From the NCBI GenBank assembly GCA_964618765.1, contig CAZUDZ010000002.1, forward strand, positions 3,166-64,128: a DNA stretch of 60,963 nt, given 5' to 3'. Shown here piece by piece: positions 1 to 60,963 of this stretch. Position 1 is the first letter of the stretch; every line of letters begins with the position of its first letter. Under the pieces are notes generated by a model. The model ran no database searches. It was given only the letters and a program-made list of their open reading frames with translations, and was not told the origin of the DNA. The translations under genes were made by a program, and so were the position numbers. The stretch comes from an uncultured Candidatus Saccharibacteria bacterium. GTDB taxonomy: Bacteria > Patescibacteriota > Dojkabacteria > SC72.

Positions 1-1525
1 CACGAACTTCATCGTTACCATCTTTGTCTTTCCCATCTACCGTCAGTTTAAGTGGGTTGTTTACTTCTGTTCCTGTGTAGGTTGTACTAACACACTGCCT
101 AGAGGATGTACTATCACTTGTTGTGTTTGTTACTACTGGACATACTGTTGGAGTTGGATTTATGGGATCTGGGTCTACTGGTCTAGGAATATTATTTACT
201 TTGTAGTATCTTGATATTGCTCCTGAATATATATTGGTACTGTCACATGTATTTACATTGTAATATTTACTATCTATTTTTCCCTCGGCTCCCTGTTTAA
301 GAACATCTAAGAGAGGAAGGTTTGTAGGAGAAAAATCTCTCAGATTACTGGTCCCTTCGTCACAAAAATCCTCAGCTCTTGTACAACCAAATGGAGACCA
401 TTGCCCACTTAGACCATAGTTGTTAGCCTCTACTCTGTATCCAGAGCTACTTGCTGTAGATGGTGTACTTCTAGTATTTAATACAGAGACCTTTGTGTTT
501 GTAGTAGTTGCAACTCCTGAAGGATATTTCACTACGGTAGGAGCAGATGCAGAGGAAGAGAGGGTGTATGTTTGACCGTCTATTATCATTCCAATATTGT
601 TAGGAGTACTAGGTGGTGCTACATTCGTTTCCATACAGTAGTAACCTGTTCTTGTTCCTGAGTATTGATTAGTATTGTTAGGACAAATTTTTTGGTAATG
701 CCTTGCAGAGAATCTTCCTGTACCAGAAAAGGGAAGACTTCCTGATGATGGTTGTACCTGAACATCTCCTTCGTAATTTAGTATTGAAGTACCTCCTGAG
801 ATTGCATTGTAGGCTTGGTATGAGTAGCTTACTGGTGAGGAATTAGAAAAAACTTTAACAGTACCACCACTTCTATAGTCTACTATGGTTGGGGTTCCGG
901 GGTTTGTAGAAAGATCGTAATCTGTTGACCCTACTCTGAGATATGTATTCGTAGGAGTTGCAAGAACAGTTGGAACGGTACACTTATAGCAAGCCCCTCC
1001 TGTTTTCGTCCCACAGTTTTTACCACAGTTGTCATATTTGGTACAACTTGAGGTACCATCGGTTGCACACCCAAGACCTGTACAGGAAGAAAGTCTAGAG
1101 CCACAACTAGGAGTACAGCTATAACAAGTTGTAAAAGTACAACCGCTACCAGTAGAAATACAACAACCTTGAAATTTCGCATTACTTTCAGGACAACCTG
1201 GTATGGTATAATATTTCATACCTCCTCTACATGCTGTATCATCACTATTACAGGAAAATCGTTTACTACCAGTTTCACAAATACTGAATCCTTGCTGAGT
1301 TACACCCCATGTCCAAATCTTACTATCTCCTACTGTCCCACCCGCACCACAGTAAGGAGTAGCAGGTAATTTAGTACAATCATAAGGCTGCTTAATTTCT
1401 AGTGCAAATACAGACGAGATATTAAAATTAAGTTTTAATATCACAAAAATTATTATTAACAACAAAAAGGAGAAACCTCTAAATAAATTTGATTTCCTGT
1501 TTAGAACTTGATTCCTATTTCTCAC
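1..1525 (-). CDS. Large Cys-rich secreted/surface protein, partial (runs off left edge)
   Basis: Not in the ORF track because it is truncated. Read by hand from GTG at 1525: RNRNQVLNRKSNLFRGFSFLLLIIIFVILKLNFNISSVFA (signal-like), then many Cys (YDCTKLPATPYCG, GCCISTGSGCTFTTCYSCTPSCG, CTKYDNCGKNCG) and Thr/Ser/Pro-rich segments. No stop in 508 codons. Confidence 0.8.
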   Translation of the reverse strand, partial: MRNRNQVLNRKSNLFRGFSFLLLIIIFVILKLNFNISSVFALEIKQPYDCTKLPATPYCGAGGTVGDSKIWTWGVTQQGFSICETGSKRFSCNSDDTACRGGMKYYTIPGCPESNAKFQGCCISTGSGCTFTTCYSCTPSCGSRLSSCTGLGCATDGTSSCTKYDNCGKNCGTKTGGACYKCTVPTVLATPTNTYLRVGSTDYDLSTNPGTPTIVDYRSGGTVKVFSNSSPVSYSYQAYNAISGGTSILNYEGDVQVQPSSGSLPFSGTGRFSARHYQKICPNNTNQYSGTRTGYYCMETNVAPPSTPNNIGMIIDGQTYTLSSSASAPTVVKYPSGVATTTNTKVSVLNTRSTPSTASSSGYRVEANNYGLSGQWSPFGCTRAEDFCDEGTSNLRDFSPTNLPLLDVLKQGAEGKIDSKYYNVNTCDSTNIYSGAISRYYKVNNIPRPVDPDPINPTPTVCPVVTNTTSDSTSSRQCVSTTYTGTEVNNPLKLTVDGKDKDGNDEVR

Positions 1526-2378
1526 TTAATGTATAAATAAAAAACTTATCTTCAACCCCATCCTTTATTGCCTGAAATTGCTCTAGTACAAAATCTTCTG
1601 AGAAAAAACCCTTCCCATCTATAGCTAAATACAGCTTGTACTCTTCTCCTAATTTGCGGTCTTTTACTAATTCCGGATTTACAATAAAACTTAACATGAG
1701 TTTTTCCCCATTGACAAAAGCTTCTAAATCTAGAACCTTATCCTTCCCAGATTCTTTTAAATCTATTATCTTAACACTATTAATAACTAGAAGATTCCCT
1801 TGCGGGACATATTCTTCATTAGCCCATGTAGTTATGTAATATCCCTTCCTTCTAATATCTAAGACCTCTTTTCTCCATATAAATATATGCTGCGTATATG
1901 GAAGATTCACAATATCAAGAAGTTCATCCGCCTCTTCCTCTTCCATTACTTCCATCTCTATTTTCTCTACCTTCGGAGAGGACAAAACACTTTTTACTAA
2001 AGTAACATTCATAACAACAGGAACATACGATGAATAATCGTCATAGGGATTCTCCCAGTGTATTTTCCCTGGTTTTTCACAGATTATAAGTTCTCTGTTA
2101 GTAGAATCCTCTATGGGTAAGAACAAAGATAGGCATCGCTTCCCATTCTCATCTTCAAAATCTCCACCTAGAAAGAGTTTGCATGTTTTAACCGACTTGA
2201 GGAAGCTACTACCCTCTTCGTCACAATAAGAAAAGAGTTTTTTGTATTCATCACTCATTCTCCCTTCTTCTCTCTTCTGAGAGAATACTATTACACCTCC
2301 TAAAACTCCTAAAAGAATAATGGATAATACAAGTATTAAAATAAATCTTTTCTTGGAAACTTTTATTTTCATTAACAA
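1515..2378 (-). CDS. Membrane-anchored hypothetical protein
   Basis: 287-aa ORF with a basic N-terminus, one hydrophobic helix (FILILVLSIILLGVLGGVIVF) and a few Cys. It overlaps the start of the downstream Cys-rich gene. Confidence 0.75.
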   Translation of the reverse strand: MLMKIKVSKKRFILILVLSIILLGVLGGVIVFSQKREEGRMSDEYKKLFSYCDEEGSSFLKSVKTCKLFLGGDFEDENGKRCLSLFLPIEDSTNRELIICEKPGKIHWENPYDDYSSYVPVVMNVTLVKSVLSSPKVEKIEMEVMEEEEADELLDIVNLPYTQHIFIWRKEVLDIRRKGYYITTWANEEYVPQGNLLVINSVKIIDLKESGKDKVLDLEAFVNGEKLMLSFIVNPELVKDRKLGEEYKLYLAIDGKGFFSEDFVLEQFQAIKDGVEDKFFIYTLSEK

Positions 2379-2598
2379 TCTAATCCTTTTTTAAATTAGT
2401 ACCCATTTAAATGTAAAGGATTATGGGCAGCAATTCTCTTCTTCATTATACGCACAACAAACACACTGTTGCAACAACAAGTTTCTAATACAATAAGAAT
2501 AACTTTTGTATTTTAGTGATTCCTTCTAATCTGGAATATTAATCCTATTCTTACTACAATTTGTAAAATAAGAGCCCCTAGTAGGATATTTAAGAAAA

Positions 2599-2868
2599 CT
2601 AATTATCCCTATTTATTCTTCTACTTGCCTCAACAGCATCAAACATAAAGACTTTTAATTCACCATTCTGAGAATTATATGGCTCTATATTTTGGTTCTT
2701 ATACATCTTGATGAATTGCTCAAAATTTTCACCATATTCAGGACCAGTTTTCATATATGAACTAAACTCTGAGAACAGTGGTTCTTGCATACTATTCAGA
2801 CCCATAAAAATAGCAGTGTGCGTAAAAGTATCGTACCCATGAGCCCCTTTTCTTTTTATTCCCTGGAA
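2599..2868 (-). pseudogene. In-frame C-terminal continuation of the VanW-like gene after a TAA
   Basis: The same frame stays open for 89 codons after the TAA at 2869-2871: FQGIKRKGAHGYDTFTHTAIFMGLNSMQEPLF...RDN*. The 68-aa ORF at 2599..2805 lies inside it. Confidence 0.5.
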
Positions 2869-4344
2869 TTACTCATCTCCTTCTCCACTCTGAATTATTA
2901 AATCTGCAGTAAAAACCTGATCCTCTTCCTCTATTCTAAACCCTAGTTTTGCATCTTCTGAAAAAGTTCCATCATCTAACAAGAAAACTATGAATTCACT
3001 ATTCGTAATATTCATAAAATCAGAATATTTTTGACCTAAACTAGAGACCGCTATCATATCTGGGGCCATTCTTGGGTAAGGAGTGTGATTCATATATACA
3101 ATAACAAAAGGGCCTCTTCTTTCTATACTGTGGCCTCTAAAGGATTCCGTTACTCCTATTTGTTCAAAATTCGAAGTTATTGCCCTTTTTATTAAGGTCG
3201 CAATATCACAAGCCCCTGCCCCCTCAATCCCTCCCCTTCTTGGATAGACCCAAAGATCTTCTGAGTTGTCAAAAAAACTTGTAGCCTGCAAATAACGAAA
3301 TATTCCATTACTGTAGGAAGAGGGATTATTATATATATCACGAACAAAGGACTGCAGAGAAGAACCTTCCGGAAAGGAAAGTGGTGCCATATGATTATTT
3401 TCAAAATACTTGTTTATAAGATTCTTTGCCATCTCCATATTATATATTATCCCTGCATCTTCAATACCTTCTACTGGTACATCAAATTTTGCACTGGCAA
3501 TTGTTTCAGAGACATTAATACGAAGTGTTTCCTCGTTGTCAATGGGCTGGACTCTTTCCTCCTCTAATTCTGAGATTGCTTCAGCCTCATTCTCAGAAAT
3601 CCTTTCCCGAGTAGATCCTAAAGACTTTCTAGCCACATAGGATTCTGAATCACCCTGGCTAAAAACCTCTGAAGTTATCTCTCTTGGTGAAATATTTTCA
3701 TACAGGGAGGGATCTACAATACGAATTGGCTGCTGTTCTTGTAACTCCTTATCATAAGGGCCAGATGCTTTAGAAGAGGTGGAAGAGCTACAAATTAACG
3801 CAACAAAAACTAACGCCGTTAATGCTTGTTTATTTAATACTTCTCTTTGGGATTTATGACCTGTAGCCTCTCGTTCCTTTTCTATTTGCCAAAGAGCGTT
3901 GTGCATACTGTCTCTATTAAAAACAGAGTATTTTAATGGGGTTATATATTCATTAGTCTCCTTGAGGAGAGTCTCTACACAGGTATTATCCTTAATACTC
4001 TCTCCATAACTCTCCAAAAGAATAAAGGGAGCCTCTGCCTGGATTCTTTCTTGATAAACAATCTTCTCTAAATATCTTTGATCTATCTCACCGCCATCCC
4101 CTATTAATTCTGAGACTTTATGCCCAACTAAATGAAATGTTAAGGTTTGGGTTAAGGGATCATCCGTTATCTCTTCCACCGTAGACATAACCCTATCTAT
4201 CTTCCCTCCCTTTCTATCCCATTCTCGCCAATTTTCTCCAACTTTGTTCTTAACTGATTCCCAAGGAGAACCAATCTCCCATTCCTTCCCCTCCTCTATA
4301 AGGTTCTGGTCTATAAAATCCTTAAATTCCATATTAACAGCCAT
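2869..4344 (-). CDS. VanW-like domain protein
   Basis: GIEGAGACDIATLIKRAI...HS...NHTPY resembles the VanW motif GGGxCQxxxTLxxA. There is a central hydrophobic segment. The true start is probably ATG 4332, because ATG 4344 overlaps a TATAAT box. Confidence 0.55.
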   Translation of the reverse strand: MAVNMEFKDFIDQNLIEEGKEWEIGSPWESVKNKVGENWREWDRKGGKIDRVMSTVEEITDDPLTQTLTFHLVGHKVSELIGDGGEIDQRYLEKIVYQERIQAEAPFILLESYGESIKDNTCVETLLKETNEYITPLKYSVFNRDSMHNALWQIEKEREATGHKSQREVLNKQALTALVFVALICSSSTSSKASGPYDKELQEQQPIRIVDPSLYENISPREITSEVFSQGDSESYVARKSLGSTRERISENEAEAISELEEERVQPIDNEETLRINVSETIASAKFDVPVEGIEDAGIIYNMEMAKNLINKYFENNHMAPLSFPEGSSLQSFVRDIYNNPSSYSNGIFRYLQATSFFDNSEDLWVYPRRGGIEGAGACDIATLIKRAITSNFEQIGVTESFRGHSIERRGPFVIVYMNHTPYPRMAPDMIAVSSLGQKYSDFMNITNSEFIVFLLDDGTFSEDAKLGFRIEEEDQVFTADLIIQSGEGDE

Positions 4345-4384
4345 TATACCACAGCCAGTAAGTTACCTTATCCAGTGACTAATC

Positions 4385-6025
4385 CTACACTTTTTTGCCA
4401 CTACTTTTTTTATTAAAGGGATTTCTGCGACCATTAGAAGATGCAATTAAATACTCAGTTATTAAATCGATTGTCTTGTCATAATAGGCTACCAGTTCCC
4501 TATACGATGCCTCCTTTGCCGAAGAAGAGGTTCCCACTATTCCTACATACAAAAGTCTCTTATTCTTGCCATCTCCAACCTGGACAAAGCCAATATTCTG
4601 TGCTGTTGTTATCTCTTCTAAGATAACTCCTCTTTTATCCCACTGGACCGCTTCTGGAAATGATTCCCTTATTCTACCTATAAAAAAGTCGTCATTTGGA
4701 GTATAGGTTGCTAATTTCTTCATAAGATAAATACCTGCCTCTTTCGAAAGAAGATCTCCTGTAAATAAATCCCGCCACATTTTAAACATATCTCTTTGAG
4801 ATGTCCTTCTTGGTTCGTAAGTTGTATCTTCCAATCCATGGGAACGAAGTATCTCTGAAATATTCCGAATGGTTTTACAATAACCAGCTATAGCTTCAGC
4901 AGCTACTTCCTCCGAATGAACAACCATTGAATCAAATAACTTCCCTAAATCCCTCCAATCCCCTTTAACATGCACAGAAGAAAGAAAGTTCTCTAAACCT
5001 TGTTTTGCAATTTCTTCTGAATATTTTTCTGTTATTACAGACAAGGTAGCTACTGCTACTGCTACTTTGATTGTTGACGCTGGGTGATAGATAGCATTCT
5101 TTCTCCATTCAAAAAGCTCTCCCTTACCCATTTCGTAAACTTCTATATTCCATTCCCCCTTCTTTTGCTCCCTCATCATGTTCAGAAATTTATCTCTATA
5201 TTCGATTGCTATCGGGTCAGAAGCTTGAGCTTCAGCTTCTCTATCTCTTCTCCAAAGGTAAAAACCCGCTCTTCCTGTCGTTTTTTTCTCTGGTCCCACA
5301 CCCTTTGCCCAATTTCTCATATAACCATTTTTTGTCCTTGGATCCCAAAGCATAACTTCATCTATAATCATACCTTCGGAACCCTCTTCGTGGATATTTG
5401 ATACACTGTATATCTTCCCTTCTTTGTCTTTTCTAGAAATTGTTAGGTAATGTGTAAAAGAACCTCCATCCAAATAAAGAAAATCTCCAGGTTGTAAACT
5501 TTTGATTTCAGGGAGATTATCAAAATTTAAAGCCCCTATACTTCCTTCTATATGGTACATCGTATACTCTTCTGAGGGAAAGGCTCTATTGTAACGAGAC
5601 ATGTCAGTTAGAGGAGATCCCAACCACATCTCCGAAGGAATTATCCCCTCTACCCTTCTAGATCCAACATTTTCACCTACCATCTTGGTGATTGATCCAT
5701 CTCTGTTCAATTTCCAACCCATAAGGATTGATATTGCAAGAGGACCGCAGATACTTCGAGGAGAAGCATCCTCTCTTAAAAGAATCTTATTTGAGACTTC
5801 ATGTGCTCTCTTTTGGTCCAAAGCAATATATGATTTAGCAACCTCATCATAACCAATGTCTTCTGCTTCTGGATTTTCCACTAAATTATTCCTTAAAGAT
5901 TCTATCTTAGGAAATATTGTCGCAGCGAGAACAGTTTTTGTTGCTAATTCTAGAAATTCTCGACGACTGATTCGGTTATCTGCTTCAGGAACAAAATCAT
6001 CTTTTTTAGAAAATTCTTTTTCCAT
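4385..6025 (-). CDS. Twin-arginine-type leader + Cys/His amidase-like domain + serine beta-lactamase/PBP-like domain
   Basis: ISRREFLELA leader; SICGPLA and LQPGDFLYLDGGSFTHY (CHAP/NlpC-like); PASTIK (SxxK), HSEE at the SxN position and WDKRG at the KTG position. Confidence 0.7.
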   Translation of the reverse strand: MEKEFSKKDDFVPEADNRISRREFLELATKTVLAATIFPKIESLRNNLVENPEAEDIGYDEVAKSYIALDQKRAHEVSNKILLREDASPRSICGPLAISILMGWKLNRDGSITKMVGENVGSRRVEGIIPSEMWLGSPLTDMSRYNRAFPSEEYTMYHIEGSIGALNFDNLPEIKSLQPGDFLYLDGGSFTHYLTISRKDKEGKIYSVSNIHEEGSEGMIIDEVMLWDPRTKNGYMRNWAKGVGPEKKTTGRAGFYLWRRDREAEAQASDPIAIEYRDKFLNMMREQKKGEWNIEVYEMGKGELFEWRKNAIYHPASTIKVAVAVATLSVITEKYSEEIAKQGLENFLSSVHVKGDWRDLGKLFDSMVVHSEEVAAEAIAGYCKTIRNISEILRSHGLEDTTYEPRRTSQRDMFKMWRDLFTGDLLSKEAGIYLMKKLATYTPNDDFFIGRIRESFPEAVQWDKRGVILEEITTAQNIGFVQVGDGKNKRLLYVGIVGTSSSAKEASYRELVAYYDKTIDLITEYLIASSNGRRNPFNKKSSGKKV

Positions 6026-6210
6026 TGTATTCTTAATATAGGGTAGCAGTTAATTAAAATGAAGTTATATTTTCGTTGAGATAGGATTATACTAGTGAAA
6101 AAGGCTTTTTTCAAGAATAGATTATCCTCTCTTTTTATACATCAACCCCCTTTACCTCAAAGTCATCCCAATGGTACCTTTGTCTCTCCCCCATTTCACT
6201 ACCCTAGAAT

Positions 6211-6417
6211 CTACCCAAACCTCTTTCCAAACAAAGAATCTTTAACAATTCTTTCTAATCCCTTTCTCTCTTCCCCACTCTCTAACCAAATATGTGGAGA
6301 AGTATTAAATCTTTTTCTTAAAAAGTTTTTTACATCATTCATTGTAACTTTCTTTGCACCCTTAACATACATATTATTATTAAAAAGCTCCTCTCTTTCT
6401 AAATATGTAGACGACAC
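6211..6417 (-). pseudogene. Possible degraded short ORF downstream of the ligase
   Basis: 68-aa GTG ORF. Its upstream frame is open a short way without a start, and it sits beside a degenerate copy of the ligase 3' end. Confidence 0.25.
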
Positions 6418-6544
6418 ATCCTCTGTTAATTTAAGATCGTAGGGAACTGTTCTGGGATATATAAAAGGACTAAGAATATCTAAAAACCAATCTTTTCCCT
6501 CTTTAGAATCAAGAAACTTAAAAATTTAAAAAATGAAAATTAAA

Positions 6545-8359
6545 CTATCCCCCATACATCTCCCCCAACTCCTTAATAGTCGTAGCCTCCGTTATACCCT
6601 TGTCTCTCCCCCATTCTACTAATCTAGGAAACCTTAAAGAAAATCCGTCACTACCTTTCTTTTTCGTAATCTCATCAGCCTCTACTGTAAACACTACCCT
6701 TGGTTCCACCCATACATCTGGAATTAACCAATCATCTGCTTTTACATTCTTAGGCTTCTCCTCCACAATGTCTCCCTTAAGAGAGGTATATATGGTTTTT
6801 AATTGCTCATCTGTAAATCCTGTACCTACATTACATACGGTCTCAAACAAATCTTCTTTTTCATTGTACGATGCCCCTAGAATCGAACCTACACCTAACT
6901 CACTTCTTCTACCAGAACCGAAGTTGTAGCCCACTACAACTAAATCCATGGTATCTACAAGGCCTTTTAACATAGACTTCTTAAGTTTTATCCATTCGTA
7001 ATTCCTAACCCCTGGTAGATATTCACCCTTAATTTGCTTAACTATGATGCCCTCTAGACCTAATTTTACTGCCCTGTCAAAGATTTCTCTTAACTCTTTT
7101 AAGTTTTTAACCTTCTTTGTCTCCTCAGTCTCTATACCCCCGTCGGTATTCATTTTCTCCAGTATCTCAAGCCTTTCATCAAGATCTTCTCCGAGCAAAA
7201 CATTACCATTTAAATACAGAAGATCAAATACCATAGCTTTTACAGGAACACTTCCTTGCATTTTCTTAACATTGTATTTCCTTCTCCTTTGCATTGTTTC
7301 TTGGAATGTTAAGAATTCTTCCTTCTCTGTATTCCAACCCAGCACTTCTGAATCCATTATGAATGACTCCTCTTTTACCTTTCTTGCCTGTTCTACTATC
7401 TCTGGAAACATCTCTGTTACGTCTTCTAAATTCCTCGTAAAAAGCCTTACTACATACTCTTCTTGTGGTGGATTTTCAAAGAGAGTGTTTTCATCACTCT
7501 CTTTAATATATTCCTGCCATATTGAATCTTTAGATTGAAAATCTTTCCTTCTAAATTTGTGTATCTGGCATCTAAGACCATCATACTTACTCTGTACAAA
7601 AACCGTATCTCCTAATCTCTCAAAAACCTCTTCGAAGGAAGATACTCTTTCTACTAATCGTGGGAGGATAGGTGTCCCTGGTTGTACTTTGACACTGTGT
7701 AGCTTCTCCATAACCTTTTCCTTTGGAGTATCTACAATTAAAGAACATATATATCCCATATCCGTATATGCTCCATATGCCCTCTCCATCTCCTCTTTCA
7801 TGCCTTTGTCACCCTGTACAACAAAAGAAAAAACATCTAGAAGAGTCTTACTGCTTAACCCAAACCTTAGGGAACCACACACTATTCTAGAAAAATACTT
7901 TGCTTCTAAAGGAGAAAGTTGTTTTAATGTTTCTGTAATTATCCTGTTTTTTACCTCTATTGATCCTGTTCCCTTCGCGTTAACTATCTGCCAAAGAATT
8001 TTATATATCTGTACTAAAGAGAGCTTCCCTGTCTTCTGCCCAAGTTCCCTTGAGTAGTATTCTAGCGTATCCCCGATATCTCCTAATTCTTCTCTCTTCT
8101 CCTTGGAATCAACTTCTAAACTTTTACTTTTTAAAAGCTTATTCAGAAGAGAGAGAAAACTTTTTTCAGAGTAATTAAATTCACTCCTTACAAAAGAAGG
8201 AGCTACACGACCAACAACGAGGTAGGAGAGAATTTGGGCTTCTTTAAGTTTTAGATCTTTGAAGAAATCTGCAAGAATTTGGGTCATTTCATTCCGAGAA
8301 GAAGTACCCTCTAAGGTATTAAAAACATTGGAAACCTGATCAAATGTCACCTTACTCAT
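6545..8359 (-). CDS. lig: ATP-dependent DNA ligase (archaeal/eukaryote-like architecture)
   Basis: N-terminal DNA-binding domain, motif I QSKYDGLRCQIH, IMDSEV, VFDLLY, EGIIVK, WIKLK, DLVVVG and the C-terminal OB-fold motif LRFPR. Confidence 0.95.
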   Translation of the reverse strand: MSKVTFDQVSNVFNTLEGTSSRNEMTQILADFFKDLKLKEAQILSYLVVGRVAPSFVRSEFNYSEKSFLSLLNKLLKSKSLEVDSKEKREELGDIGDTLEYYSRELGQKTGKLSLVQIYKILWQIVNAKGTGSIEVKNRIITETLKQLSPLEAKYFSRIVCGSLRFGLSSKTLLDVFSFVVQGDKGMKEEMERAYGAYTDMGYICSLIVDTPKEKVMEKLHSVKVQPGTPILPRLVERVSSFEEVFERLGDTVFVQSKYDGLRCQIHKFRRKDFQSKDSIWQEYIKESDENTLFENPPQEEYVVRLFTRNLEDVTEMFPEIVEQARKVKEESFIMDSEVLGWNTEKEEFLTFQETMQRRRKYNVKKMQGSVPVKAMVFDLLYLNGNVLLGEDLDERLEILEKMNTDGGIETEETKKVKNLKELREIFDRAVKLGLEGIIVKQIKGEYLPGVRNYEWIKLKKSMLKGLVDTMDLVVVGYNFGSGRRSELGVGSILGASYNEKEDLFETVCNVGTGFTDEQLKTIYTSLKGDIVEEKPKNVKADDWLIPDVWVEPRVVFTVEADEITKKKGSDGFSLRFPRLVEWGRDKGITEATTIKELGEMYGG

Positions 8360-8360
8360 A

Positions 8361-8777
8361 TTATTTCCCAGTAAATATATATTGCGTCGATTTTGTTGTC
8401 CCTTTCTGTGATACCAGACCTAACCCAACAAGCCTGTCCATATCTCTTCTAATTGTCCTAGTAGATACATCGGGAGCAAGAGAGTATATCTCAGCAGGAT
8501 CCATACTCCCCTCTTGTACAAGTCTCTCTAATATTTTTCTTTGTCTTAAGTTGAGATCTTCAAGAGGTAACTCTTTTTCTTCTGGTTTCTCTGTTATTTC
8601 TGTTTGAGGGGAATTTTTTACCCTATTCCTCTCCGATTTATACTTCTTTCCTAGTTGTTCACTTTTCTTACCCTCCCCCCGTTTCAAAAACATGATCAGA
8701 AAGAAGCCTCCTACCAAACCAAGAAGAGTTATAAAATTGAACAGAAGAGAATTGTTTTCCTTAGAGTCTGAATTCAT
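8361..8777 (-). CDS. Membrane-tethered DeoR-type winged-HTH protein
   Basis: N-terminal TM helix, then LNLRQRKILERL...VSTRTIRRDMDRLVGLGLV. Confidence 0.75.
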   Translation of the reverse strand: MNSDSKENNSLLFNFITLLGLVGGFFLIMFLKRGEGKKSEQLGKKYKSERNRVKNSPQTEITEKPEEKELPLEDLNLRQRKILERLVQEGSMDPAEIYSLAPDVSTRTIRRDMDRLVGLGLVSQKGTTKSTQYIFTGK

Positions 8778-8895
8778 AACATATTATATATCTATTTACC
8801 TCTTTTGTTAAACAGAGGAGATGAGAGAGTGTTAAAAACACCTAGAAAGACTTACTGGATACCACAGGAACGCCATTTCGGACTAAATACAGAGT

Positions 8896-11574
8896 TTAGG
8901 ATTTCAATTCGGCCATACTGTTTCCTACAGAGGAGTGTACAACTAGAGGGACATCCAAGGAAACTACATTCTCCATTATTTCTTCTACAATTTTAATAAA
9001 GCTCTCTGTATAATTCTTTTCTACCTCAAATATTAACTCATCGTGTATTTGTAGGAGTATATGGGCTTTCTCTTTGTATTCTTTCTCTATTACCTCATCT
9101 ATCTTGATCATTGCTAGCTTTACAATATCAGCTTCACTCCCCTGTATTGGCATGTTTACTGCTTCTCTCTGAGCTGCCCTAATCATCCTTATGTTTTTTG
9201 ATCTTAAACCCTTGATATGTCTTGTTGTTCCAAACATACTTTGTACATATCCTTTTTTGTATGCTTCTTTTTCTAACCCCCTAATATATTCCTCAACCCC
9301 TTTGTAGTGATCAAAATAGCTTTGTATATATTCTGATGCAACATCATTCTCTATACCAAGCATGCTAGCTAAACCGTAAGCTGTTTGCCCAAAGAGTATA
9401 CCGAAGTTTACTGTCTTACCCACACTTCTCTCCTCCTCAGTAACCTCCTCTATCTCCTTGTTTAACAAACGAGCTGCAGTAGACTTGTGAATATCTAAAT
9501 CATCATTGAAGTCCTTGATTAAAAGATCATCCTTAGATATATCTGCCATAATCCTTAACTCAATTTGGGAGTAGTCCATAGCGACAAACTTAAAGCCTTT
9601 CCTTGGGACAAAGGCTTTTCTTAACTCTTCTGCTCTCTTTCCTTTCAAAGGTAAGTTTTGCATATTTGGATTAGAGGAGGAGAATCTACCCGATGTTGTT
9701 CCTGTTTGATCAAACTCAGTATGTATTGAATTTTTTCCATCTTCAGATGCCATCTCCAAAAGAGGTGTAGTGTATGTTGTATACATCTTGTTTAATTCTC
9801 TGTATTCCAAAAGCTTTTCAATCATGGGATGAGCCCCCTTTAACTTCTGTAATACTGATTCTTTTGTAGAATTCTTTTTACTACCAGGAAGATCTAGTTC
9901 ATTAAAAAGTACATCAGAGAGCTGCTTAGGTGAATTAATATTGAATTCGTGCCCTACACTGTCATATATTTCCTGCGTCAACTTCTCCGTATCTTCCTTT
10001 AACTCCTCGTTTAGATCCTTAAGATATTTTACATCTACCCCGATCCCTCTTCCTTCCATTTTACGAAGAATTTTAGATATGGGGAGCTCTACCTCTCTTA
10101 AAACATTAATGAAATACCTCTCCTTTACCCTAAATACCTGCTCTATGCTAAATTTCGTGTACTCATACAGCTCGATATCATTTGCTTTTTTAATCTGAGT
10201 CTCTCTAATCTCTTCTACGGTATCTAAAACTTTAGTAAGGTCAGTAGGAGCTATCTTTTCAGGAAGAATACCAGAGGAGTAATCAAAGGAAAGATCTTTC
10301 AAAGTATATCCTCTCCTTTCAGAATTAATGAGATGGCCAAAAAGTCCGATATCAAACAAATTCCCAAAAGAAACCTCGTCATTTCGTGAAACGGTATTTT
10401 CTAGGTTATAAAAGATGGTTTCACAGTCGATAGGCTTTGTGCAACTACTTTTCTTGGTTAGGATGTCCTCTTTCTTCCCCGAGTTGTCCACAATCCTTGC
10501 CATAACAAAACTTTTGTCTGTTAGAGATTCTTTTTTCTCTATATATGCCAATATTAATTTTTTAGCACTTTCAAGTTTTTTCGTAAAATCTCCCTGAGTC
10601 GTCCATTCTATCTGAGGAGATGTACCAGTTGAGAAAATATCTAACTGACTTGTACTGCTTACTTTATCATTACCCTCTATCTCATCTAATCTCGGAATTA
10701 AAGATTTAAAAGAAAACTCTTTAAATATCTCTAACACCCTCTTTTTATCAAAATCTCTTAAAAGACATTCCTCTAGATGTACTGCTATATCTACCTCCTG
10801 CTCAATCTTTGCTAGTTTCCTGCTTAATTCAGCCTGCTCTACCCCCTCCAGAAGTAGGTCTGCCTGTCTTTTCTTAATATCTTTAAGGTTACGATATATG
10901 CCATCTAAATCTCCATACTTCTCTAACAGCTCCAGAGCTGTTTTCTGCCCTATTCCCTTCACACCTGGGATGTTGTCCGAAGAATCCCCTGCCATGGCCT
11001 TGAAATCTACTAACTGTTCGGGATACAGACCTAAATATTCAAATGTCTTCTCCCTGTCGTATGCAACTAGATCCTTGAAACTTCCTGCGGGTAAAGATAC
11101 CTTTACATGTTCATTAACTAATTGTAATAGGTCCCTGTCCCCACTTAATATGTACAATTCAATATTTTGATCACTCCATTTCTTTTCGGACACATACTTA
11201 GCAATGGTCCCTAGGATATCATCTCCTTCAAAACCATCCTTCTTAATTACTGGAATACTGAAAGCCTTAAGAACTTCTTCTACTAGGGGAAATTGGTCTA
11301 TGAGGGATTGGTCCGTAGGTTTGCGTGTAGCTTTGTAATCCACGAACTCAAGATGCCTGAAAGTAGGCTTATGAGTATCAAAGGAGCAGAGTACATATTT
11401 GGGCTCAAATGTTTTCAATGCGGAAAGTAGCATGACAGTAAAGCCATATACTGCATTTACCTGTAACCCATCCTCTGTTTGCAGAGTTGAAGGGTAAGCA
11501 TGAAAGGCCCTGTGTACTATGGCGTTTGCATCTATTGCAAGGAACCTATCCTTGCCATTGCTAGGTAAAGTCAT
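8896..11574 (-). CDS. polA: DNA polymerase I
   Basis: 5'-3' exonuclease (AIDANAIVHRAFHA, FEGDDILGT); polymerase motifs TGRFSS..PNMQN, DYSQIELR, KTVNFGILFG and LQIHDELIF. The 3'-5' exonuclease region looks degenerate. Confidence 0.98.
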   Translation of the reverse strand: MTLPSNGKDRFLAIDANAIVHRAFHAYPSTLQTEDGLQVNAVYGFTVMLLSALKTFEPKYVLCSFDTHKPTFRHLEFVDYKATRKPTDQSLIDQFPLVEEVLKAFSIPVIKKDGFEGDDILGTIAKYVSEKKWSDQNIELYILSGDRDLLQLVNEHVKVSLPAGSFKDLVAYDREKTFEYLGLYPEQLVDFKAMAGDSSDNIPGVKGIGQKTALELLEKYGDLDGIYRNLKDIKKRQADLLLEGVEQAELSRKLAKIEQEVDIAVHLEECLLRDFDKKRVLEIFKEFSFKSLIPRLDEIEGNDKVSSTSQLDIFSTGTSPQIEWTTQGDFTKKLESAKKLILAYIEKKESLTDKSFVMARIVDNSGKKEDILTKKSSCTKPIDCETIFYNLENTVSRNDEVSFGNLFDIGLFGHLINSERRGYTLKDLSFDYSSGILPEKIAPTDLTKVLDTVEEIRETQIKKANDIELYEYTKFSIEQVFRVKERYFINVLREVELPISKILRKMEGRGIGVDVKYLKDLNEELKEDTEKLTQEIYDSVGHEFNINSPKQLSDVLFNELDLPGSKKNSTKESVLQKLKGAHPMIEKLLEYRELNKMYTTYTTPLLEMASEDGKNSIHTEFDQTGTTSGRFSSSNPNMQNLPLKGKRAEELRKAFVPRKGFKFVAMDYSQIELRIMADISKDDLLIKDFNDDLDIHKSTAARLLNKEIEEVTEEERSVGKTVNFGILFGQTAYGLASMLGIENDVASEYIQSYFDHYKGVEEYIRGLEKEAYKKGYVQSMFGTTRHIKGLRSKNIRMIRAAQREAVNMPIQGSEADIVKLAMIKIDEVIEKEYKEKAHILLQIHDELIFEVEKNYTESFIKIVEEIMENVVSLDVPLVVHSSVGNSMAELKS

Positions 11575-11598
11575 ATTTAATTATACTAGAGAATTTTA

Positions 11599-12333
11599 CT
11601 AAACAGAAATGGTTAAAACACTTTCTGAATCTCCATTATCCAAAGAGTGGATATTAAGGAGGAGATCCTTTGGCTGCAAACTACCAGCTTCTCTACTCTC
11701 TTGGGTAATTAACCTAAGGAAATCATTGTATGAGTTTTTGTCACCATAGTGAACACCTTCGCTATAGTCGAAACCTAACAGATAATCATCGTATATGTCA
11801 TGCTTAACCCCTATTTTCTTGAGATCACCTTGACCGGTTAATGAATAGACAGAGTATGCTTGTGGAAAATAATCTACGTCTAGGACGGAGAAAATTAGTT
11901 TTAAGTTGAATTCAGGATAGAAATGCTCAGAGTGGCTCTTCTCTCCTAGACTGTGTCTCTTCATAATCAGTTCTCTTCTAAAAACCCTAAGATTTGGAGT
12001 AGCTTCAATTCCTTCTAAACCTGGTTGAACTCCTGGATCATATGCAAAAAAAGCCATTCTATTAGAATCTTTTGGACTTCCCGTTAAGTAAACTCTTCTG
12101 CCACTTTCATCTGCGAAATTAAATACTTCTGAAGGTTTAAAACTAAATCCTCTTTCCCCTATTTGGACAGATTGACGAATACCTCTACCAAGAGAAAGAT
12201 TATTTAAAACAGAGAAGTTATGACTAATATTCTCTCGCCCATTTTCATTCAAAAAAGGGACATAATATTCCTTACTTAATGATTGTTCAGGAGTTACTTG
12301 ATACCCTAAATCTTCTACAGTAGCTTTAGACAT
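11599..12333 (-). CDS. Hypothetical protein
   Basis: Long ORF on the local coding strand. ATG 12333 (MSKATV) is preferred over the TTG at 12402. Confidence 0.6.
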   Translation of the reverse strand: MSKATVEDLGYQVTPEQSLSKEYYVPFLNENGRENISHNFSVLNNLSLGRGIRQSVQIGERGFSFKPSEVFNFADESGRRVYLTGSPKDSNRMAFFAYDPGVQPGLEGIEATPNLRVFRRELIMKRHSLGEKSHSEHFYPEFNLKLIFSVLDVDYFPQAYSVYSLTGQGDLKKIGVKHDIYDDYLLGFDYSEGVHYGDKNSYNDFLRLITQESREAGSLQPKDLLLNIHSLDNGDSESVLTISV

Positions 12334-12480
12334 TACTGAAAATAATAATAAATTAACGGGGCAATATAGAGGTATTCTATTAGCCACAACCCCTACTGTC
12401 AAACAAGGAGATTAAGGTGCTATTTGTTATGATAGTAAGGAATTTCTAGAAATCCCATTAACTCTAATATTTCTAGATTA

Positions 12481-14355
12481 CTACTTAAATATCTGTTCAA
12501 ACTCCTCTCCAGAAACAACTTCTTTTTCCAAGAGCATTTTTACTAATTGCTCTACAAAATCTTTCTTCTCTCTTAGTATATCCATCGCTCCACTGTAAGC
12601 TTCATCTAACAACTGTTTAACTTCTGCATCTATAATTCTTGCAGTCTCCTCACTATACTCTCTACCACCACCGTAAGTGTATCCTAGATGTCTTGTTTCC
12701 TCTAAATCACCATATTTAACTAATCCTAATTTATCACTCATACCGTAATCCATAACCATCTGCTTGGCTATTTCAGTTACCTGCTTAATATCATTAGATG
12801 CTCCCGTGGAAATATCTTCTAAGAAAATCTCTTCTGCCGCTCTTCCACCTACCCCAGTCTTTAACCATGCCAACATCTGTTTTTTGTAAAGGAATTTTCT
12901 CTCTTTCTCTGGTAGATATACCGTTACTCCACCACTAGCACCTCTTGAAATTACAGAAATCTGCTCAACAGGATCTGCCGCTTCCGTAAACTTTGCCACA
13001 ATAGCATGCCCTGCTTCATGGTATGCCGTCTTCTTAATATCTTCCTGTTCTTTATCTCCCTTTTTCTTTCTCCCTAACTTAACCTTAAGATATGCCTCCA
13101 TCAAATCATCCTGAGTAATCTTCTTTCTGTCATCTTTCGCTGCCATTATGGCTGCCTCGTTTAAAAGATTTTCCAAATCTGCTCCCGAGTAAGCGATAGT
13201 CTTCTTTGCAACAGTATCCAGATTAGCATCCTCTTCGAACTTTTTATTCTTAGCATGAACTTCAAGAATAGCTTTTCTTTCCCTGTAGTTTGGCATGGGA
13301 ACATACACAGACCTATCAAATCTCCCAGGTCGTAAAATTGCAGGATCTAAGACATCTGGTCTGTTAGTTGCTGCAAGAACAATGACATCTTCTCTCTCCT
13401 CCAATCCATCCATTTCTACAAGGATTTGATTTAGGGTTTGTTCCCCTGCTCCAGAGTGAAGAACTGTACCTCTCTTCTTAGCTACAGCATCAATCTCATC
13501 TATGAAGATGATACAAGGCGAAGCTTTCCTTGCCTTGCTGAAAAGATCTCTCACCCTAGATGCTCCAGCTCCCACCAACATCTCTTCAAACTCTGATCCC
13601 GATGTATGGAAGAATGGAACTCCTGCTTCTCCCGCAACTGCTTTCGCCAACAAGGTTTTCCCTGTTCCTGGCTCTCCAGTTAAGAGAACCCCTCTAGGGA
13701 TTCTTGCCCCTACACTCCTGTATTTTTTAGGATATTTAAGAAAATCAATTATCTCTGTTAACTCCTCTTTAGCTTCCTCTATCCCAGCAACATCTTCAAA
13801 TGTAATCCCTGTTCTTTTGCCCATTAAGAGCCTTGCCTTGCTCTGACCAAAATCTAAAATCTTTCCCCCAGAAGCTTGCATATTCTTAAGCATTACATAC
13901 ACCAAGACAAGAGCAGCACCAAAAAACAAGAAGGTTAAAACATCACCTAAGGTTATACCTAACCTAGGTTCGTAGAAATCATTTCCCAAACTCTTTGCAT
14001 CTATTCCTGAGTTAGAAAGAATCTGGTAGAAGTCCGTCTCCGATGGAAGAAGAGCATACTTTTTTGTTAGAAGCTCTTGTCCATCCCTCTCCTCCTTACT
14101 CTCAAGTAAAACCATATCATCTTTCAACACTATCTTTTCATACCTCTCCTCTGAGATATCTGTAATCACTTCACTTATTGAGACCTCTTCTCCCTTAAAG
14201 CTTAAAGATCGAAAGAGATATATTCCTCCTGTCAAAAGAAGAGAGAGTAACAATGCTACAACTAGGTTAGGAATTCTTCCTTTCTTCCTTGGCATTTTTC
14301 TAATATCAATTTTTACTACCTTCTTCTCATCATGTTCTTCTTTCTTGTTATCCAT
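12481..14355 (-). CDS. ftsH: ATP-dependent zinc metalloprotease FtsH
   Basis: Two TM helices, Walker A GEPGTGKT, Walker B IFIDEID, SRH RPGRFDR and HEAGH. The start was trimmed to MDNKK (14355) because the longer ORF overlaps a tRNA. Confidence 0.98.
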   Translation of the reverse strand: MDNKKEEHDEKKVVKIDIRKMPRKKGRIPNLVVALLLSLLLTGGIYLFRSLSFKGEEVSISEVITDISEERYEKIVLKDDMVLLESKEERDGQELLTKKYALLPSETDFYQILSNSGIDAKSLGNDFYEPRLGITLGDVLTFLFFGAALVLVYVMLKNMQASGGKILDFGQSKARLLMGKRTGITFEDVAGIEEAKEELTEIIDFLKYPKKYRSVGARIPRGVLLTGEPGTGKTLLAKAVAGEAGVPFFHTSGSEFEEMLVGAGASRVRDLFSKARKASPCIIFIDEIDAVAKKRGTVLHSGAGEQTLNQILVEMDGLEEREDVIVLAATNRPDVLDPAILRPGRFDRSVYVPMPNYRERKAILEVHAKNKKFEEDANLDTVAKKTIAYSGADLENLLNEAAIMAAKDDRKKITQDDLMEAYLKVKLGRKKKGDKEQEDIKKTAYHEAGHAIVAKFTEAADPVEQISVISRGASGGVTVYLPEKERKFLYKKQMLAWLKTGVGGRAAEEIFLEDISTGASNDIKQVTEIAKQMVMDYGMSDKLGLVKYGDLEETRHLGYTYGGGREYSEETARIIDAEVKQLLDEAYSGAMDILREKKDFVEQLVKMLLEKEVVSGEEFEQIFK

Positions 14356-14385
14356 ACTATAGAAAATCAATTTAATACTAAACTC

Positions 14386-14459
14386 TGGTGGGAACTGGAA
14401 TCGAACCAGCGACCTTGGGTTTATGAATCCCATGCTCTAACCATCTGAGCTATCCCACC
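14386..14459 (-). tRNA. tRNA-Met (CAU), probably elongator
   Basis: GGTGGGATAGCTCAGATGGTTAGAGCATGGGATTCATAAACCCAAGGTCGCTGGTTCGATTCCAGTTCCCACCA folds as a cloverleaf with paired G1-C72. Met versus Ile2 cannot be fixed from the anticodon alone. Confidence 0.9.
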
Positions 14460-14499
14460 AAAGACACACCATTATATCAAAGAGCATATTAAAAAGGTA

Positions 14500-15060
14500 T
14501 TAATTAGCTCTCCCTGAATACTCCCCACTCTCTGTGTTAATCCTTACGGTATCTCCTTTTTTAATAAAGAGAGGAACATGAACCCTGTATCCAGTTTCTA
14601 AAGTAACCTCCTTTGTTGCAGAGTTAGAAGTATTCCCCTTGACCGCCTCTGATGCATCGGTTACTTTCAAATCTACAGCAGGGTTTTCTTTTACAGTTAA
14701 TACTTTGCCCTCGTAGGTCATCACAAGGTGCGAGGATCCTTCTTTGAGAAAATTTACATAATCTTCTAGTATCTCTCTAGATATTGTAACTGTTTCGTAA
14801 GTCTGGGTATCCATAAAGTAGGACTTATCTCTGTCTGAATAGAGAAACTGCATTTCTTTTGTCTCTGGGTGAATATACTCTACCTTCGTACCTGCCTTAA
14901 CAGTCTCTGTTAGAACTTGACCATTATCTAGTGCTTTTTTCTTCATAATAATCAGTCCTCCCTGCCTTCCCTGTGTTTTTAATTTTCTATCTATCAAATG
15001 AAATACTCTTCCCTCTTCAAGAAGATACATTCCCTTTACTGGTTGATCTGTCAGTGGCAT
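14500..15060 (-). CDS. efp: Elongation factor P
   Basis: 186 aa with MQFLYSD, FMDTQTYE, KGNTSNSATKEVTLETG and VPLFIKKGD.VRINTESGEY. Confidence 0.95.
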   Translation of the reverse strand: MPLTDQPVKGMYLLEEGRVFHLIDRKLKTQGRQGGLIIMKKKALDNGQVLTETVKAGTKVEYIHPETKEMQFLYSDRDKSYFMDTQTYETVTISREILEDYVNFLKEGSSHLVMTYEGKVLTVKENPAVDLKVTDASEAVKGNTSNSATKEVTLETGYRVHVPLFIKKGDTVRINTESGEYSGRAN

Positions 15061-15156
15061 AATTTTGCATTAAAAAGTTAGTAAGGACAACTATTTTAGC
15101 ACATAGCAGATACCCTTTCAAAAGAAAGAGATGCTGATATATACAGGAGAGAAAAG

Positions 15157-15231
15157 TGGTTGCGGGGGTCGGATTCGAACCGACGACCTCCAGGTTATGA
15201 GCCTGACGAGCTTCCACTGCTCTACCCCGCG
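15157..15231 (-). tRNA. Initiator tRNA-fMet (CAU)
   Basis: CGCGGGGTAGAGCAGTGGAAGCTCGTCAGGCTCATAACCTGGAGGTCGTCGGTTCGAATCCGACCCCCGCAACCA; C1-A72 mismatch; CCA encoded. Confidence 0.95.
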
Positions 15232-15247
15232 TTAATATAACTGTACG

Positions 15248-15276
15248 ATTATACTAGTAAAACAGCTTTTGTTCAA
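15248..15276 (-). promoter_or_regulatory. Sigma70-type promoter of tRNA-fMet
   Basis: TTGAAC (15276-15271), 17-nt spacer, TATAAT (15253-15248). Confidence 0.7.
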
Positions 15277-15279
15277 ATA

Positions 15280-15726
15280 TTAAATTCCCTTAAAAAGAAA
15301 ATCTGTCCAAACCTCATAGCTTAATTTCTCTTCTTTTTCTGTCTGTAATTCGAGTATTTTCTCTAAATCCGAATCTGCCCTTTCTAAAACCTTCTCAGGG
15401 ATAACGAAAATATATTCCTCCTTACCTGCAAACTTCAATCTATCCCTTGCTTGGATTTCAAGATACTCTGTACCCTGGATATTTTCCAAAAGGAGTGCTA
15501 ACTCTAGATTCTTTAGCCTCAAATTATCCACCTCCATTCTGGCTCTTTGTAAGACATTTACTTTCTGAACAGTAATAGAAATGGAATGGATTACATTGTA
15601 GACGAGGAAAACAGAAATTCCCAACAAGAGAATCCTTGAGACCACATTATCAAAGATTGAAACGGAGGAGTTACTCCTTCCCCCTTTCTCTCGCACGCTC
15701 TTCTCTTTGTATACAAATCTATCCAT
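15280..15726 (-). CDS. Septum formation initiator (FtsB/DivIC-like)
   Basis: One TM helix, a coiled coil, then YLEIQARDRLKFAGKEE. Confidence 0.8.
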   Translation of the reverse strand: MDRFVYKEKSVREKGGRSNSSVSIFDNVVSRILLLGISVFLVYNVIHSISITVQKVNVLQRARMEVDNLRLKNLELALLLENIQGTEYLEIQARDRLKFAGKEEYIFVIPEKVLERADSDLEKILELQTEKEEKLSYEVWTDFLFKGI

Positions 15727-15857
15727 AGTAAATATTAACAGTATACCTCCCCTTCTTCAAAAGCCCTATATACTTTTATTATTGCTCTTCGTGATACTAG
15801 GTGATATAATTTTTCTATATACATGCCTAATATACATAATATTAGATATAAATAACA

Positions 15858-16745
15858 GTGCCATCAATTAAAAATCCGAGCTTTGAAGAGAAGCAAAATG
15901 CATTTGTCCAAGACTTGGAGTCCAAGGGGCGTGCGGAATCAACTATAATTGCATACTCAAAAGATATTGAACAACTTCTAAATTTTCTATCCAAAGAAGG
16001 AATCGCAGATTTAGAAAAAGTCACAACTGAGGTGTTAGAGAAATATAAACAAAACCTACAGGACAATAACTACACTCCTAAAAGTGTCTCTAGAAAAATT
16101 AACAGCACTCGAACCTTTTTCAAATATCTTCTGGAAAATCAGCTCATAAAAGACAATCCTTCAGAGAAATTGGCTCACCCTAAATTTAAGATGAAGCCAC
16201 CTAGGGTCTTAACAGAGATGGAGTATCGTGCCCTAAGAGATGTTAGTAGAGTAGATGTCAGACTATACTCCATAGTAGAAATCCTCCTTCAAACTGGAGT
16301 TAGGATAGGAGAACTAGCTGCTTTAACATTAGATGATATAAGACAGTCAAAGGATGGGAAAATTGATTTTCTGTACATCAAGCCAGCTGGAAGCCATCCT
16401 GCTCGTAAAGTTCCATTAAATAAATCAGCAAAAAAAGCATTAGATGAATATCTTGAAGTTAGACCTGAAACAGAGGATGACACCATCTTTATTACAAAAA
16501 ACGGTAGACCCCTCCTAGTAAGAAATATCCGAACCGCTATAGATAAGGCTTTTGAGAAAGCTAGAATTAAGAATGCCAAAGTTAATGATCTTAGAAACAC
16601 CTTTATAGCACACCACTTAGCTAACGGGGTAAGTTTAGTAACCGTATCCAAATTAGTAGGCCACAAGAGATTGTCTACTACAGAAAAGTATCTCAATCTT
16701 GTTAAAATGCAAGTAGAAGATGACAAAAGCCTAAAAGAACTCTAA
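15858..16745 (+). CDS. XerC/XerD-like tyrosine recombinase
   Basis: SAM-like N-domain (AESTIIAYSKD, PKSVSRKINSTRTFFKYL), catalytic R in GVRIGEL, NDLRNTF and LVGHKRLSTTEKY. Confidence 0.9.
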   Translation: MPSIKNPSFEEKQNAFVQDLESKGRAESTIIAYSKDIEQLLNFLSKEGIADLEKVTTEVLEKYKQNLQDNNYTPKSVSRKINSTRTFFKYLLENQLIKDNPSEKLAHPKFKMKPPRVLTEMEYRALRDVSRVDVRLYSIVEILLQTGVRIGELAALTLDDIRQSKDGKIDFLYIKPAGSHPARKVPLNKSAKKALDEYLEVRPETEDDTIFITKNGRPLLVRNIRTAIDKAFEKARIKNAKVNDLRNTFIAHHLANGVSLVTVSKLVGHKRLSTTEKYLNLVKMQVEDDKSLKEL

Positions 16746-16798
16746 ACCTCTATATTGACAGATTGCTTATACTTAATCGCCACTACTGAATGAAAGAA

Positions 16799-16872
16799 TG
16801 GGAATAGGTGGACTCGAACCACCGACCACGGCTTTATAAGAACCGCGCTCTAACCACCTGAGCTATATTCCC
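16799..16872 (-). tRNA. tRNA-Ile (anticodon UAU)
   Basis: GGGAATATAGCTCAGGTGGTTAGAGCGCGGTTCTTATAAAGCCGTGGTCGGTGGTTCGAGTCCACCTATTCCCA. All stems pair, and the loop CT-TAT-AA gives anticodon TAT with discriminator A73. Confidence 0.9.
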
Positions 16873-16906
16873 AAAACTAGAAGATTTTACCAGAATATAC
16901 GAGTTT

Positions 16907-19423
16907 TTAGAAGCCCATTGGCGGGAATCCCATGCTTTGAGGTTGAGGTTCATCTTCTTTTTTATCTAATTGGGACCTAGTGCGAATATCATCATTTACA
17001 ACCTGAAGATCCCTACCATATTTAATCCTAGATATTTGTTTAATTATCTTCCCTATCTCCTTATTCACAGGCATATCAAAACCTGATTCTGGATAAGCAG
17101 GTCCATAAAGAGCATTTAGAGAAAATGGAGAAGGATATGAGCCTTTTGTTAAAAGTTTAGTGTAATAGCTCCCTATACCTTGGTTTACCATATCCATAGC
17201 AGTAATATATGATTCAAACTGTGTCTCTAGGAATTCTGCATCCTCTGCACTACATCTTGCAATAAAGAGAGAACCTACATTCCCAAAAACAGCACTTTTT
17301 ATATCCTCTGGCAACTGCCCTATATATTGATGCGCTAGTGTAAGATTCAACCTGTATTTTCTTGCCTCAGATAGTATAGAGTTAAATTCTTCTGTCGCAA
17401 AATTTTGGAACTCATCAGCGTAAAAGAAAAAGTCTCTTCTTTCCTCTTCTGGAATATCTTCCCTACTCAGCGCTGCAGCCAACATCTTCTGTACAAGAAG
17501 TAATCCTAAGAAAGACATATTCTCATCCCCTATCTTTCCTTTGGAAAGATTCACTATCAATATTTTCCCATTATCCATAATCTCACGGAAATCGAAAGAA
17601 GATTTAGATTGGCCAATTATATTTCGGATAGCAAGGTTAGTAGTAAACTTGTCAAATTTTGAGATGAAGTAAGTCAGAGCCTCTGACTTTGTCTTCTTAT
17701 CTGTTTTTGCTACTTGATCTGTCCAATACCTTCTAACAAGATCATCCTTTACCAAAGGCAACCAATAATTCATAACCCACTCCTCATCTTGTAGAATTCT
17801 TACAACCTCTATCAAAGTTGAGTCTGGTTTTGACATTGCAGTAAGCATTGAATTCCTTACAGCCTGCTGAAATGCAGGTCCTGCATAACCTTGATTATGT
17901 GGATCAAACAACCTTATCAAAAGAGCAATAAAACTATTTACAATCTGGTGTTTATGCTGTTCATTGTAATACTCCATGATATTAATACCAAAAGGCCTAT
18001 CAAAATCCCCAGCATCAAAATATATTACATCATCCGCCCTGTCCGCAGGAATCCTCTCCAAAAGCATCTCTGCAGCCTGACCGTGTGGATCTATGAAAGC
18101 ACAGCCATCGCCATTATAAATGTCCTGAATCATCATCCTAACCATCAACCAAGATTTACCAGTACCCGTCTGCCCCAAAATATATGCATGCCTTCTTCTA
18201 TCATCCCTCTCAAAACAAATTATCTTCTTCTTGCCTCTGAAATAATTATTCCCTAACCATACAGTATCCCGAGAGTTAATATCTGAACTAATATCATTGT
18301 CAGCTATTAATTCCTTTGATAATAACCACTTAATATTCGGTGTCGAGATATCCTTGTTTGGAAAGTGATACAAAGCGGCCAATTCTGCCAAATTAAAAAC
18401 AGTCTTCTCGTCCTGAGGACTTCTTCTGTATATAACATCATAAAGGAAACTCTTCTCTTTACCCTTTGGATTCTTCCTCTTCTTCAACCTATTAATCCCC
18501 GGATTACTATACTGATCAAAAGCCCCTATTATGTTATCCAGATGCATCTTTGCAATAGCCTTCTCAGGGGCACTAGTAACAATCCGTATCTCAGCCATCA
18601 ACCCTGGCTTGGAAATTTTCCTACTAATAGCCTCTAACTTCTCCTGGGAGACATTAATCTTACTCTTCTCTGGATCCGTATTGTTATTCTGAACCTTCTG
18701 AACAAACCCTTCCCCATTCTTCTGCCAACCGTTACCTACTGGAGCAACAATCAACTGTACTAAAGCACCCTCTCCCTCAGACATCTTACTTAAAGTACTC
18801 AAAACATTCGCCATCGGGTCACCAGTAAAATCTTCTGCAACTCTAATGGGGCAGTAAAGATCCTCATCCAAACCTAATTGTGCGTAAGCCATCTCACTGT
18901 TAGGAGCAAAAATATTGTATTCATCTACCACAGAGACATTCGCATCCTGATATGATCCGAGTATTTGTTTTTCTACCAAATCCGCAATCTTCCTTGGGCT
19001 GTGTACAAAAAATCTAATCTCACCAGGTAATCCCACCATCTCAAAACTAACACAATTACTGACACTAAATTTCTCTGCAAGACCTTCCCCCTTTCCCCCA
19101 ATACCATAAAGGTTAGCAAACATCTTTTCCGCTACCCCTATCTCTTCCTCATTGTTCCTTGGAACCCTAACCTCCATTAAAACCCCCTCAGCAGCCTTCT
19201 CATTCCTGTCTTTCTTCTTAAGTTTCTTTTGAACAAAAATGAAACCCCCTACTAAAAACCCAACCAAGAGAAGAAAGAAGATAATCCAGCCCCATGGGAT
19301 ATCAATTTCCTTTTTGTCATACAGTTGCTTGTGTGTGTCAGATGGATATTCCACTGCGGAACCTGTTTCTATCTCAGACTCAGGTTTAGTAGGCCCTATT
19401 TGACAGTAGATGTACTCGTTCAT
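16907..19423 (-). CDS. Membrane-anchored VirB4/TraG/HerA-superfamily ATPase (CPR type)
   Basis: N-terminal TM helix; DRRRHAYILGQTGTGKS (Walker A), FIDPHG, FFYADEFQNF (Walker B), SEARKYRLNLTLAHQY. Confidence 0.85.
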   Translation of the reverse strand: MNEYIYCQIGPTKPESEIETGSAVEYPSDTHKQLYDKKEIDIPWGWIIFFLLLVGFLVGGFIFVQKKLKKKDRNEKAAEGVLMEVRVPRNNEEEIGVAEKMFANLYGIGGKGEGLAEKFSVSNCVSFEMVGLPGEIRFFVHSPRKIADLVEKQILGSYQDANVSVVDEYNIFAPNSEMAYAQLGLDEDLYCPIRVAEDFTGDPMANVLSTLSKMSEGEGALVQLIVAPVGNGWQKNGEGFVQKVQNNNTDPEKSKINVSQEKLEAISRKISKPGLMAEIRIVTSAPEKAIAKMHLDNIIGAFDQYSNPGINRLKKRKNPKGKEKSFLYDVIYRRSPQDEKTVFNLAELAALYHFPNKDISTPNIKWLLSKELIADNDISSDINSRDTVWLGNNYFRGKKKIICFERDDRRRHAYILGQTGTGKSWLMVRMMIQDIYNGDGCAFIDPHGQAAEMLLERIPADRADDVIYFDAGDFDRPFGINIMEYYNEQHKHQIVNSFIALLIRLFDPHNQGYAGPAFQQAVRNSMLTAMSKPDSTLIEVVRILQDEEWVMNYWLPLVKDDLVRRYWTDQVAKTDKKTKSEALTYFISKFDKFTTNLAIRNIIGQSKSSFDFREIMDNGKILIVNLSKGKIGDENMSFLGLLLVQKMLAAALSREDIPEEERRDFFFYADEFQNFATEEFNSILSEARKYRLNLTLAHQYIGQLPEDIKSAVFGNVGSLFIARCSAEDAEFLETQFESYITAMDMVNQGIGSYYTKLLTKGSYPSPFSLNALYGPAYPESGFDMPVNKEIGKIIKQISRIKYGRDLQVVNDDIRTRSQLDKKEDEPQPQSMGFPPMGF

Positions 19424-19559
19424 ATTAGGAAGTATAACACAAAAAGAGGCCTCTCTTACTAGGCCTATAACATAGGATTAAGACATTTAATCCCTCCACA
19501 TCAAAAATAACAGGGTAGAAACCTTCGAAAATAATATTACCGAGGAAAATTGAAATAAC

Positions 19560-19856
19560 CTAATCCTGAGGAGGCAATCCCTTTGCCTTTTCAACAACAA
19601 TAGAAGAAGGATGCTCTACTGGAGAATTCTGATCTACAGGAAACCCATACCCAAGTGCAACTCTCTTCTCCTCTCCTGACACAACCTCTTTGTTCTCCTC
19701 CTCCACAGGAACAACAGGAGCAACAGGAACTACTCGCTCTTCTAAAGAAACTTCGGAAGAGTTAATTTCATCAACAGAATTAGGAGGAACTAAATTCTCC
19801 TCCTTTGACTCTACAAATGGTGTAAATTGTTCTATCTTTTTACCTATCTCATTCAT
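19560..19856 (-). CDS. Short acidic hypothetical protein
   Basis: 98-aa Glu/Val/Pro-rich ORF, in line with smpB. Confidence 0.6.
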   Translation of the reverse strand: MNEIGKKIEQFTPFVESKEENLVPPNSVDEINSSEVSLEERVVPVAPVVPVEEENKEVVSGEEKRVALGYGFPVDQNSPVEHPSSIVVEKAKGLPPQD

Positions 19857-19867
19857 AACCTATAATA

Positions 19868-20311
19868 TTATATCATATATTTTCTTTTCTGGTGTAGTAA
19901 ATCCCTCTCCATATCTCTTTCTTTCTCACGAGCCTTCTTTTCATACCTCTTCTTCCCCCTTCCATAACCTACCTCTACTTTCACTTTCCCTCTGGTCGTA
20001 TACACAGACAAAGGAATCAGGGTTTGACTACTCTGTTTTAAATTACTTTCAATCGACACCAACTCCTTTTTCTTAACCAGAAGCTTCCTTGATCTTCTAG
20101 GATCATAATTTTCACTTCCATCAAATTTGTACCTAGAAATATCTGCATTGATTAACCAAAGCTCCCCACCAAGGATCCTTACATAGGCATTGTTTAAGTT
20201 AATCCTCCCCGCTTTAACGGATTTGACCTCTGCCCCTGTTAAAACGACCCCTGCCTCAAAAGGATCAGAGATGTCATAATTGAAATATGCTTTTTTATTC
20301 CTAATTTTCAT
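19868..20311 (-). CDS. smpB: SsrA-binding protein
   Basis: NKKAYFNY, EAGVVLTGAEVKS, RSRKLL and GRGKKRYEKKAREKERD. Confidence 0.97.
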   Translation of the reverse strand: MKIRNKKAYFNYDISDPFEAGVVLTGAEVKSVKAGRINLNNAYVRILGGELWLINADISRYKFDGSENYDPRRSRKLLVKKKELVSIESNLKQSSQTLIPLSVYTTRGKVKVEVGYGRGKKRYEKKAREKERDMERDLLHQKRKYMI

Positions 20312-20323
20312 CGCATCATTATA

Positions 20324-22594
20324 CTACAATGCCAACTTCCAAATTTCAGAACCATCAAGAATATATATATTTTCCCCACCCTCGTCTACAACAAAATTTT
20401 TCACATCTGACCAAATTGAGCTTTTCTCTCCTCTGTATATATACTGATTTAGCAAAGAAACCTGATTTGGATGTCTAACATCCTCCCCCGACTCTATTGG
20501 CTTCTGTAAAAGCAAAAACCTTTTCCCCTCAGAATCAAATACATACAAAGGAGATGTCAAATCCCCTCCCGTAAATGCCTTTGTTAGCTTGCCATAATTC
20601 CCATCAAAACCAACCACTCCAAGAGGAGCCTCGAAATATTTTCCCTCAAAGAAACTGTAGTTAAACCTTAATATGTGGGGATCCTCTGGAACTATTATAT
20701 ATATACTTAAATCAGCAACCATATCAGTAGCAATATCCATCCTCTCATGCGTAAAATATTCATATGGCAAACCGTAGCGGTCTTCATACACTGCAGTTGA
20801 TCTTAAAAAAGCTTGCCTATCTCTAGAGAGGAAATACACATTGTCCGATACTGTCCATACAGTCATGGCAGCAATATCTGAAGCCCTAATGTCCCCTGTA
20901 CCTAATCCTGACAGAGAAGTGAAAGAGGAAAACCACCCCTCACTGTCAAAAGTCGCCTTCAGCATCCCTCCTGTTTCGTCATATACATAAACTCCTTTCT
21001 CTCCTACATACACAAATTTAGGTTTCCGAATTAACCCCCCCTCATCAGGTAAAGCCCGCACACTCTTGTCATACAAAGAAACCCTGTATATACTTTTCCT
21101 TCCTAAATCCGCAGCTACCAAATATTCATTCTCTAATCTGTCCTTGTATATCGTTAAATCAACTACTTCAGAGCCCTCCCCAAAGGCCAATCTAGAATCA
21201 ATATAACTAGTGAGAGCCCCATCCTTCTCTTTAACTCCTACTCTTTTGTACAATGTATCACCTAAACTCAATGTTTTCTCTTTTAACTCTACAAACCTCA
21301 GGTTATCTTTCTCATTCAAATCCTCAGGAACCTCTTTCAATGCCTTTTCAGCCTGAAAAAGATATGTTTCCGCAGAATCCCTGTCTGCAACAAAATTATC
21401 CCCTACCTTCTTGAGAAGACCTTCTATTTGCACAAAAGACTCTTGTGCTAAATTACTAATTTCTCTTGCCTCTTTCATTTTAATTGTGAAATTAACTCCC
21501 AAAACTAACAACACAGAGATAATGAGAAACAGAGCGAGTAATTTAAACCTCTTGTTTTTTAGATCCTTCTTCTTGTAACCATCAATCCTCATTCCCTGAA
21601 TTCCCCTAGAGCGAGACTTTCCAACCCTTACCTCTGACCACTTTGAAGCAAATCTTTTATACCATTTTTTCCTCCCAAAGCTCTTAACTACTGACTCCTT
21701 AAGACTTCCCCACTTCTCTAATAAAAAATCTCTTATCTTCAAAACAAATGGTGAAATTTTTACCTTAATTTTCTCCCCAAACTCTTTAACCTTCCGAACC
21801 TTTTCTTCTAATTGGATTTTATCCTTAAGATTCTGAAGTGTATTCTGTTTCGCCGGTTTCTTAATTTTTTCAATTCTCCCTCTTGGAGCAAAAATCTTTC
21901 CTACCCCATCCCCTACTTTTTTAACAACAGGTATGTTTTCTTCTTGAGGTTTCTTCTCTTCTAACTCCTCTGCGAAATGTAGTAACACTTCTGTCCCATC
22001 AAGTTTAGACCCTACCTCCTCCAAAACTTTCACAAACTCTTCTTTGTTCTTAAGCCTGAGTAGTATTTTCTCCTTTCCATCTAAGAGGGCTTTGGAGGAA
22101 ACCATCAAAATATCATCTTTCAAAAGTGCTAATCCAGCAGTATTTGCTTTCTTTTCTTCGAGAATGGAGGAGATATTTACAAGAGTACCCTTTTTAAACG
22201 CATATATGTCACTCTCTCCAAAAACCCCAATATACAGGCCCTCTTCCTTAACCAAAACTATTGTAAAGCTAACATCAATACCAGTCTCTTCCAACTGCTT
22301 GTCGTGTCTAATGAGCTCCCTTACCTTCTCAACCCCCTTTGCTATTGCTTCTTTGAGAGATTCGTTCGTTGTAGCAGAAGTAGAGTAAAGATATCCATCT
22401 ACGATACTATCCCACACAAATTTGGAAATCCTTTCTGCTGGTGCACTCTTCTCTGAGGATATTTTAAGAAAAGCATAGATATCTCCTTGCTTATCTACTT
22501 TTTTCTCCGATTTATCAAAAGAATGTTTAAATATTGTAGTATAGGAGTTCCTATCCCTATTGTTGGATATGTATTGTTTACAAGATATTTTCAT
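20324..22594 (-). CDS. Bitopic membrane protein (PP2C-like N-domain, TM, beta-propeller-like C-domain)
   Basis: N-terminal alpha/beta region (LYIGVFGESDIY, DILMVSS), a Lys-rich linker, one TM helix (LLALFLIISVLLVLGVNF) and repeated beta-rich blades (LYVFDS, IYILDG). Confidence 0.6.
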   Translation of the reverse strand: MKISCKQYISNNRDRNSYTTIFKHSFDKSEKKVDKQGDIYAFLKISSEKSAPAERISKFVWDSIVDGYLYSTSATTNESLKEAIAKGVEKVRELIRHDKQLEETGIDVSFTIVLVKEEGLYIGVFGESDIYAFKKGTLVNISSILEEKKANTAGLALLKDDILMVSSKALLDGKEKILLRLKNKEEFVKVLEEVGSKLDGTEVLLHFAEELEEKKPQEENIPVVKKVGDGVGKIFAPRGRIEKIKKPAKQNTLQNLKDKIQLEEKVRKVKEFGEKIKVKISPFVLKIRDFLLEKWGSLKESVVKSFGRKKWYKRFASKWSEVRVGKSRSRGIQGMRIDGYKKKDLKNKRFKLLALFLIISVLLVLGVNFTIKMKEAREISNLAQESFVQIEGLLKKVGDNFVADRDSAETYLFQAEKALKEVPEDLNEKDNLRFVELKEKTLSLGDTLYKRVGVKEKDGALTSYIDSRLAFGEGSEVVDLTIYKDRLENEYLVAADLGRKSIYRVSLYDKSVRALPDEGGLIRKPKFVYVGEKGVYVYDETGGMLKATFDSEGWFSSFTSLSGLGTGDIRASDIAAMTVWTVSDNVYFLSRDRQAFLRSTAVYEDRYGLPYEYFTHERMDIATDMVADLSIYIIVPEDPHILRFNYSFFEGKYFEAPLGVVGFDGNYGKLTKAFTGGDLTSPLYVFDSEGKRFLLLQKPIESGEDVRHPNQVSLLNQYIYRGEKSSIWSDVKNFVVDEGGENIYILDGSEIWKLAL

Positions 22595-22595
22595 A

Positions 22596-22862
22596 TTACG
22601 TAAGAATTACAAACAACAAAGAAACCAATGCTCCTATGACAACAAGAAAGACATATCCCGCTATTATCGCTTTGACGACCTTGTTCTGTGGGGATTTGAA
22701 TGTATCCGAAAGTATTCTTACTCTTAGAAAGAGAAGTACAGAGAAGAGAATGTTTACTATTAATGCCAGAACTACGGGGATTTTTAGTAGAGAAATGAAA
22801 TTAAAAGAGAAAACATCTCCCCCACCAATTGATAACTCTTTTAATATCCTTTCTATATCCAT
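22596..22862 (-). CDS. Small two-TM membrane protein (DUF5657-like)
   Basis: 88 aa with two hydrophobic helices. Confidence 0.65.
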   Translation of the reverse strand: MDIERILKELSIGGGDVFSFNFISLLKIPVVLALIVNILFSVLLFLRVRILSDTFKSPQNKVVKAIIAGYVFLVVIGALVSLLFVILT

Positions 22863-23497
22863 TAAATATCTCCTTTCTTTTTAGAATCTAAAAGGTCATA
22901 TATTACATCTTGAATATCTCTTGGTCTTGGAATATTATCAAATTCTATTTCAGGGGTAGCACCTGCTGTTTGGAAATATATTGTACCTACATCAAAAACA
23001 CTTCCTATTATTCCGATTTGTTTGTGACTTATATCCTCTATCTTCCTCAATCTAGCTTCTGCTAAACTATGGGAGACTACACTTGTAAAATCCAAATCCA
23101 CTATCCTTTTGTTTGTCACTATATTTACATTGTAAAACCACCTTGTGAAAGAGTAAACGATTATACTCAGAGATATAGTGAAGCAGGAAAGAGAAAGAGC
23201 TAGAAAAAGAGATGTATTAGTAAAAAATTCTGAAGAAAGAAGTCCTAAGAAGAGAGGAAGCACCATTATGATCAGAGAAACTAATACAAATGGAACATAT
23301 ATTATCCAATGCGACCTAACAACGAGTACAACGCTTTCGTCTTTTTCTTTTCCATAGAAGGTTAACCCTTTAGGAAAAACCGAAAGGGAACTACTGTCTT
23401 TTTCAGGAAGATGCTCTAAAAAAGATTTTCCTAACTTCCTAAATTTCTTTGGTATCTGATTGGGGTCTTCTCTTCTAGCCATGCTTAATAATAGCAT
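22862..23497 (-). CDS. Bacterial PH-domain membrane protein
   Basis: VVRSHW, two TM helices, NIVTNKRIVD, KIEDIS and FDVGTIYFQTAG. Confidence 0.8.
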   Translation of the reverse strand: MLLLSMARREDPNQIPKKFRKLGKSFLEHLPEKDSSSLSVFPKGLTFYGKEKDESVVLVVRSHWIIYVPFVLVSLIIMVLPLFLGLLSSEFFTNTSLFLALSLSCFTISLSIIVYSFTRWFYNVNIVTNKRIVDLDFTSVVSHSLAEARLRKIEDISHKQIGIIGSVFDVGTIYFQTAGATPEIEFDNIPRPRDIQDVIYDLLDSKKKGDI

Positions 23498-23521
23498 AAA
23501 TAGTAAATAGGAAGTATATTG

Positions 23522-25360
23522 TTACCTCTTTTCTACATTAAAGTATGCATAGTGTGATTGTTGTTGAATTCGCATATGCCCTGGAGCCATCTGGTTATAT
23601 ATGTCTTTAAATAGCATTCCCTTGACACTAACATTGCCTTTATCAGTACTGAAGGATACATTGGTGGTGCTCCCGCTAGAAAGAGCAGTTGTAACACTAT
23701 ATACGGCAGTAACAGGATTTTTTAATAAGGATTTTAACTGTGATGATGTATATGGGGTCTTGTCTGCCCTACCATAATCTAATCTTCCAGAACATTTCCC
23801 GTAGTCACTGGGAAGCAGTCTTGATTTGTCAGGGGTGCCATTTAACCCGACATCATTTTTTATATAGTACGCGTTTATCATGTCAACCATCTCCTGATGA
23901 GACAGCCACGCTGAATGACCACAGGTTTCTCCCGCAGCACTGTATCCTGCCCTATACCAAGATTTGTAAAACCAAGTAACTCCCGAAGCTCTCTCCCACG
24001 CATCCTCAAACCAGTTGGCTCCTCCACTACTTTGGGTATCCCAACCAGCATTATTTATCCACCCACCATGGACAGCTGCGTACTGTGTAGATGCTGGAGT
24101 TCCATCTCCATTAACCAAGACGATACCCCTGGTAGCAATAACCGCCTCTTTCCATCTCCCACTTTTAAGAGGCAAATTAAATACTTGACATGTTTGAGAT
24201 GTACAAATACTCTTTCTTCCATTATTGGTATATCTTACTGCATATGTCCTAGCCGCGATGGCTTGTGCTTTAAGAACCTCCATAGGCCAATTCTCAGGAA
24301 CTTCTTGTATCCCCATAAGATAGTGTTCCTCAAAATTCACAATTCCGTGACCATCAACGGAGATATCCGTCAAAATATTTTCTTGAGCTCCATTAATTAT
24401 AATATTCTCTCCTCTTAAAATAGTTCCAGGATAGTAGAAACTTAATATCTGATTGTGATTCTGACCCCCGATCTCTGCTCTCGCCTTTGCCCCCCACTGA
24501 CTCATACCGTTCCTGTGAGTGTATGCACCTATGGAAAACACCCCAAAAGACCCTCCAGGAGCTTGAGATATGGAAGTCCCCTCTTCACTCCCTGTGTAGC
24601 CTCCACTAGATATAAACCCTGCACTCCTTGCTGCTATCAATGCGGCTTGTAATTGAGAGACTTTCTTAGTTAAATCTGTAATCTCTGAACTTAAACCACT
24701 CTTTGCGGCTACCTGCTTACTCAACTCCACCTGTAACCTTGCTTTCTCATTTGCTAGTAACTTATGTGCTTCATCTAAACTTTCCTTCTCCTTACCCAAA
24801 TCCTCCTTCTCTCTATCTAATTCTGCCTTACTCTCAGCTAACGAACTAAACTCTCCCCCCATTTTCTCTACCTCTAACTTGAGCATGGATATAGTACTTG
24901 CCCGAATGTATAAATTTTCTACCAAGCTCCCCCAATTTCCACTATTTAAGAAGAAATTCGCCATCTTAAATCTACTCTGGATATATAGATCTCCAGATAC
25001 TTCATCTATCAATCCCTTTACCCTTTCTAAATCCTCCTGTTTCTGCTCAATCCCTTTAACTTTTTTTTCTACCTCAATCTCTTTCTCTTTAATTTTCTTC
25101 TCCAATGTATCAATCTCTTGCGTGAGTAACTCAATCTTTTGAGATACGGTATAGTTACTGCTTCCAATTTCCTTTATTCTTTTCTCCACCCCCTCTAATA
25201 CACCTTTTTTCTCCTTAATCTCTTGCTCTTTCTCGGTTATCTCCTTCTCCAACTCTCCTACAGTGTTGGAATATACAGGGTAATGAAAAACCAAAAAAGA
25301 GAATGTTGCGATGATTAAAATCACTACTGTCTTTGTGAATTTTCGGGGCATTTTTAACAT
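23522..25360 (-). CDS. SpoIID/LytB-domain peptidoglycan lytic protein with a long coiled coil
   Basis: Signal/TM, about 200 aa of coiled coil, HRNGMSQWGA, YLMGIQEVPENWPMEVLKAQAIAARTY and CTSQTCQVF. Confidence 0.85.
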   Translation of the reverse strand: MLKMPRKFTKTVVILIIATFSFLVFHYPVYSNTVGELEKEITEKEQEIKEKKGVLEGVEKRIKEIGSSNYTVSQKIELLTQEIDTLEKKIKEKEIEVEKKVKGIEQKQEDLERVKGLIDEVSGDLYIQSRFKMANFFLNSGNWGSLVENLYIRASTISMLKLEVEKMGGEFSSLAESKAELDREKEDLGKEKESLDEAHKLLANEKARLQVELSKQVAAKSGLSSEITDLTKKVSQLQAALIAARSAGFISSGGYTGSEEGTSISQAPGGSFGVFSIGAYTHRNGMSQWGAKARAEIGGQNHNQILSFYYPGTILRGENIIINGAQENILTDISVDGHGIVNFEEHYLMGIQEVPENWPMEVLKAQAIAARTYAVRYTNNGRKSICTSQTCQVFNLPLKSGRWKEAVIATRGIVLVNGDGTPASTQYAAVHGGWINNAGWDTQSSGGANWFEDAWERASGVTWFYKSWYRAGYSAAGETCGHSAWLSHQEMVDMINAYYIKNDVGLNGTPDKSRLLPSDYGKCSGRLDYGRADKTPYTSSQLKSLLKNPVTAVYSVTTALSSGSTTNVSFSTDKGNVSVKGMLFKDIYNQMAPGHMRIQQQSHYAYFNVEKR

Positions 25361-25367
25361 ACGGTAA

Positions 25368-25769
25368 TTATACCACTAGCTCAAGAAGCTTTTTAACACC
25401 CAAGATTATATATGGCATAAAGACCAACAATCCAGTAATTACAGAGACCAGTGCCGTAACTAAAACTGCGCCAGCACTTACATCTTTAGCATATTTGATA
25501 TTTACTTTGTAATCTAGAGACACAGTATCACAGAGGGCTTCTATCGCACTATTTATCGTCTCCGCTACAAACACCATAGATATTACAAGACTAATGGCAA
25601 TCCAGTCTGTATATGAAATTTGAAAAGCAAACCCTGCTAATATTACAACAAAGGCAACAACAATATCTATTCTAAAATTGCGTTCATTTCTGAATATTAA
25701 CTTAATACCACTACGAGCATGACCTTGGCTTTTAAAAAAACTCTCTGCCTTGTATTTGGGATTTTTCAT
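25368..25769 (-). CDS. dgkA: Diacylglycerol/undecaprenol kinase (DgkA family)
   Basis: ERNFRID, VAETINSAIEALCD and AKDVSAGAVL. The start was trimmed to MKNPK, 2 nt after the last pilin stop. Confidence 0.9.
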   Translation of the reverse strand: MKNPKYKAESFFKSQGHARSGIKLIFRNERNFRIDIVVAFVVILAGFAFQISYTDWIAISLVISMVFVAETINSAIEALCDTVSLDYKVNIKYAKDVSAGAVLVTALVSVITGLLVFMPYIILGVKKLLELVV

Positions 25770-25771
25770 TC

Positions 25772-26128
25772 TTACTTGGATAAGAAATCTATTGACACTC
25801 TTAATACTGCAAATATGACTGATATCACTATCAAACCTATTATTGCCCAAGTAAGTGTCCCTTGAGCCTGCTTAACCCTACTGGGATCCCCTGAGGATAT
25901 AATCCACATATATCCTCCTTGGATTATGAATACTAAAGCAATTAGACCCGCAACTGGAAACAGGTACCCTAAAATCTTGTCAATAAGGGGAGCAAGTTCT
26001 CCCAATCCAGGAGGAGGACCGGAAGTTTCAGAGCCTGAAGGGACATTGGTTGGAGGTAGAGGAGCAGAATAGACAGGGAAGGCTAAAATGAGAGGAAGTA
26101 CATAATATATTTTTGTTAGAAATTTCAT
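25772..26128 (-). CDS. VirB2/TrbC-like pilin (5th of 5)
   Basis: Signal-like N-terminus (VYSA) and IIQGGYMWIISSGDPSRVKQAQGTLTWAIIGL. Confidence 0.8.
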   Translation of the reverse strand: MKFLTKIYYVLPLILAFPVYSAPLPPTNVPSGSETSGPPPGLGELAPLIDKILGYLFPVAGLIALVFIIQGGYMWIISSGDPSRVKQAQGTLTWAIIGLIVISVIFAVLRVSIDFLSK

Positions 26129-26130
26129 CT

Positions 26131-26406
26131 CTATTTAGCTATTAATATTTTCTCTATTATAAACTCAATAATGGTAGGAGACAAGAACACTATTACTAAC
26201 CCTAGTAGAGAAAAAGCTAAAGACCTTGTAGCCTCCTTGACTTTCTCTTCATCCCCCATTGAAAGAATATATTTAAATCCAGCAAGAATTAAAGACACAA
26301 CTACAACCAACACAGATAAGGACATAGCTAGATTTACCACAAAAAATACGAATTCTGATAAATTCCCAAAGCCTGTGTTATTAAAGGTATCTAAGTGTAT
26401 AAACAT
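26131..26406 (-). CDS. VirB2/TrbC-like pilin (4th of 5)
   Basis: LILAGFKYILSMGDEEKVKEATRSLAFSLLGL. Confidence 0.8.
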   Translation of the reverse strand: MFIHLDTFNNTGFGNLSEFVFFVVNLAMSLSVLVVVVSLILAGFKYILSMGDEEKVKEATRSLAFSLLGLVIVFLSPTIIEFIIEKILIAK

Positions 26407-26471
26407 AAGAATCTAATTAATAAATAACCAAGGCAGTGTTATCTCCTTTAACAGCTCCTTTCTTCCCCTTC

Positions 26472-26837
26472 TTATGCTCCGGTCTGAAGAACATTGTTAA
26501 GAACAAACTGTACTAAGATTACAGAAATGAAACAAATTACTAATCCTACAATAGCATAAGTTAATGTCTTTGTAGCCTTCTCAATTTTCTGCTCATCTCC
26601 GGCAGCTGTAATGTATGAATATCCAGCAGCAATTAAGACAACTACACATACTAAAGCTGCTAGAAGAATTACCATGTTTATAACTCTTTTAGCAAGTCCC
26701 ATTACATCTTCACCTTCGTTTAAGGGACTCTTTGGAAGAAATTTTCCTAAACCAGTATCCTGTGCCTTAACAATTCCTGTCCAATACAGAGTGGATACAG
26801 ACCCTGCTACTACTCCTAATGCTTTAGAAATTTTCAT
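26472..26837 (-). CDS. VirB2/TrbC-like pilin (3rd of 5)
   Basis: Signal-like N-terminus (VKAQ) and LIAAGYSYITAAGDEQKIEKATKTLTYAIVGL. Confidence 0.85.
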   Translation of the reverse strand: MKISKALGVVAGSVSTLYWTGIVKAQDTGLGKFLPKSPLNEGEDVMGLAKRVINMVILLAALVCVVVLIAAGYSYITAAGDEQKIEKATKTLTYAIVGLVICFISVILVQFVLNNVLQTGA

Positions 26838-26919
26838 ATATTTTCTATTTATATATTATATTAATGACACAATTATATATAATGATGTGAAAAGTTGCAA
26901 CAGTATATCTAAAACCAAA

Positions 26920-27294
26920 TTAGACCGGTCGAGGGAGCGATCTTCCTTCAGGTGTTGGGTTTGGCATAGGAGCTTCATTCTTAGAATCATTCCCGCTGTC
27001 TCCATTGTTCTGTAAGACATCAAAAACGAAACCCACTATCATTCTTGCTAGAAAAACTATTACCATACCAACAATAGCACCTGTTATGACTTTCTGAGCC
27101 CTCTGAACCTTCTCGGGATCTCCTGCAGAGGTTATAAACATGTATCCTGCTACAACTATAAGTACTACTGCAACAAAGACGGAAAAGTAAATGAAAAAAT
27201 CTATAGCAACCCAAATTCTATCCTTAATTAAGGAATCAACAGAAGCATTTTCCCACTTTATCAATAAGTCGCCTAGACCACTTATAGAAGTCAT
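26920..27294 (-). CDS. VirB2/TrbC-like pilin (2nd of 5)
   Basis: IVVAGYMFITSAGDPEKVQRAQKVITGAIVGM, plus a polar C-terminal tail. Confidence 0.85.
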   Translation of the reverse strand: MTSISGLGDLLIKWENASVDSLIKDRIWVAIDFFIYFSVFVAVVLIVVAGYMFITSAGDPEKVQRAQKVITGAIVGMVIVFLARMIVGFVFDVLQNNGDSGNDSKNEAPMPNPTPEGRSLPRPV

Positions 27295-27296
27295 AG

Positions 27297-36676: not shown

Positions 36677-36943
36677 ATGAAAGAACAGAAAGAGAGAGAT
36701 CATTCCTTCCTCCTTGGATTCTGTATTACCCTCGGGACAATTGTGATAGGCCTCATCAGCTATATTGTCTTTACTTCTGATTTCCCTGGGAGAGAAAAAG
36801 CTCGTTGCGAATATGCAGGTTGGGCATATGCAACAGGTGAGACATTTGATGCCATCGATGGTTGTAATACTTGCGCTTGTAACGATGGGGTTGTCGTATG
36901 TACCGAGATGGCTTGTGAAGAGCCAATCGAAGATTTAAATTAA
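36677..36943 (+). CDS. Membrane-anchored VWC/pacifastin-like disulfide module
   Basis: TM helix, then RCEYAGWAYATGETFDAIDGCNTCACNDGVVVCTEMAC (6 Cys). Confidence 0.75.
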   Translation: MKEQKERDHSFLLGFCITLGTIVIGLISYIVFTSDFPGREKARCEYAGWAYATGETFDAIDGCNTCACNDGVVVCTEMACEEPIEDLN

Positions 36944-36956
36944 ATATTTTAATAGT

Positions 36957-37775
36957 ATGAAAGTAGAAGAAAACATACAGACAACTGCCCCAAGTAATCC
37001 TTCTAAGCAAACTCCCTTAGATGGAAAAGACCGTGGGATAGGAGTAATCATCTTAAATATCCTTCTAGCACTAGTAACTGTCGTGTTACTAGGTTACATA
37101 GCATACAGGAATGGATATATTAATTTGGATAACATATTAAATACTCAAGAGGAAAAAGAGATTGAGGAGGAGGAAGAAGAAAAAGAAGCAGAAGAGATCC
37201 AGAAGGAACTTCTTACAGTAGAAACGTACGACGGAGATTATTTCTCAGCAGTAATACCTCTAGGATGGGAAATCGTGGAATATCCTGACGGGAAAGGAAC
37301 AAAGATGATAGCGGAGGGATCAGAATATACTGGTTTAACTGGGATTCAAATCTTAAAAGGGACAGAAGAAATCATGAGAATTGAGGGAGTCTCTGGAATC
37401 GGTTTTGTAGGATGTCCTGAACTTCCTAGGTTTAAGGATAGTTCACCTAGCTATGAAAAAGAACAGAAAGAGATAACGAAAGAGATTGATGAGGAGATAA
37501 AATTTCTTGATTTTGCAGATACCCCCTACTCTGAATTTAAATGGTTAGAGGAAAGATTTAGAAGAGTTGGAGCAGCCCTCTATTACGACACCGTCAAGGG
37601 AGATGAATTTTTCGAACCTCAATGCGAGGTCTCTTTCTTTAGAATAGAAGAATTCGGATTTAAAGATGCAGACGGATACGAGGGGGATACATACATGTAT
37701 ACGATATCCCAAGAGGCTTCAGAAGAGGACTTAGAAACGCTAGACAAAATATTAATAAGTATGGTTCCTAATTAA
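36957..37775 (+). CDS. Membrane-anchored acidic hypothetical protein
   Basis: One TM helix, a Glu-rich stalk and an external domain with two Cys. Confidence 0.75.
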   Translation: MKVEENIQTTAPSNPSKQTPLDGKDRGIGVIILNILLALVTVVLLGYIAYRNGYINLDNILNTQEEKEIEEEEEEKEAEEIQKELLTVETYDGDYFSAVIPLGWEIVEYPDGKGTKMIAEGSEYTGLTGIQILKGTEEIMRIEGVSGIGFVGCPELPRFKDSSPSYEKEQKEITKEIDEEIKFLDFADTPYSEFKWLEERFRRVGAALYYDTVKGDEFFEPQCEVSFFRIEEFGFKDADGYEGDTYMYTISQEASEEDLETLDKILISMVPN

Positions 37776-38514
37776 TATTACTCTCTTTCTCAAATCTGTT
37801 TTTAAAATAGATAGAAGAAAGAAATAGGAAGAGAAAGACTCCCAAAGAGAAGATAAATTCTACCATCTCATGATCTTGCGGACTCATATATATCGTAATG
37901 CTTGGAGAAATATTTAGGATTAATGGCAAGAAGTAGAGAGAGAGGTATGGAGGAATAATTAAAAATCGAACAAAATTTTTAACGTCCTTCCTGATCTCTA
38001 CTATCTTTCCAAAGATACACACAACTAACCAACCAAAACAAGCATAGATTGATATTGCCGCATATATATACCCTACTCTGCTGTGAATGGCTTTAAAGTT
38101 ATGTAAATTCATCTCGGATTGTACATTGTTTTGAAGAAACGGTATTTGGGTCTGCCCATCAAAGATACCTGGGGACTGAAGATTGAAAAGTCTTTCTCCC
38201 CAGCTAATTTCTTCTCCTGCTATAAATAGTAAACCTACAGATAGGATTAGGAAAAGAAGAAAGAAAGGTTTAGAAACTTTTCTAAGTCTGGAAGATAGTA
38301 TCAAAGCTACCACCCCAGATGCTCCAAAGAGACAGAACTGTAACCACTCCACTATGTGATCTTCTGTCCCAACTACTTCATAGAGAGGATAATTGGTACC
38401 TCTTAACCAAAGTATTGCAAAACCTAGGAGTATTGGAAATATAGTTACAAGAACAAGGAGAACAGTTCTCTTTGTTTTATTTCCCAATATTATTTTATCA
38501 AAAGAAACATACAT
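37768..38514 (-). CDS. Multi-TM hypothetical membrane protein
   Basis: TEDHIVEWLQF, AGEEISWGERLF, EMNLHN and DHEMVEF. The start was trimmed to MYVSF. Confidence 0.75.
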   Translation of the reverse strand: MYVSFDKIILGNKTKRTVLLVLVTIFPILLGFAILWLRGTNYPLYEVVGTEDHIVEWLQFCLFGASGVVALILSSRLRKVSKPFFLLFLILSVGLLFIAGEEISWGERLFNLQSPGIFDGQTQIPFLQNNVQSEMNLHNFKAIHSRVGYIYAAISIYACFGWLVVCIFGKIVEIRKDVKNFVRFLIIPPYLSLYFLPLILNISPSITIYMSPQDHEMVEFIFSLGVFLFLFLSSIYFKNRFEKESNIN

Positions 38515-38678
38515 GGGGTATATGTTACTAGATATACAAAAAGATGTTAAGAGTAGATTAAAAATGTCAGCACTGAAAAGAAATAGCAGAATTAAACCTA
38601 GGAATTCCAAACATACCACATCAAGACTGAGGCCTAATCTATGATATTATATTGCATATAACTTAATTCAGAAAAAGC

Positions 38679-39572
38679 ATGGAGGGGATACCTGAGCACG
38701 AGACTACCTTAGAAACAGAAGAATTGGCATCCACAACTACAGAACAAAATGCCCAAGTAGTCGAAACTCTGTCATCTAACGAAGAAAACGAATGGTACCC
38801 CATTAGAGTAAAGGGTCAGCCTGAAGGGACTGTAATCACAACAGATCAAGATCAATCACAGTTAAAATATATGCTGAATTTTAGAAAAATTTTAGAGAGT
38901 GGCAAGTGGTTAACAGAAATAGTAGAAGATGAAGAGGGTTTTCTCTCCTTAAAACTAGATCCTGTAATGACAGAGGGAATTGAAAAGATCGGAGAGGATG
39001 AATACCTAGATACTAGAATTGCTAGCAAAAATGAAAACGGGGACATTATATTACTACCTGAAAGTGGTTATGAGGAATATGTCGAAAATGATTTTAAAGA
39101 CAATGATAACCTTCTACACAGAGGAATGTCCTTTGAGGAAATGAAGGAGATACAAAGGACTGGAATTGTAAAAAGCAGGGGCGATGTGGTAGGAAATGGA
39201 CTAACATTCTTTTCAAAAACCCCCTCCGAATCAATGGGATATGCAATTGAGGGCCAAATGCCAAAAGGTTTGGGAATGCCTACTTTCGAATACCCTACAT
39301 ATCATATCTCGATAGAAGATCCCAAGAACTATTCTTACGAAGGAGGTTTCGAGGTAGCACTCTCCGAGAGTGTTCCCAGTGAGAAAATAGTCGAGAGTGT
39401 CGAAATTCGCCCATACTATATCAAGGGAGGCAGAATCCCTCTTAACAAAGACCTAGAAGGGAGATTAACTCCAACCCACGATTACAATATACTCTTCCAA
39501 AATCCTATTAAACTTAAGGTCGCAATTAAAAAATTCACCAGGGAAGCAAGCGACAAAGAAACCCTACAGTAA
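38679..39572 (+). CDS. Acidic hypothetical protein
   Basis: 297-aa ORF. LLHRGMS..E and LTFFS are faintly reminiscent of ADP-ribosyltransferase-like folds, which is unverified. Confidence 0.65.
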   Translation: MEGIPEHETTLETEELASTTTEQNAQVVETLSSNEENEWYPIRVKGQPEGTVITTDQDQSQLKYMLNFRKILESGKWLTEIVEDEEGFLSLKLDPVMTEGIEKIGEDEYLDTRIASKNENGDIILLPESGYEEYVENDFKDNDNLLHRGMSFEEMKEIQRTGIVKSRGDVVGNGLTFFSKTPSESMGYAIEGQMPKGLGMPTFEYPTYHISIEDPKNYSYEGGFEVALSESVPSEKIVESVEIRPYYIKGGRIPLNKDLEGRLTPTHDYNILFQNPIKLKVAIKKFTREASDKETLQ

Positions 39573-39631
39573 GACTAAAAATACCAATGTAGGATGTCCC
39601 CTATAGGTGCCAGATAGTGACATAACCGATA

Positions 39632-39660
39632 CTGACACAGCCTATAAGTAATGCTATAAT
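39632..39660 (+). promoter_or_regulatory. Sigma70-type promoter of the thyX-like gene
   Basis: CTGACA (39632-39637), 17-nt spacer, TG-C-TATAAT (39652-39660). SD AAGGAGG at 39724-39730. Confidence 0.75.
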
Positions 39661-39736
39661 CCACAAGTTCGTAAGAACAGATCTTTAACAAATAGAAGTA
39701 ATAAACAAACCCCACAAGAACTGAAGGAGGATTAAG

Positions 39737-40924
39737 ATGAATGTTTTGCTTTTGCCGACAACAAGCTTTTTGGATCAGGAAGGTAAATTCAACATAAATA
39801 AAGCATTACTACAATGTGGAAGAATAGGAGGAATATGTTATAGCCCAGATGGGTACGAGAAATTAAGAAGGGAGAAAGTCGAAACTACAATAAAGAGAGT
39901 TGATTTAACAATCAATCTCGGACACCACAGTATCTATGATCATGTGCAGATATCTCTTGAGATAGAAGGGATCCCAAAGATCTTAGCAATGATACTGAAC
40001 AACGAGAAGCAGTACACGACTAGTGAGAAATCTAGTCGATATACTCACATTGTAGCTAACCAAGACTCCCCTCTTTCCGAGATTGAAGTCCAACTGTACG
40101 AGAAATGGATTACAATTTTCGAAGAGATGATCTCTGAGCAGTATCCAGAGATTGACGAGAGAAAAAGAAAGAAACTTGCACTTGAGAACGCAAGGTATTT
40201 TGTCTCTGTGTTTGTCCCAACCAATATGGTTTATACTGTTCCTTTAGGACAGTTAAATCGTATAGCTAGATGGCTAGATGATTATACAAAAGAGAGGAAC
40301 GATCCATTAGCAGAGAGACTATCTCCTTCCATAAAAAATTTCCTATCTAGTCTTAATAAACTCAATTTAATTGAGCCAAGACTACAAAGTAACGAGAAAT
40401 CAAGAGAACTATCTCTCTTTGTCCCGAAGTGGAAAACTTCATCGTACAAAGAAATTTTTGGGATAGTGTACGCAACTAGGTACTCTGGTTCGTTTGCACA
40501 ATTAGCACAAGCACACAGACATCGGACGATTCACTACCAAATGGATATTCCAACAATATTTCGTGCATTCGTACCTCCAATCTTGAAAAACTATCCTCAG
40601 AAACAGCAAATGTGGATCAAAGATATGCAAAAGGTTGAGAGCCTGTTTCCACAAGGACAGATGATTGAAATATACGAAGAAGGTTCTCTCGAAATGTTCT
40701 TACTCAAGTGCAAAGAAAGGTTGTGTACACATGCTCAACAGGAAATAATGTTGCAAACCTCAGAAACCTTGAGAAGATACTTGTCTTCAATAGAGGGAGA
40801 GAATCCTAATCTATACACCTACCTTCTACAATACAGCAAGGGTGCAAGATGTACCTTTCCAGATTATATCTGCATGAATCCTTGTGGATTTAAGGAAGGT
40901 GTTAATTTAACAAGAAATATCTAA
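39737..40924 (+). CDS. thyX: Tandem-domain flavin-dependent thymidylate synthase
   Basis: GGICYS, GHHSIYDH, SEKSSRY and ENARY in domain 1; QAHRHRT and KERLCTHAQQEI in domain 2. Confidence 0.85.
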   Translation: MNVLLLPTTSFLDQEGKFNINKALLQCGRIGGICYSPDGYEKLRREKVETTIKRVDLTINLGHHSIYDHVQISLEIEGIPKILAMILNNEKQYTTSEKSSRYTHIVANQDSPLSEIEVQLYEKWITIFEEMISEQYPEIDERKRKKLALENARYFVSVFVPTNMVYTVPLGQLNRIARWLDDYTKERNDPLAERLSPSIKNFLSSLNKLNLIEPRLQSNEKSRELSLFVPKWKTSSYKEIFGIVYATRYSGSFAQLAQAHRHRTIHYQMDIPTIFRAFVPPILKNYPQKQQMWIKDMQKVESLFPQGQMIEIYEEGSLEMFLLKCKERLCTHAQQEIMLQTSETLRRYLSSIEGENPNLYTYLLQYSKGARCTFPDYICMNPCGFKEGVNLTRNI

Positions 40925-40996
40925 TTGATTAGTTTAAAGGGAGGAATAGAGCCAATAGCTCTTTCACTATTACTTCTATTTTTCCCTTTATGGATC

Positions 40997-41413
40997 TGGA
41001 GACGACGGGAATTGAACCCATGTCCAAAAGCTTTGTCTAGTACCATGTACAAACATAGTTAACCCTGTATAGTAAGATATTTCTAGAAAGGTTAACAAAA
41101 AGAAATATCCCCTCGGTTATATATCTAAGTTAGTTACCCTACCGACCAAATAATTAACCGTACCCTGATAACGACTATCTATATCCCCCTATCAGAGAAA
41201 GAAGAAATAGACACTAGCCAAAATAATTAGCTAGACCTTATGCAAAGTTAAATGCATAAGCAGGAACTGCAAAAGCAGCCCTTAACTTAGCACCTAAATC
41301 ATTGACAAAGGCGACAATCTTATTTTCTACACTTAAGTTGTGTGTTGAATAACGAATCAACAAACGGTTTGTGATAACTAAACGCAATCTTCTGTCGAAT
41401 GCCTTACGTCCCC
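40997..41413 (-). ncRNA. ssrA: tmRNA
   Basis: 5' GGGGACGTAAGGCATTCGAC pairs with 3' GGGTTCAATTCCCGTCGTCTCCA. Tag ORF at 41330-41238 ends AFNFA*. TATAAT at 41440-41435. smpB is in the window. Confidence 0.93.
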
Positions 41414-41444
41414 ATATTGATAAAGAACATCAGTATTATACCAT

Positions 41445-41654
41445 TTATTTATATCCTTTTGAACCACCTGAATGACCCCCTATTCTATACAGAACAATAA
41501 CCCCATTATCCTTAAAAAACCAAAGAACCCTTATATCCCCTGTTACTCTCGAGCTATACACTTTCCCTAAAGAGGAAATTCTAACAAAATGAGCATATAA
41601 TCTAGAATTAAAAGGATTTTCTCTTAAAGCCCCTATTATCACACAAAGAGACAC
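41445..41654 (-). pseudogene. RelE/YafQ-family toxin-like fragment
   Basis: ENPFNSRLYAH...YSSRVTGDIRVLWFF...IGGHS matches the C-terminal part of RelE/YafQ. The frame upstream is closed by stops and there is no antitoxin. Confidence 0.55.
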
Positions 41655-41658
41655 ATCG

Positions 41659-42939
41659 TCAAATTTCTTTTTCTTGCTCTCCTTTTACTAAATCCTTGTA
41701 ATAATACCCACTCTCCCTTATCTTCCTGTCTAAAGTCTTCCTATCTACCTCAACCAACCCAAACTTGGGCCAAAAACCCTCTGCCCATTCAAAATTATCT
41801 AATAAAGACCAATGAAGATATCCAAAAAGATCAACACCCTCTTCCAAAGCACCCTCCATAGCTCTAAAAGTTTCATCCAACCACCATTTCCTGTACCTAT
41901 CCTCCCTGTCTGCCAAACCATTCTCTGTAATAATAATTGGTAAATCATATTTATCTTTTAAATCTTTCAAAACATAATATATGGAATATGGTTTCAAACC
42001 CCATCCAATATCACTTCTCTTCTCGTATTCACCTTTCAGCCCTATTCCACATATCTCAAAATCAAAATAGAAATTAAGGCTTATGTAATCTAAATGGTTT
42101 TTAATTTTATTTAAGAAAAGCTCATTATTAAACCAGTGAGAAATTTTAGCTAACATGTTGTTAATAAACCTGTTTCTATACCCCCTGTATCTCTGGTTAT
42201 TTTTAGCTAAAGAGACCTGAAGATTATTATCATATTGCTTAATAACCACATATGCTCTCTTGTGCATATTAACAAGATTAACAAAACAAACCTTCCAGAA
42301 CTTAAAAATATTTTTCTTTTGGGGAGGCCACTTTCCTTGAAGATAGCTAGAGGTAGAGATAACTAATGGTTCATTTATTGTCACCCAGTACTTAACATCC
42401 TCTCCAAAATTCTTTACAAGAACATCAACATACCTTTCAAAATATTCAACTATATTCTTAGCTAACAAACCTCCTTCTTCCTCAAGCCATAGAGGTATTG
42501 GCCAATGCCAACATGTTAAAAAAGGCTCTATACCATTATCCTTCATTTCCTTTATTAACCTACTGTAGTAATCTAATCCCTCCTTTGAAAACTCTCCTTT
42601 TTTTGATTCTACCCTAGACCAATCTACAGAGAATCTGTAGCTATTCAAACCAAGCTCCTTTAAAAGTTGTACATCCTCTTTATATCGATTAAAACTGTCT
42701 GCTGCTTTACCACTTATATAATTTTCATATATACAAGCCTCTTGCATATTCTCCTTCCCTATTGGATAGTTGAAGAAACCCTTTCTTCCTTTCCTGTAGA
42801 ATTCACCCTCTACCTTTGCATGATCCTTCTCCCACTTGGACCAATTATTGTTAAGCCCTCCCTCTACCTGATGTGCCGATGTAGCTGCTCCCCAGTAGAA
42901 GTCTTTAGAAAATTTAAATGCCATCTTCTTGTTGGACAC
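41659..42939 (-). CDS. Glycoside hydrolase family 1
   Basis: FYWGAATSAHQVEG, YRFSVDWSR, TINEP (acid/base), ITENG (nucleophile) and WSLLDNFEW. Confidence 0.95.
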   Translation of the reverse strand: MSNKKMAFKFSKDFYWGAATSAHQVEGGLNNNWSKWEKDHAKVEGEFYRKGRKGFFNYPIGKENMQEACIYENYISGKAADSFNRYKEDVQLLKELGLNSYRFSVDWSRVESKKGEFSKEGLDYYSRLIKEMKDNGIEPFLTCWHWPIPLWLEEEGGLLAKNIVEYFERYVDVLVKNFGEDVKYWVTINEPLVISTSSYLQGKWPPQKKNIFKFWKVCFVNLVNMHKRAYVVIKQYDNNLQVSLAKNNQRYRGYRNRFINNMLAKISHWFNNELFLNKIKNHLDYISLNFYFDFEICGIGLKGEYEKRSDIGWGLKPYSIYYVLKDLKDKYDLPIIITENGLADREDRYRKWWLDETFRAMEGALEEGVDLFGYLHWSLLDNFEWAEGFWPKFGLVEVDRKTLDRKIRESGYYYKDLVKGEQEKEI

Positions 42940-42944
42940 TAAGT

Positions 42945-43682
42945 TTAACCCTGCTTCCCCTTAACACTCTCCCACAACCCAATACTTGTAGCTACAGCTA
43001 GGTTCAAAGAATCAATATCATTACTGTGAGGGATATACACCCTCTCCCCTACACTCTCGTACTCCTCGCCCAACCCTCTACTCTCATTTCCTTGAATTAT
43101 GGTAAAAGGCTCTTTAAACTCAACCTCCTCGATGTTCTTTCCTCTATCTAAAACAAATGGGTAGTAGTTCTGTTTCGAGAATTCGGACATATACTCCTGA
43201 ATAGCTTTGTAGTGTTTAAAGCGTATGTTAAAAAGTGCTCCCATCGTAGACCTAACAACCTTCGGATCAAAAATATCTACACTTGGTTCAACTATCGCTA
43301 AATTTCTAAAACCAAAACCTAACATAGTACGAATAATGGTTCCTAAATTCCCCATATTACTAGGATTATCCAAAAGAAGATGATTTTCTCCCTCCTCTAA
43401 TTCGGACACATACTTCTCAAAAACACCCACCACATATGTGTTCTCCTTAAAAGCCAATTTCTCAATTAACCTGTCATTACTCTCCAAATGTATCCCTTCT
43501 TTCTTACATACATCACAAATCTCCCTAACCCCTTCTGTTTGCATACTCTCTTCCTTCACCAAGACTTTAAGAACCTCTCCCTTTCTGTGTTTGATGAGCT
43601 CCAAAGTAGGATATATTCCAAAGGAATATGAATGAGAAAACTTCTTCTGATATTTCTTCAATTTAGGCATTAACATGTACAT
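42945..43682 (-). CDS. TrmH/SpoU family RNA methyltransferase
   Basis: LDNPSNMGNLGTIIRT, GNESRGL and IPHSNDIDSLNLAVA. Confidence 0.92.
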   Translation of the reverse strand: MYMLMPKLKKYQKKFSHSYSFGIYPTLELIKHRKGEVLKVLVKEESMQTEGVREICDVCKKEGIHLESNDRLIEKLAFKENTYVVGVFEKYVSELEEGENHLLLDNPSNMGNLGTIIRTMLGFGFRNLAIVEPSVDIFDPKVVRSTMGALFNIRFKHYKAIQEYMSEFSKQNYYPFVLDRGKNIEEVEFKEPFTIIQGNESRGLGEEYESVGERVYIPHSNDIDSLNLAVATSIGLWESVKGKQG

Positions 43683-43685
43683 ATA

Positions 43686-44282
43686 CTATCTCTTTTTCCT
43701 TTTCTTTGCACCTTTCTGTTTAATCTTTACCTCACGAAGATCATTTACAAACCCTACCGTTAAAGCCAAACGACCAAAAAGGTTAACAAGAGAAGAATAC
43801 TCTAACAATTTACTACCCTCATTCAGTAGGTTCTCTAAGAGAAACATCCTCGAAAAAAGAAAAAGGGAAAGAGCAAAGATTATCCAAAAATCTAGGTTGG
43901 AGTAAATCCAGTTTTTCCTTCGAAAGAAATATACAAGGAAAACAAACAGAGAAACGATCAAACCAACAGTAATCAGTATCTGCGTAAAGGTATCTAAGCT
44001 CTGTAGTCGTACAGAAGATATTGCTGAAAAGCCTAAAACAAAAAGGGAATGAGACAAGGAAAAGGAGCCCTTCTGTTTAATAGTGACCCTATATCGAAGA
44101 AAGATTACAACCAAAAGAAAAAGAGAGAAAACTGCAGAAGAAAGAGATATTGCCTTTTCTGCATTATCAAACCAAAGCAGATTTTTAACAAAAACAGAGA
44201 ATATTAAAAGAATACTTAAGACAAAAAACATCATTAAAAATTGAAGGAAAACATGCTCGCCGTCTAACTTCTTCTGGTTCAT
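43686..44282 (-). CDS. Multi-TM hypothetical membrane protein
   Basis: About six hydrophobic helices and a basic C-terminal tail. Confidence 0.65.
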   Translation of the reverse strand: MNQKKLDGEHVFLQFLMMFFVLSILLIFSVFVKNLLWFDNAEKAISLSSAVFSLFLLVVIFLRYRVTIKQKGSFSLSHSLFVLGFSAISSVRLQSLDTFTQILITVGLIVSLFVFLVYFFRRKNWIYSNLDFWIIFALSLFLFSRMFLLENLLNEGSKLLEYSSLVNLFGRLALTVGFVNDLREVKIKQKGAKKRKKR

Positions 44283-44534
44283 AATCCCTACCCTATTAAA
44301 TATATATTTAAATAATACAACAGTTAAGGACTTTTTAAAACAAAATAGAATGTAGCAATACTATCTTCCTATAGTTCGATAATTAGAAATTATAGTTTTC
44401 TGTATGGAGGAAAGATGCCTTTACAGTAGCCTTTTAGTGCTGTCCCTTGTGGTTGTCCACAAAAGAGAAGCAACTGTGTTTAACTTTCTTTCAGAGGACT
44501 TCTGAACTACTAAATATGGAATACATAGCAACAA

Positions 44535-44623
44535 CGGAGGGAGAGGGATTCGAACCCCCGGTCCCAAATAAATGAGACAAAGCATTTCGAGTGCTTCCCT
44601 TTCGACCACTCAGGCATCCCTCC
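44535..44623 (-). tRNA. tRNA-Ser (CGA)
   Basis: GGAGGGATGCCTGAGTGG...AAGCA-CT-CGA-AA-TGCTT...long variable arm...TCCCTCCG. Confidence 0.93.
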
Positions 44624-44668
44624 TTTCGCTTATTATATCAATAATCTTGAAATATTTATGTATTACTA

Positions 44669-45370
44669 CTAGACCTTCTCCAAAGGTATGTATTCACCAT
44701 ATGTTAACCTATCCAATCTTCCCCATTTTCGAATATCCTTGTACAGTAACTTGTCCTGCAAGAGTACAAATATGGGATCCTTATCCTTCTCCCCTACTAA
44801 AAATATCAATGTCCCTGGAAAGTTCAACTTAGTCTCTACAATTAGAAATATTGTGCCCTCTTTCTTAGCAAAGAAGAATTTATCTAACAGATACCACTCA
44901 TACAACCTTCCTGCAGTATCTATTCCTCTTGCGGTAATCTGATGCTTAAGCTTAACCGGTTTTGTAGTACCTGCAACATACAAAAGAAAGAGAACTGACA
45001 TAATTGCTGCCATGAGGAAATAGTTCTTTAATATCGCTAAGAGCAAAGCAAAAAGAAGTGCAAATACAACAATTACTAAAAATCCTTTCTTGTTAAAGCC
45101 AAACTGATACCTATCTGGAGCACTCCACTCAAAAAGCTTTATATTTTGTACAACCTTTCTTTTTGGAGCAGGATCATCCTCTAACCTAACCTCTTCCTTT
45201 ACTATCTCGTCCCTTCTTTTCTGTTTTTCCTGTTTTTTAGCCTCTATTTTTGCCTTCTTAATCTTCTCTTCCCTCTCTCTTAAATTCCTTTCCCCAGAAA
45301 CCATTTCCAAAAGTTTTCCAAACTCACTTTTTTCGTTTACGATCATTTCCTCTTTGTTTTTCTTGGTCAT
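44669..45370 (-). CDS. Membrane protein with a charged N-terminus and two TM helices (DUF5673-like)
   Basis: LFEWSAPDRY, two TM helices, QITARGI and YEWYLLDKF. Confidence 0.7.
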   Translation of the reverse strand: MTKKNKEEMIVNEKSEFGKLLEMVSGERNLREREEKIKKAKIEAKKQEKQKRRDEIVKEEVRLEDDPAPKRKVVQNIKLFEWSAPDRYQFGFNKKGFLVIVVFALLFALLLAILKNYFLMAAIMSVLFLLYVAGTTKPVKLKHQITARGIDTAGRLYEWYLLDKFFFAKKEGTIFLIVETKLNFPGTLIFLVGEKDKDPIFVLLQDKLLYKDIRKWGRLDRLTYGEYIPLEKV

Positions 45371-45377
45371 ATGATAA

Positions 45378-45800
45378 TCATATAATAAATGTAAATATTA
45401 AGACAACTAAAAGAATTGATATTCCCCATATCCAATTTAGTATATGAAAAAAGTTGAGTGCAAATACAGTTAGTACTCCCATTGTTAAAAGAAAAGATGC
45501 CTTAACTGTTCTTGCTATTCTTTCCTTCTTTTCACTTTCCTGTTTGGACAACATCTCGTCCTCTAGCTCCTCTTCTTCTCTCTTTTCCCCTTTTCTCTTT
45601 AAAAGGATTTGCACTAAGTATATTAAAAGATTAAACAAGGAGAAAGAGATTAGAGACACCAAAACTAGCAGTGTAAATATATTTATCCAATTGTACTCTC
45701 CTAAGTCATTTAGAGGAAGAAAGTTCGGGTTACTGAACAAATAGTACCCAAATGTGACAGAGGTTCCCAGTATTAAGATTATGGATAAAAGGTATTTCAT
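45378..45800 (-). CDS. Four-TM hypothetical protein
   Basis: 140 aa with four hydrophobic helices and an acidic loop. Confidence 0.65.
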   Translation of the reverse strand: MKYLLSIILILGTSVTFGYYLFSNPNFLPLNDLGEYNWINIFTLLVLVSLISFSLFNLLIYLVQILLKRKGEKREEEELEDEMLSKQESEKKERIARTVKASFLLTMGVLTVFALNFFHILNWIWGISILLVVLIFTFII

Positions 45801-45882
45801 AGCTTTATATTATCTAGGTTTTAATAATTAAAGTTAAGATCATTAGAATTTTTAAATTATATAAATTTTAATATATCTCCTT

Positions 45883-46566
45883 ATGAATATTTTAATTATA
45901 GAGAATTCTTCAACTCTTTCCCAATTACTCTACAAAACTTTAGAGGCATATGGACATAAGGTAACTCTTGATGATAAGAATTTTGTAAGTAAAAATTTAG
46001 TTGGAAAAAAGATCTTTGAATTGTTCATATTAAATACAAATCTAGAGAAAGATGTTACCAAGGAGTTACTTAAATACATCGTAGAAAAGAGCAAAGAGAG
46101 TAAAATCCTGGGAATATGTAATAAGGGAAGCTGGATTGAAAAAGTTGATTTTTTAAACAACGGAGGCGATGATGTTTTAACATATCCATTTCCCATACAG
46201 GAACTCCTTGCAAGAATTCAGTCTCTTGTTAGAAGGCCAAGAAGCTATGTAGACAGAAATATGTACATTGGAGACTTTATGTTAGACCTAGACACCAAAT
46301 CTGTGTACAAGGACGACAAGGATGTTGAAATTAGGAGGAAGGAATATGACCTTTTTGAGTATCTTGTTAGGAATAAAGAGAGGGTGATATCAAGATGTGA
46401 GCTCTTAGATCATGTCTGGGACTACAGAGAGTATGTTGGTTCAAACACAGTAGATGTGCACATTAACAGATTAAGAGACAAATTAAAGAGTAAAGAGATA
46501 ATAGAGACAGTCCACGGTGTTGGTTACAAGTTAAAAGAGCTTAGGAAGGATCCTAAAGCATCATAG
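45883..46566 (+). CDS. OmpR/PhoB-family regulator with a degenerate receiver domain
   Basis: MNILIIEN, GGDDVLTYPF..ELLARI, RRKEYDLFEYL, ELLDHVW and NTVDVHINRLRDKL...TVHGVGY. Confidence 0.9.
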   Translation: MNILIIENSSTLSQLLYKTLEAYGHKVTLDDKNFVSKNLVGKKIFELFILNTNLEKDVTKELLKYIVEKSKESKILGICNKGSWIEKVDFLNNGGDDVLTYPFPIQELLARIQSLVRRPRSYVDRNMYIGDFMLDLDTKSVYKDDKDVEIRRKEYDLFEYLVRNKERVISRCELLDHVWDYREYVGSNTVDVHINRLRDKLKSKEIIETVHGVGYKLKELRKDPKAS

Positions 46567-47677
46567 GCATAACTAGATGTATGAAGTTGTCATCTCCCTT
46601 TATTTTGAATACACCCGGTCTTACAGCCTCAGAACATTCAAATACTATTTCTTCAGAATCAACATGATTCAAAATATCTGTGAGAAGTTTAGAACTAAAT
46701 GCTATTTTAAGTTCACTACCCTCCACTTTACAATTAAAATGACTCTCATTCTTACCTAAATCTGCCTGTACTGCAAAGAGTGAAATTTTATTGTCCTTCG
46801 GGTCAATATCTAAAATCATCTTATTTCCTAAAACAGATCTTGCAATTATATTTACAACCTTTAAGGAGTTAAAAAAGACTTCCTTCTCTATCTCACATTT
46901 CGTTTTGTATCCAGTAGGAATAATCTGCTTATATTCAGGAAATTCCCCGTCTATTAACCTTGATGTTAAATCGATATCCCCTACTCTAAACATTACCTGA
47001 TTTTTATCTTCAATTAAGTATATTGATATTAAGTCCTCTTCGCCTCCCATCTCATTTATTATATGAGATAGCTCTGTAAAAGCTCTAACAGGGACTAAGA
47101 AACTTTTAACCTTATCACTCTTGGAAGTTTTAATAACCTGTTTGGACAATCTCAATCCATCTGTAGCTATGAGAGCTATTTCATCATTTTCTATCTCAAA
47201 TTTAACCCCAGTTAAAACAGGTTTAATATCATCAGTTGCAGCTGCAAAAGCAACCCTATTAATAGCCATAACTAAATCGGCACTATTTATCTGTATAAAT
47301 GGCTCATCCTTTTTACTTACAGAAGGAATACTTGGGAAATCATCAGAGGGCATTGTATTAAAACTAGCAGAGTTATTTGTAGTAGATATGTTGAAATTTT
47401 GTTTCTCTACCTCAACAGTAACTACCTCTTCTGGAATTGAATTAACAAATTCAGAAAGTTGTTTTGCTGGAAGTGTTATCTTCCCATTATCTTGAACATC
47501 CGCCCCTATCCAAGTTGTTATACTTAATTCTAAATCAGTGGTCTTTATTGTCAATCTATCTTTATCTGTTTCTAAAAATACATTATTAAGTATTGGTAAA
47601 CCTGGTTTTGTGCTGACAACCCTACTAAGTATGTTGAGATACTTGGAAAATGTGTCTTGATTGCAAGAAAACTTCAT
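46553..47677 (-). CDS. dnaN: DNA polymerase III beta clamp
   Basis: LPILNNV, TDLELSI, RPVL-like KPVLTGV, ATDGLRL, SRLIDGEFPEY and LVMPM. Confidence 0.97.
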   Translation of the reverse strand: MKFSCNQDTFSKYLNILSRVVSTKPGLPILNNVFLETDKDRLTIKTTDLELSITTWIGADVQDNGKITLPAKQLSEFVNSIPEEVVTVEVEKQNFNISTTNNSASFNTMPSDDFPSIPSVSKKDEPFIQINSADLVMAINRVAFAAATDDIKPVLTGVKFEIENDEIALIATDGLRLSKQVIKTSKSDKVKSFLVPVRAFTELSHIINEMGGEEDLISIYLIEDKNQVMFRVGDIDLTSRLIDGEFPEYKQIIPTGYKTKCEIEKEVFFNSLKVVNIIARSVLGNKMILDIDPKDNKISLFAVQADLGKNESHFNCKVEGSELKIAFSSKLLTDILNHVDSEEIVFECSEAVRPGVFKIKGDDNFIHLVMPMML

Positions 47678-48127
47678 ATTACTGTAATAATATTTTAAAT
47701 GTAAGCAGTTTAGTTTTACTATTCTATCATTTTTTCTCAGAGAAAAGAATTAAAGATGTACTATTATCTATATTCTATATATAAATAGTAGTAACAGTAG
47801 TAGAGAGTGTGTATATGTATATAACTAATGTGGATTTATATAAAATATCTACTTCTACTAATTCTTACAGCCTCCTCTACCTTTGTGTATAAGGTAGAGA
47901 AGAGAAAGGGTTTAAAATAGTGCACACTTTCTTTAACAGTAAAGTTTTTGGAGTGTGGATTTAATTTATGGATAGATGGTGTAAAACTTTTTATAACTGT
48001 GAACACTCTGAAAGTAGGAAATGTTTAATCTATACTCTTTCTACTATTTAACAGTATTTTTGAGTGTGGAAAAGTAGCAAAGTTATCAGGAGATATTAGT
48101 GAGTTATAAACAGAGTTGTCCACATAA
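47678..48127. promoter_or_regulatory. Replication origin oriC (dnaA-dnaN intergenic)
   Basis: DnaA boxes TGTGTATAA (47884-47892) and TGTGGAAAA (48065-48073) fit the consensus. Near-boxes lie at 47808-47816, 47829-47837, 47954-47962 and 48116-48124. Six DnaA-trio-like triplets are at 47786-47803, next to an AT-rich tract. Confidence 0.85.
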
Positions 48128-49588
48128 CTAACTTCTTAAGATTTTTACACAAGCCTCAATCTTTTCTGCAATTCTACTATTTTCCTCTTTAATATTTTCT
48201 ATCTTTTCACAGGCATGAATAACTGTGGTGTGATCTTTTCTATTTACCTCTCTTGCAACTTTCTCTAAAGGATATTCGAGTTCTGTTCTTAGAAGATACA
48301 TGACTATCTGTCGACTTTGTGCTATGTATGCAGTCCTTCTCTTCCCTTTTATCTCGGAAGGTTTAACATCGAAGATCTCACTTACTGTATTTATTATTTT
48401 CTTTGGTGTAATTCTTTTTCTTTTTGTCTCAAGATCTATTTGTAATATTCGGGCAACATCTTGTTCTGTTGGTTTTACTCCAAGCTTAAAAAGAGAAACC
48501 ACTTTAGTTAAAGCACCTTCTAATTCCCTTATATTACTCTCGACATTTTTTGCTATTAGCTCTATATACTCATCTGGAATGCTGTAATTCTTTTCACTTA
48601 AGTATTGACGTAAAATTGCTATTCGTGTTTCATAGTCAGGAGCCTGAATATCTGCGACCATGCCTCCTTCAAACCTAGATCTAAGCCTGTCTGTAATATT
48701 TTTAATTTCCTTTGGAGGTCTATCAGAGGCTAGAATTATCTGTTTGTTTGCTTGGTAGAGAGTATTGAAGGTGTGGAATAGTTCTTCTTGTGTTCTTGGA
48801 TATGTTTCTACAAATTGGACATCATCTATGATTAAGAGGTCGACAGCCCTGTATTTATTCCTGAAGTCCTCGTTTCTTTTTGTCCTGATTGCTTCTACCA
48901 TCTCGTTTAGGAATTGCTCTATGGAAATATATATAACCTTTTTATTAGAATTTCTTTGCAATATCTCATTTCCAATTGCTTGCATAAGGTGTGTCTTCCC
49001 AACTCCCGTTTCTCCATAGTAAAACACGGGGTTGTATGCACTACCTAAATCTTCTAAAACTGCTTGTGCCACAGCCTCTGCCAACCTATTATTCGACCCA
49101 ACTATGAAGTTTGAAAAAAGGTATTTAGGGTTAAGGTGAGAGTCTTCTAAAGCTCTTTTGTATTCAGACTCTTCTTTCTCTGCAGCAGAGAAAAGATCTA
49201 GAACCTCTTCCTGTTCTCCTTGTGGATTATGGTATTCATATCTATCTTTTGGAGATAAATCCTTTTGTCTGAGATTTATCTCTATTTCAAAGTTTCGTTG
49301 ACAAGTCTTTCTTAATGCTCCTTGTAGAGCATACTTGTAATCTTTAAGAATTTTTTCTCTTTTGTATGCTGCCTCGCAAGACATCTGGACAACGCCGTTG
49401 TTAATGTCTTCGATATATACATTCCCAAAAAGTCCTCCAAATTCTCTTTGTCCAATTGCTTGTTTCAAATACTCTTTAGCAACCTTCCAGATTTCTTGTG
49501 GATCAAGATCATTGTCACCGCTTTCTCTTTTGTCTGCGTGCGTAGTTTCTATTTTCTGTAAATGTTTTTCAAAATTTACTTTCTTCAT
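48128..49588 (-). CDS. dnaA: Chromosomal replication initiator DnaA
   Basis: FSNFIVGSNN, YNPVFYYGETGVGKTHL, LLIIDDVQF, RLRSRFEGG and RKDHTTVIHA. Confidence 0.98.
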   Translation of the reverse strand: MKKVNFEKHLQKIETTHADKRESGDNDLDPQEIWKVAKEYLKQAIGQREFGGLFGNVYIEDINNGVVQMSCEAAYKREKILKDYKYALQGALRKTCQRNFEIEINLRQKDLSPKDRYEYHNPQGEQEEVLDLFSAAEKEESEYKRALEDSHLNPKYLFSNFIVGSNNRLAEAVAQAVLEDLGSAYNPVFYYGETGVGKTHLMQAIGNEILQRNSNKKVIYISIEQFLNEMVEAIRTKRNEDFRNKYRAVDLLIIDDVQFVETYPRTQEELFHTFNTLYQANKQIILASDRPPKEIKNITDRLRSRFEGGMVADIQAPDYETRIAILRQYLSEKNYSIPDEYIELIAKNVESNIRELEGALTKVVSLFKLGVKPTEQDVARILQIDLETKRKRITPKKIINTVSEIFDVKPSEIKGKRRTAYIAQSRQIVMYLLRTELEYPLEKVAREVNRKDHTTVIHACEKIENIKEENSRIAEKIEACVKILRS

Positions 49589-49832
49589 AGAAGAGAGGTG
49601 TAATTAACTAGTTAGTAATTTAAATTGGGGGGCAGTCTCATGGTCGATTGGGACTTTTCTCTATTATAAGGATTTGTTTGGAAATGTGGATATGTTGTCC
49701 ACCCAGTGATAGAAACCTTCATACAGAGCGATTTCAAAGAGAGTAAAATAACTCTAATAATTTTAGACAACATATTAAAGATTTAAACATATACTTGGCA
49801 AGAGTGCTGTTGGTCTGTATAATAAGCCTGTA

Positions 49833-50015
49833 ATGAAAAGAACATATCAACCTAAAAACAAAAAAAGACTTAAGAAATTCGGATTTCGAGCAAGATCTAA
49901 AACTCCTGGTGGAAGAAGAGTTTTGCAAAGAAGAAGAGCAAAAGGCAGAGAGCAACTCTCCGTTAGCGAAGAGTACAAGCTACTTAGAAAAAAGCACGGA
50001 AAAGATATAAGATAG
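49833..50015 (+). CDS. rpmH: 50S ribosomal protein L34 (C-terminally extended)
   Basis: MKRTYQP...[27 protein letters not shown]. Confidence 0.95.
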
Positions 50016-50025
50016 TATATATATT

Positions 50026-50370
50026 ATGCTTCCTAAAAAATTCCGACTACCTCCTGAAAACTTTGACAGAGTATATAAAAATGGCAAAAAGATAAGAGGC
50101 CAGTATGGAATGTTTGTATGTGCAGAAAGCGATATGGGAAACCCCCGTTTTGGTTTTGTTGTGAGTAAAAAAGTTGGAGGAGCTGTCTTAAGAAATAGGA
50201 TGACAAGGCTCTTAAGGGTTACAGTTATGGAAGTAGTTAATGAAAAGAACATGGGAGGATTGAATCTAGATTTTCAGTATATTGCTTTCAAATTTTGTAA
50301 TAAAAAGACTGACTTAAAAAGAGAGGTGCAATTCCAACTACAAGATGCTTTAAAAATATTTGATGAATAA
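50026..50370 (+). CDS. rnpA: RNase P protein
   Basis: RFGFVVSKKVGGAVLRNRMTRLLR and canonical synteny. Confidence 0.93.
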   Translation: MLPKKFRLPPENFDRVYKNGKKIRGQYGMFVCAESDMGNPRFGFVVSKKVGGAVLRNRMTRLLRVTVMEVVNEKNMGGLNLDFQYIAFKFCNKKTDLKREVQFQLQDALKIFDE

Positions 50371-50375
50371 GAAGT

Positions 50376-50618
50376 ATGTTTAAAAGGATATTTCTTTTAA
50401 CAATTAAAGGATATCAGAAAATTTTTTCTTTTGATCATGGACTCTTAGGAAAAATATTTCCTAATACAAGATACTGTAGGTTTATTCCTACCTGCTCCGA
50501 GTATGGATATGATGCAATTTCAAAATACGGTCCAATTAAAGGAGGGTGGATTTTCTTAAAAAGATTTGTAAGATGTAATCCTTGGAACCGAACTGAGAGA
50601 TATGATCCTGTCCCTTAG
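50376..50618 (+). CDS. yidD: Membrane protein insertion efficiency factor
   Basis: CRFIPTCSEY and KRFVRCNPW. Confidence 0.95.
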   Translation: MFKRIFLLTIKGYQKIFSFDHGLLGKIFPNTRYCRFIPTCSEYGYDAISKYGPIKGGWIFLKRFVRCNPWNRTERYDPVP

Positions 50619-50667
50619 CTTAAATTTATGATATATTCGCTAGCATTATATTAGTTATCTTTTTTAT

Positions 50668-51528
50668 ATGTTTGCAACAATTTGGAATACCATAATTTAT
50701 CATCCAATACTGAATCTGTTGATTGTTTTTTACAATCTTCTTTTTGATAATTTGGGTTTAGCCATTATTGCTGTTGCAATTGTAATCAGGCTTGCACTTG
50801 TTCCCTTAATGAAAAGTCAAACAAATATGACAAGGAAAATGGCCTCTTTAAAGCCTCAGTTAGATGAGCTACAGAAAAAATACAAGAACAATCCAGAGAA
50901 GCTGTCACAAGAGCAAATCAAACTTTACAAGAAAGAAGGATACAATCCCTTAGGATGTTTGGTAACTTTTATCCCACAATTAATAATTCTCTCTGTTTTA
51001 ATACAGGTGATCAGAAATGTTACTAGCGGGGAGTTAGATGGACTATATCCTTTTGTGGCCAACTGGTTAAATAATGGAGCATCTTTGAGTATCAATACAA
51101 ATTTTTGGATATGGGATTTGACTAAATCATATAACGATCTTTCATCTGAATTTGGGAAATTTTCTACAACAGCCCTCCCCTATTTGGCACTTAGTATTCT
51201 TGTTGGTTTCTCTCAGTATCTTACCTCTAAATTCACACAGGCCATACAGGATCCTCAACCACAGAAGAAGAAAACAAAGAAAAAAGACGAGGGAGTATCA
51301 CCAGAGGATATGCAAAAAAAGATGTCAAAGTCTTTCATGTTTATACTACCCTTTTCTACCATTTTCATTGCAATCAGTGCTCCAGCAGCATTAAGTCTGT
51401 ACTGGGCAATACAATCTCTTATGTTAGTTATTCAGTATATGGTTTTAGATTGGGACAAGACAAAGAAGGGAGTTCAAAATCTTCTAACAAAATTAAAAGA
51501 GAAGAAAAAGAGAAGCTCCTCTGATTAA
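50668..51528 (+). CDS. yidC: YidC/Oxa1 insertase (short form)
   Basis: IRLALVPL, KPQLDELQKKY, LYKKEGYNPLGCL and ALSLYWAI. Confidence 0.95.
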   Translation: MFATIWNTIIYHPILNLLIVFYNLLFDNLGLAIIAVAIVIRLALVPLMKSQTNMTRKMASLKPQLDELQKKYKNNPEKLSQEQIKLYKKEGYNPLGCLVTFIPQLIILSVLIQVIRNVTSGELDGLYPFVANWLNNGASLSINTNFWIWDLTKSYNDLSSEFGKFSTTALPYLALSILVGFSQYLTSKFTQAIQDPQPQKKKTKKKDEGVSPEDMQKKMSKSFMFILPFSTIFIAISAPAALSLYWAIQSLMLVIQYMVLDWDKTKKGVQNLLTKLKEKKKRSSSD

Positions 51529-51553
51529 GTAATTAAATTTTCAGAATTATCGT

Positions 51554-52033
51554 ATGAAAGATAAAGAAATAGTTAAGCTGATGGAAAGAGAGGTAGACTC
51601 CTTATGCTCTCTGTTAAATGTTGATTGTGAGAAAAGGTTAGAAATACATGAGGGGGAAGAGGATGTTAAGTATATAAAGGTGTTTTTCGAAGGAGAGGAT
51701 CTTGGATATATGATTGGTAATCACGGAAGGCACTTAGACTCTATCCAATATATCTTGCAAATAATTCTAGGGAAGGTGTTAGATCAAGATCCAAATTACA
51801 GAGTACTTGTAGATGTAGGTGGGTATCGAGAGGAAAGGAATAGTAAACTAGAAGATTTAGCATTGCAGAAAGCGGATGATGTAAGAATACTTGGGGAGGC
51901 TATAGAGCTTCCTCCAATGAAGCCTTCAGACAGAAGAGCTGTGCATGTAGCTTTGTCACAGTTTGACGATATTACAACAGAGAGCGAAGGGGAAGGGAGA
52001 GATAGGTATGTTGTTATTAAGCCTGTAAAGTAA
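51554..52033 (+). CDS. jag: KH-R3H RNA-binding protein (Jag/KhpB, lacking the N-domain)
   Basis: MIGNHGRHLDSIQ, LPPMKPSDRRAVH and SEGEGRDRYVVI. Confidence 0.9.
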   Translation: MKDKEIVKLMEREVDSLCSLLNVDCEKRLEIHEGEEDVKYIKVFFEGEDLGYMIGNHGRHLDSIQYILQIILGKVLDQDPNYRVLVDVGGYREERNSKLEDLALQKADDVRILGEAIELPPMKPSDRRAVHVALSQFDDITTESEGEGRDRYVVIKPVK

Positions 52034-52058
52034 CAATAGTAAGTGCTAGAATTGATTA

Positions 52059-53531
52059 ATGAAGAAGTTTATTAATAAAAGGGTCCTTTTTGTTTCTCTA
52101 TCTACCATTCTATTTATTGCGTCACTTTTTCTTTTAAGCAGAGAGTCCGTGGGGAGGATAATCTTTCTTTCCTTAACTTTTTCCATATGGTTGAGCACAT
52201 TTCTATACACGAAGGATTTGATATTCTCCTCTCTCTTGTACATATTAATTGTTCTCCCATTTAATGTAACGCTGCAGCTACCTGTTGCTGTTGAAATATT
52301 TAACACACAAATTACTCTCTCAGAACCTTTCGTTAATGGAATACATGTTAATTACCTTGTCCCTACCCTTTCAATTATTGATACAGGAGTGGTTCTTTTA
52401 CTATTCTCTTTATTAGTAGAAGAGGGAGCATCCTTCTATTTAAAAATGTTCAAATCTTTAAAAACAGGTTTACTGATATTTCTGATTTATTTAATAATTC
52501 AAAACATTCTGTTAGAAAACTTCCTGACAAGCTTTAGCTCCCTTCGAATTTTCCTTTATCTCCTAGTCACTATTAGTACAGTTCTCTATTACAAGGAGCG
52601 AAAGGAGAAATTAAAGGGCTTACTTCTTTCTGCAACCTTCGTACTGTTGCTTAACACTCTAATTCAGGGGATTGTAGGTATTTTACAAGTTTCAAGAGGA
52701 GCTTCTTTAGGCTTAACATTTCTGGGAGAGTCTCAGGTAGTAAGTGGTATGTACGGATCAAGCTTCATTAACCTAGGGGGACAAGCATTTCTTAGGGCAT
52801 ATGGGACATTTCCTCATCCTAATATTTTTGCCGGTTTCTTAATCTTAAGCCTCTTAATTGGGATTGTGTGTGCAAAAAGACTTCCGGGCTTTGGTGTTTC
52901 TCTTGCCCTTCTCTCTCTTCTTGCTCTCCCATTAACATTCTCAAGGGCTGCGATTTTAATTGCTGCACTGATACTTCTCATTCTTTTCATCCGTGCGTTT
53001 TTGAGATCTAACAAAAAAGCGGGTGTTCTTGCTGTCTCTCCCCTTCTCTACTTTGAGAGATTTGGTAACTTGGTTAGAGGAGGTGATAGTAGCTGGAGTG
53101 AGAGGATTGATCTGCTTAAAGTTTCAACAAAACTTGTGAAAGAAAATTTCTTACTAGGAACAGGAATGGGGAATTTTATAAAGGCCATGGGAGATTATGC
53201 CCCAAGTACATCCAGAGGAATTTCTCTTTTACAACCAGTTCACAATATCTTTGTTTTGCTTTTTGTAGAGTTGGGACTCCTAGGGTTTTTAATCTTCTTC
53301 TATATTTTAGGAAGAATCTGTATAAGTAATTTAAAGAAATTTACATTCTTTAAGCTAGGGGTTTTACTTACTATCTTGATTATTGCCTTTTGGGACCATT
53401 ATTTAATTTCTCTTCCTCAAGGTTTGGGAATATTTATGTTTCTATACTTGCTGCTAGTAGTAGATCTAGATTCTATGCTTGGAAACTTTAAAGGAGAAAC
53501 GGAGAGAGTGGGATTCGAACCCACGGTATGA
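52059..53531 (+). CDS. O-antigen ligase/Wzy_C-like membrane protein
   Basis: Many TM helices, RAYGTFPHPNIFAG, TFSRAA, LLGTGMGNF and PVHNIF...ELG. The 3' end overlaps tRNA-Ser. Confidence 0.85.
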   Translation: MKKFINKRVLFVSLSTILFIASLFLLSRESVGRIIFLSLTFSIWLSTFLYTKDLIFSSLLYILIVLPFNVTLQLPVAVEIFNTQITLSEPFVNGIHVNYLVPTLSIIDTGVVLLLFSLLVEEGASFYLKMFKSLKTGLLIFLIYLIIQNILLENFLTSFSSLRIFLYLLVTISTVLYYKERKEKLKGLLLSATFVLLLNTLIQGIVGILQVSRGASLGLTFLGESQVVSGMYGSSFINLGGQAFLRAYGTFPHPNIFAGFLILSLLIGIVCAKRLPGFGVSLALLSLLALPLTFSRAAILIAALILLILFIRAFLRSNKKAGVLAVSPLLYFERFGNLVRGGDSSWSERIDLLKVSTKLVKENFLLGTGMGNFIKAMGDYAPSTSRGISLLQPVHNIFVLLFVELGLLGFLIFFYILGRICISNLKKFTFFKLGVLLTILIIAFWDHYLISLPQGLGIFMFLYLLLVVDLDSMLGNFKGETERVGFEPTV

Positions 53532-53586
53532 TTTCTCATACGCACGCTTTCCAAGCGTGTCCTTTCGACCACTCAGGCATCTCTCC
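53500..53586 (-). tRNA. tRNA-Ser (GGA)
   Basis: GGAGAGATGCCTGAGTGG...CACGC-TT-GGA-AA-GCGTG...long variable arm...TCTCTCCG. Confidence 0.93.
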
Positions 53587-53646
53587 ATGGCGATTATTCT
53601 AACAAATATTGAACTACTTAACTAGCGATTAGCTATCTGAAAGATG

Positions 53647-53720
53647 CGTACCTGGCCGGAATCGAACCGACAACCTACTGCTTAGAAGGCAGTTGCTCTA
53701 TCCGATTGAGCTACAGGTAC
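53647..53720 (-). tRNA. tRNA-Arg (UCU)
   Basis: GTACCTGTAGCTCAATCGGATAGAGCA-ACTGC-CT-TCT-AA-GCAGT...CAGGTACG. Confidence 0.93.
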
Positions 53721-53764
53721 TTAACAGAAGCAATTTTATCAGGAAATAGTAGGAAAATAAAGGA

Positions 53765-55684
53765 TTAATTAGTATTCTTGATCGATATTAATACTCCCCC
53801 TTGCCTCTTTGGGAACCTTTTAAGTCCTTCTGGGAACCATTCAGGGAAAAACTCTACTCTTGTTTCTTGATCAGAGAACTCTAAACCTTTAAGATACTCC
53901 TGCCCCTCCTTCCATTTCATTGTTTTTAGATTCTTGAGGATATCATCAGTATTTACCTTTGGCTTAACAGCACTTTTAGCCACTAGTTTAATCGAAATTC
54001 CTTGTGCATTACTCTCTACCACAGTTACCTCCTTCTTTATCTCCTCATCTAATTCTAGATCCCAGTCACTATCTGTTTCAAAGAGATTCTCCTCTTTTGC
54101 TTTCTCTGTTAACATGTCTGCAACACCACGATCAAAGTCATTTTTTAGGTAGTATGAGCCTACGCTTTTTGTTGTAATTGAAACATTAACCTCTTTGGCT
54201 TCTGCTCCTATTGCAACATCCGTTTTGGTACTATCCGGAAGAACCTTACTTGAAAGAGAGTCTGGAATTAGTTCCCAATTATCATTGATATCTTTTATTT
54301 CAGATTCTCCTTCCTCGATTGCTATGTTACTTAATTCTTTTACAGCACCGTCAACGTCAGCTTTAGAGAGCACGGTATATTCCTCTTTAGAACCTCCGGT
54401 AATTGCTCCACTATTATTTAAGGCAGAGAGTTGATTCGTAGAGTATCCTTGGAAAGTAAAGAGCTGTCCTGCAGGGAAGTTATATTCATCACCTACCTCT
54501 ATGGCACTTATGGATGCAGGGGTAGGATCATTACATTTTATTGAAGCAGCTGAGTCTAAACTGTAAGTTTTTCCTCTAGTAGAAAGGGTCTGACCTGCTG
54601 GAAGCTCTAATGGTTGAACATTCTCATCACAATCTTGAACGAAATATGTAATATTCACTTGCCCTTTTGCCTTTTCTCCTTTAAATGCGGTTCCTGTTGC
54701 TTTTACATTTGTTGATCTTGATTTCTCTACACTTTCTGTTTTAACTGGAATTTTAAGGTTTTCAAAATCGATCTCTTTAATATTTTCATCTCCCTTAAAA
54801 ACCTCTTCGATTTCTACCTCCTTTGCCTCGACATATATCCTGACTTTTACGAGTAGAGCCGTGTTTAAGTATATGATACCTGCAAGTAGGAGTACTACTA
54901 CTACAGAAATCCCTATTAAAGGAAGTTGTTTCTTAAATTTTGCTGAGAGAGGAAGTTTTTTAAAGAAACTTGTAACCCCAGAACCTACAAGTTTGGTTTT
55001 ATCCCCAAAAGCAGATGCCTTTGCAGTTCTATCTTTAGGGGTTGTTTTAATGGGGTCTTTTGTTTTGCTACTAAAATCTACTTGTGAGAGATCCTGTTTG
55101 GCTCTCTGTTTTCTTTCTATTTCTGCTTGTCTCTGCTCATTCTCCAAGTATGTTATCTCTAACTCTTCTTTTTTTAATGATGGAAGATCTTCATCGAGGG
55201 TTATCAAAACAGAATCATTTTCATCCTCCAAAGACCTTTGTTTTTCCTGACTTTTTGCAATTGCTGCATCTATTCTTTTTTGAAATTCTGTTGGTTTTTC
55301 CTCTTCCCTATTCTCCTGCTCTTGCTCTCTCTTTTCGGGAAGTTGCTTTTTGGGAGGGGAGAGTCTCTTTGCCCTATTGATTTCTTCTGTTTCCCACACC
55401 TCTTCTTCAGGGAATTGAGGGGAATCTATGGTAGAAAGATTCGCCAGCTTGGCATTCCTAATTCCTGTGACATTTTTAATAATTTGAGCCACTAAAAGTT
55501 TCTCTGTTTCGTCCGCTGTTTCAAGAAGAACCTTTAGGTTTATCGGACTGATTAACAAATCTGTTTCCTCTGCAAAAGTTAAAACGATTCTTTCATTTCG
55601 TGATTCTAGTATGGCAGTTACCAAGTCTGTTAATTCGTCCTCCTTGTTTACTACAATTTTTGTTACTTTTTTCTCACTATCCAT
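53765..55684 (-). CDS. Bitopic membrane protein with a baseplate-J-like external region (CPR type)
   Basis: Short alpha/beta N-domain, a long charged linker, one TM helix (GISVVVVLLLAGIIYL), then a beta-rich region (KAKGQV, GDEYN, ITGG...VLSKAD). The family call is from recall. Confidence 0.6.
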   Translation of the reverse strand: MDSEKKVTKIVVNKEDELTDLVTAILESRNERIVLTFAEETDLLISPINLKVLLETADETEKLLVAQIIKNVTGIRNAKLANLSTIDSPQFPEEEVWETEEINRAKRLSPPKKQLPEKREQEQENREEEKPTEFQKRIDAAIAKSQEKQRSLEDENDSVLITLDEDLPSLKKEELEITYLENEQRQAEIERKQRAKQDLSQVDFSSKTKDPIKTTPKDRTAKASAFGDKTKLVGSGVTSFFKKLPLSAKFKKQLPLIGISVVVVLLLAGIIYLNTALLVKVRIYVEAKEVEIEEVFKGDENIKEIDFENLKIPVKTESVEKSRSTNVKATGTAFKGEKAKGQVNITYFVQDCDENVQPLELPAGQTLSTRGKTYSLDSAASIKCNDPTPASISAIEVGDEYNFPAGQLFTFQGYSTNQLSALNNSGAITGGSKEEYTVLSKADVDGAVKELSNIAIEEGESEIKDINDNWELIPDSLSSKVLPDSTKTDVAIGAEAKEVNVSITTKSVGSYYLKNDFDRGVADMLTEKAKEENLFETDSDWDLELDEEIKKEVTVVESNAQGISIKLVAKSAVKPKVNTDDILKNLKTMKWKEGQEYLKGLEFSDQETRVEFFPEWFPEGLKRFPKRQGGVLISIKNTN

Positions 55685-56915
55685 TGCTGTTTTTTACTTT
55701 AGTATCATACACAAATTTAGCTAAAGAAGCGGGGGTTACATCAAAAAGATATCTTAAATTACCACTATTGTCCTTAATGTTGTCAAGATTTTCTGGAGTG
55801 AAGAATTCTATTTTAGGTACGACAGGGAATGGAAGAAATTTTTTCCAAGGGAATTCTAGCATAACTTCCTTTATTTCTGGCAAGAGTGCTCCTCCTCCAC
55901 AAAGGTATATTTGTGTAGGAAAAGAAGAGATATCATCGCAGTAACTAAAGGCTGACCGAAGGGTCTTCATCCACAGTTTAGCAACAGGGTATACGATCTT
56001 TTGAATATCTCGAGCTAACTCTTTGTTTAGTTCCTTTTTGGAATACTTAATTTTACGTTGCTCGGCAAAGCGATATTCTAAATCCAGCATCTTAGCAATT
56101 TCCTTTGTGAAAGTTCTACCTCCAAAGGCGAACATCTTTGTTTCAACAACATTTCCTTTCTCTACAATTGCTAAATCTGTAGTTCCTCCTCCTATATCTA
56201 TGAAAATGGCAGAAAAGTCCCTGTTGGTAGATCCAGAATATGCTCTCGCCACAGAGAATGGTTGGGATACAATGTTTAAAACTTGCATTTTAAGTTCCGA
56301 GGCAACTTTTTTAAGTGCTTCTGTATATGTTTTAGGAGCGAAAGAAGCGTAGAAGTTGAGTCTTACATCCCTACCTTTATATCCAACAAGGGAGTCAACA
56401 GGCATTCCCCCTATCTCCAATCCTGTCTGTGTAATATGTAATATTTCTATGTCCTCGTTGGTAAGTCCAATTCTTTGACTTAGATCCTCCTTCCCACTTA
56501 TCTCTATCTTGTTTTGTATTTGTGCAAGAATCTTTCTTTCCTCTTTTTCTGTTACCTCTTTCTCGTAGTTTACCTCTCTTTGGTAGTTCACTACGATGGA
56601 GACTCCTTGAATATATTCTCCAGCAATTCCCATTATGACTTTTTGTGGATATTCATCTTGTGGGACTTTGTCATTTAACTCTGAAATTGTAAGTCTACAG
56701 TTTTCTAAAACAGTATCTAAATTCTTAATGATGCCACTTTTCATTGCATGTTGCTGTTGCTCTATTCTAGAAACTTTTTTAACTTTAACCCCAAGGTCGT
56801 CGACGGTAAAAAGCAAACTTTTAAGTTTCTCTGTTCCGATATCTAAAGCAACAATATTTTCCCCCTCGATCAAATCTTTTTTGGAGGACATTTTCAAAAA
56901 AGGCAGATTCAGCAT
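55677..56915 (-). CDS. FtsA/PilM-like actin-family ATPase
   Basis: VALDIGTEK, FIDIGGGTTD, FGGRTFTKEI and YLCGGGA. Confidence 0.85.
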   Translation of the reverse strand: MLNLPFLKMSSKKDLIEGENIVALDIGTEKLKSLLFTVDDLGVKVKKVSRIEQQQHAMKSGIIKNLDTVLENCRLTISELNDKVPQDEYPQKVIMGIAGEYIQGVSIVVNYQREVNYEKEVTEKEERKILAQIQNKIEISGKEDLSQRIGLTNEDIEILHITQTGLEIGGMPVDSLVGYKGRDVRLNFYASFAPKTYTEALKKVASELKMQVLNIVSQPFSVARAYSGSTNRDFSAIFIDIGGGTTDLAIVEKGNVVETKMFAFGGRTFTKEIAKMLDLEYRFAEQRKIKYSKKELNKELARDIQKIVYPVAKLWMKTLRSAFSYCDDISSFPTQIYLCGGGALLPEIKEVMLEFPWKKFLPFPVVPKIEFFTPENLDNIKDNSGNLRYLFDVTPASLAKFVYDTKVKNSNG

Positions 56916-56953
56916 ATGGAAAGTATAGCATATTTAGACTATTTGTAGAGGGT

Positions 56954-58639
56954 CTAGATTATTGCAATAAGGATGATTGGTTCTCTTTCCGTTTTTTTAT
57001 AAATCACTCGACTGAGTTCTCTTTCTAATTTTTTAATTAGAACTTTTTCTTCAAACCTATTACCTTTTTGGGAGAAATTAACCCAATCTCTATGGATATC
57101 AAAGATTAGATTCTCGATTTCTTTCAGTAGTTCGTGTGATCCTTTTAAATATATGAAGCCTCTGGAAAGGAATCTTGGTCTGCCTATGATCTTTTTATTC
57201 TTAGAGCTTAGGTTGAGAACTACTGTGAACATTCCAAATTCAGAAAGTTGCTTTCTATCTTTAAGAACAATGTCCCCTATATCCCCAACTCCTAAACCGT
57301 CAATAAGGATAGGTTTAGATTCTATTTTTGTTCCTCTATTCCAGTAATTACCATTGTATGTCCAAAATTGGCCATCCTCTGTTAAGAACACCTTGTTCTC
57401 GGGAAAGCCCCATTTTACAAGATTCTTTTTATGGAAATATCTAAATGTTAATGATCCATGAACAGGCATAATATGGTTAGGTTTTATTAATTCAACCATC
57501 ATTTTCATATCTTCTTGGTTCCCATGGCCTGTGGAGTGAATTTTTGTGTCTTCACTATCTTTAATTAATTCTATTCCAAAACCTAGGAGTCTATCGGTCA
57601 TTCTCTCAATCTTCGTTATATTCTCAGGTATTTCAGAAGAAGAAAGGATTACTAAATCGCCCTTTTTAAGTTTAATGTATTTATGTTCATTAAGAGAGAT
57701 TCTGTTAAGAGCGGCGTATCTTTCTCCTTGACTTCCGGTGGAGAGAATCATTAACTCTTTGTCAGGGTATTTCTTCATATCTCTCTCTTTCACGATATAT
57801 TTATCCTCTATATTTATATATCTCTTCTCTCTTGCAATTTTTATTGTTTGCTCTAAGCTTCTCCCAGAGAGAACAACTTTTCTGTTAGTTCTCTTTGCAA
57901 TCTCTATTAGAGAGTAAAGCCTTGTAATGAGAGAGGAGAATGCGGAGATAATAACTCTACCGTTATGTTTCGCAATTATGTCCTGCAAGTTGTTTGCGAT
58001 ATCTGTTTCAGAAGGAGCCTTTCCGGGAGTGGATACATTAGTACTCTCCATTAATGCTAGGTCAATCCTTCCTCTTAAACTTCTTAATTTTTCATAATCA
58101 CTTTGAGGTTCATTCGCAGGAGTCTTGTCAAATTTGTAGTCTCCCGAGAAGAAAATATTTCCTTTGGGGGTTTCTAAAAATATTGAGAAAGCATCCGGGA
58201 TACTGTGATTTACACCAATGAAAGAAGCTTTGAAGTACTGGCCAATGTTTACTGTTGATTTTCTATCTATTCCAATAATTTTAACTTTCTTGTCCATATC
58301 ATACTCTTTCATCTTTTCTTCAATTAGAGCTTTCGCAAAACCACCTGCATATACAGGGGGAAAATCCAGCTCTGGCAAGATCCATCTTAATGCGCCAGTA
58401 TGGTCAAGATGACCATGCGTTATTAATATGGCTTTTACCTTTTTCTTATTCTTTTTTAAATATCTTGTGTTTGGTATGACATAGTCGATACCATACATTT
58501 CTTGTCCAGGGAATGAGTACCCTGCATCTATCATCACTATTTCGTCTTTGTATTCTACAAAGTTGGAATTTCTTCCAATTTCTGTAGTCCCAGAGAGTGT
58601 ACATAGCTGAAGTAGATCGTTTCTTGTATTCTTATTCAT
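56954..58639 (-). CDS. rnj: Ribonuclease J
   Basis: EIGRN, ITHGHLDHTG, VNHSIPD, GDYKFD, STGSQGE, HSTGHG and MPVHG. Confidence 0.96.
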   Translation of the reverse strand: MNKNTRNDLLQLCTLSGTTEIGRNSNFVEYKDEIVMIDAGYSFPGQEMYGIDYVIPNTRYLKKNKKKVKAILITHGHLDHTGALRWILPELDFPPVYAGGFAKALIEEKMKEYDMDKKVKIIGIDRKSTVNIGQYFKASFIGVNHSIPDAFSIFLETPKGNIFFSGDYKFDKTPANEPQSDYEKLRSLRGRIDLALMESTNVSTPGKAPSETDIANNLQDIIAKHNGRVIISAFSSLITRLYSLIEIAKRTNRKVVLSGRSLEQTIKIAREKRYINIEDKYIVKERDMKKYPDKELMILSTGSQGERYAALNRISLNEHKYIKLKKGDLVILSSSEIPENITKIERMTDRLLGFGIELIKDSEDTKIHSTGHGNQEDMKMMVELIKPNHIMPVHGSLTFRYFHKKNLVKWGFPENKVFLTEDGQFWTYNGNYWNRGTKIESKPILIDGLGVGDIGDIVLKDRKQLSEFGMFTVVLNLSSKNKKIIGRPRFLSRGFIYLKGSHELLKEIENLIFDIHRDWVNFSQKGNRFEEKVLIKKLERELSRVIYKKTEREPIILIAII

Positions 58640-58800
58640 CGTTTATTTAATTATATTATCTATATATCTTTTACCACCTGCTAAATTATACAGGTTTAAA
58701 AGACTCTGTGTGAGGAAAATAATCAGGAGAAAATTATCTGAATTTACAAAGTTGTGTATTCTAACACAAACGGAAGCTTTTATCGAGTAAATCCCCCCTG

Positions 58801-58888
58801 GGGTCTGGCACGGGTCTGTGCCTCCAGCCCTTTTCCCTTACTCCGACGGCCTTTTAGCTGCTTGGGGTCTGACCCTGGGTCTGACCCT
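58801..58888. repeat. GC-rich GGGTCTG palindromic repeat cluster
   Basis: GGGTCTGGCAC (58801), GGGTCTGTGCC (58812) and tandem GGGTCTGACCCT x2 (58865-58888), in an otherwise AT-rich intergenic region. Confidence 0.7.
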
Positions 58889-58930
58889 GAGTGTTGCTTG
58901 GTATGATATAATGGGCATTACTCGTAGGAT

Positions 58931-60963
58931 ATGAAAGAATTACCAAAAGCTTACAATTCCGATGCTGAAGTCGATATATACTCTCTGTGGAGCGATTCTG
59001 GACTCGCAAACCCAGATAAAATGGAGGAATATCTTGAGGAAAAGGGTTTGCAAGTTAAAGAGCCCTTTACGATAACACTTCCCCCTCCCAATGCGAATGG
59101 GAATTTACATCTAGGCCATGTATGTGGCTACTCCTTCCACGATGTAATGGGTAGATATATGAGAATGACAGGCCATCCTACCCTACTTCTTCCTGGAAAA
59201 GATCATGCCGGGATTCAAACAGAAAGCGTTTTTACTAAGCTGCTTAAAAAGCAGGGCAAAACAAAACAAGAGTTAGGAAGAGAGAAATTCTATGAAGAAG
59301 CATACAAGTTCTGTATGCAAAACGTTGAGAATGCTAGAAAACAAGAAAAGAGAATAGGACTTTCAGCAGACTATAGTAGGGAGCTCTTTACTTTGGATCC
59401 TAGGTTAACAACAATTGTCTACGAAACATTCTTCCAGATGTTTAAAGATGAGATGATATATCGAGATAAACGCATCATTAACCAATGTCCCAACTGTATG
59501 ACAGCCCTTGCAGATATCGATGTGGAGCATGAAGAAACCAGAGGAATTTTCGCATATATAGTATATCCATTTGTTGAAAAAGAGGATAGGAAATTAGCCA
59601 AAGAGAAACTAGGAGTAGAAGGAATTACGATAGCAACTACAAGGCCAGAAACAATGCTAGGAGATACAGCTGTTGTTGTTAATCCTGAAGACCAAAGATA
59701 CAAAGAGTTTGTTGGTAAAAAAGTGCTTCTCCCAATAGTGGAAAGGGCAATCTCTGTGATAGCTGATCAGAATACAGATATGGAAATAGGTACAGGTGCA
59801 GTTAAGGTTACACCTGCACACTCTCCAGTGGATTTTGAAATTGGTAAAAAACATAATCTGCAGATTGTTAATGTAATTAACGAAGAAGGCAAAATGAGTG
59901 GAGATATCCCTGAGAGATTTAAAGGGATGGAAACGGTTGAATGTTCTAAGGCTCTTTGTAAAGAGTTGGAAAGTCAAGGTTTGTTGATCAAAATAGAAGA
60001 TATTAAACACGAGGTAACCGTATGTGAAAGATGTAGAACCCCGATAGAGCCAATTATTTCCAATCAGTGGTATTTGAATGTCTCTTCTCTGGCAAAGCAG
60101 GCTTTAAGAGAGATTAAAAAAGGAAGCCTTAAGGTGTATCCAAAAGGACAGCAGAAAGCTCTTGGACACTTTTTTGAAAACATCGAACCTTGGTGTATAT
60201 CTCGCCAGCTTTGGTGGGGTCAAAGAATTCCAATTTGGTATAGCGGAGGGAAGAAATTACATGATTGGTTACAAGAAAATGAGGAGAAGACAGTTAAAGA
60301 TTATGAAGAAGAAACGGGATTAAAGGCTGAAGGAACAGGAGAAGTTCGAGCAGTTGGAGAAATGCCTAAACCTGAGAATGGAGAAATTTGGGAGGAAGAA
60401 ACAGATGTCTTGGACACTTGGTTTAGCTCAGGACAATGGCCATTCTCGACCCTGCAAGCTTTACAAGCAACGGATTTTAAAAAATATTACCCTACTCAAA
60501 TGATGATTCATGCAAGAGATATTCTCTTCTGGTGGTCAGCTAGAATGGTCATGATGGGTCTATACAAAACAAACGAACTGCCTTTTTCAGATATCTTCTT
60601 AACAGGAATGATTTTAGCCCCCGATGGCTCTAAGATGTCTAAATCAAAGGGTAACAGTGTAGAACCAAAGGAAATTTTTGAGAAGTATGGGGCAGATGCT
60701 TTAAGACTTTGGTATTACTCAGATGCTTTGCCCGGAGCAAATGCTCCCGTAAGAGAGGAAAAGATTAAAGGGAACAGGAACTTTGTGAATAAGGTATGGA
60801 ACGCGAGCAGGTTTGTAATTATGAATATAGATAAAAGTGAAATCAACGATATTGCTAAGATTAGAGAGGAAGAAATAGGAGATACGGATAGAGTTAAGTT
60901 AACAAAAGAACATATTAAGAAGATCAGTCAATATATTGAAAAGTATCAGTTTAATTTGGGAGC
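58931..60963 (+). CDS. valS: Valyl-tRNA synthetase, partial (runs off right edge)
   Basis: Read by hand: MKELPKAY..., PPPNANGNLHLGH (HIGH), PGKDHAGI, ATTRPETMLGD, WCISRQLWWG, DVLDTWFSSG and KMSKSKGN. Confidence 0.97.
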   Translation, partial: MKELPKAYNSDAEVDIYSLWSDSGLANPDKMEEYLEEKGLQVKEPFTITLPPPNANGNLHLGHVCGYSFHDVMGRYMRMTGHPTLLLPGKDHAGIQTESVFTKLLKKQGKTKQELGREKFYEEAYKFCMQNVENARKQEKRIGLSADYSRELFTLDPRLTTIVYETFFQMFKDEMIYRDKRIINQCPNCMTALADIDVEHEETRGIFAYIVYPFVEKEDRKLAKEKLGVEGITIATTRPETMLGDTAVVVNPEDQRYKEFVGKKVLLPIVERAISVIADQNTDMEIGTGAVKVTPAHSPVDFEIGKKHNLQIVNVINEEGKMSGDIPERFKGMETVECSKALCKELESQGLLIKIEDIKHEVTVCERCRTPIEPIISNQWYLNVSSLAKQALREIKKGSLKVYPKGQQKALGHFFENIEPWCISRQLWWGQRIPIWYSGGKKLHDWLQENEEKTVKDYEEETGLKAEGTGEVRAVGEMPKPENGEIWEEETDVLDTWFSSGQWPFSTLQALQATDFKKYYPTQMMIHARDILFWWSARMVMMGLYKTNELPFSDIFLTGMILAPDGSKMSKSKGNSVEPKEIFEKYGADALRLWYYSDALPGANAPVREEKIKGNRNFVNKVWNASRFVIMNIDKSEINDIAKIREEEIGDTDRVKLTKEHIKKISQYIEKYQFNLG

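What the first reader, a model, noticed from the sequence alone, without database searches (positions are those of the whole stretch)
16799..16872. tRNA-Ile with an unmodified-type UAU anticodon
Seen: a complete cloverleaf with anticodon TAT and A73, preceded by a TG-G-TAAAAT box, within 2.5 kb of two CAU tRNAs (initiator and probable elongator Met). ATA codons are common in this window. Established: almost all bacteria read AUA with tRNA-Ile2(CAU) carrying lysidine made by TilS, and UAU tRNA-Ile is a rare exception (e.g. Mycoplasma mobile). Inference: this lineage reads AUA without TilS, which needs IleRS and ribosome adaptations to avoid misreading AUG.
Basis: partly seen in the sequence, partly recalled or inferred. 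Interest (0 to 1): 0.75.

Follow-up and report, generated by a model that had tools for sequence, protein, structure and literature searches.

The report
Dojkabacteria tRNA-Ile with UAU anticodon
This is a real, conserved isoleucine tRNA gene with a UAU anticodon in a Candidatus Dojkabacteria (CPR) chromosome; it most likely reads the very common AUA codon without the lysidine enzyme TilS, a known trick that looks far more widespread among uncultured bacteria than the literature says.

Summary
A 74-nt tRNA-Ile(TAT) lies on the minus strand at 16799-16872 (Rfam 68.2 bits, E 9e-13). It has A73 and a TGGTAAAAT extended -10 box 11 nt upstream. Two tRNA(CAT) genes lie within 2.4 kb: an initiator and a Met-like elongator. 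AUA is the most used Ile codon (43%) and sits at invariant Ile positions of FtsH.

Neighbouring proteins place the window in Candidatus Dojkabacteria. Twelve related loci, including four named NCBI assemblies, keep the same gene order, the TAT anticodon, compensatory stem changes and the -10 box. T34 is therefore not an assembly error.

A capped metagenome scan gave at least 119 further tRNA-Ile(TAT) genes. With the window they make 107 distinct sequences, with invariant A73 and strong covariation. One group is Falkowbacteria-like.

No TilS was found in the window, in the Dojkabacteria loci or in 0.8 Mb of TAT loci. A published census lists TilS in 123 of 2321 CPR genomes against 866 of 1198 other bacteria, and MnmG in 5 CPR genomes.

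The "AUA without TilS" reading is well supported at clade level. It is not proven for this genome, because only 61 kb could be seen. "Rare exception" is wrong for CPR, and "unmodified" cannot be tested here. Verdict: new member of a known kind, of moderate interest.

The parts
16799..16872 (-). tRNA-Ile gene with anticodon TAT (UAU), discriminator A73, no encoded CCA
   Evidence: ARAGORN. Rfam RF00005 at 68.2 bits, E 9.2e-13. Identical in independent assemblies L001, L090 and L102. Orthologues in 12 Dojkabacteria loci show compensatory changes. The family of 107 distinct sequences is 98.8% paired, with covariation 0.681 against 0.158 in shuffles.
16884..16892 (-). Extended -10 promoter box TGGTAAAAT, ending 11 nt upstream of the mature 5' end
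   Evidence: Read directly from the sequence. Not listed by the generic scan because the -35 is weak. TGGTA(A/G)AAT is conserved 11-17 nt upstream of the tRNA in the window, L090, L159, L120, L125, L160, L201 and L204-L208, while the flanks diverge. Promoter function is inferred.
15157..15231 (-). Initiator tRNA-fMet (CAT), CCA encoded
   Evidence: ARAGORN and Rfam. C1xA72 mismatch, A11:U24 and G12:C23 are read from the sequence. These D-stem pairs are described as complete fMet discriminators in PMC1635315.
14386..14459 (-). Elongator-type tRNA(CAT), most likely tRNA-Met, directly upstream of ftsH
   Evidence: Rfam 68.7 bits. It has U3:A70, G4:C69 and G5:C68. It therefore has none of the Ile2 indicators (G3/A3/C70/T70; C4:G69; C5:G68) given in PMC1635315. 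It belongs to the same class as CPR tRNAs with the canonical Met pair C3:G70 (L099, L103, L108, L146, L148, L151). The classification is inferred, not proven.
15858..16745 (+). XerC/D-like tyrosine recombinase, a flanking synteny anchor and not a mobile-element integrase
   Evidence: Pfam Phage_integrase plus SAM-like N-terminal domain. Homologues at 80-85% identity are named Candidatus Dojkabacteria. It is syntenic with DivIC, tRNA-fMet, efp and ftsH in all relatives.
16907..19423 (-). VirD4/HerA-like ATPase (DUF8128), the conserved upstream neighbour of the tRNA
   Evidence: Pfam T4SS-DNA_transf, DUF87 and TrwB_AAD_bind. DUF8128 is recorded for the orthologues. Identity to orthologues in relatives is 67-78%.

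Best explanation
The gene encodes a functional, separately transcribed tRNA-Ile(UAU), the 'Ile3' type. It is the dedicated reader of AUA, the most used isoleucine codon of this Candidatus Dojkabacteria (CPR) bacterium.

Shown: the gene, its cloverleaf, its conservation with compensatory changes, the conserved -10 box, AUA = Ile, and heavy AUA use.

Inferred: the genome has no TilS and no tRNA-Ile2(CAU). Decoding then works as in Mycoplasma mobile, Bifidobacterium and Neorickettsia. IleRS charges the tRNA by reading U34-A35-U36, t6A37 and A73. U34 pairs with the A of AUA. AUG is protected by competition from the neighbouring elongator tRNA-Met and possibly by the ribosome.

U34 probably lacks xm5-type modification, because MnmG is almost absent from CPR. 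TsaD (t6A37) is common there.

The three tRNAs that read AUA and AUG (Ile-UAU, fMet, Met) sit together within 2.5 kb, among core genes next to ftsH. In most other bacteria that position holds tilS.
For: The tRNA is real, and T34 is seen in independent assemblies.

The taxon is Dojkabacteria. The syntenic tRNA-Ile(TAT) is present in GCA_012842045.1, GCA_050950125.1, GCA_018056375.1, GCA_028706305.1 and ERZ27249281, and in metagenome loci L090, L159, L120, L125, L160 and L201. In those loci neighbouring proteins are about 60-93% identical for the conserved ones. The tRNA shows compensatory changes there (A5:U68 to G5:C68; G:C to A:U in the T stem) and an invariant TAT. The TGGTA(A/G)AAT box is conserved.

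AUA makes up 43% of Ile codons. The AUA/AUU ratio of 1.06 lies inside the A3/T3 range of four-fold codon families, so AUA is not avoided. AUA falls at FtsH columns that are Ile in 80/80, 76/80 and 69/80 homologues.

The family of 107 distinct tRNA-Ile(TAT) sequences has invariant A73, which the search pattern did not impose. C4:G69 occurs in 90 of them, and 98.8% of cells are paired with strong covariation.

The neighbouring CAT tRNAs are fMet and Met-like.

A TilS HMM found TilS in 56 of 80 diverse FtsH loci, almost all directly upstream of ftsH. It found none in the window, in five Dojkabacteria loci or in 813 kb of TAT loci.

Published census (PMC6744442): TilS 123 CPR against 866 non-CPR genomes ('depleted'); MnmG 5 against 897; TsaD 1942 against 995.
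Against: Only 61 kb of this genome was visible; its own contig is 136 kb, and related assemblies have contigs of up to 0.75 Mb. Each related locus is about 21 kb of the same region. tilS and a third CAT tRNA could therefore lie elsewhere.

The two systems can coexist. L110 has an Ile2-like tRNA(CAT) 1.4 kb from a tRNA-Ile(TAT). Lactobacillus casei, Cyanothece and Ferrimonas have both (PMC3575796).

The census counts a protein family in MAGs, and very divergent TilS could be missed. 123 CPR genomes do have it, and I could not tell whether any of those are Dojkabacteria.

The window tRNA has A4:U69 rather than the C4:G69 IleRS element. The elongator CAT has U3:A70 rather than the canonical Met C3:G70, so its assignment is by exclusion.

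The nearest more distant relative (L003, FtsH 52% identical) has no tRNA-Ile(TAT) at this site.
Confidence: 0.7

Rival explanations
1. Redundant decoding. The genome keeps tilS and a tRNA-Ile2(CAU) elsewhere, and the UAU tRNA is an additional AUA reader that supports heavy AUA use, as in Lactobacillus casei or plantarum.
For: The whole genome was not seen. Coexistence is documented in PMC3575796 and seen in locus L110. 123 CPR genomes in the census do carry TilS.
Against: No TilS appears in any Dojkabacteria sequence examined, nor in 813 kb around 119 other TAT tRNAs. TilS is present in only about 5% of CPR genomes. Both local CAT tRNAs lack Ile2 signatures. The ftsH-upstream slot that usually holds tilS is occupied by tRNA-Met and efp.
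Confidence: 0.2
2. U34 of this tRNA is not bare. An unidentified or non-xm5 modification (for example 2-thiolation, pseudouridine as in eukaryotic tRNA-Ile, 2'-O-methylation or something new) restricts it to AUA. On this reading 'unmodified-type' is wrong even if TilS is absent.
For: MnmA is common in CPR (1495 genomes). The window encodes SpoU-family and FtsJ-like methyltransferases of unknown target. PMC3575796 raises a modified UAU anticodon as one possibility for Mycoplasma suis, and notes that the eukaryotic minor tRNA-Ile carries a pseudouridine-A-pseudouridine anticodon.
Against: M. mobile manages with unmodified U34. MnmG is essentially absent from CPR (5 genomes). From my own knowledge, MnmA normally acts on Glu, Gln and Lys tRNAs with U35. 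Nothing links the window's methyltransferases to this tRNA.
Confidence: 0.3
3. The tRNA is cargo of, or the integration target for, a mobile element or prophage. It sits between a tyrosine recombinase and a VirD4-like ATPase, and similar tRNAs occur in viral contigs.
For: Phage_integrase-family and T4SS coupling-protein-like genes flank it. 39 IMG/VR contigs carry tRNA-Ile(TAT) with the same body pattern. Several metagenome hits are phage-like tRNA arrays.
Against: The recombinase is a 295-aa XerC/D-type protein, syntenic with divIC, tRNA-fMet, efp, ftsH and polA in every relative, including L003, which lacks the tRNA. The ATPase, smpB and downstream genes are equally conserved in order across Dojkabacteria assemblies. 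There is no compositional break.
Confidence: 0.03
4. It is an artefact or pseudogene: a sequencing or assembly error at position 34 of a GAT or CAT tRNA, or an unexpressed relic.
For: None found.
Against: The sequence is identical in independent assemblies. TAT is invariant across 12 diverged orthologues, with compensatory stem changes and a conserved promoter box. The Rfam score is high.
Confidence: 0.01

Closest known systems
Mycoplasma mobile tRNA-Ile2(UAU) system (Taniguchi et al. 2013, PMC3575796)
   Same: A bacterial tRNA-Ile gene with a TAT anticodon in a small, AT-rich genome, where AUA must be read without lysidine. In both cases the elongator tRNA-Met can compete for AUG.
   Different: In M. 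mobile, absence of tilS and tRNA-Ile2(CAT), unmodified U34, the IleRS1 Arg865 adaptation and ribosomal AUA/AUG discrimination were all shown experimentally. None of these was shown here. The lineage (CPR) is unrelated. The one CPR IleRS I could examine (L189) is type 2, not type 1.
Bifidobacterium and Neorickettsia: tilS-less bacteria with tRNA-Ile(TAT) and a eukaryote-type IleRS (PMC3575796; the tRNAscan-SE 2.0 paper PMC8450103 lists 17 such genomes)
   Same: tRNA-Ile(UAU) takes the place of Ile2(CAU). A type-2 IleRS (C-terminal DUF5915, no zinc finger) sits near a CPR tRNA-Ile(TAT) in L189.
   Different: The IleRS of this Dojkabacteria genome was not seen. Here the trait appears spread over a large radiation rather than a few genera.
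Bacillus subtilis tilS suppressor: tRNA-Ile1 G34-to-U (Fabret 2011; Kohrer 2014, PMC3919564)
   Same: The UAU tRNA has a canonical tRNA-Ile1-like body (the D arm GCUCAGGUGGUUAGAGC and the T arm) and shows that such a tRNA can sustain AUA decoding.
   Different: That is a laboratory mutation in one copy of a multi-copy gene. Here the gene is an old, fixed paralogue. In L087 the GAT and TAT genes of one organism differ in all variable stems.
Archaeal tRNA-Ile3(UAU) of Nanoarchaeum equitans and Korarchaeum cryptofilum (cited in PMC8450103)
   Same: Ultra-small, reduced-genome lineages that replace the modified-C34 system (TiaS there, TilS here) with a UAU tRNA.
   Different: A different domain and a different lost enzyme. 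Any parallel between DPANN and CPR is an analogy only.
Bacteria with both systems (Lactobacillus casei and plantarum, Cyanothece, Ferrimonas; PMC3575796)
   Same: A tRNA-Ile(TAT) gene is present.
   Different: Those genomes retain tilS and Ile2(CAU). That is the main rival here, and it is not excluded for this genome.

Membership tests
tRNA (Rfam RF00005) | Cloverleaf with 7/4/5/5-bp stems and conserved U8, A14, G18G19, U33 and the GTTCRA T loop | tested here: met
   Rfam 68.2 bits against a gathering score of 29, full model 1-71. ARAGORN. All stems pair in the sequence.
tRNA (Rfam RF00005) | Structure maintained by compensatory substitutions among homologues | tested here: met
   107 distinct sequences. 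98.8% of cells are paired, 15 of 21 pairs show double changes, and covariation is 0.681 against 0.158 in shuffles and at most 0.101 in slid controls.
Isoleucine-accepting tRNA (IleRS substrate) | A35-U36, A37 (the t6A site), A38 and discriminator A73 | tested here: met
   Loop CTTATAA and A73. A73 is invariant in all 107 homologues, although the search pattern did not constrain it.
Isoleucine-accepting tRNA (IleRS substrate) | E. coli-type minor identity pairs C4:G69, U12:A23 and C29:G41 (recalled from the E. coli literature) | tested here: inconclusive
   U12:A23 is present. The window clade has A4:U69 and G29:C41. C4:G69 is present in 90 of 107 homologues. Identity rules in CPR are unknown.
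Isoleucine-accepting tRNA (IleRS substrate) | The cognate codon AUA is used as isoleucine | tested here: met
   AUA codons of ftsH align with columns that are Ile in 80/80, 76/80 and 69/80 homologues. The overall residue profile equals that of AUU sites and differs from AUG sites.
Isoleucine-accepting tRNA (IleRS substrate) | Aminoacylation with Ile by the cell's IleRS | not testable with these tools
   This needs biochemistry, and the IleRS of this genome is not in the window. The class-I synthetase at 58928-60961 is ValRS.
TilS-independent AUA decoding (M. mobile / Bifidobacterium type) | tRNA-Ile gene with anticodon TAT | tested here: met
TilS-independent AUA decoding (M. mobile / Bifidobacterium type) | No tilS gene in the genome | tested here: inconclusive
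   No TilS Pfam domain appears in 50 window ORFs. There is no hit to a TilS HMM in the window, in five Dojkabacteria loci or in 813 kb of TAT loci, whereas the same HMM finds TilS in 56 of 80 control loci. The CPR-wide census gives 123 of 2321 genomes. The whole genome was not available.
TilS-independent AUA decoding (M. mobile / Bifidobacterium type) | No tRNA-Ile2(CAT) gene | tested here: inconclusive
   Both CAT tRNAs in the window lack Ile2 signatures by the rules of PMC1635315. The rest of the genome was not seen.
TilS-independent AUA decoding (M. mobile / Bifidobacterium type) | IleRS able to recognise U34 (Arg in the zinc-binding domain of IleRS1, or a type-2 IleRS) | not tested
   The Dojkabacteria IleRS was not retrievable. 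The only IleRS near a CPR tRNA-Ile(TAT), in L189, is type 2: DUF5915 C-terminus and no zf-FPG_IleRS.
TilS-independent AUA decoding (M. mobile / Bifidobacterium type) | U34 unmodified, and the ribosome or competition prevents AUG misreading | not testable with these tools
   Only indirect evidence exists: MnmG in 5 CPR against 897 non-CPR genomes, and an elongator tRNA-Met encoded 2.3 kb away.

The most novel reading that the evidence does not exclude
TilS-independent AUA decoding by tRNA-Ile(UAU) is the normal state for much of the Candidate Phyla Radiation, not a handful of exceptions. The evidence so far covers Dojkabacteria, a Falkowbacteria-like group and many unplaced low-GC contigs of up to 0.98 Mb. 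If so, 'almost all bacteria use lysidine' fails for a radiation that holds a large share of bacterial diversity. The UAU state could then be ancestral, as in the LUCA-like stage of Taniguchi's model, rather than repeatedly derived.
Probability: 0.45. Interest if true: 0.72.

Novelty: new member of a known kind. Interest (0 to 1): 0.55.

Why it matters
Reading AUA as Ile while keeping AUG as Met is a classic weak point of the genetic code. Textbooks and recent papers, including a 2026 preprint and the tRNAscan-SE 2.0 paper (17 genomes), treat bacterial tRNA-Ile(UAU) as a rarity.

Three lines of evidence converge here. A conserved tRNA-Ile(UAU) is fixed across Dojkabacteria. More than a hundred distinct homologues appear in environmental contigs. 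A published but uncommented census shows TilS and MnmG nearly missing from CPR. Together they suggest that a whole radiation decodes AUA, often its commonest Ile codon, with a simple U34 tRNA.

That gives a large natural sample for asking how IleRS and the ribosome keep AUG from being read as Ile. It matters for annotating CAT tRNAs in CPR MAGs, where there may be no Ile2 to find. It also bears on whether lysidine arose after CPR diverged. TilS has been discussed as a broad antibacterial target, and it would be irrelevant to these organisms.

Tried and rejected
It saturated on the conserved AAA motif and returned mostly unrelated phyla. It still yielded one syntenic relative (L003) and a control set showing tilS next to ftsH in 56 of 80 loci.

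2. I looked for a tilS-ftsH linkage in three Patescibacteria loci (L010, L053, L057) and found none. This is uninformative, because the linkage may simply not exist in CPR.

3. Weak TilS-HMM hits beside tRNA-Ile(TAT) in L137 and L123 proved to be QueC, and the one in L154 is NAD synthase.

4. The class-I synthetase fragment at the window end looked like IleRS by phmmer but is ValRS.

5. The classified tRNA(CAT) alignments of Silva et al. would have allowed a formal Met/Ile2 assignment, but they are not held. I used the discriminator positions they publish instead.

6. Literature searches pairing tilS or lysidine with Candidate Phyla Radiation, Patescibacteria or candidate phyla found nothing, and a broader search over CPR lineage names listed no paper containing 'lysidine' among its top ten. 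'Ile-TAT' plus tilS gave only an unrelated mouse paper.

7. The generic promoter scan did not flag the -10 box. Conservation across relatives was used instead.

8. The mobile-element reading was considered and rejected on synteny.

9. I found no way to retrieve a Dojkabacteria TilS or IleRS with the protein search, because only the best 120 hits are listed and no close query exists. The third protein search was left unused.

Full report
**1. The observation**

ARAGORN finds eight RNA genes in the window. One is tRNA-Ile with anticodon tat at 16798-16873 on the minus strand. Rfam's tRNA model matches 16799-16872(-) at 68.2 bits (gathering score 29, E = 9.2e-13, full-length).

The sequence folds into a standard cloverleaf: GGGAATA/TATTCCC acceptor, GCTC/GAGC D stem, CGGTT/AGCCG anticodon stem, loop CTTATAA, GGTGG/CCACC T stem. 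It has A73 and no encoded CCA.

The two CAT tRNAs are at 15157-15231(-) and 14386-14459(-).

AUA accounts for 553 of 1284 Ile codons in 49 ORFs. That is 43%, or 33 per 1000 codons, more than AUU at 520.

**2. Is T34 real, and is the gene under selection?**

An independent Logan assembly of run SRR8925724 (L001, 8.1 kb, 99.93% identical to the window) contains the identical tRNA. An ENA contig (L002, 100% identical) covers the neighbouring region but not the tRNA. Metagenome loci L090 and L102 carry the identical tRNA.

L159, L120, L125, L160 and L201 carry orthologues that match at 67-70 of 74 positions. The differences are compensatory: A5:U68 to G5:C68, and G:C to A:U in the T stem. TAT is unchanged.

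These loci share the gene order 756-aa protein, smpB, VirD4-like ATPase, tRNA-Ile(TAT), xer (opposite strand), divIC, tRNA-fMet, efp, tRNA(CAT), ftsH, polA. FtsH is 65-72% identical, Xer 72-93%, and the least conserved neighbours are down to about 30%.

The motif TGGTA(A/G)AAT lies 11-17 nt upstream of the tRNA in all twelve related loci, while the surrounding sequence has diverged. This is a phylogenetic footprint of an extended -10 promoter. The generic scan missed it because the -35 is poor.

**3. What organism is it?**

The window is chromosomal. It carries dnaA, dnaN, rnpA, yidC, jag, polA, ftsH, efp, smpB, tmRNA and RNase J. It also has four tandem T4SS-pilin genes and an ATP-dependent DNA ligase.

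Homologues of the Xer-like recombinase at 80-85% identity are named Candidatus Dojkabacteria bacterium by NCBI. They sit on contigs of up to 0.76 Mb, and the window's own contig is 136,268 bp.

Look-ups in GCA_012842045.1, GCA_050950125.1 (contig 750,790 bp), GCA_018056375.1 (644,853 bp), GCA_028706305.1 and ENA ERZ27249281 return the same synteny. Each has tRNA-Ile(tat), tRNA-fMet and the elongator tRNA(CAT). The trait is therefore fixed in this part of Dojkabacteria (WS6, CPR/Patescibacteria).

A more distant relative, L003 (FtsH 52% and Xer 64% identical), has tsaD abutting xer and no tRNA-Ile(TAT) at this site.

**4. What AUA means and how it is used**

In an alignment of the window's FtsH with 80 homologues, AUA codons fall on columns that are Ile in 80/80, 76/80 and 69/80 sequences. 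The pooled residue profile at AUA sites (I 0.39, V 0.18, L 0.17) equals that at AUU sites and differs from AUG sites (M 0.34). So AUA is isoleucine.

The AUA/AUU ratio of 1.06 lies inside the range of A-ending to T-ending ratios of the four-fold families, 0.49-1.53. AUA is therefore not avoided, and its decoder must be efficient.

**5. The neighbouring CAT tRNAs**

The tRNA at 15157-15231 has the C1xA72 mismatch plus A11:U24 and G12:C23. Silva et al. (PMC1635315) describe these D-stem pairs as complete discriminators of fMet.

The tRNA at 14386-14459 has U3:A70, G4:C69 and G5:C68. The same paper gives G3, A3, C70 or T70 as indicators of Ile2(CAT). It describes C4:G69 and C5:G68 as very frequent in Ile2, and C3:G70 as usual for Met. 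This tRNA has none of the Ile2 indicators and keeps the pyrimidine-purine orientation at 3:70.

Non-initiator CAT tRNAs next to tRNA-Ile(TAT) in other CPR-like loci (L099, L103, L108, L146, L148, L151) share its D arm and an unusual non-Watson-Crick 31:39 pair, and they carry the canonical Met pair C3:G70. By contrast, L110 has a clearly Ile2-like tRNA (GGGCCTG...: G3:C70, C4:G69, C5:G68, normal A31:U39).

I therefore read the window's second CAT tRNA as elongator tRNA-Met, with roughly 85% confidence. The assignment is by exclusion and by homology.

**6. TilS**

None of 50 window ORFs of at least 98 aa has a TilS domain.

Using E. coli TilS I found TilS in the FtsH loci from diverse bacteria, almost always directly upstream of ftsH, and built an HMM from 52 of those sequences plus E. 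coli TilS. With the HMM, 56 of the 80 FtsH loci carry TilS. It gives no hit in the window, in the five named Dojkabacteria loci, or in 813,543 bases around the metagenomic tRNA-Ile(TAT) genes. The three weak hits are QueC or NAD synthase.

In Dojkabacteria the position upstream of ftsH is taken by tRNA-Met and efp. This is not a whole-genome test.

The best available clade-level evidence is Supplementary Data 1 of Meheust et al. 2019 (PMC6744442; 2321 CPR and 1198 non-CPR genomes). The TilS family (K04075, PF01171) is in 123 CPR against 866 non-CPR genomes and is flagged 'depleted'. The class-I synthetase family is in 2302 against 1182. No other family in the table carries PF01171 or K04075.

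The same table lists MnmG in 5 against 897 genomes, TruA in 5 against 958, MnmA in 1495 against 948 and TsaD in 1942 against 995. The paper's main text does not discuss TilS.

**7. How widespread is the tRNA?**

One scan of JGI/ENA metagenome contigs used a pattern that fixes the D arm, the loop CTTATAA and part of the T arm, and leaves all variable stems free.

A73, which the pattern did not impose, is invariant. C4:G69 occurs in 90 sequences. 98.8% of stem cells pair. All acceptor and anticodon-stem pairs and three T-stem pairs show double substitutions. The covariation score is 0.681, against 0.158 in shuffles and at most 0.101 in slid controls.

Several hits lie on contigs of 0.37-0.98 Mb. 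Common neighbours are tRNA-Val(GAC) with ValRS, or the fMet plus Met pair. The ValRS of L116 (976-kb contig) has homologues named Candidatus Falkowbacteria and Patescibacteria group.

The pattern undercounts. The orthologues in L204-L208 have D-loop variants it cannot match.

In L087 one organism has both tRNA-Ile(GAT) and tRNA-Ile(TAT) in one cluster. They share the Ile body but differ in every variable stem, so the paralogues are old. L189 encodes, 1.4 kb from its tRNA-Ile(TAT), an IleRS with a DUF5915 C-terminus and no zinc finger. That is the type-2 enzyme, whereas E. coli IleRS shows zf-FPG_IleRS in the same search.

Thirty-nine IMG/VR viral contigs also match the pattern.

**8. Mechanism**

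Shown:
- a conserved tRNA-Ile(UAU) gene with its own promoter box;
- AUA means Ile and is abundant;
- the tRNA clusters with the fMet and Met tRNAs.

Inferred, by analogy with M. mobile (PMC3575796):
- IleRS charges the tRNA through U34-A35-U36, t6A37 and A73;
- U34 reads A;
- AUG is protected by competition from tRNA-Met and perhaps by ribosomal discrimination.

Absence of MnmG in CPR makes xm5U34 unlikely. Other modifications cannot be excluded.

The main rival is redundancy with a TilS/Ile2 system elsewhere in the genome. Some bacteria have both, and so does L110. I put this at about 0.2. A mobile-element origin is rejected on synteny, and an artefact on replication.

**9. Comparison with what is known, and novelty**

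The kind of system is known. Taniguchi et al. (2013) counted nine species in three clades that lack tilS and carry the TAT gene. The tRNAscan-SE 2.0 paper counted 17 bacterial genomes. A 2026 preprint still speaks of 'rare cases'.

I found no paper in the searchable library that links tilS or lysidine with CPR lineages, and none that mentions tRNA-Ile(UAU) in Dojkabacteria.

The finding is therefore a new member of a known kind. It comes with a credible wider reading: this may be the usual CPR solution. The window alone cannot prove that its own genome lacks tilS.

**10. Verdict**

- Observation: confirmed.
- Confidence that this is a functional AUA-reading tRNA-Ile: about 0.95.
- Confidence in the full 'no TilS, no Ile2' system in this genome: about 0.7.
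- Interest: 0.55.

Noticed in passing
window 14386-14459(-); also L003:4807-4880, L125, L159, L201, L204-L208, L099, L103, L108, L146, L148, L151: The elongator-type tRNA(CAT) of Dojkabacteria and of other CPR-like loci has a non-Watson-Crick 31:39 pair (A.A, A.G or A.C) at the bottom of the anticodon stem, often with U32. The published census lists TruA (pseudouridine 38-40) in only 5 CPR genomes against 958 others.
   Followed up: partly
L004-L082 (FtsH loci), around position 8000-10000 of each: tilS was found in 56 of 80 FtsH loci from very diverse bacteria, almost always directly upstream of ftsH. In Dojkabacteria that slot holds tRNA-Met and efp (window 14386-15060).
   Followed up: yes
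window 58928-60961(+): An ORF open at the window end, and so absent from the ORF list, encodes the N-terminal 678 aa of ValRS. In Falkowbacteria-like loci (L116, L144, L198 and others) ValRS sits next to a tRNA-Ile(TAT)-tRNA-Val(GAC) pair.
   Followed up: partly
L110:3401-4841: A TARA ocean contig carries an Ile2-like tRNA(CAT) (GGGCCTG acceptor, C4:G69, C5:G68) 1.4 kb from a tRNA-Ile(TAT). The two AUA-decoding routes can therefore coexist in one genome.
   Followed up: no
L210-L248 (IMG/VR); L094, L164, L186, L187, L194, L202: 39 viral contigs, including one giant-virus MAG with two copies, carry tRNA-Ile(TAT) with the same body pattern. Several metagenome hits are dense phage-like tRNA arrays.
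   Followed up: no
window 16796-16798, compared with L090, L159, L125 and L201: The window's tRNA-Ile(TAT) is followed by TTC, with no encoded CCA. Orthologues in four relatives encode CCA. The initiator tRNA in the window does encode CCA.
   Followed up: no
window 25772-27644(-) and 16907-19423(-): There are four tandem T4SS-pilin (PF18895) paralogues, plus a VirD4/HerA-like ATPase (DUF8128 in orthologues) immediately upstream of the tRNA. Both are conserved across Dojkabacteria assemblies, so they look like core genes rather than mobile ones.
   Followed up: partly
L189:5436-8384(-): A 983-aa IleRS of type 2 (DUF5915 C-terminus, no zinc finger; it scores fairly high on the MupA and MupB models but below their cut-offs) is encoded 1.4 kb from a tRNA-Ile(TAT) in a 35.5% GC contig.
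   Followed up: partly
L123:5460-6275(-), L137:9940-10692(-): QueC (queuosine pathway, PP-loop ATPase) lies directly beside tRNA-Ile(TAT) in two related contigs of about 50% GC. It first appeared as a weak TilS-HMM hit.
   Followed up: yes
window 15157-15231(-): The initiator tRNA has only two of the three canonical G:C pairs in the anticodon stem. It has A29:U41 in place of G29:C41.
   Followed up: no
window 6545-8359(-), 40997-41413(-), 19868-20311(-): An ATP-dependent (archaeal/eukaryote-type) DNA ligase lies next to polA. A tmRNA with a 30-residue tag (VENKIVAFVNDLGAKLRAAFAVPAYAFNFA) and smpB lie about 21 kb apart.
   Followed up: no
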